IMG/VR virus record: IMGVR_UViG_3300039367_000078
Direction: 5' to 3' (one strand)
DNA length: 8,073 bases
From: a virus
Lineage: Duplodnaviria; Heunggongvirae; Uroviricota; Caudoviricetes
Part shown: positions 1 to 8,073 of the stretch, piece after piece
Numbering within the stretch: position 1 is the first letter of the stretch
Layout: the number at the start of each line of letters is the position of its first letter
The notes under the pieces: model-generated
The model's database searches: none
What the model saw: the letters and a program-made list of their open reading frames with translations, nothing else
Told to the model about the DNA's origin: nothing
Program-made: the position numbers and the translations under genes

Positions 1-126
1 CTGCCGTGGCTGGGGAATCATGGTTTGTGGCTGGCATTAACCGTCTTTCTGGCGTTACGCGGGCTTTCTCTGGCGGCTATCTGGCGGCGTCACTGGCGCA
101 ACGGTACCTGGTTTGCCGCAACGTGA
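1..126 (+). CDS. dinF: 3' end of a MATE-family efflux transporter gene (DinF-like), partial; enters from upstream of the window
   Basis: Frame 1 is open from position 1 to TGA at 124..126; translation ...LPWLGNHGLWLALTVFLALRGLSLAAIWRRHWRNGTWFAAT* is hydrophobic and membrane-like. Position immediately upstream of yjbJ and zur matches the lexA-dinF-yjbJ-zur synteny I recall for E. coli. Identity rests on synteny plus a 41-residue tail only. Confidence 0.55.
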   Translation: MPWLGNHGLWLALTVFLALRGLSLAAIWRRHWRNGTWFAAT

Positions 127-166
127 CGGTTAAAAATTCTGAATAAATAATCCTAAGCCAAATTGC

Positions 167-179
167 TGACTACACTTAA
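167..179 (+). promoter_or_regulatory. Candidate sigma-S type -10 element (TGaCTACACTTAA) upstream of yjbJ
   Basis: Sequence tgaCTACACTtaa at 167..179 resembles the extended sigma-S -10 consensus (C at -13, TAnAcT hexamer, TAA downstream) and lies about 60 nt upstream of the yjbJ ATG; yjbJ-type CsbD genes are known stationary-phase genes. Pattern-based only. Confidence 0.3.
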
Positions 180-241
180 TCTCACGTTCAGAAGAAAAGT
201 GAACGTACTCTCATTCACAACCTAACGATGAGGTCTTGATT

Positions 242-451
242 ATGAATAAAGATGAAGCCGGCGGTAACTGGAAACAGTTTAAAGGTAAAGTGAAAGAGCA
301 ATGGGGCAAACTGACCGATGATGATATGACGATCATTGAAGGTAAACGTGATCAACTGGTCGGTAAAATCCAGGAACGCTACGGTTATCAGAAAGATCAG
401 GCAGAAAAAGAGGTTGATAGTTGGGAAAAACGCCATGATTACCGCTGGTAA
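242..451 (+). CDS. yjbJ: CsbD-family general stress protein YjbJ (69 aa)
   Basis: ORF MNKDEAGGNWKQFKGKVKEQWGKLTDDDMTIIEGKRDQLVGKIQERYGYQKDQAEKEVDSWEKRHDYRW; GAGG at 230..233 about 8 nt upstream of ATG 242. The ORF-track start at 236 is a TTG two codons upstream; ATG 242 is preferred on RBS spacing. Sequence matches my recollection of E. coli YjbJ almost residue for residue. Confidence 0.9.
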   Translation: MNKDEAGGNWKQFKGKVKEQWGKLTDDDMTIIEGKRDQLVGKIQERYGYQKDQAEKEVDSWEKRHDYRW

Positions 452-492
452 TTAATCCCTCCTGCCCGACGTGTACAAGGATGTACGCCCTC

Positions 493-1008
493 TTAACGTG
501 ATTTCTTTTTCACCTGTACAGAGTGATCATGCTGGCACTGTTCAGGATGACGACACGCTTCCACTTCCACGCATGCCGCACAGAGTCCATGTGCTTCAAT
601 CACATTATGCCGCAGGGCAAACCCCATTTTTGCCGCCAGCGTATGCATAATGTCTTCCACGCCTTCTGCACATTCTTCTTTCACTGCGCCGCAGCGATCG
701 CAAATAAACATGGCTGACGTATGCGTGGGCTGGTCGAACAGATGACAGAGCACATAACTGTTGGTGGATTCCACCTTATGCACAAAACCTTGCTCAAGCA
801 GAAAATCCAGCGCGCGATAAACCGTTGGCGGCTTGGCTTGCGGTTCAGCTTCGCGCAGCAAATCAAGCAGATCATAAGCGCTGATAGCGCCATCCTGCAG
901 ACTCATCAGGCGCAACACTTCCAGGCGCTGTGGGGTCAGGCGCACATTACGCTGCGCGCAGATTTTTTCAGCCTGCGCTAATAACTCCTGCGTTGTGGTC
1001 TTTTCCAT
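493..1008 (-). CDS. zur: Zinc uptake regulator Zur (Fur family), 171 aa
   Basis: Minus-strand translation from ATG (plus 1006..1008) reads MEKTTTQELLAQAEKICAQRNVRLTPQRLEVLRLMSLQDGAISAYDLLDLL...HGLCAACVEVEACRHPEQCQHDHSVQVKKKSR, which I recognise as E. coli Zur with its Cys/His metal-binding motifs. The ORF-track N-terminal 20-residue extension (MFFLEHGKVRTFLTPTLRCP) is not part of the protein. Confidence 0.93.
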   Translation of the reverse strand: MEKTTTQELLAQAEKICAQRNVRLTPQRLEVLRLMSLQDGAISAYDLLDLLREAEPQAKPPTVYRALDFLLEQGFVHKVESTNSYVLCHLFDQPTHTSAMFICDRCGAVKEECAEGVEDIMHTLAAKMGFALRHNVIEAHGLCAACVEVEACRHPEQCQHDHSVQVKKKSR

Positions 1009-1325
1009 CGGGCACCTCAAAGTGGGGGTTAAGAATGTCCTTACTTTACCATGTTCCAGGAAAAACACCGAGAACCCTTATTGTTGCCGTAATGTTGATT
1101 TTCTGTTTTGTACGTAAGGTGTTGTGTTGCCTGGTCGTACCATTATCAACACGATAATAATTAATACTTCATTTTTAAATAAATTGCTTTAAGTTAACTC
1201 GCTATTTATTTAACTGGGGTTGATCGCATACCTGTACTTCAGAAATTATGAGCGATTTTTGATAGTGAGCAGATGGCAAAAGAATTATAAGGAGGACACG
1301 GTACGACAAAAAAGGTGCGTATATC

Positions 1326-2330
1326 ATGTCAGGTATAATTTCAAGTGCAACAGAATTCTTCAATAATACACTCCATTCAAATCAATACGAAATTAAAGAT
1401 GCGAGCAAAGAAAAAATAAAGGATATATATAATAAATCGGTTGATTATGCAACGATGAGTAATCGCGCTGCGATTATTGCAAAAATAGATTTGTTTATTC
1501 AGAGAATCACCCATAATTTATGGACTGCAAGTGATAATAATGTTTCCTTAATTAAGCGAATAGATGCTCTCAAAAATTGGGTTGAGGAGTGTATTGATCA
1601 GTGCACTAATGAGCAATTAGGTGATCGTGACTATATTTCTGCATTTGTGGATCGGGCGATTTTTCATTACGCGATGAATTTTGTTTGTAATCCAATGGAA
1701 AATAGCGATGTAACTCTAATAGACAAGTGTACTTTCGACGTAATAAATCATAATGGCCTTCCCTCCACGATTCAGCTATTTTATGATAAATCCTATTGTA
1801 AAGCACCTGTAGCGTCATTACATCTAAAAACAGTAAGCGAAGGCTTTTTAAATTTGGAAAATGCATATAATGTAAAGAAAGATACTCGCTTAAGACCCCT
1901 GGCCTCCCTTTTACTTTCATTTTCATATGATAGTGCATCAGCAGATATCATAGGAGCAGCAGAGAGAGTTAATGATGATTGTGAAAACTACATAAAAAGT
2001 CAGATAAAAATATTATCTCGTCAAGTGATGAAAAAAAACCTGGCGGAGCTGAAAGACTTGATAGATAAAAAAGAATTGGATTTTAATGTAATTCTGCAGG
2101 AGATGAAAAATCAGGCCGGAGAAGAAAAAGAAGACATCAAAAACATTACAAAAATGCAGGCTGCAGGTGAGACTTTAATTAAATTTATTCAATCATTTGA
2201 CCCGGACTCAACGGGACCAATTATAATTGGTAAAGATATGGATGACAAAAATATAAATGACAACGATCTAATTAACGAAGATATTATTAAGTTCATTTAT
2301 GTCCTATTAGGTACTGAGTTAGAAAAATAA
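1326..2330 (+). CDS. Hypothetical protein, 334 aa, strongly AT-rich codon usage, no recognisable catalytic motif; occupies the variable zur-dusA interval
   Basis: Long uninterrupted ORF starting at ATG 1326; the in-frame stop at 1266..1268 excludes any longer N-terminus; GGTG at 1314..1317 is about 8 nt upstream. Followed by a strong intrinsic terminator. Protein is rich in Asn/Lys/Ile/Asp with a low-complexity acidic C-terminal third ([32 protein letters not shown]...[20 protein letters not shown]). I cannot place it in any family from sequence alone. Confidence 0.7.
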
Positions 2331-2371
2331 AATGTGAATTTTCCCTATAGCATGGAAGTTTTTACATAAAA

Positions 2372-2399
2372 GAACCCAATATTGATTGGGTTCTTTTTT
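2372..2399 (+). terminator. Rho-independent terminator downstream of the 334-aa gene
   Basis: Perfect 9-bp stem GAACCCAAT (2372..2380) / ATTGGGTTC (2385..2393) with 4-nt loop ATTG, followed by TTTTTT (2394..2399). Confidence 0.75.
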
Positions 2400-2602
2400 C
2401 TCTATCAGTGCTATTAGCAGGGAGAGATATCACCGTAGTTTAATGTGTGATTTTTATTTATCGTCGAACCTGGATTGTTTATCATTGGCCTTAACAAAGC
2501 TAACGGCTAATAAGATTATTTCCATCACTTCGTGAGAGCTTCATGCCTTGAGAGGATCTCAATTTTCTTTTGCAATGAGACAGGCGCTTCCTGTTGTTAT
2601 GG

Positions 2603-2608
2603 TATAGT
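2603..2608 (+). promoter_or_regulatory. Candidate extended -10 element (TGgTATAGT) of the native dusA promoter
   Basis: TGG+TATAGT at 2600..2608, about 85 nt upstream of the dusA-fragment ATG at 2692; no convincing -35 at 17-bp spacing. Weak, pattern-based. Confidence 0.2.
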
Positions 2609-2691
2609 ACCCCGCTATTGAGCCTCCTGAACAGTGATGCTGAATAACATAACTCAATGATATATCGATAAAATAATCTCTACATTTGAAA

Positions 2692-2814
2692 ATGCACGGT
2701 AATTCTGAAATGCAAAAAATCAACCAAACCAGCGCAATGCCTGAAAAAACTGACGTTCACTGGAGTGGTCGGTTTAGCGTTGCACCAATGCTCGATAGGA
2801 TGTACCGTTTTTGA
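2692..2814 (+). pseudogene. dusA: Displaced 5' fragment of tRNA-dihydrouridine synthase A gene (first 35 codons of dusA, then 5 non-native codons and stop)
   Basis: Translation MHGNSEMQKINQTSAMPEKTDVHWSGRFSVAPMLD-RMYRF*. The first 35 residues match the E. coli DusA N-terminus as I remember it (MHGNSEMQKINQTSAMPEKTDVHWSGRFSVAPMLDWTDRH...); similarity stops at 2796/2797. ORF is only 40 codons, so it is absent from the six-frame track. Confidence 0.8.
2770..2800. other. Putative attL junction (crossover region) of a dusA-integrating element
   Basis: The point where the dusA reading frame stops matching DusA (after codon 35, position 2796) marks the chromosome/element boundary; the recombination core should lie in the roughly 20-30 bp ending here. 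Exact limits cannot be set without the other junction or an empty-site sequence. Confidence 0.45.
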
Positions 2815-2871
2815 AAAACAACTAGTTATACACTTTGTGGGAGCCTATTGGGAACCTGAAGTTTTGCTCTT

Positions 2872-2891
2872 TCTATTCATATCTATTCATA
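2872..2891. repeat. Perfect tandem direct repeat, 2 x TCTATTCATA
   Basis: TCTATTCATA at 2872..2881 and again at 2882..2891, about 75-95 bp inside the putative att junction and about 30 bp upstream of the candidate cargo promoter. Confidence 0.85.
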
Positions 2892-2916
2892 AAGCACCAT
2901 TTGCTGCCTTATCTGA

Positions 2917-2945
2917 TTGACCAAAAACAACCGCGGTTATAGACT
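2917..2945 (+). promoter_or_regulatory. Candidate sigma-70 promoter for the two-gene cargo module
   Basis: TTGACC (2917..2922), 17-bp spacer, TAGACT (2940..2945); a CTAAG...CTTAG palindrome (about 2959..2975) lies just downstream near the predicted transcription start; GAGG RBS at 2990..2993 precedes ATG 2999. Confidence 0.3.
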
Positions 2946-2998
2946 TTGCTCCAAATAGCTAAGGCTATTGCTTAGTAAGTAAAACAGTTGAGGTTGCC

Positions 2999-3538
2999 AT
3001 GAATCCGTTTAACGCCATTACTTTTGCTGCATTGTGCGGGCCTCTGGCTTGTCCTGCTGCTATGGCGCAGGAGTTCATCATCCAGCCAGCCCCTGTGATT
3101 GCTAAACCTTTTGAGTACTCTCCTTCTGTTGAGGAATTCTCACGCAAAATGGAAGAGGGTAAGGAGATCTTGCAAAAGTTAACAATTGCAGCAGATGACT
3201 ACTATATCTGTTTGATTGATCTTAATAGCCAAGATGCTCGCGAGTTTGTTTCCAAAAACGGGACAGATACGACAGAGGCATGCGAAATGTTCCTGCGTGC
3301 TTTTGAAGAAGAAGTGAAGCGTACAATTGAATCGCCTCTGCCTGAATTTATCAGGTCAGAACTGAAGGTTTACTGGCGTCATATTGCTAAAGCTCGCTCA
3401 TCTGTCACTCGCCTTAACAATTACATAAAGAGCATATTTAAAGAAACTGTTACTTTTAGCGGGCGCGCGGATCTTGCTGGAATTGCAGCACTAGCTAGTC
3501 ACACATCAAATAAGCTAAAATCGATGCAATTTCACTAA
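2999..3538 (+). CDS. Hypothetical protein, 179 aa; first gene of the cargo pair and candidate non-canonical antitoxin/partner of the YafO-like toxin
   Basis: ORF with GAGG 5 nt upstream of ATG 2999; stop TAA 3536..3538 lies 16 nt before the next ATG. N-terminus (MNPFNAITFAALCGPLACPAAMAQEF) is hydrophobic but has no basic n-region, so it is not a convincing signal peptide. No Phd/YefM, RHH or HTH signature recognisable by eye. Confidence 0.65.
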   Translation: MNPFNAITFAALCGPLACPAAMAQEFIIQPAPVIAKPFEYSPSVEEFSRKMEEGKEILQKLTIAADDYYICLIDLNSQDAREFVSKNGTDTTEACEMFLRAFEEEVKRTIESPLPEFIRSELKVYWRHIAKARSSVTRLNNYIKSIFKETVTFSGRADLAGIAALASHTSNKLKSMQFH

Positions 3539-3554
3539 CCGATAGCGGACGACC

Positions 3555-3989
3555 ATGCATCTAGAAGTCTCTATTAATCCAGAAACTAGAGCTGAATTTT
3601 TTGATGAAGTTTTTCTCAAATTCCCGGAGCTAGAGTCTTCTATCATTGATGATTTCAAGAGATACAAAGCAACCGGTGAGCTTCCGCATTATTTCGGTAG
3701 GGACGTTGCGTATACTCAGCCTTATGGTGCTTTTCGGGCTGGGTTGATGCATATCCATCTTTGTCTACCGCCAAACAAGTTTCCCGAGAAACTTCCACAA
3801 CCGGATAGGGTCTGCAAGAAAGGTGATCCTGATAATGATGCTTGTCTTGTGTATGTCCAAGGTGAGCTTTATGAGAATAAATATTCACTCATTGCTATTA
3901 TGTATCCCGATGCACATGAAAAAGCAAGAAAACATGATGTGATGAGCTATCTGGCGCGAATTGCCCAGAATTATAAAGATGAAAACTAA
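3555..3989 (+). CDS. YafO-family toxin-like protein (putative ribosome-dependent mRNA interferase), 144 aa
   Basis: Translation contains DFKRYKATGELPHYFGRDVAYTQPYG...LMHIHLCLPPNKFP...DACLVYVQGELYENKYSLIAIMYPDAHEKARKHDVMSYLARIAQNY, which aligns by eye with my recollection of E. coli YafO (DFISYKRDGVLPDTFGRDALYDD...VAHIHLANENNPFP...EAHLVYCQGAFDEQAWLLIAILKPEPHKLARDNNQMHKIGKMAEAF). From memory, not verified by search. Confidence 0.65.
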   Translation: MHLEVSINPETRAEFFDEVFLKFPELESSIIDDFKRYKATGELPHYFGRDVAYTQPYGAFRAGLMHIHLCLPPNKFPEKLPQPDRVCKKGDPDNDACLVYVQGELYENKYSLIAIMYPDAHEKARKHDVMSYLARIAQNYKDEN

Positions 3990-4009
3990 CCCGCCGAAGC
4001 GGGTTTTTT
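3989..4009 (+). terminator. Rho-independent terminator closing the cargo module (partly bidirectional, between convergent genes)
   Basis: Stem CCCGC (3990..3994) / GCGGG (3999..4003) with CGAA loop, extendable by A-T pairs, followed by TTTTTT (4004..4009); lies between the convergent stops at 3989 and 4016. Confidence 0.75.
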
Positions 4010-4015
4010 GTGAGA

Positions 4016-4288
4016 TTAGTTATTTATTTTCCTATTTGTTCTTACCCTCTCCCATTCAATTCTGCCTTCTTCACGCCGTTTATCTATATATTCAGCAAGA
4101 TCCTGAATGTTGATGCAGCGCTTTGCTTTCTGTGATGTACCAACACGATAAGTCGGGATCGGCAACTGGCATGCATTTGCTTTCGCTTCTGCTGTGTTAG
4201 GGCTCATACCGAAATACTTTTGGCATACAGCTGACAGCTCAATGTTTGGGGTATTGAATTCAGCCATCAGTAAAAACAAGGTGTTCAT
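4016..4288 (-). CDS. PrtN/AlpA-like small phage transcriptional regulator (pyocin-activator-like), about 90 aa
   Basis: Translation MNTLFLLMAEFNTPNIELSAVCQKYFGMSPNTAEAKANACQLPIPTYRVGTSQKAKRCINIQDLAEYIDKRREEGRIEWERV... resembles PrtN-family proteins (MNT-FLLMAE...CEKYFG...). Start ATG at plus 4286..4288 chosen because GGAG lies 6 nt upstream on the minus strand; the ORF-track start at 4315 is a GTG without RBS. Confidence 0.65.
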   Translation of the reverse strand: MNTLFLLMAEFNTPNIELSAVCQKYFGMSPNTAEAKANACQLPIPTYRVGTSQKAKRCINIQDLAEYIDKRREEGRIEWERVRTNRKINN

Positions 4289-4324
4289 AATTTTCTCCAT
4301 CAAAACCGGCTGCACCCGGGAAAA

Positions 4325-4897
4325 TCATAATTCTGTGCTGGTGGCAGGAATTAATTTCTGCCAGATAGCGGAAACATATTTTGCCTGATGACGGGCATCA
4401 GCCAGGGCGTTGTGCCGTTCGCCATCGAAAGGCATGTCCATTTTGGGGTCGAATCCGATGGAACGCCCAAGCGTAACGATCGTGCGTACATCGTGGTCAT
4501 TCCAGTATGCCCACGGGCAGATTTGTCCTGCTCGCTCATAAGCTCCACGTAAAATTACGTTGTCGAAGGTGGCTCCGTTACCCCAGACTTTTAAATATTT
4601 CGTATTGTCTGCGTGCCGGTTAATGAAATGATTTAGTTCTGAGAGAGCATCGCTGATCGACAAAGTATCATCAATACAGATTGCAGCTCGTGCTTCAGGG
4701 CTTTGTTTCAACCACCACAGGATGGTATCGCCGTCAGGTGTAGCTCCTAGCTTCATAGCACTGTCCAGGCTAACAACCGTATAGAATTCTTGTCCGATGT
4801 CTCCGGTTTCTGGAGTGAAGAACACCGCGCCAATGGAAACGATCGGTGCATCCTTATTTTTCCCCATCGTCTCAAGGTCGATCATTAAGTTGTTCAT
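4325..4897 (-). CDS. DEDDh-type (DnaQ-like) 3'-5' exonuclease, phage-encoded, about 190 aa
   Basis: Exo I motif in MIDLETMG, Exo II-like region around LKVWGNGATFDNVIL and Exo III H-x4-D motif in HNALADARHQAKYV. Start ATG (plus 4895..4897) shares one nucleotide with the upstream stop (TGATG); AAGAGG lies upstream. Confidence 0.8.
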   Translation of the reverse strand: MNNLMIDLETMGKNKDAPIVSIGAVFFTPETGDIGQEFYTVVSLDSAMKLGATPDGDTILWWLKQSPEARAAICIDDTLSISDALSELNHFINRHADNTKYLKVWGNGATFDNVILRGAYERAGQICPWAYWNDHDVRTIVTLGRSIGFDPKMDMPFDGERHNALADARHQAKYVSAIWQKLIPATSTEL

Positions 4898-5706
4898 CAC
4901 TTCACCTCTTGTGATGGTTTTGCTGCAAAATACTCGATACCTTTATCCCAGATAGATTTTATGGTCGACCACGTGACTGGCACTTTAATTTCAATACGTC
5001 CGCTCCCGTCACAGGTATCGCAATCATCATCGCCAAAGCATTCCAGGCAGCTTATAAACGTAGTTTCTGAAAATTCACCGGATAGCGCCCCCTTAGCGCC
5101 GTTCTCGGCTGTTAGTCTCTTCGGCACCATAACCCAACCATCCGGAGTTACCGGAGAGTTGCCAGACAGTGCGTTCTGCAATCGTTCCAGCTTAACGTAT
5201 TCCTGAACCCTGTTTCCGTCGCACGCCTGAAGCCATTGCACAGCCTTTTGCGCATCAGTGTGAAAGGTACAAGTGCGACCGTCATCAAATTGCATTTCGT
5301 AGAGGTCAGCAACCTGTTTAAACTGCGTTTGTGGCAACTTGTAAGCCTGGCTTGCAGGTACGGCACCATAGAGCATGGCAGCTCGGCAGGCGTTCCAGCC
5401 TTCATCAAAACCGACTATGCCATTATTTAAAGATGGACGAGCATCTGGCACCACCGGCACTGGCTTGGCTATATATAGCGGCTGAACATACCAGCCCTTT
5501 GATAACCAACTGTCAGCAATGTTTTTACTCCTAGTTATTGCCGGAATACCTAAGCCATTGTCTGAATGCAGCCATGCCACCGGATCCTCTTCCAGCGATG
5601 CCAGAGCAATTTCATAAGCACGGCGCTCAACATTGTCTCGCACGTCCATGCTGCTGATTCGTTCTTTGATTTCTTTAATCAGTTCTTTATCGGTAAATGT
5701 GGTCAT
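4897..5706 (-). CDS. Hypothetical phage protein, 269 aa, with C-terminal CxxC...CxxC zinc-ribbon-like motif
   Basis: ORF starting ATG (plus 5704..5706) with GGAG upstream; C-terminal segment ISCLECFGDDDCDTCDGSGRIEIKV has two CxxC pairs. Start overlaps the preceding stop by one nucleotide (TAATG). No family recognised. Confidence 0.7.
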   Translation of the reverse strand: MTTFTDKELIKEIKERISSMDVRDNVERRAYEIALASLEEDPVAWLHSDNGLGIPAITRSKNIADSWLSKGWYVQPLYIAKPVPVVPDARPSLNNGIVGFDEGWNACRAAMLYGAVPASQAYKLPQTQFKQVADLYEMQFDDGRTCTFHTDAQKAVQWLQACDGNRVQEYVKLERLQNALSGNSPVTPDGWVMVPKRLTAENGAKGALSGEFSETTFISCLECFGDDDCDTCDGSGRIEIKVPVTWSTIKSIWDKGIEYFAAKPSQEVK

Positions 5707-6068
5707 TATGCTCCAGCCTCCGGTGCTTTTGGCATTACTGCCCAGTGAGTGATATTGACGTTTTCAAGGTCCCCGACCTGAAATGTCCACTGCCATTCTC
5801 CGGTTTCTTTTTGCCCCCATGTATACCAGAGAGAACGCCAGCCAATCAGCCAGCCTTCTCCATTAGCATCAAATAACAGAATACTTTCATTCGCTGGCGG
5901 CAGTTCAGCTGACACTGGTATTACTTTGTTTTCCAGTGCTGCACATTTAGCTTCAAGCGCATCAAATTTACGCACCAGGTACTCAGCATTTGTTTCATTC
6001 ACTTTCAGATCTCGTGGTACACATTTCCCGCGAAGAAACCCTTCCATTTCGAAAACATTCATGCGCAT
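5706..6068 (-). CDS. Small phage protein, 120 aa, Trp-rich (possibly DUF551/YfdS-like)
   Basis: Translation ...ILLFDANGEGWLIGWRSLWYTWGQKETGEWQWTFQVGDLENVNITHWAVMP; GGAG 8 nt upstream of the first ATG (plus 6066..6068); an alternative ATG at 6060..6062 forms an ATGA overlap with the upstream stop. Family assignment from memory and tentative. Confidence 0.65.
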   Translation of the reverse strand: MRMNVFEMEGFLRGKCVPRDLKVNETNAEYLVRKFDALEAKCAALENKVIPVSAELPPANESILLFDANGEGWLIGWRSLWYTWGQKETGEWQWTFQVGDLENVNITHWAVMPKAPEAGA

Positions 6069-6595
6069 TTGCGTAACTCCGATAACTCGTTAAAACGTTC
6101 CATAAACATCCCATAGGCATGGCCTGGCGACAGTGGAATAACTTTGAACATCTCTGTTGCCGGGATACCTTCCAGTACAGGCCAGAAAGAGCCATCATCA
6201 AGCCCGAGATCGCGGCGTTCGGTTGCCAGCATGATGAGATCGGCATATTTCACGGGCGTGCTCATAACCGGGGGTAACCCGTATTTCTCACGGATTACGG
6301 CGTCTATTTTTTCTTCCATCCGTTTATAGTCAGGAAGAAGGCGTTTCAGTGGCGCGGGGATGTCCTGGCAATACGCTTCTGTTGCATCATGCATTAATGC
6401 TTCAAAAGCAAATTCCTGCGGTACCAGCTGGCTGCAAAGCACCGCATGTTGGGCGACGCTGTAGAAATGTGAAAGATGTCCTGCAAAGCGACAGATATTT
6501 GAAAGAGAAACCGCGATATCGTTAATAACGATGTCGTCTTTATTTATCCTGTCATAATAAAAATGCTTCCCGGAAAAAGTTTTAATAAATGACAT
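6059..6595 (-). CDS. HD-domain phosphohydrolase, YfdR/YfbR-like 5'-deoxynucleotidase family, 178 aa
   Basis: Motifs H..H (AGHLSHFYSVAQHAV) and HD (EALMHDATEAY) typical of HD-domain nucleotidases. Start ATG at plus 6593..6595 (MSFIKTF...) preferred over the ORF-track start at 6622 because GGAG lies 6 nt upstream. Confidence 0.8.
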   Translation of the reverse strand: MSFIKTFSGKHFYYDRINKDDIVINDIAVSLSNICRFAGHLSHFYSVAQHAVLCSQLVPQEFAFEALMHDATEAYCQDIPAPLKRLLPDYKRMEEKIDAVIREKYGLPPVMSTPVKYADLIMLATERRDLGLDDGSFWPVLEGIPATEMFKVIPLSPGHAYGMFMERFNELSELRKCA

Positions 6596-6672
6596 TTTGT
6601 TCTCCACGTATATGCGCTGCACCGCGCTGAATTCTGGTAAAAGGAAGCCCTCACCATCCGGCGATTATTGAG

Positions 6673-7548
6673 TTAATTACGTTTCCATAAATGCCCCCGC
6701 AGGGGCATTTGCAGTAATGAAATCAGGCGGTGAAAGTACNNNNNNNNNNNNNNNNNNNNNNNNNNNNNNNNNNNNNNNNNNNNNNNNNNNNNNNNNNNNT
6801 TAGCCATTTCTTCCTGCACTGCTTCCAGCTGAATAATGCGCAGAACCAGTACAGGACGATCGCCAGTGATAATGCTGAGGCGTAATTTAAATGGACGTTC
6901 TTTCAGACCTTCAAACGGAACGCATTTAAATTCAAATGCCACTGGCATAATATCTTTGGTCTTCGCTTCGACAGACTCCATCAGGGAGCGTTTGCCGCTG
7001 AAGTCATTATCTTCAAAATCAGCGGTCTGGTTTGCTTCAATCGTGATTTTACGGACTGCCGCAGCCGCTTTTGTTGCCTGAATAGCGTCACCATTAGCAT
7101 CAAAGCCCACAAGGTAGTCGGCCCAGTCTTCAATCCATTCTGCCAGTGACTTCTGGGAGTTACGCTCGCCATTAACAGACAACAGAGCAGAGAACGGTGC
7201 TGTCTTTTTCAGTTTGAGAGTGGCGGTGTTATCTGCGTGACCTGGTTCATCAATAGTACCCAGGTTAATCACACTGACGGCTCGCATATTATCGGCATCG
7301 ATAAAGCAGCGGGTGCCTTCATCTGCAAGATCTTTAGAATAACGGGTAAAGTCATCGATGCTGGCAGTGGAAAGCGCACCACGGAAACGGAAGCGATTTA
7401 AATTAAATTTCTCCAGATCATGAATGCGGAAATTCTCAGGCAATGCCACAGCATCGGCACCAATCTTACTGATAATTTCATTAACACCCTGAGCAGAAAT
7501 AAGGGCATGGATTTGATTAATTGCGGTTGCGTCTAAGTTCTGAGACAT
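6673..7548 (-). CDS. DUF2303/YfdQ-like prophage protein; 3' end unresolved because of the N-run
   Basis: ORF from ATG (plus 7546..7548; GAGGA 4 nt upstream), translation [67 protein letters not shown]... Well supported from 7548 down to 6800. The post-gap tail (6673..6739, [21 protein letters not shown]) spans the hairpin and looks non-coding, so the true stop is probably in or near the gap. Confidence 0.6.
6689..6710. other. Perfect 9-bp inverted repeat / hairpin (AAATGCCCC-cgca-GGGGCATTT)
   Basis: Seen directly in sequence, located between the YfdQ-like gene and the YfdR-like start. No adjacent U-tract on either strand, so not a canonical intrinsic terminator. Confidence 0.6.
6740..6799. 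other. Run of 60 N (assembly gap or masked sequence)
   Basis: Literal n characters in the input; falls in the 3' region of the YfdQ-like ORF. Confidence 0.99.
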
Positions 7549-7613
7549 AATAAGTCCTCACTATATAAAGATATTCAGTGATGAGATAAATAATCGGTTA
7601 ATTAAGAACGATA

Positions 7614-7976
7614 TTAATGACCTGCTGCGCGGAGTTTTCCGTCAGGTTCACCGGCAAGAGTCAGTAATTGTCCCTGGTCTTCCTGCAGAATAGTCAGGCG
7701 ACCACCGCGATTGACATACATCGGCGTTTCGGTGGTGTCTTCTTCGGAAATTTTCCCGCGGTTAGTTGGGCGAACATATGAGAGTTTGTGTTTGATTTTC
7801 ACACGGTTCTCATCAAACGGTTCGATTTCCAGATTGAGTGAGACCTTCCCTTTGGTTTTCGTGTTCATCACACCGGAAGCGACCTCACTGAGAACTGCGC
7901 CGATTTTGGTTTCAAATACGCCGCCGTCCAGCTCCCCGATAAATGCCTGCACATCAGTACTGCGTTCGCTAGCCAT
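7614..7976 (-). CDS. Hypothetical small prophage protein, 120 aa (YfdP-like position in the operon)
   Basis: Start ATG at plus 7974..7976 (MASERSTDVQAFIGELDGG...) with GAGGAG 6 nt upstream; the ORF-track start at 7994 is less likely. Confidence 0.65.
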   Translation of the reverse strand: MASERSTDVQAFIGELDGGVFETKIGAVLSEVASGVMNTKTKGKVSLNLEIEPFDENRVKIKHKLSYVRPTNRGKISEEDTTETPMYVNRGGRLTILQEDQGQLLTLAGEPDGKLRAAGH

Positions 7977-8073
7977 TTTGCTGCTCCTCATCATATCGAC
8001 CCTGCAAGGTCGGTTGGTTTCTCCACAAAACAGAGAAGAACACCTGCGGTGGCAGCCGCCCGGATGGATTGGG
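7969..8073 (-). CDS. Possible 3' end of a further minus-strand phage gene entering from beyond the window (partial)
   Basis: Minus-strand frame open from 8073 to a TAG at plus 7969..7971 (...PNPSGRLPPQVFFSVLWRNQPTLQGRYDEEQQNG*), overlapping the next start by 8 nt in the same coupled style as the rest of the operon. Only 34 codons visible. Confidence 0.25.
   Translation of the reverse strand, partial: PNPSGRLPPQVFFSVLWRNQPTLQGRYDEEQQNG

What the first reader, a model, noticed from the sequence alone, without database searches (positions are those of the whole stretch)
1326..2330. AT-rich 334-aa orphan gene between zur and dusA
The gene is markedly more AT-rich than the flanking yjbJ/zur core genes and has an AT-rich upstream region (1140..1325) and a perfect terminator, a profile typical of horizontally acquired and H-NS-silenced genes. 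I recall E. coli K-12 carrying two short uncharacterised genes (yjbL, yjbM) in this interval, so this may be a strain-specific replacement or a longer variant; I cannot tell which. The protein has a low-complexity acidic, Lys/Asn/Asp-rich C-terminal third and no motifs I can assign. It is a candidate stand-alone effector or defence-related protein in a variable hotspot.
Basis: partly seen in the sequence, partly recalled or inferred. Interest (0 to 1): 0.5.

Follow-up and report, generated by a model that had tools for sequence, protein, structure and literature searches.

The report
Intact divergent allele of yjbL-yjbM
The AT-rich 334-codon gene is a real, intact and very divergent version of the uncharacterised E. 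coli gene that K-12 carries broken in two (yjbL + yjbM, family DUF2713); it is catalogued already, its function is unknown, and its notable feature is how variable and how often inactivated it is within one species.

Summary
A 334-codon ORF at 1326..2330 (+) has 33% G+C against 52% for zur, with an AT-rich leader and a 13-bp-stem terminator.

It is not an orphan. It scores 194.9 bits on Pfam DUF2713, and RefSeq holds near-identical copies (WP_022646425.1).

It is the full-length counterpart of K-12 yjbL + yjbM. Those two genes are halves of one gene split by an A8 to A7 slip. The K-12 allele is only about 49% identical in protein.

Among 5,426 complete E. coli genomes:
- 4,284 carry a DUF2713 gene at this locus.
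- 364 of them carry window-type alleles.
- About 1,960 carry the A7 frameshift.
- About 1,140 appear to have zur next to dusA with no gene, though only one such genome was inspected.

Allele classes differ by 20-45% in DNA (dS 0.5-0.85, dN/dS 0.4-0.65), while the flanks differ by 0-5%.

The family was found only in E. coli/Shigella, plus a few longer paralogues on mobile-looking contigs.

An AlphaFold model (pTM 0.76) has no relative among solved or viral structures. There is no defence-library hit and no catalytic motif.

Published K-12 ChIP data support H-NS silencing. Function remains unknown. I favour a non-enzymatic binding protein in some genetic conflict, at low confidence.

dusA here is only a 105-nt stump, cut by a lambdoid prophage.

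The parts
493..1008 (-). zur, the conserved left flank. It is transcribed divergently from the DUF2713 gene.
   Evidence: RefSeq annotation of the near-identical locus L001; ORF list. Divergence among strains is 0-6%.
1076..2691 (+). AT-rich cassette of about 1.6 kb. It is present in about 79% of complete E. coli genomes and absent from the inspected 'empty-site' genome.
   Evidence: Homology with the empty-site genome L017 stops at window ~1075 and resumes only inside dusA.
1069..1325 (+). AT-rich leader and promoter region (35% G+C). Candidate -35/-10 elements lie at 1132-1137/1156-1161, matching the K-12 yjbLM promoter proposed by Shimada et al., and at 1259-1288.
   Evidence: 93.4% identity to K-12 over 1100-1325. 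PMC3946193 gives the promoter proposal. PMC3661553 gives the promoter island and H-NS binding in K-12. No promoter was verified here.
1175..1213 (.). Inverted repeat TTAAATAAATTGC / GCTATTTATTTAA: 13-nt arms with a 13-nt spacer, in the leader.
   Evidence: The sequence is conserved in K-12. Its function is unknown.
1312..1317 (+). Shine-Dalgarno-like AAGGTG, 8 nt before the ATG.
   Evidence: Read from the sequence.
1326..2330 (+). DUF2713 gene, 334 aa. It is the intact, window-type allele of yjbL-yjbM.
   Evidence: PF10897, 194.9 bits; RefSeq WP_022646425.1.
1326..1445 (+). Codons 1-40, an N-terminal segment predicted to be disordered. In K-12-type alleles this segment holds 0-2 copies of a 10-aa KDKLD-type repeat.
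   Evidence: pLDDT below 50 for residues 1-40; alignment A2.
2031..2038 (+). A8 homopolymer inside the ORF, a possible slippage site in this allele. The K-12-type A8/A7 site corresponds to window ~1533-1540, which is not homopolymeric here.
2244..2288 (+). Allele-specific 45-nt insert encoding [15 protein letters not shown] (aa 307-321).
   Evidence: Alignments A1 and A2.
2368..2403 (+). Intrinsic terminator: 13-bp stem, 4-nt loop, then a T-run.
   Evidence: It is conserved in K-12.
2692..2796 (+). Resident 5' end of dusA (35 codons), cut off from the rest of the gene.
   Evidence: RefSeq pseudogene annotation in L001; alignment with K-12 dusA.
2797..8073 (.). Left end (attL side) of an mEp460-like lambdoid prophage integrated in dusA. 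This is context, not part of the gene.

Best explanation
Shown:
- The ORF is an intact allele of the E. coli-restricted gene that K-12 carries as the frameshift-split pair yjbL + yjbM (Pfam DUF2713).
- It lies in a roughly 1.6-kb AT-rich cassette in the variable zur-dusA interval.
- Within the species the gene is extremely polymorphic and mosaic. It has been inactivated repeatedly.
- Its structure model is mostly helical with a small sheet and a disordered first 40 residues. It has no signal peptide and no membrane segment. It has no relative among solved or viral structures.

Supported by literature for K-12 and inferred here: the cassette is xenogeneic DNA bound and largely silenced by H-NS.

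Inferred at low confidence (about 0.25 for this step):
- The product acts by binding a partner rather than by catalysis. Across the wider family only a few hydrophobic or structural residues stay conserved.
- The partner is itself variable, for example a component of a phage or other mobile element, or a host factor. That would drive allele diversification.
- Lineages that no longer meet the partner lose the gene by frameshift, IS insertion or deletion.
For: Identity:
- PF10897 scores 194.9 bits against a cut-off of 27. RefSeq names it a DUF2713 family protein.
- The alignment with K-12 is collinear through both yjbL and yjbM. The K-12 stop is caused by a 1-nt loss in an A-run.

Restriction:
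- All named hits among 5.8 billion proteins are E. coli, apart from one partial record labelled Klebsiella pneumoniae.
- An HMM search of 1.84 billion representatives gave 58 hits.
- The scan of one genome per species found only E. coli and Shigella.

Polymorphism:
- Divergence is 20-45% inside the ORF and 0-5% in yjbJ, zur and dusA.
- dS is 0.5-0.85 and dN/dS 0.4-0.65 between allele classes. One allele (L004) matches the window over the first 60 codons (dS 0.09) and then diverges (dS 0.7-0.9).

Decay:
- About 1,959 of 2,035 genomes with the K-12-type sequence context differ from the A8 probe by one position over a 59-nt span, read as A7.
- The same -1 sits on backgrounds that differ by 6%. 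There is an independent +1 frameshift and there are IS1 insertions.
- About 1,140 genomes have no gene.

Still coding: the frame is kept open across saturating divergence and dN/dS stays below 1.

Other: no catalytic motif is conserved. H-NS binding is from PMC3661553.
Against: - No experiment or homology bears on the function. The 'binding partner in a conflict' step is inference from evolutionary pattern alone.
- dN/dS of 0.4-0.65, a frameshift in nearly half of carriers and complete absence in a fifth of genomes fit equally well with a gene drifting toward loss.
- dS of 0.5-0.85 within one species is not explained by selection on the protein. It needs ancient alleles, imports from unknown donors or a raised local mutation rate.
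- H-NS binding was not measured for this allele.
Confidence: 0.6

Rival explanations
1. A decaying relic. The gene arrived once by horizontal transfer, has no current function in most or all E. coli, and is being lost by drift. The intact window allele is simply a copy not yet hit.
For: - An A7 frameshift is inferred in about 1,960 genomes.
- There are further independent frameshifts and IS1 insertions.
- About 21% of genomes lack the gene.
- dN/dS is high for an E. coli gene, at 0.4-0.65.
- H-NS silencing is reported in K-12.
Against: - Five of eight sampled alleles keep an open frame of 318-334 codons despite dS of 0.5-0.85 in 33% G+C DNA. There a random frame would close within about 13 codons.
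- dN/dS is consistently below 1.
- Blocks such as [17 protein letters not shown] and DRAIFH are invariant across alleles.
- The core is still recognisable in paralogues of 20-26% identity.
Confidence: 0.3
2. A single-gene anti-phage defence or abortive-infection protein in a chromosomal hotspot next to the dusA phage attachment site.
For: - The gene is hypervariable, shows presence/absence, is often inactivated and is AT-rich. That is the general profile of defence genes.
- It sits directly upstream of an attB used by lambdoid phages.
Against: - There is no hit to any of 5,027 PADLOC models.
- No nuclease, NTPase, TIR or SIR2-like motif or fold was found.
- The flanks are core genes rather than a defence island.
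- The weak HEPN_Apea hit (E 0.15) appears in 1 of 17 family members, and the candidate His is not conserved.
- The window strain carries a prophage at the adjacent attB despite an intact gene.
Confidence: 0.1
3. A secreted substrate or effector of a type III system (LEE or the degenerate ETT2), diversifying against host targets.
For: - The N-terminal 40 residues are predicted disordered and are rich in Ser/Thr/Asn/Ile.
- A distant paralogue (P0145) lies beside a gene with a SopD-type N-terminus plus pentapeptide repeats, i.e. PipB2-like, on a KfrA-bearing contig.
- The AT-rich, H-NS-silenced, lineage-specific profile resembles that of effector genes.
Against: - The gene is present in K-12-like commensals with no working T3SS.
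- No chaperone gene is adjacent.
- The adjacency evidence rests on one metagenomic contig. Other paralogue contexts show only IS fragments, hok/gef and an AIDA-type gene.
- No known effector domain was detected.
Confidence: 0.07
4. A prophage moron, or a remnant of an old dusA-integrated element.
For: - The gene matches PHROG families phrog_29005 (E 4e-61) and phrog_28007.
- It lies next to the dusA attachment site.
- The empty-site genome has a different dusA 5' end that diverges exactly at the att point.
Against: - No protein-level match in 50,697 phage genomes.
- No DNA match except the 108-nt dusA 5' mimic.
- No BFVD fold match.
- The dusA 5' end beside the gene is the type also found on native Salmonella dusA. 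The occupied state therefore looks resident and the empty state derived.
- The PHROG families are most simply explained by prophage boundaries drawn too wide. This was not tested.
Confidence: 0.05

Closest known systems
E. coli K-12 yjbL (b4047) + yjbM (b4048); Pfam PF10897 DUF2713
   Same: - Same chromosomal slot between zur and dusA.
- Same leader (93% identical) and same terminator.
- Collinear protein alignment over the whole length.
- The DUF2713 HMM matches aa 85-305.
   Different: - A single 334-aa ORF instead of 84 + 235 aa.
- About 49% amino-acid and 68% nucleotide identity to K-12.
- It lacks the 10-aa N-terminal repeat of K-12-type alleles.
- It carries a 15-aa acidic insert near the C-terminus.
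- The K-12 A-tract frameshift site is not homopolymeric here.
Other H-NS-silenced, AT-rich 'promoter island' genes of K-12 (Panyukov & Ozoline 2013, PMC3661553)
   Same: Low G+C, predicted foreign origin, H-NS binding at the leader in K-12, and lineage restriction.
   Different: That is a class defined by regulation and composition, not by function. H-NS binding was not measured for this allele.
Hyper-polymorphic E. coli loci replaced by recombination in conserved flanks (e.g. fliC, O-antigen clusters, hsd); comparison from general knowledge
   Same: Sharp rise of divergence inside the locus with near-identical flanks, mosaic alleles, and diversity that decays gradually into the flanks.
   Different: Those loci encode surface antigens or restriction specificity with known selective agents. 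This product has no export signal, no known partner and a high rate of pseudogenisation.
Longer DUF2713 paralogues (P0145, P0150, P0160, P0176; about 400-430 aa)
   Same: Shared core (AKLDxFxQxITxxLW, DRxIF, SLLISxSY, C-terminal IxxLLG) with HMM E-values of 1e-14 to 1e-7.
   Different: - They carry an extra N-terminal region of about 150 aa.
- Identity to the window protein is 20-26%.
- They lie on short contigs with IS fragments, hok/gef, KfrA, an AIDA-type gene or a PipB2-like gene.
- The two probed (P0145, P0150) are absent from the 5,426 complete E. coli genomes.

Membership tests
Pfam DUF2713 (PF10897) | Whole-protein HMM score above the curated gathering threshold (27 bits). | tested here: met
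   194.9 bits, E 2.2e-57, aa 85-305 on profile positions 2-221 of 235.
yjbL-yjbM locus (orthologous or allelic) | Same position between zur and dusA with homologous flanks. | tested here: met
   Leader 93.4% and downstream 83.3% identical to K-12. Gene order is the same in L001-L007.
yjbL-yjbM locus (orthologous or allelic) | Collinear homology to both K-12 genes, which together form one reading frame once the frameshift is repaired. | tested here: met
   Alignments A1 and A2. K-12 has CGTAAAAAAATG (A7) where intact alleles have A8.
HEPN (Apea-like) RNase | HMM score above the gathering threshold, and a conserved Rx4-6H catalytic motif. | tested here: not met
   12.9 bits against a cut-off of 24.4, E 0.15. 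Only 1 of 17 family members hits. The only candidates are RITH (Rx2H) and RAIFH (Rx3H), and His114 is not conserved in paralogues.
Known anti-phage defence systems (PADLOC-DB v2) | Match to any component HMM. | tested here: not met
   0 families at E up to 1.
H-NS-silenced xenogeneic genes | G+C well below the genome average, including the promoter region. | tested here: met
   ORF 0.33, GC3 0.287, leader 0.354, against zur 0.52.
H-NS-silenced xenogeneic genes | H-NS occupancy and de-repression in an hns mutant. | not testable with these tools
   Only K-12 literature is available: the zur/yjbL promoter island is marked as H-NS-bound in all studies compared (PMC3661553).
Type III secretion effectors | Disordered, polar N-terminal secretion signal. 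| tested here: inconclusive
   pLDDT is below 50 for residues 1-40. Ser, Thr, Asn and Gln make up 10 of the first 25 residues (read). This is not diagnostic.
Type III secretion effectors | T3SS-dependent secretion or translocation, or linkage to a chaperone or T3SS genes. | not testable with these tools
   No chaperone-like ORF lies next to the gene. One paralogue sits next to a PipB2-like gene.
Phase-variable contingency genes | Homopolymer tract in the ORF with in-frame and out-of-frame lengths both present in the population. | tested here: inconclusive
   In K-12-type alleles, A8 occurs in 73 genomes and A7 in about 1,959, on at least two backgrounds. That ratio looks like a largely fixed lesion rather than switching. 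The window allele has no tract at that site but has an A8 at 2031-2038.
Phage-encoded proteins (moron) | Homologue present in sequenced phage genomes. | tested here: not met
   tblastn against 50,697 phage records gave no match. BFVD gave no match. PHROG hits exist but are unsupported by any phage genome.

The most novel reading that the evidence does not exclude
DUF2713 proteins are a new-fold family of conflict proteins that recognise a variable target. They could be, for instance, a sensor or decoy acting on phages that use the adjacent dusA attachment site, or a secreted effector. Under this reading, diversifying or balancing selection maintains the deep allele classes, and the frequent frameshifts are adaptive switch-offs.
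Probability: 0.12. Interest if true: 0.7.

Novelty: already known. Interest (0 to 1): 0.33.

Why it matters
The gene is catalogued (Pfam DUF2713, RefSeq WP_022646425.1), so it is not a discovery in itself.

Three points are useful:
- The K-12 'genes' yjbL and yjbM should be read as one disrupted gene. The intact form, as in this window, is the right object for any functional study.
- This species-restricted gene shows allele divergence comparable, by my recollection, to that between E. coli and Salmonella orthologues (dS 0.5-0.85), inside near-identical flanks. It also shows repeated inactivation. That makes it a compact natural test case for telling conflict-driven diversification from the decay of silenced foreign DNA.
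- The held literature contains no paper that mentions DUF2713, so even a simple phenotype would be new.

Tried and rejected
- HEPN toxin: the weak Pfam hit was rejected.
- Defence libraries: no PADLOC or NCBIfam hit.
- Sequence search of PDB chains with the family profile: only E of about 1.
- AFDB Foldseek library: unavailable.
- Phage origin: no DNA or protein match apart from the dusA 5' mimic.
- Plasmid origin of the long paralogue P0145: no plasmid match. The two paralogues probed by DNA are absent from complete E. coli genomes.
- Salmonella STM4242, which sits in the same interval: unrelated (hhalign probability 0.1). It is a TraF_2-type outer-membrane protein.
- Rfam on 900-3000: nothing near a gathering score.
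- Fur-box consensus in the window: none within 3 mismatches.
- 'Cassette is a relic of a dusA-integrating element': considered. I then down-weighted it, because Salmonella's native dusA shares the 5' end that lies beside the gene.
- Literature: searches for yjbM are swamped by B. subtilis YjbM and a journal acronym. Nothing functional for the E. coli gene was found.

Full report
1. THE OBSERVATION

The ORF at 1326..2330 (+) starts with ATG and has no upstream in-frame start. It encodes 334 aa. Its G+C is 0.33 (GC3 0.287), against 0.52 for zur and 0.42 for yjbJ. The 257-nt leader is 35% G+C.

A Shine-Dalgarno-like AAGGTG lies 8 nt before the ATG. A terminator with a 13-bp stem, a 4-nt loop and a T-run lies at 2368-2403.

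An open frame of 334 codons in DNA of this composition has a chance probability of about 6e-12. The product is acidic (pI 4.96), with no hydrophobic stretch long enough for a membrane helix and no signal peptide.

Two details need correction. First, the gene is not family-less. Second, dusA is represented only by its first 105 nt (2692-2796), after which a prophage begins.

2. WHAT IT IS

The protein scores 194.9 bits on Pfam DUF2713 (cut-off 27). RefSeq annotates the near-identical locus in other genomes as 'DUF2713 family protein' WP_022646425.1, between zur and a truncated dusA.

K-12 has yjbL (84 aa) and yjbM (235 aa) in the same slot. Aligning the two loci gives:
- leader 93.4% identical;
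- downstream region 83.3% identical, with the terminator conserved;
- coding region only 67.9% identical, with 79 gap columns.

Translating K-12 from the yjbL start gives HNLWHARKKMCF*. Intact relatives read HNLWHARKKNVFLIEQ. The K-12 sequence CGTAAAAAAATGTG has seven A where intact alleles have eight. yjbL and yjbM are therefore the two halves of one gene broken by a homopolymer slip. The window carries an unbroken gene of a different allele class, about 49% identical in protein.

3. DISTRIBUTION IN E. COLI

With the K-12 allele as query, 4,284 of 5,426 complete genomes hold a match at this locus:
- about 3,920 are K-12-type (at least 80% identity);
- 364 are window-type (60-80% identity).

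With the window CDS as query, 198 genomes match at 99% or more, 8 at 95-99%, 21 at 80-90% and 4,044 at 60-80%.

About 1,140 genomes have no match. In the one example I inspected (L017), zur is followed after 155 bp by dusA. A composite zur + dusA probe shows 1,124 records in a lower-identity band, where the sampled records match only the zur half. That agrees in number with the genomes lacking the gene. Only 2 genomes have a simple deletion within K-12-type flanks. That all of these genomes share the L017 arrangement is inferred from the counts, not checked genome by genome.

Homology between the window and the empty-site genome stops at about 1075. It resumes inside dusA at ...ATGCTCGA|CTGGACGG. 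That is the same point at which the window's prophage is inserted.

4. POLYMORPHISM

I aligned seven loci across yjbJ to dusA. Mean pairwise difference is:
- 0-5% in yjbJ and zur;
- 10-13% in the leader;
- 14-31% inside the ORF (up to 50% for single pairs);
- back to 2-4% at dusA.

Between allele classes, Nei-Gojobori dS is 0.5-0.85 and dN/dS is 0.37-0.65. Window against L003 (334 aa, 77% aa identity) gives dS 0.17 and dN/dS 0.65.

Allele L004 is nearly identical to the window over the first 60 codons (dS 0.09). It then diverges (dS 0.7-0.9), which points to intragenic recombination.

The N-terminal region of K-12-type alleles holds 0, 1 or 2 copies of a 10-aa KDKLD-type unit. The window-type alleles have a 15-aa acidic insert near the C-terminus.

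The frame is open in five of eight sampled alleles despite this divergence, and dN/dS stays below 1. The sequence has therefore been under selection as a protein.

5. INACTIVATION

A 60-nt probe carrying A8 finds 2,035 genomes with that sequence context. Of these, 73 match exactly and 1,959 differ at one position. The sampled hits span 59 nt in the target, which means A7.

The same -1 lies on allele backgrounds that differ by about 6% plus a 36-nt indel (K-12 and ATCC 8739). Strain 503025 has an independent +1 at position 805, on a background 99.8% identical to an intact 340-aa allele. IS1 insertions occur in at least two genomes.

Roughly 36% of genomes carry the A7 lesion and 21% have no gene. 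At most about 43% of complete genomes can have an intact copy. This upper bound is arithmetic, not a direct count.

6. TAXONOMIC RANGE AND RELATIVES

A search of 5.8 billion proteins gave 117 hits. All named hits were E. coli, apart from one partial record labelled Klebsiella. Adding distant members to the query raised this only to 134.

An exhaustive HMM search of 1.84 billion cluster representatives gave 58 hits. Most are fragments of the same gene. A scan of one genome per species found only E. coli and Shigella; that scan depends on two peptide patterns.

A handful of distant relatives (20-26% identity) exist. Some carry an extra region of about 150 aa at the N-terminus. They come from gut metagenomes and rare E. 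coli drafts. Their contigs carry:
- IS fragments, hok/gef and an AIDA-type gene;
- in one case, a KfrA gene and a gene with a SopD-type N-terminus plus pentapeptide repeats.

The two I probed by DNA are absent from the complete E. coli genomes. P0145 has no plasmid match.

7. STRUCTURE AND MOTIFS

With alleles only, AlphaFold gave pLDDT 55. With the distant relatives added it gave pLDDT 74.8 and pTM 0.76.

In that model residues 1-40 are disordered. The rest consists of a three-helix unit, a three-stranded sheet (135-166), and five further helices including a long one at 217-247.

Across the wider family only K53, W66, L98, F113 and nearly R110/I112 are conserved. That does not look like an active site. 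PADLOC and NCBIfam gave no hits. The HEPN_Apea hit (E 0.15) is noise: 1 of 17 members, and the motif is not conserved.

PHROG families phrog_29005 and phrog_28007 match strongly. However, no phage genome among 50,697 encodes a relative. I therefore take those families to come from prophage predictions that ran over the neighbouring attL. This is my interpretation and was not tested.

8. REGULATION (LITERATURE)

In K-12, the zur/yjbL intergenic region is one of the 'promoter islands'. It is marked as overlapping a predicted genomic island, as associated with predicted foreign genes, and as bound by H-NS in all ChIP studies compared (PMC3661553).

A constitutive sigma-70 promoter, TTGTCG-18-AATAAT, was proposed for yjbLM (PMC3946193). 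The window has TGGTCG at the -35 position.

A phylostratigraphy study lists yjbL-yjbM as a young operon of unknown function (PMC12218254). No held paper mentions DUF2713.

9. THE INTERVAL AS A HOTSPOT

Lambdoid phages such as mEp460 and SKA5 carry, next to their integrase, a 108-nt copy of the dusA 5' end. It is 81-84% identical to window 2689-2796. The gene order beyond it matches window 2999 onward: a hypothetical 178-179 aa protein, a PrtN-like excisionase, an exonuclease, DUF551 and so on.

The window therefore shows the attL side of such a prophage. The resident dusA 5' stump was left beside the DUF2713 gene.

Salmonella houtenae has the same type of dusA 5' end on its native gene. Between zur and dusA it holds unrelated cargo: STM4242, a TraF_2-type outer-membrane protein, plus a dehydrogenase.

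The inspected empty-site E. coli genome has a different dusA 5' end that diverges exactly at the att point. My inference is that the occupied state is the resident one. The empty state would then have arisen when a dusA-integrating element supplied a new 5' end and a deletion removed the rest. This is not demonstrated.

10. MECHANISM AND VERDICT

Identity, distribution, polymorphism and decay are shown. H-NS silencing is supported for K-12 and inferred here. The function is not known.

I commit, at about 0.25, to a non-enzymatic binding protein engaged with a variable partner. I give the relic reading 0.3, and smaller weights to defence, effector and phage-moron readings.

The high synonymous divergence within one species remains unexplained by any of these readings.

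The gene is already catalogued and near-identical copies are in RefSeq, so novelty is 'already known'. Interest is moderate to low. The useful outcomes are the re-reading of yjbL/yjbM as one broken gene and the documentation of an unusually divergent, repeatedly inactivated, species-restricted locus.

Noticed in passing
window 2692-2796 / 2797 onward: dusA is cut after codon 35 by an mEp460-like lambdoid prophage. The window shows its attL side. Free phages carry a 108-nt mimic of the dusA 5' end next to their integrase, which restores dusA at the other end.
   Followed up: yes
L017 5140-5400 (NZ_CP195364.1), compared with window 1075 and 2796: About 1,100 E. coli genomes appear to have zur directly next to dusA. 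In the inspected genome, dusA is 331 aa and has a different N-terminus (MPAESHTVYPAYRFSIAPMLDW). It diverges from the K-12 type exactly at the phage attachment point. This suggests an element-supplied 5' end followed by a deletion. Only one such genome was inspected.
   Followed up: partly
L020 1778-4618 (Salmonella enterica subsp. houtenae): The same zur-dusA interval in Salmonella holds unrelated cargo: STM4242, a TraF_2-type outer-membrane beta-barrel, and a zinc alcohol dehydrogenase. The interval is therefore variable across genera.
   Followed up: partly
L002 2038-2070; L007; L025; L026; L027: The K-12 yjbL/yjbM split is an A8 to A7 slip. It is shared by about 1,959 complete genomes, on at least two allele backgrounds that differ by about 6%. 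Only 73 genomes have A8 in that context. Strain 503025 has a separate +1 frameshift at position 805.
   Followed up: yes
L013 3842-4777 (-) and 4847-5401 (-): A distant DUF2713 paralogue (P0145, 397 aa) lies on a metagenomic contig next to two genes. One has a SopD-type N-terminus plus pentapeptide repeats (PipB2-like, effector-like). The other is a KfrA plasmid gene.
   Followed up: partly
window 2999-3538 (+) and 3555-3989 (+): Just inside the prophage lie a 179-aa protein with a signal-peptide-like N-terminus (phrog_8416, unknown function) and then a YafO-family toxin gene. No recognisable YafN-type antitoxin precedes the toxin gene.
   Followed up: no
window 2248-2220 (- strand): A near-consensus sigma-70 promoter-like site, TTGTCA-17-TATAAT (11 of 12), lies antisense inside the 3' end of the ORF. 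Overall promoter-like counts in the region are no higher than in shuffles.
   Followed up: no
window 1175-1187 / 1201-1213: A 13-nt inverted repeat (92% complementary, 13-nt spacer) lies in the shared zur/DUF2713 leader and is conserved in K-12. It may be an operator. No Fur-box consensus is present in the window.
   Followed up: partly
window 6740-6799: A run of 60 N (masked or unresolved sequence) lies inside the yfdQ-like prophage ORF. It appears as X in the translation.
   Followed up: no
alignment A2, columns 29-50 (aa ~28-30 of the window protein): K-12-type alleles carry 0, 1 or 2 copies of a 10-aa unit (KDKLDNIDAT / KDKLDNRGTI) in the disordered N-terminal region. Window-type alleles have none.
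   Followed up: no
PHROGs phrog_29005 and phrog_28007: Two PHROG 'viral' families correspond to the YjbM-like and YjbL-like parts of this chromosomal gene. Yet no phage genome among 50,697 encodes a relative. They are probably artefacts of prophage boundaries drawn across attL.
   Followed up: partly

What the first reader, a model, noticed from the sequence alone, without database searches (positions are those of the whole stretch)
2692..2814. Truncated dusA 5' fragment marks an integration junction of a dusA-targeting element
A 40-codon ORF not in the ORF track reads MHGNSEMQKINQTSAMPEKTDVHWSGRFSVAPMLD, which I recognise as the DusA N-terminus, then diverges (RMYRF*) exactly where the conserved Dus core motif (WTDRH...) should follow. 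Sequence to the left is contiguous with core genes; sequence to the right is phage-like. This is the configuration expected for integrases that insert into the 5' end of dusA and supply a replacement 5' end at the other junction, leaving the original 5' fragment with its native promoter stranded here. It fixes the element boundary near 2797 and predicts an integrase next to an intact dusA beyond the window.
Basis: partly seen in the sequence, partly recalled or inferred. Interest (0 to 1): 0.6.

Follow-up and report, generated by a model that had tools for sequence, protein, structure and literature searches.

The report
Prophage junction inside the dusA gene
This is the left host–phage junction (attL) of a lambda-like prophage inserted in the tRNA-modification gene dusA, which leaves the gene's original first 35 codons stranded; it is correctly read but common and already described.

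Summary
Window 2692..2814 is a 40-codon ORF: codons 1-35 are the native E. coli dusA start, and the tail RMYRF* is phage DNA. DNA left of the junction matches an uninterrupted yjbJ-zur-DUF2713-dusA locus. DNA right of it is 99.8% identical to the infectious temperate phage PhiR40_1.

The crossover lies in an 8-bp core, ATGCTCGA (2788..2795), shared by attB, attL, attR and attP. The first phage-specific base is 2796.

In E. coli EC332, which has the same junction, the far end of a 44.7-kb prophage carries a 365-aa tyrosine integrase. It sits 88 bp upstream of, and divergent from, an intact dusA whose first 35 codons come from the phage. PhiR40_1 has the same integrase and dusA' end.

That integrase is 361/364 identical to the integrase of phage 1720a-02. 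Integration of 1720a-02 at this core, and regeneration of attP, were shown experimentally (PMC6328086). The family was defined by Farrugia et al. 2015 (PMC4482086).

The integrase/dusA' arm occurs in 742 of 5426 complete E. coli genomes. Verdict: real, correctly interpreted, already known, low interest. The integrase and attR of this window's own replicon lie outside the window and could not be checked.

The parts
2300..2691 (+). Native dusA upstream region, stranded at attL. It includes a terminator-like hairpin after the DUF2713 gene (2368..2397) and a promoter-like site (2491..2519).
   Evidence: 99.6% identical to uninterrupted loci over window 2300..2795 (H6). 130/130 identical immediately left of the core. 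Promoter and terminator consensus scan; these are consensus matches only.
2692..2796 (+). Host-derived dusA codons 1-35 (MHGNSEMQKINQTSAMPEKTDVHWSGRFSVAPMLD). The last base, 2796, is already phage-specific, but the codon is still Asp.
   Evidence: PGAP annotates the same 105 nt as a partial tRNA-dihydrouridine synthase pseudogene in EC332.
2692..2814 (+). Hybrid 40-codon ORF: dusA codons 1-35 plus a phage P'-arm tail RMYRF and stop.
   Evidence: The same tail follows the phage's own dusA' in a circular attP form.
2788..2795 (.). Core ATGCTCGA, the only stretch identical in attB, attL, attR and attP. The strand exchange must have occurred within it.
   Evidence: Four-way comparison. Real circular attP. 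The same core is at both ends of the phage 1720a-02 record, and a 7-base core was reported experimentally (PMC6328086).
2796..2858 (.). Conserved P' arm of the att site. It holds the right half of the core-type inverted repeat (ATAGGA, 2795..2800) and two putative arm-type integrase-binding repeats, GGGAGCCT (2839..2846) and GGGAACCT (2850..2857).
   Evidence: The first 61-70 nt after the core are what diverse dusA prophages share (and one search hits ending at query 557/566). In PhiR40_1, 4 of the 5 GGGARCCT matches in 42 kb lie within about 160 bp of attP. Binding by the integrase is inferred.
2999..3538 (+). Phage cargo gene of unknown function (179 aa, signal-peptide-like N-terminus), first gene after attL.
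   Evidence: phrog_8416, unknown function. No Pfam, NCBIfam or PADLOC hit.
3555..3989 (+). YafO-family toxin gene (144 aa), followed by a bidirectional terminator-like hairpin at 3988..4005.
   Evidence: PF13957, 1.9e-21. NF007377 below its curated cut-off. Terminator-like hairpin.
4016..4315 (-). Probable excisionase (recombination directionality factor) of the prophage, PrtN family.
   Evidence: PF11112, 4.4e-24. phrog_1300 'excisionase', 2.5e-40. The role is inferred from family and position.
4325..8073 (-). Early-left region of the lambdoid prophage: 3'-5' exonuclease, Ea22-like, DUF551, YfdR-like HD hydrolase, YfdQ-like and YfdP-like genes.

Best explanation
Window 2692..2814 is the attL junction of a lambdoid temperate phage of the PhiR40_1 / 1720a-02 type. 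The phage integrated by tyrosine-recombinase site-specific recombination into codons 33-35 of the E. coli dusA gene.

The phage attP lies between its integrase gene and its excisionase-side genes. On the integrase side, the phage carries its own promoter region and a diverged copy of dusA codons 1-35. Recombination within the 8-bp core ATGCTCGA fuses that phage copy to the body of dusA at attR, giving an intact 345-aa chimeric DusA.

The original promoter and first 35 codons are left at attL, fused to five phage codons and a stop. That is the fragment seen here. The stranded fragment is a by-product of integration, and excision would restore the native gene.

Shown: the sequence relationships of all four att sites, and the integrase and intact dusA in near-identical genomes. 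From the literature: integration, excision and attP regeneration for an integrase 99% identical. Inferred: the same far-end architecture on this window's own replicon, the arm-type binding sites, and the excisionase role of the PrtN-family gene.
For: The ORF sequence is exact, and the left arm is 130/130 identical to an uninterrupted dusA locus. Uninterrupted genomes stop matching at window 2795.

The right arm is 60/60 identical to PhiR40_1, and 2796..8073 is 99.8% identical over 99% of its length.

EC332 has the same junction at 99.9%. At the other end of a 44.7-kb prophage it has a 365-aa integrase (record 240426-241523, minus strand) 88 bp upstream of an intact 1038-nt dusA. That dusA encodes MHDNHETQKINQTSVMPEKTGVYWNSRFSIAPMLD-WTDRH..., so its 5' end is phage-derived.

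A circular 43.7-kb record of strain CT01 shows the real attP: int, then dusA', then ATGCTCGA, then the P' arm, matching the reconstructed attP across the core.

The integrase has a PF00589 domain. R222, H306-x-x-R309, H332 and Y342 align with catalytic residues of XerA. It is 361/364 identical to the phage 1720a-02 integrase, and that phage's record carries the same core and P' arm. Its integration about 100 bp into dusA, and attP regeneration in vivo, were demonstrated (PMC6328086).

Family features are described in PMC4482086. The integrase/dusA' arm is present in 742 of 5426 complete E. coli genomes, nearly always annotated integrase | dusA. The P' arm is present in 351 of 5426. PhiR40.1 and PhiR55.1 are used as infectious temperate phages.
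Against: The window ends 5.3 kb into the prophage, so attR, the integrase and the restored dusA of this particular replicon were not seen. The window contains a 60-N assembly gap (6740..6799), so it comes from a draft assembly. No result contradicts the explanation.
Confidence: 0.95

Rival explanations
1. The junction is genuine attL, but in this genome the prophage is a defective remnant that has lost its integrase/attR end. The far-end prediction (integrase beside an intact dusA) would then fail, and dusA might be truly inactivated.
For: The window covers only 5.3 kb of the element and has an assembly gap. Prophage decay is common. More genomes carry the integrase arm (742) than were detected with the P' arm (351), so the two arms are not always detected together.
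Against: The phage part is 99.8% identical to the infectious phages PhiR40_1 and PhiR55_1. All ORFs in the window are open apart from the N gap. In EC332 the complete architecture is present. The 742 versus 351 difference is in the opposite direction to loss of the integrase, and may reflect the short (61-70 nt) conserved P' arm being near the megablast detection limit.
Confidence: 0.04
2. Assembly artefact: a chimeric contig joins the dusA 5' end to unrelated phage DNA.
For: The window comes from a draft assembly with an N run at 6740..6799.
Against: The identical junction occurs in closed genomes. 47 records cover at least 80% of 2300..3000, and EC332 matches at 99.9%. The breakpoint falls exactly on the experimentally known core.
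Confidence: 0.005
3. The 40-codon ORF and its promoter are not inert. The stranded host dusA promoter reads through the short ORF into the phage genes at 2999..3989 (the unknown 179-aa protein and the YafO-family toxin), so integration places phage cargo under host dusA control.
For: No terminator-like site lies between 2692 and the hairpin at 3988..4005, and all three ORFs are on the + strand. In circular attP the phage's own dusA' promoter region is in the same relative position.
Against: A promoter-like site (2917..2945) lies directly upstream of the 179-aa ORF, so read-through is not needed. Sequence beyond the first 61-70 nt of the P' arm differs between dusA phages, so the arrangement is not conserved. 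There are no expression data.
Confidence: 0.1

Closest known systems
Phage 1720a-02 (Phi-stx2dact, KF030445.1) integrated in dusA (Balasubramanian et al. 2019, PMC6328086)
   Same: The integrase is 361/364 identical to that of PhiR40_1. It has the same ATGCTCGA core and the same P' arm sequence, with a phage-borne dusA' next to int that restores the reading frame. It also shares part of the early region (62% of 2796..8073 at 96.5%).
   Different: 1720a-02 carries stx2 and different cargo next to the P' arm. The phage here carries no stx gene in the part seen and has a 179-aa ORF plus a yafO-family toxin gene at that position. The deposited 1720a-02 junction is with Citrobacter rodentium dusA, not E. 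coli dusA.
dusA-associated integrase (DAI) elements, prophages and genomic islands (Farrugia et al. 2015, PMC4482086)
   Same: Insertion is at a single site in the 5' end of dusA. The element supplies a replacement 5' end that includes the beta-1 strand (RFS[VI]APMLD). The att repeats are semiconserved, the original 5' end is left as a remnant, and the integrase lies adjacent to dusA.
   Different: None of substance; Escherichia members are already included in that study. The 21-bp logo itself could not be read because figures are not held, so the match to it rests on position and on PMC6328086.
Escherichia phages PhiR40_1 (PV340560.1) and PhiR55_1 (PV340571.1)
   Same: 99.8% identity over 99% of window 2796..8073, with the same gene order from the att site onwards.
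   Different: These records are the phage alone. They are cut at the att sites, with host-derived bases at the left end. The window also shows the host side.
Phage lambda integration at attB (gal-bio)
   Same: Tyrosine integrase, a short identical core, arm-type repeats on both sides of attP, and a separate excisionase.
   Different: Lambda integrates between genes, and both int and xis end up at one prophage end. Here attP lies between int and the xis-side genes, so they end up at opposite prophage ends. The target is also inside a gene, which the phage repairs with its own copy of the 5' end.

Membership tests
dusA-specific integrative elements with dusA-associated integrases (Farrugia 2015) | Insertion within the conserved site in the 5' end of dusA | tested here: met
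   The breakpoint is in codons 33-35, with the core at window 2788..2795. Uninterrupted loci match up to 2795.
dusA-specific integrative elements with dusA-associated integrases (Farrugia 2015) | Semiconserved direct repeats (attL/attR) flanking the element | tested here: met
   attL of the window against attR of EC332 and PhiR40_1 shows an 8-bp exact core within 28/35 identity. The attR used comes from near-identical genomes, not from this replicon.
dusA-specific integrative elements with dusA-associated integrases (Farrugia 2015) | The element supplies a replacement dusA 5' end, so an intact dusA exists at the other junction | tested here: met
   EC332 has an intact 1038-nt dusA with a phage-derived N-terminus MHDNHETQ...RFSIAPMLD. 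PhiR40_1 and the circular CT01 record carry dusA' beside int. This was not observable for the window's own replicon.
dusA-specific integrative elements with dusA-associated integrases (Farrugia 2015) | A tyrosine recombinase with the RHRH/Y residues encoded adjacent to dusA | tested here: met
   PF00589 at 7.5e-21. R222, H306, R309, H332 and Y342 align with XerA motifs. The gene is 88 bp from dusA and divergent from it. It lies outside the window.
dusA-specific integrative elements with dusA-associated integrases (Farrugia 2015) | Phylogenetic placement of the integrase in the DAI clade (sister to Rci) | not tested
   No tree was built. Membership is inferred from 99% identity to the 1720a-02 integrase, which PMC6328086 treats as one of the Farrugia dusA integrases.
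dusA-specific integrative elements with dusA-associated integrases (Farrugia 2015) | Excision as a circle that regenerates attP and attB | not testable with these tools
   Indirect support only. A circular 43.7-kb record with attP exists in strain CT01. Excision was shown experimentally for 1720a-02. PhiR40.1 is infectious.
Lambdoid temperate phage (prophage) | Lambda-like gene order: early-left recombination/accessory genes, cI/cro, O, Q, lysis, head and tail genes | tested here: met
   Annotated gene maps of PhiR40_1 and of the EC332 prophage. The window holds the early-left part.

The most novel reading that the evidence does not exclude
The stranded host dusA promoter and its 40-codon ORF might act as an integration-dependent driver of the adjacent phage cargo (the 179-aa secreted-looking protein and the YafO-family toxin). 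These genes would then come under host dusA regulation in the lysogen, and the 179-aa protein could be an unrecognised partner or antitoxin of the YafO-like toxin.
Probability: 0.1. Interest if true: 0.35.

Novelty: already known. Interest (0 to 1): 0.1.

Why it matters
The junction fixes the left boundary of the prophage to within 8 bp (2788..2795). It also explains why annotation pipelines call a partial 'tRNA-dihydrouridine synthase' pseudogene here even though the cell most likely still has a working, chimeric dusA at the other prophage end. This helps with prophage delimitation and with avoiding a false 'dusA inactivated' call. It adds nothing new biologically. The integrase family, the target site, the gene-repair trick and this particular integrase are all published, and the integrase/dusA' arm is present in about 14% of complete E. 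coli genomes.

Tried and rejected
(1) Misassembly was rejected because closed genomes carry the identical junction.

(2) A search for the junction 20-mer ATGCTCGATAGGATGTACCG across one genome per species found only one hit, Escherichia sp. MOD1-EC7003. That gave no information on wider host range. The exact-match requirement and the one-genome-per-species sampling limit this test.

(3) I tried to assign a function to the 179-aa ORF next to yafO with Pfam, NCBIfam, PADLOC and PHROGs. The only hit was phrog_8416, of unknown function. The GenBank label 'YafM antitoxin' in PV340560.1 has no support from these searches.

(4) I looked for an intrinsic terminator between the dusA fragment and the phage cargo and found none. 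The scan is a simple consensus test and cannot exclude Rho-dependent termination.

(5) I could not read the 21-bp logo of Farrugia et al., because figures are not held.

(6) I did not try to find the window's own assembly. The look-up tools return at most 10 kb of flank, which would not reach the integrase about 42 kb away.

Full report
**Observation**

The sequence at 2692..2814 reads ATG...TGA and translates to MHGNSEMQKINQTSAMPEKTDVHWSGRFSVAPMLDRMYRF*. The mechanical ORF list shows it as 2686..2814 with an upstream TTG start.

The genes to the left are yjbJ (242..451), zur (493..1008, minus strand) and a DUF2713 gene (1326..2330, PF10897 at 2e-57). These assignments come from mapping onto annotated complete genomes.

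**Breakpoint**

I ran megablast with window 2300..3000 against 5426 complete E. coli genomes. Uninterrupted loci, annotated dusA | DUF2713, match only up to query base 496, which is window 2795. 47 records continue through the whole query.

I then anchored four sequences on the shared core:
- attB from the uninterrupted strain SX4
- attL from the window
- attR from strain EC332
- attP reconstructed from phage PhiR40_1

The results were:
- attL is 130/130 identical to attB on the left.
- attL is 60/60 identical to the phage on the right.
- attR is 60/60 identical to attB on the right.
- The only stretch common to all four is ATGCTCGA, at window 2788..2795.

The first phage-specific base is 2796.

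**The other end of the element**

EC332 has a junction 99.9% identical to the window's. In EC332 the prophage runs through lambdoid early, replication, Q, lysis, head and tail genes. It ends with dinI, a 365-aa tyrosine recombinase on the minus strand, and, 88 bp further on and divergent, a full-length 1038-nt dusA followed by pspG and qorA.

That dusA starts MHDNHETQKINQTSVMPEKTGVYWNSRFSIAPMLD and then continues with the host sequence. Its first 35 codons are therefore supplied by the phage. The phage copy is 85-87/105 nt identical to the host copy, and the upstream DNA is unrelated (12/34).

**Identity of the phage**

Window 2796..8073 is 99.8% identical over 99% of its length to Escherichia phages PhiR40_1 and PhiR55_1. 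The PhiR40_1 record is cut at the att sites, and its right end carries the integrase and dusA'. PhiR40.1 and PhiR55.1 are used as plaque-forming temperate relatives of lambda.

A 43.7-kb circular record in strain CT01, labelled a plasmid, is an excised relative. It shows the real attP: int(-), then dusA' (35 codons), then ATGCTCGA, then the P' arm. It reads the same 40-codon ORF with the RMYRF* tail.

**Integrase**

The integrase has a PF00589 catalytic domain. R222, H306-x-x-R309, H332 and Y342 align with the catalytic motifs of XerA.

It is 361/364 identical to the integrase of phage 1720a-02. The two ends of that phage's record carry the same core and the same P' arm.

For 1720a-02, three things were shown experimentally in PMC6328086:
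- integration about 100 bp into dusA
- a short core conserved in attL, attR, attP and attB
- regeneration of attP on excision in mice

The family of dusA-associated integrases was defined in PMC4482086. That paper describes the replacement of the dusA 5' end, the remnant original 5' end and the preserved beta-1 strand, and it includes Escherichia members.

**Anatomy of attL in the window**

In attP the core sits in a perfect inverted repeat, TCCTAT-GCTCG-ATAGGA (read directly from the sequence). The window keeps the phage half, ATAGGA, at 2795..2800, and has the host half, ACCAAT, on the left.

The first 61-70 nt after the core are the part of the phage arm shared by diverse dusA prophages. 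That segment ends just after two 8-bp repeats, GGGAGCCT (2839..2846) and GGGAACCT (2850..2857). In the 42-kb PhiR40_1 genome, four of the five GGGARCCT matches lie within about 160 bp of attP, two on each side. I take them to be arm-type integrase-binding sites, which is an inference.

The PrtN-family ORF at 4016..4315 (minus strand) matches the PHROG 'excisionase' family at 2.5e-40. The integrase and the probable excisionase are therefore separated by attP and end up at opposite ends of the prophage. PMC6328086 also remarks on this non-lambda orientation.

**Frequency**

The integrase/dusA' arm is found in 742 of 5426 complete E. coli genomes, almost always annotated 'integrase | dusA'. The P' arm is found in 351 of 5426. 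This is a common, routinely annotated configuration.

**What remains inferred**

The window stops 5.3 kb into the prophage and has a 60-N gap at 6740..6799. The integrase, attR and restored dusA of this replicon were therefore not seen. A truncated remnant cannot be excluded, but it is unlikely given the near-identity to infectious phages.

No terminator-like site separates the stranded dusA promoter region from the + strand phage genes at 2999..3989. Read-through is therefore possible but untested, and a promoter-like site at 2917..2945 makes it unnecessary.

**Verdict**

Interest is low.

Noticed in passing
window 6740..6799: A run of 60 N (assembly gap) lies inside the YfdQ-like ORF (6673..7548, minus strand). 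The window therefore comes from a scaffolded draft assembly.
   Followed up: partly
window 2999..3989: A YafO-family toxin gene (3555..3989) is preceded not by a YafN-like antitoxin but by a 179-aa ORF. That ORF has a signal-peptide-like N-terminus (MNPFNAITFAALCGPLACPAAMA) and no Pfam, NCBIfam or PADLOC match (only phrog_8416, unknown function). GenBank PV340560.1 labels it 'YafM antitoxin' without visible support. The real start may be an internal Met, and its role is open.
   Followed up: partly
window 2839..2857 and L004 42094..42113: GGGARCCT repeats cluster on both sides of attP: 4 of the 5 matches in the 42-kb phage. They are probably arm-type integrase-binding sites. The homology shared by different dusA phages on the P' side ends just after them.
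   Followed up: partly
L005 (NZ_CP081794.1, E. coli CT01 'plasmid unnamed3', 43,671 bp): This record, deposited as a plasmid, is a circular excised dusA-type phage carrying an intact attP (int, dusA' fragment, core, P' arm).
   Followed up: partly
L004 42137..42241 versus L003 25613..25717: The phage-borne dusA' copies of PhiR40_1 and EC332/1720a-02 differ at 10 of 105 nt. This gives 6 amino-acid changes, all within residues 1-26, while RFSIAPMLD (the beta-1 strand region) is unchanged. It suggests little constraint on the DusA N-terminal extension.
   Followed up: no
window 4016..4315 (-) versus the integrase outside the window: The probable excisionase (PrtN family, phrog_1300) lies at the attL end, and the integrase lies about 42 kb away at the attR end. 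attP splits the int/xis module, unlike in lambda.
   Followed up: partly
window 3988..4005: A GC-rich hairpin (AACCCGCCGAAGCGGGTT) with T runs on both strands lies between the convergent yafO-family gene and the excisionase-like gene. It is probably a bidirectional terminator.
   Followed up: no

What the first reader, a model, noticed from the sequence alone, without database searches (positions are those of the whole stretch)
2999..4009. Two-gene cargo module at the prophage end: YafO-like toxin paired with an unrelated 179-aa partner
The second gene (3555..3989) has the hallmarks I associate with YafO-family ribosome-dependent mRNA interferases (FKRYK..G.LP..FGRD..Y, HIHL, LVYxQG, LIAI..P..H..AR). 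Canonical YafO is preceded by the roughly 100-aa Phd/YefM-type antitoxin YafN. Here the upstream gene (2999..3538, 16-nt gap, same strand) encodes a 179-aa protein with a hydrophobic N-terminus and no recognisable Phd/RHH/HTH signature. The pair has its own candidate promoter, is convergent with the phage operon, is closed by a strong terminator and sits directly inside the att junction, a typical location for prophage morons and anti-phage or superinfection-exclusion cargo. It could be a toxin-antitoxin or abortive-infection pair with a novel antitoxin or sensor, or a toxin with a chaperone-like partner.
Basis: partly seen in the sequence, partly recalled or inferred. Interest (0 to 1): 0.8.

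Follow-up and report, generated by a model that had tools for sequence, protein, structure and literature searches.

The report
Phage YafO toxin with signal-peptide partner
A prophage cargo cassette pairs a YafO-type RNA-cutting toxin with an undescribed helical protein that starts with what looks like a secretion signal; this pairing recurs in many temperate phages and does not fit the usual cytoplasmic antitoxin picture.

Summary
ORFs 2999-3538 (179 aa) and 3555-3989 (144 aa) lie about 200 bp inside the attL junction of a dusA-integrated lambdoid prophage that is 100% identical to phages PhiR40_1 and PhiR55_1. They have their own promoter and a bidirectional terminator.

The 144-aa protein belongs to the YafO family: Pfam 76.5 bits, 36% identity to K-12 YafO, and an AF2 model (pLDDT 96) with a HigB/RelE fold.

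The 179-aa partner matches no Pfam, NCBIfam, PADLOC or PDB entry and is unrelated to YafN. Its family is tiny, with 23 clusters at 50% identity among 1.8 billion proteins. In 18 of 18 independent lineages examined it sits directly upstream of a YafO-like gene (Enterobacterales, Gilliamella, Pseudomonas phages, phage HK639), always as a moron but at different positions in the phage genome.

A disordered linker and a helical bundle follow it. A probable distant branch on phage-plasmids lacks this segment.

Best reading: a non-canonical type II-like toxin-antitoxin or exclusion cassette with a new partner family. How a signal-bearing partner would control a cytoplasmic RNase is unresolved and untested.

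The parts
2788..2795 (.). attL junction of the dusA-integrated prophage. The last bases shared with the K-12 dusA 5' region are ...ATGCTCGA.
   Evidence: BLASTN against MG1655 ends at window 2795. The dusA 5' remnant ORF is 2686-2814. Phage record PV340560 begins at about window 2778.
2917..2945 (+). Sigma-70-type promoter of the cassette (TTGACC, 17 nt, TAGACT).
   Evidence: Consensus scan. The same -35 (TTGACC or TTGCTC) and -10 (TAGACT or TAAACT) with the same spacing are kept in the orthologous cassettes of four other genera, although the surrounding sequence differs.
2955..2968 (+). Palindrome ATAGC-TAAG-GCTAT just downstream of the -10 element. It may be an operator or a 5'-end hairpin; its function is unknown.
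   Evidence: Kept with symmetric substitutions in other loci: ATAAC..GTTAT in L005 and TAAGC..GCTTA in L006. The RNA fold of the leader is not better than shuffled sequence, z 0.62.
2990..2996 (+). Ribosome-binding site GAGGTTG of the partner gene.
   Evidence: Invariant in all five aligned cassettes.
2999..3538 (+). Partner gene, 179 aa, PHROG 8416 (function unknown). Residues 1-23 form a signal-peptide-like segment (MNPFNAITFAALCGPLACPAAMA|QEF, nt 2999-3067). Residues 25-43 are a variable, disordered linker. Residues 44-174 form a helical bundle containing the conserved motifs ACE.FLRAFE, YWR.IAKARS..TRLN and the C-terminal FH.
3555..3989 (+). YafO-family toxin gene, 144 aa, with a RelE/HigB (BECR) fold. 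H66, H68, the FGRD motif, R85, Y100 and H121 are invariant among 28 homologues.
3988..4011 (.). Bidirectional intrinsic terminator (AACCCGC-CGAA-GCGGGTT followed by a T run). It overlaps the toxin stop codon and is shared with the convergent PrtN-like gene.

Best explanation
This is a self-contained phage moron with its own promoter, two translationally linked genes and a terminator. It encodes a non-canonical type II-like toxin-antitoxin or exclusion pair. The downstream protein is a YafO-family, RelE/HigB-fold mRNA endonuclease that acts in the cytoplasm. The upstream protein is its obligate partner from a previously undescribed family: an N-terminal signal-peptide-like hydrophobic segment, a disordered linker and a helical bundle of about 130 aa. 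I infer that the helical core binds and neutralises the toxin while the partner is still in the cytoplasm. I further infer that the N-terminal segment directs unbound partner to the Sec machinery or the inner membrane. Export or membrane capture, rather than or in addition to proteolysis, would then keep the free partner pool short-lived. Under this model the toxin is released when partner synthesis stops, for example on host shut-off by an infecting phage or on loss of the element. It could also be released when membrane or Sec status changes. The resulting mRNA cleavage would produce growth arrest, abortive infection or addiction. Shown here: the toxin family and fold, the strict conserved pairing, the partner's architecture and the moron organisation. 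Inferred: direct neutralisation, real export, the trigger and the defence phenotype.
For: Toxin identity:
- Pfam 76.5 bits.
- 36% identity to K-12 YafO.
- Catalytic-type residues are invariant.

Gene organisation matches type II A/T modules. The partner comes first, and gaps between the genes range from a 4-nt overlap to 20 nt.

Pairing holds in 18 of 18 independent lineages:
- Found starting from the partner: L003-L006 and L015-L018.
- Found starting from the toxin: Photorhabdus, Gilliamella, Providencia, Yersinia, Rahnella and K. oxytoca loci, a metagenome contig, phage HK639 and Pseudomonas phage YMC11/02/R656.
- The two genes are never split in about 50 complete E. coli genomes.

The two proteins co-diversify. 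Pairwise identities correlate with r 0.85, and the partner evolves faster than the toxin in 99% of comparisons, as antitoxins typically do.

The cassette moves as a unit between unrelated moron slots: prophage end, tail and tape-measure region, baseplate region, the Q-to-lysis region and downstream of cI. It has lower GC than the phage operon beside it, 42.7% against 47%. Its promoter is conserved.

The N-terminal segment looks like a signal peptide:
- 48 of 52 members have a hydrophobic core followed by an uncharged run to a -3/-1 site.
- The AxA|Q/E site falls at aligned residue 23.
- Clades outside the Escherichia/Pantoea/Serratia group carry a K/R-rich n-region, for example MKNQVKNQSKASGALMASLLALSMGMTASTLETVQA|S.
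- Identity in this segment between clades is only 19%, as expected for a signal peptide.

A probable distant branch on phage-plasmids pJN2-26 and CMS-2020a keeps the helical core in front of a YafO-like gene but lacks the hydrophobic segment. This suggests the core can work in the cytoplasm.
Against:
- If the partner is exported efficiently, it is in the wrong compartment to neutralise a cytoplasmic RNase.
- The partner has no DNA-binding domain and is not clearly acidic, and the toxin is not basic.
- In the clade of this window the n-region has no K/R, and the first 33 residues are the most conserved part of the protein. That is atypical for a signal peptide and could mean another role, such as toxin binding.
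- No signal-peptide predictor could be run.
- Homology of the phage-plasmid branch is only moderately supported: 26 bits and hhalign probability 73.5% against profile A3, and nothing against A1.
Confidence: 0.5

Rival explanations
1. Envelope-sensor or exclusion model. The partner is exported and works in the periplasm or at the outer face of the inner membrane. There it either blocks or senses entry of a superinfecting phage. The YafO-like RNase would be a cytoplasmic effector that is controlled indirectly or is latent on its own. This would be a two-compartment defence module rather than a toxin-antitoxin pair.
For: The signal-peptide anatomy is present family-wide and is canonical in several clades. 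The flanking charges favour an N-in, C-out orientation. The cassette occupies lysogen-expressed moron slots, including the one directly downstream of a cI-like repressor, which is where lambda carries rexAB. It also sits among tail-region morons that encode lipoproteins and secreted proteins. A BECR toxin with a membrane link has recently been proposed (ToxM, PMC11980606).
Against: A cleaved, soluble periplasmic protein has no evident way to signal to a cytoplasmic RNase, and no third gene is conserved in the cassette. An unneutralised RelE-fold RNase expressed from a constitutive-looking promoter would be expected to harm the lysogen. The probable phage-plasmid relatives lack the hydrophobic segment.
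Confidence: 0.22
2. Ordinary cytoplasmic antitoxin. The N-terminal hydrophobic segment is not an export signal. It would be the toxin-binding element or a membrane tether, analogous to the N-terminal neutralising segment of HigA2, and the helical bundle would be a dimerisation or operator-binding domain.
For: Within the clade of this window, residues 1-33 are the most conserved part of the protein, and this is constraint at the protein level. The n-region has no positive charge. The best structural match of the toxin is HigB2. A conserved palindrome sits at the promoter, as in autoregulated type II modules.
Confidence: 0.2
3. The partner is a positive factor, a chaperone or activator needed for folding or activity of the RNase, not an inhibitor. 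For example, precursor that accumulates when Sec or the proton motive force is disturbed by infection could switch the toxin on.
For: Strict co-inheritance is equally compatible with an activator. The signal-like segment would couple partner abundance in the cytoplasm to export status.
Against: No precedent exists in the RelE/YafO superfamily. The upstream position and faster evolution of the partner are the usual antitoxin pattern. K-12 YafO is active without such a factor (established knowledge: Zhang et al. 2009, cited in PMC9836087).
Confidence: 0.06

Closest known systems
YafN-YafO of E. coli K-12 (dinB-yafN-yafO-yafP operon)
   Same: The toxin belongs to the same Pfam family (PF13957) and is 36% identical over 117 residues, with the HIHL, FGRD and LVY.QG motifs. 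The gene order is partner first, then toxin, with a short gap.
   Different: The partner is unrelated to the 97-aa Phd/YefM-type YafN, is twice as long and carries a signal-peptide-like N-terminus. The toxin scores 75.8 bits against the NCBIfam equivalog cut-off of 153, so it is a distinct subfamily. The cassette is phage cargo with its own promoter, not part of an SOS operon.
HigB2/HigA2 and other RelE-superfamily type II modules
   Different: No HTH, RHH or Phd DNA-binding domain is present. The terminal segment is uncharged and signal-peptide-like rather than amphipathic or acidic.
Toxin-antitoxin-chaperone (TAC) systems (HigB-HigA-SecB-like chaperone)
   Same: These also have a RelE/HigB-fold toxin whose antitoxin carries an extra hydrophobic, aggregation-prone segment that ties its fate to export-pathway chaperones, and some act in phage defence (own knowledge; TAC defence is mentioned in PMC11980606).
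   Different: No third chaperone gene is present in any of the 18 contexts. The extra segment is N-terminal and has a signal-peptidase-type site, rather than being a C-terminal chaperone-addiction tail.
ToxM, a BECR-fold toxin fused to a transmembrane and periplasmic domain (Gerdes 2025, PMC11980606)
   Same: A RelE-superfamily toxin is linked to the envelope. The author describes it as the first possible membrane-associated type II complex.
   Different: In ToxM the toxin itself carries the membrane segment. Here the toxin is soluble and the partner carries the signal-like segment.
Lambda RexA/RexB and other lysogen-expressed exclusion morons
   Same: This is a two-gene prophage cargo with its own expression signals. 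In some phages it sits directly downstream of the cI-like repressor.
   Different: There is no sequence or fold similarity. RexB is a polytopic membrane protein and RexA is not an RNase.

Membership tests
YafO toxin family (Pfam PF13957) | Significant match to the family model above the curated cut-off | tested here: met
   76.5 bits against a cut-off of 25, covering profile positions 1-100 of 101. All 43 close homologues also carry PF13957.
YafO toxin family (Pfam PF13957) | RelE/ParE-superfamily (BECR) fold | tested here: met
YafO toxin family (Pfam PF13957) | Equivalog (same-function orthologue) of K-12 YafO under NCBIfam NF007377 | tested here: not met
   75.8 bits against a cut-off of 153. 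It is a family member but a separate subfamily.
YafO toxin family (Pfam PF13957) | Growth arrest through mRNA cleavage | not testable with these tools
   Needs expression and RNA-end mapping. Only conservation of H66, H68, FGRD, R85, Y100 and H121 was shown.
Type II toxin-antitoxin module | Bicistronic operon with adjacent, same-strand, closely spaced genes that are conserved as a pair | tested here: met
   16-nt gap here. Other loci range from a 4-nt overlap to a 20-nt gap. 18 of 18 lineages are paired.
Type II toxin-antitoxin module | Antitoxin carries a known DNA-binding or antitoxin domain (Phd/YefM, RHH, HTH, AbrB, etc.) | tested here: not met
Type II toxin-antitoxin module | Partner protein binds and neutralises the toxin in the cytoplasm | not testable with these tools
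The signal-like N-terminus casts doubt on this. The probable phage-plasmid relatives without the signal argue for it.
Sec-type signal peptide (exported protein) | Hydrophobic h-region followed by a c-region with small residues at -3 and -1 | tested here: met
   AITFAALCGPLA followed by CPAAMA|QE. 48 of 52 family members pass the rule-based check, and the site falls at the same aligned position.
Sec-type signal peptide (exported protein) | Positively charged n-region | tested here: not met
   MNPFN carries no K/R in this window or in any member of the Escherichia/Pantoea/Serratia clade. All other clades do carry a positive n-region.
Sec-type signal peptide (exported protein) | Actual translocation and cleavage | not testable with these tools
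   No predictor such as SignalP was available, and no experiment was possible.
Toxin-antitoxin-chaperone (TAC) system | Third gene encoding a SecB-like chaperone | tested here: not met
   No conserved third gene in any context.
Catalogued anti-phage defence systems (PADLOC-DB 2.0) | Match to a defence-system protein model | tested here: not met
   The toxin has no hit. The partner's best hit has E 0.017 (13 bits), to a model of unknown function.

The most novel reading that the evidence does not exclude
An export-coupled toxin-antitoxin system. The antitoxin would be a secretory precursor that neutralises a RelE-fold RNase only while it is in the cytoplasm, and it would be removed by Sec export rather than by Lon or Clp proteases. 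The cassette would then read out transcription or translation shut-off, or membrane and Sec status, during phage attack. This would be a new principle for antitoxin lability and for triggering abortive infection, found in temperate phages of Enterobacterales and Pseudomonas, including the studied phage HK639.
Probability: 0.2. Interest if true: 0.85.

Novelty: new variant of a known kind. Interest (0 to 1): 0.62.

Why it matters
YafO-family toxins on prophages have been reported as orphan toxins, for example in P. aeruginosa prophages (PMC10449497). A 2025 survey of RelE-superfamily modules lists YafO simply as antitoxin-then-toxin (PMC11980606). This work shows that a whole phage-borne YafO subfamily has a fixed, previously unrecognised partner family, PHROG 8416, whose function is unknown. 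That partner carries a signal-peptide-like N-terminus, which no described type II antitoxin has, as far as I could find. If the partner is the antitoxin, it would link toxin control to protein export or the membrane. If it is a periplasmic factor, the pair would be a new two-compartment exclusion module. Either outcome can be tested directly, because the cassette is present in culturable phages (PhiR40_1, PhiR55_1, HK639) and in ECOR13.

Tried and rejected
- **Library and scan failures.** The afdb50 fold library was unavailable. The metagenome scan with profile A3 failed because no stretch was conserved enough.
- **Structure and sequence searches for the partner.**
  - Foldseek against BFVD gave nothing at E<=0.001.
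  - PDB sequence searches gave nothing significant for either protein.
  - The weak DUF5076, EndoDuHalo and PDLC01048 hits (E 0.017-0.12) were dismissed as noise.
- **Tat signal.** Considered and rejected. RR occurs in only two members, P0084 and L016.
- **Lipoprotein signal.** Considered and rejected. No member has a canonical L-[AS]-[GA]-C lipobox.
- **DNA- or RNA-level constraint on the conserved N-terminal codons.** Rejected, because synonymous sites vary.
- **Structured RNA in the leader.** The fold is no better than shuffled sequence, and Rfam finds nothing in the window.
- **Hidden third gene or small antitoxin.** The cassette has no room for one downstream, and no small ORF is conserved.
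- **Charge complementarity.** Isoelectric points of partner and toxin were uninformative.
- **The GenBank label 'YafM antitoxin' for the partner in PhiR40_1.** I treat this as a positional guess. In K-12, b0228 is annotated rayT, a REP-associated transposase, and from my own knowledge b0228 was formerly named yafM.
- **Literature.** I found no paper describing this pairing.

Full report
**Observation**

A sigma-70-like promoter, TTGACC-17-TAGACT, lies at 2917-2945. A G+C-rich hairpin at 3988-4005 with a T run overlaps the stop codon of the second gene and also faces the convergent gene at 4016-4315.

**Setting**

The left part of the window is the E. coli yjbJ-zur-DUF2713-dusA region. Homology to K-12 ends at window 2795, inside the 5' end of dusA.

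From about 2778 rightwards the window is 100% identical to the left end of phages PhiR40_1 (from ECOR13) and PhiR55_1. The integrase and a replacement dusA 5' end lie at the opposite end of that phage genome. The cassette is therefore the first feature inside attL. It is followed by a convergent PrtN/AlpA-like gene and the early-left operon (3'-5' exonuclease, Ea22-like, YfdR, YfdQ, YfdP).

Its GC content is 42.7%, against 47% for the phage operon beside it. About 1% of complete E. coli genomes carry it (48-53 of 5,426), and the two genes are never separated.

**The toxin**

- Pfam YafO_toxin scores 76.5 bits against a cut-off of 25.
- The NCBIfam YafO equivalog model scores 75.8 bits, below its cut-off of 153. 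It is therefore a family member but not an orthologue of K-12 YafO.
- BLASTP against K-12 YafO gives 36% identity over 117 residues, E 2e-19.
- An AF2 model built from 28 homologues has pLDDT 95.7.
- H66, I67, H68, F47-G48, D50, R85, Y100 and H121 are invariant or nearly so, so the protein is under selection as an enzyme.
- It has no hydrophobic N-terminus.

**The partner**

It has no significant hit in Pfam, NCBIfam, PADLOC or PDB sequences and no similarity to YafN. PHROGs places it in phrog_8416 and the toxin in phrog_1651, both of unknown function.

The family is very small. There are 22 clusters at 90% identity among 5.8 billion proteins, and 23 representatives at 50% identity among 1.84 billion. 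Nearly all members are 172-205 aa long.

AF2 (pLDDT 78.9) predicts an N-terminal helix at residues 6-24, a disordered stretch at 25-43, and then five helices at 44-74, 77-87, 90-110, 116-146 and 159-174. Fold searches return only generic helical bundles.

The conserved motifs lie in the bundle: ACE.FLRAFE, YWR.IAKARS..TRLN, L..LA..T, and in most clades a C-terminal F-H. Profile-profile comparison confirms that the main clade and a distant 'GLLMQQ' clade are homologous over their full length (98.8%).

**The N-terminus**

Here it reads MNPFN / AITFAALCGPLA / CPAAMA | QEF.

- Across 52 members, 48 have a hydrophobic core of at least 1.5 (Kyte-Doolittle, 9-mer) followed, without any charged residue, by a -3/-1 site. 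In the main clades this site is at the same aligned residue 23 (AMA|QE, ALA|HE, VLA|RE, TLA|QG, SLA|DV).
- Clades outside the Escherichia/Pantoea/Serratia group have K/R-rich n-regions. Some are textbook signals, such as MARTKVPFSKVAMLSLALSVSTSCA|QL in Pseudomonas phage YMC11/02/R656 and MKNQVKNQSKASGALMASLLALSMGMTASTLETVQA|S in a metagenomic phage.
- Between clades this segment is only 19% identical, against 24% for the rest of the protein. This is the physico-chemical kind of conservation expected of signal peptides.

Two features do not fit. In the clade of this window the n-region has no positive charge. In that clade the first 33 residues are also the best-conserved part of the protein, and the constraint is at the protein level: synonymous differences 0.34, non-synonymous 0.17. 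I could not run a signal-peptide predictor, so export is an inference.

**Linkage**

Starting from the partner, all eight other loci found have a YafO-like gene immediately downstream:

- Phytobacter, Enterobacter and two Pantoea loci.
- Four IMG/VR phage contigs of the distant clade.

Starting from the toxin, every context examined has a 177-190-aa family member immediately upstream:

- Photorhabdus, Gilliamella and Providencia.
- Yersinia, Rahnella, Klebsiella oxytoca and a metagenomic phage.
- Phage HK639 genes 17 and 18, and Pseudomonas phage YMC11/02/R656.

That makes 18 of 18 lineages.

Gaps between the two genes range from a 4-nt overlap to 20 nt. Pairwise identities of partner and toxin correlate (r 0.85). 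The partner is the faster-evolving protein in 99% of comparisons, with mean identity 36% against 56%.

The cassette occupies different moron slots in different phages:

- Prophage end: this window and Phytobacter.
- Around the tape-measure gene: Enterobacter, Pantoea, HK639, Yersinia, K. oxytoca and Providencia.
- Baseplate cluster: Photorhabdus.
- Between antiterminator Q and the lysis genes: Rahnella.
- Next to tail-fibre and lysis genes: Gilliamella.
- Downstream of a cI-like repressor: the metagenomic phage and the Pseudomonas phage.

One locus is apparently chromosomal.

The promoter hexamers, a palindrome just after the -10 element and the GAGGTTG ribosome-binding site are conserved among the five closest cassettes, although their flanks are unrelated.

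**A branch without the signal**

On SSU5-like phage-plasmids (Klebsiella pJN2-26, E. coli CMS-2020a), a YafO-like gene about 30% identical to this one is preceded by a 202-205-aa protein. That protein shares the core motifs (..IRGLEGF....R.A.SDL..ILNQ.., C-terminal FSFH). It matches the distant-clade profile with 26 bits (E 3e-10 for the single target tested) and hhalign probability 73.5%. It does not match the main-clade profile. Its N-terminus is not hydrophobic and is followed by a basic, probably disordered stretch. If the homology holds, the helical core can do its job in the cytoplasm.

**Mechanism**

The following are shown:

- A RelE-fold YafO-family RNase.
- An obligately linked upstream partner from a new family.
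- A signal-peptide-like N-terminus on that partner.
- An autonomous moron organisation.

The most economical reading is inference. The helical core would be the cognate neutraliser of the RNase, giving antitoxin-first order, tight coupling, faster evolution and a cytoplasmic branch on plasmid-like elements that typically carry addiction modules. The N-terminal segment would control how much partner is available, by routing it to Sec or the membrane. This would give a short-lived cytoplasmic pool without a protease degron, so that shut-off of host gene expression or loss of the element frees the toxin. I put direct neutralisation at about 0.5 and the export-coupled version at about 0.2.

Three rivals remain:

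- Envelope-sensor or exclusion pair (0.22). It is favoured if export is efficient, but there is no obvious path for a signal across the membrane.
- Ordinary cytoplasmic antitoxin whose N-terminus is a toxin-binding or tethering helix (0.2). It is favoured by the unusual conservation and the uncharged n-region in this clade. It is disfavoured by the family-wide signal anatomy.
- Partner as activator or chaperone (0.06).

**Comparison with what is known**

The toxin is a member of the YafO family. The module resembles type II systems in organisation but fails the test for a known antitoxin domain. It has no SecB-like third gene as TAC systems do.

ToxM, recently proposed as the first possible membrane-associated type II complex, has the membrane segment on the toxin rather than on the partner (PMC11980606). 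Published prophage surveys list the Pseudomonas homologues as YafO toxins without an antitoxin (PMC10449497). A Salmonella prophage pairs a yafO-like gene with a ydaS-like gene (PMC9836087).

RefSeq calls the partner hypothetical. The PhiR40_1 record calls it 'YafM antitoxin', apparently because of its position. I found no paper describing this pairing or a signal-bearing antitoxin.

**Verdict**

It is a new variant of a known kind: a phage-borne YafO module with a new partner family that looks like a secretory protein. The mechanism is unresolved but experimentally accessible.

Noticed in passing
window 2686-2814 and about 2788-2795; L020 (PV340560 40960-42251): The prophage is integrated in the 5' end of dusA. 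The host dusA 5' remnant ends in a short out-of-frame tail. The integrase lies at the far end of the phage next to a phage-borne replacement dusA 5' end, which is the pattern of dusA-specific integrases.
   Followed up: partly
window 1326-2330: A single 334-aa DUF2713 ORF with 33% GC replaces the separate K-12 genes yjbL and yjbM. Homology to K-12 is interrupted between 1814 and 2322. In one otherwise identical genome the ORF is annotated as a frameshifted pseudogene.
   Followed up: partly
window 6740-6799: A run of 60 N (masked bases) lies inside the YfdQ-like gene (6673-7548, minus strand), so that ORF's translation contains X residues.
   Followed up: no
window 4016-4315 (-): A PrtN/AlpA-family small DNA-binding protein is the last gene of the early-left operon. 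It converges on the cassette and shares its bidirectional terminator. It could be the excisionase or a regulator. A PrtN-family gene also lies near the cassette in metagenomic phage L029.
   Followed up: no
window 2955-2968; L003-L006 at about 5955-5975: The palindrome ATAGC-N4-GCTAT, immediately downstream of the -10 element, is kept in orthologous cassettes with symmetric changes (ATAAC..GTTAT, TAAGC..GCTTA). It may be an operator. As an RNA hairpin it is not significant (z 0.62).
   Followed up: partly
L021 (HK639) about 1885-1920; L015-L017 upstream of the partner start: In the 'GLLMQQ' clade, a conserved GTCAGAGGTACTCC element lies upstream of the partner gene. Its CTCC(T) can pair with the (A)GGAG ribosome-binding site about 10 nt downstream. 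This could be an anti-Shine-Dalgarno translational control.
   Followed up: no
L023/L024 (Yersinia mollaretii) 828-2938: The cassette sits directly after a ParD-ParE pair and an extra ParD gene, between the tail-tube and tape-measure genes of a prophage. This forms a small toxin-antitoxin island inside a tail gene cluster.
   Followed up: no
L029/L030 (metagenomic phage) 908-2867; L022 (Pseudomonas phage YMC11/02/R656): The cassette lies just downstream of, and on the same strand as, a cI-like (HTH plus S24 peptidase) repressor gene. This is where lambda carries rexAB, which suggests expression in the lysogen.
   Followed up: no
L031 (pJN2-26) 874-1911; L032 (CMS-2020a) 883-1911: SSU5-like phage-plasmids carry a more distant YafO-like gene preceded by a 202-205-aa protein. 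That protein shares the partner's core motifs and C-terminal FSFH but has no hydrophobic N-terminus. The pair lies next to an integrase gene.
   Followed up: partly
E. coli SX12: NZ_CP142783.1 (chromosome) and NZ_CP142787.1 (55.6-kb 'plasmid'): The same strain has the cassette both on the chromosome and on a 55.6-kb record labelled as a plasmid. This may be an excised circular copy of the prophage or a second related element.
   Followed up: no
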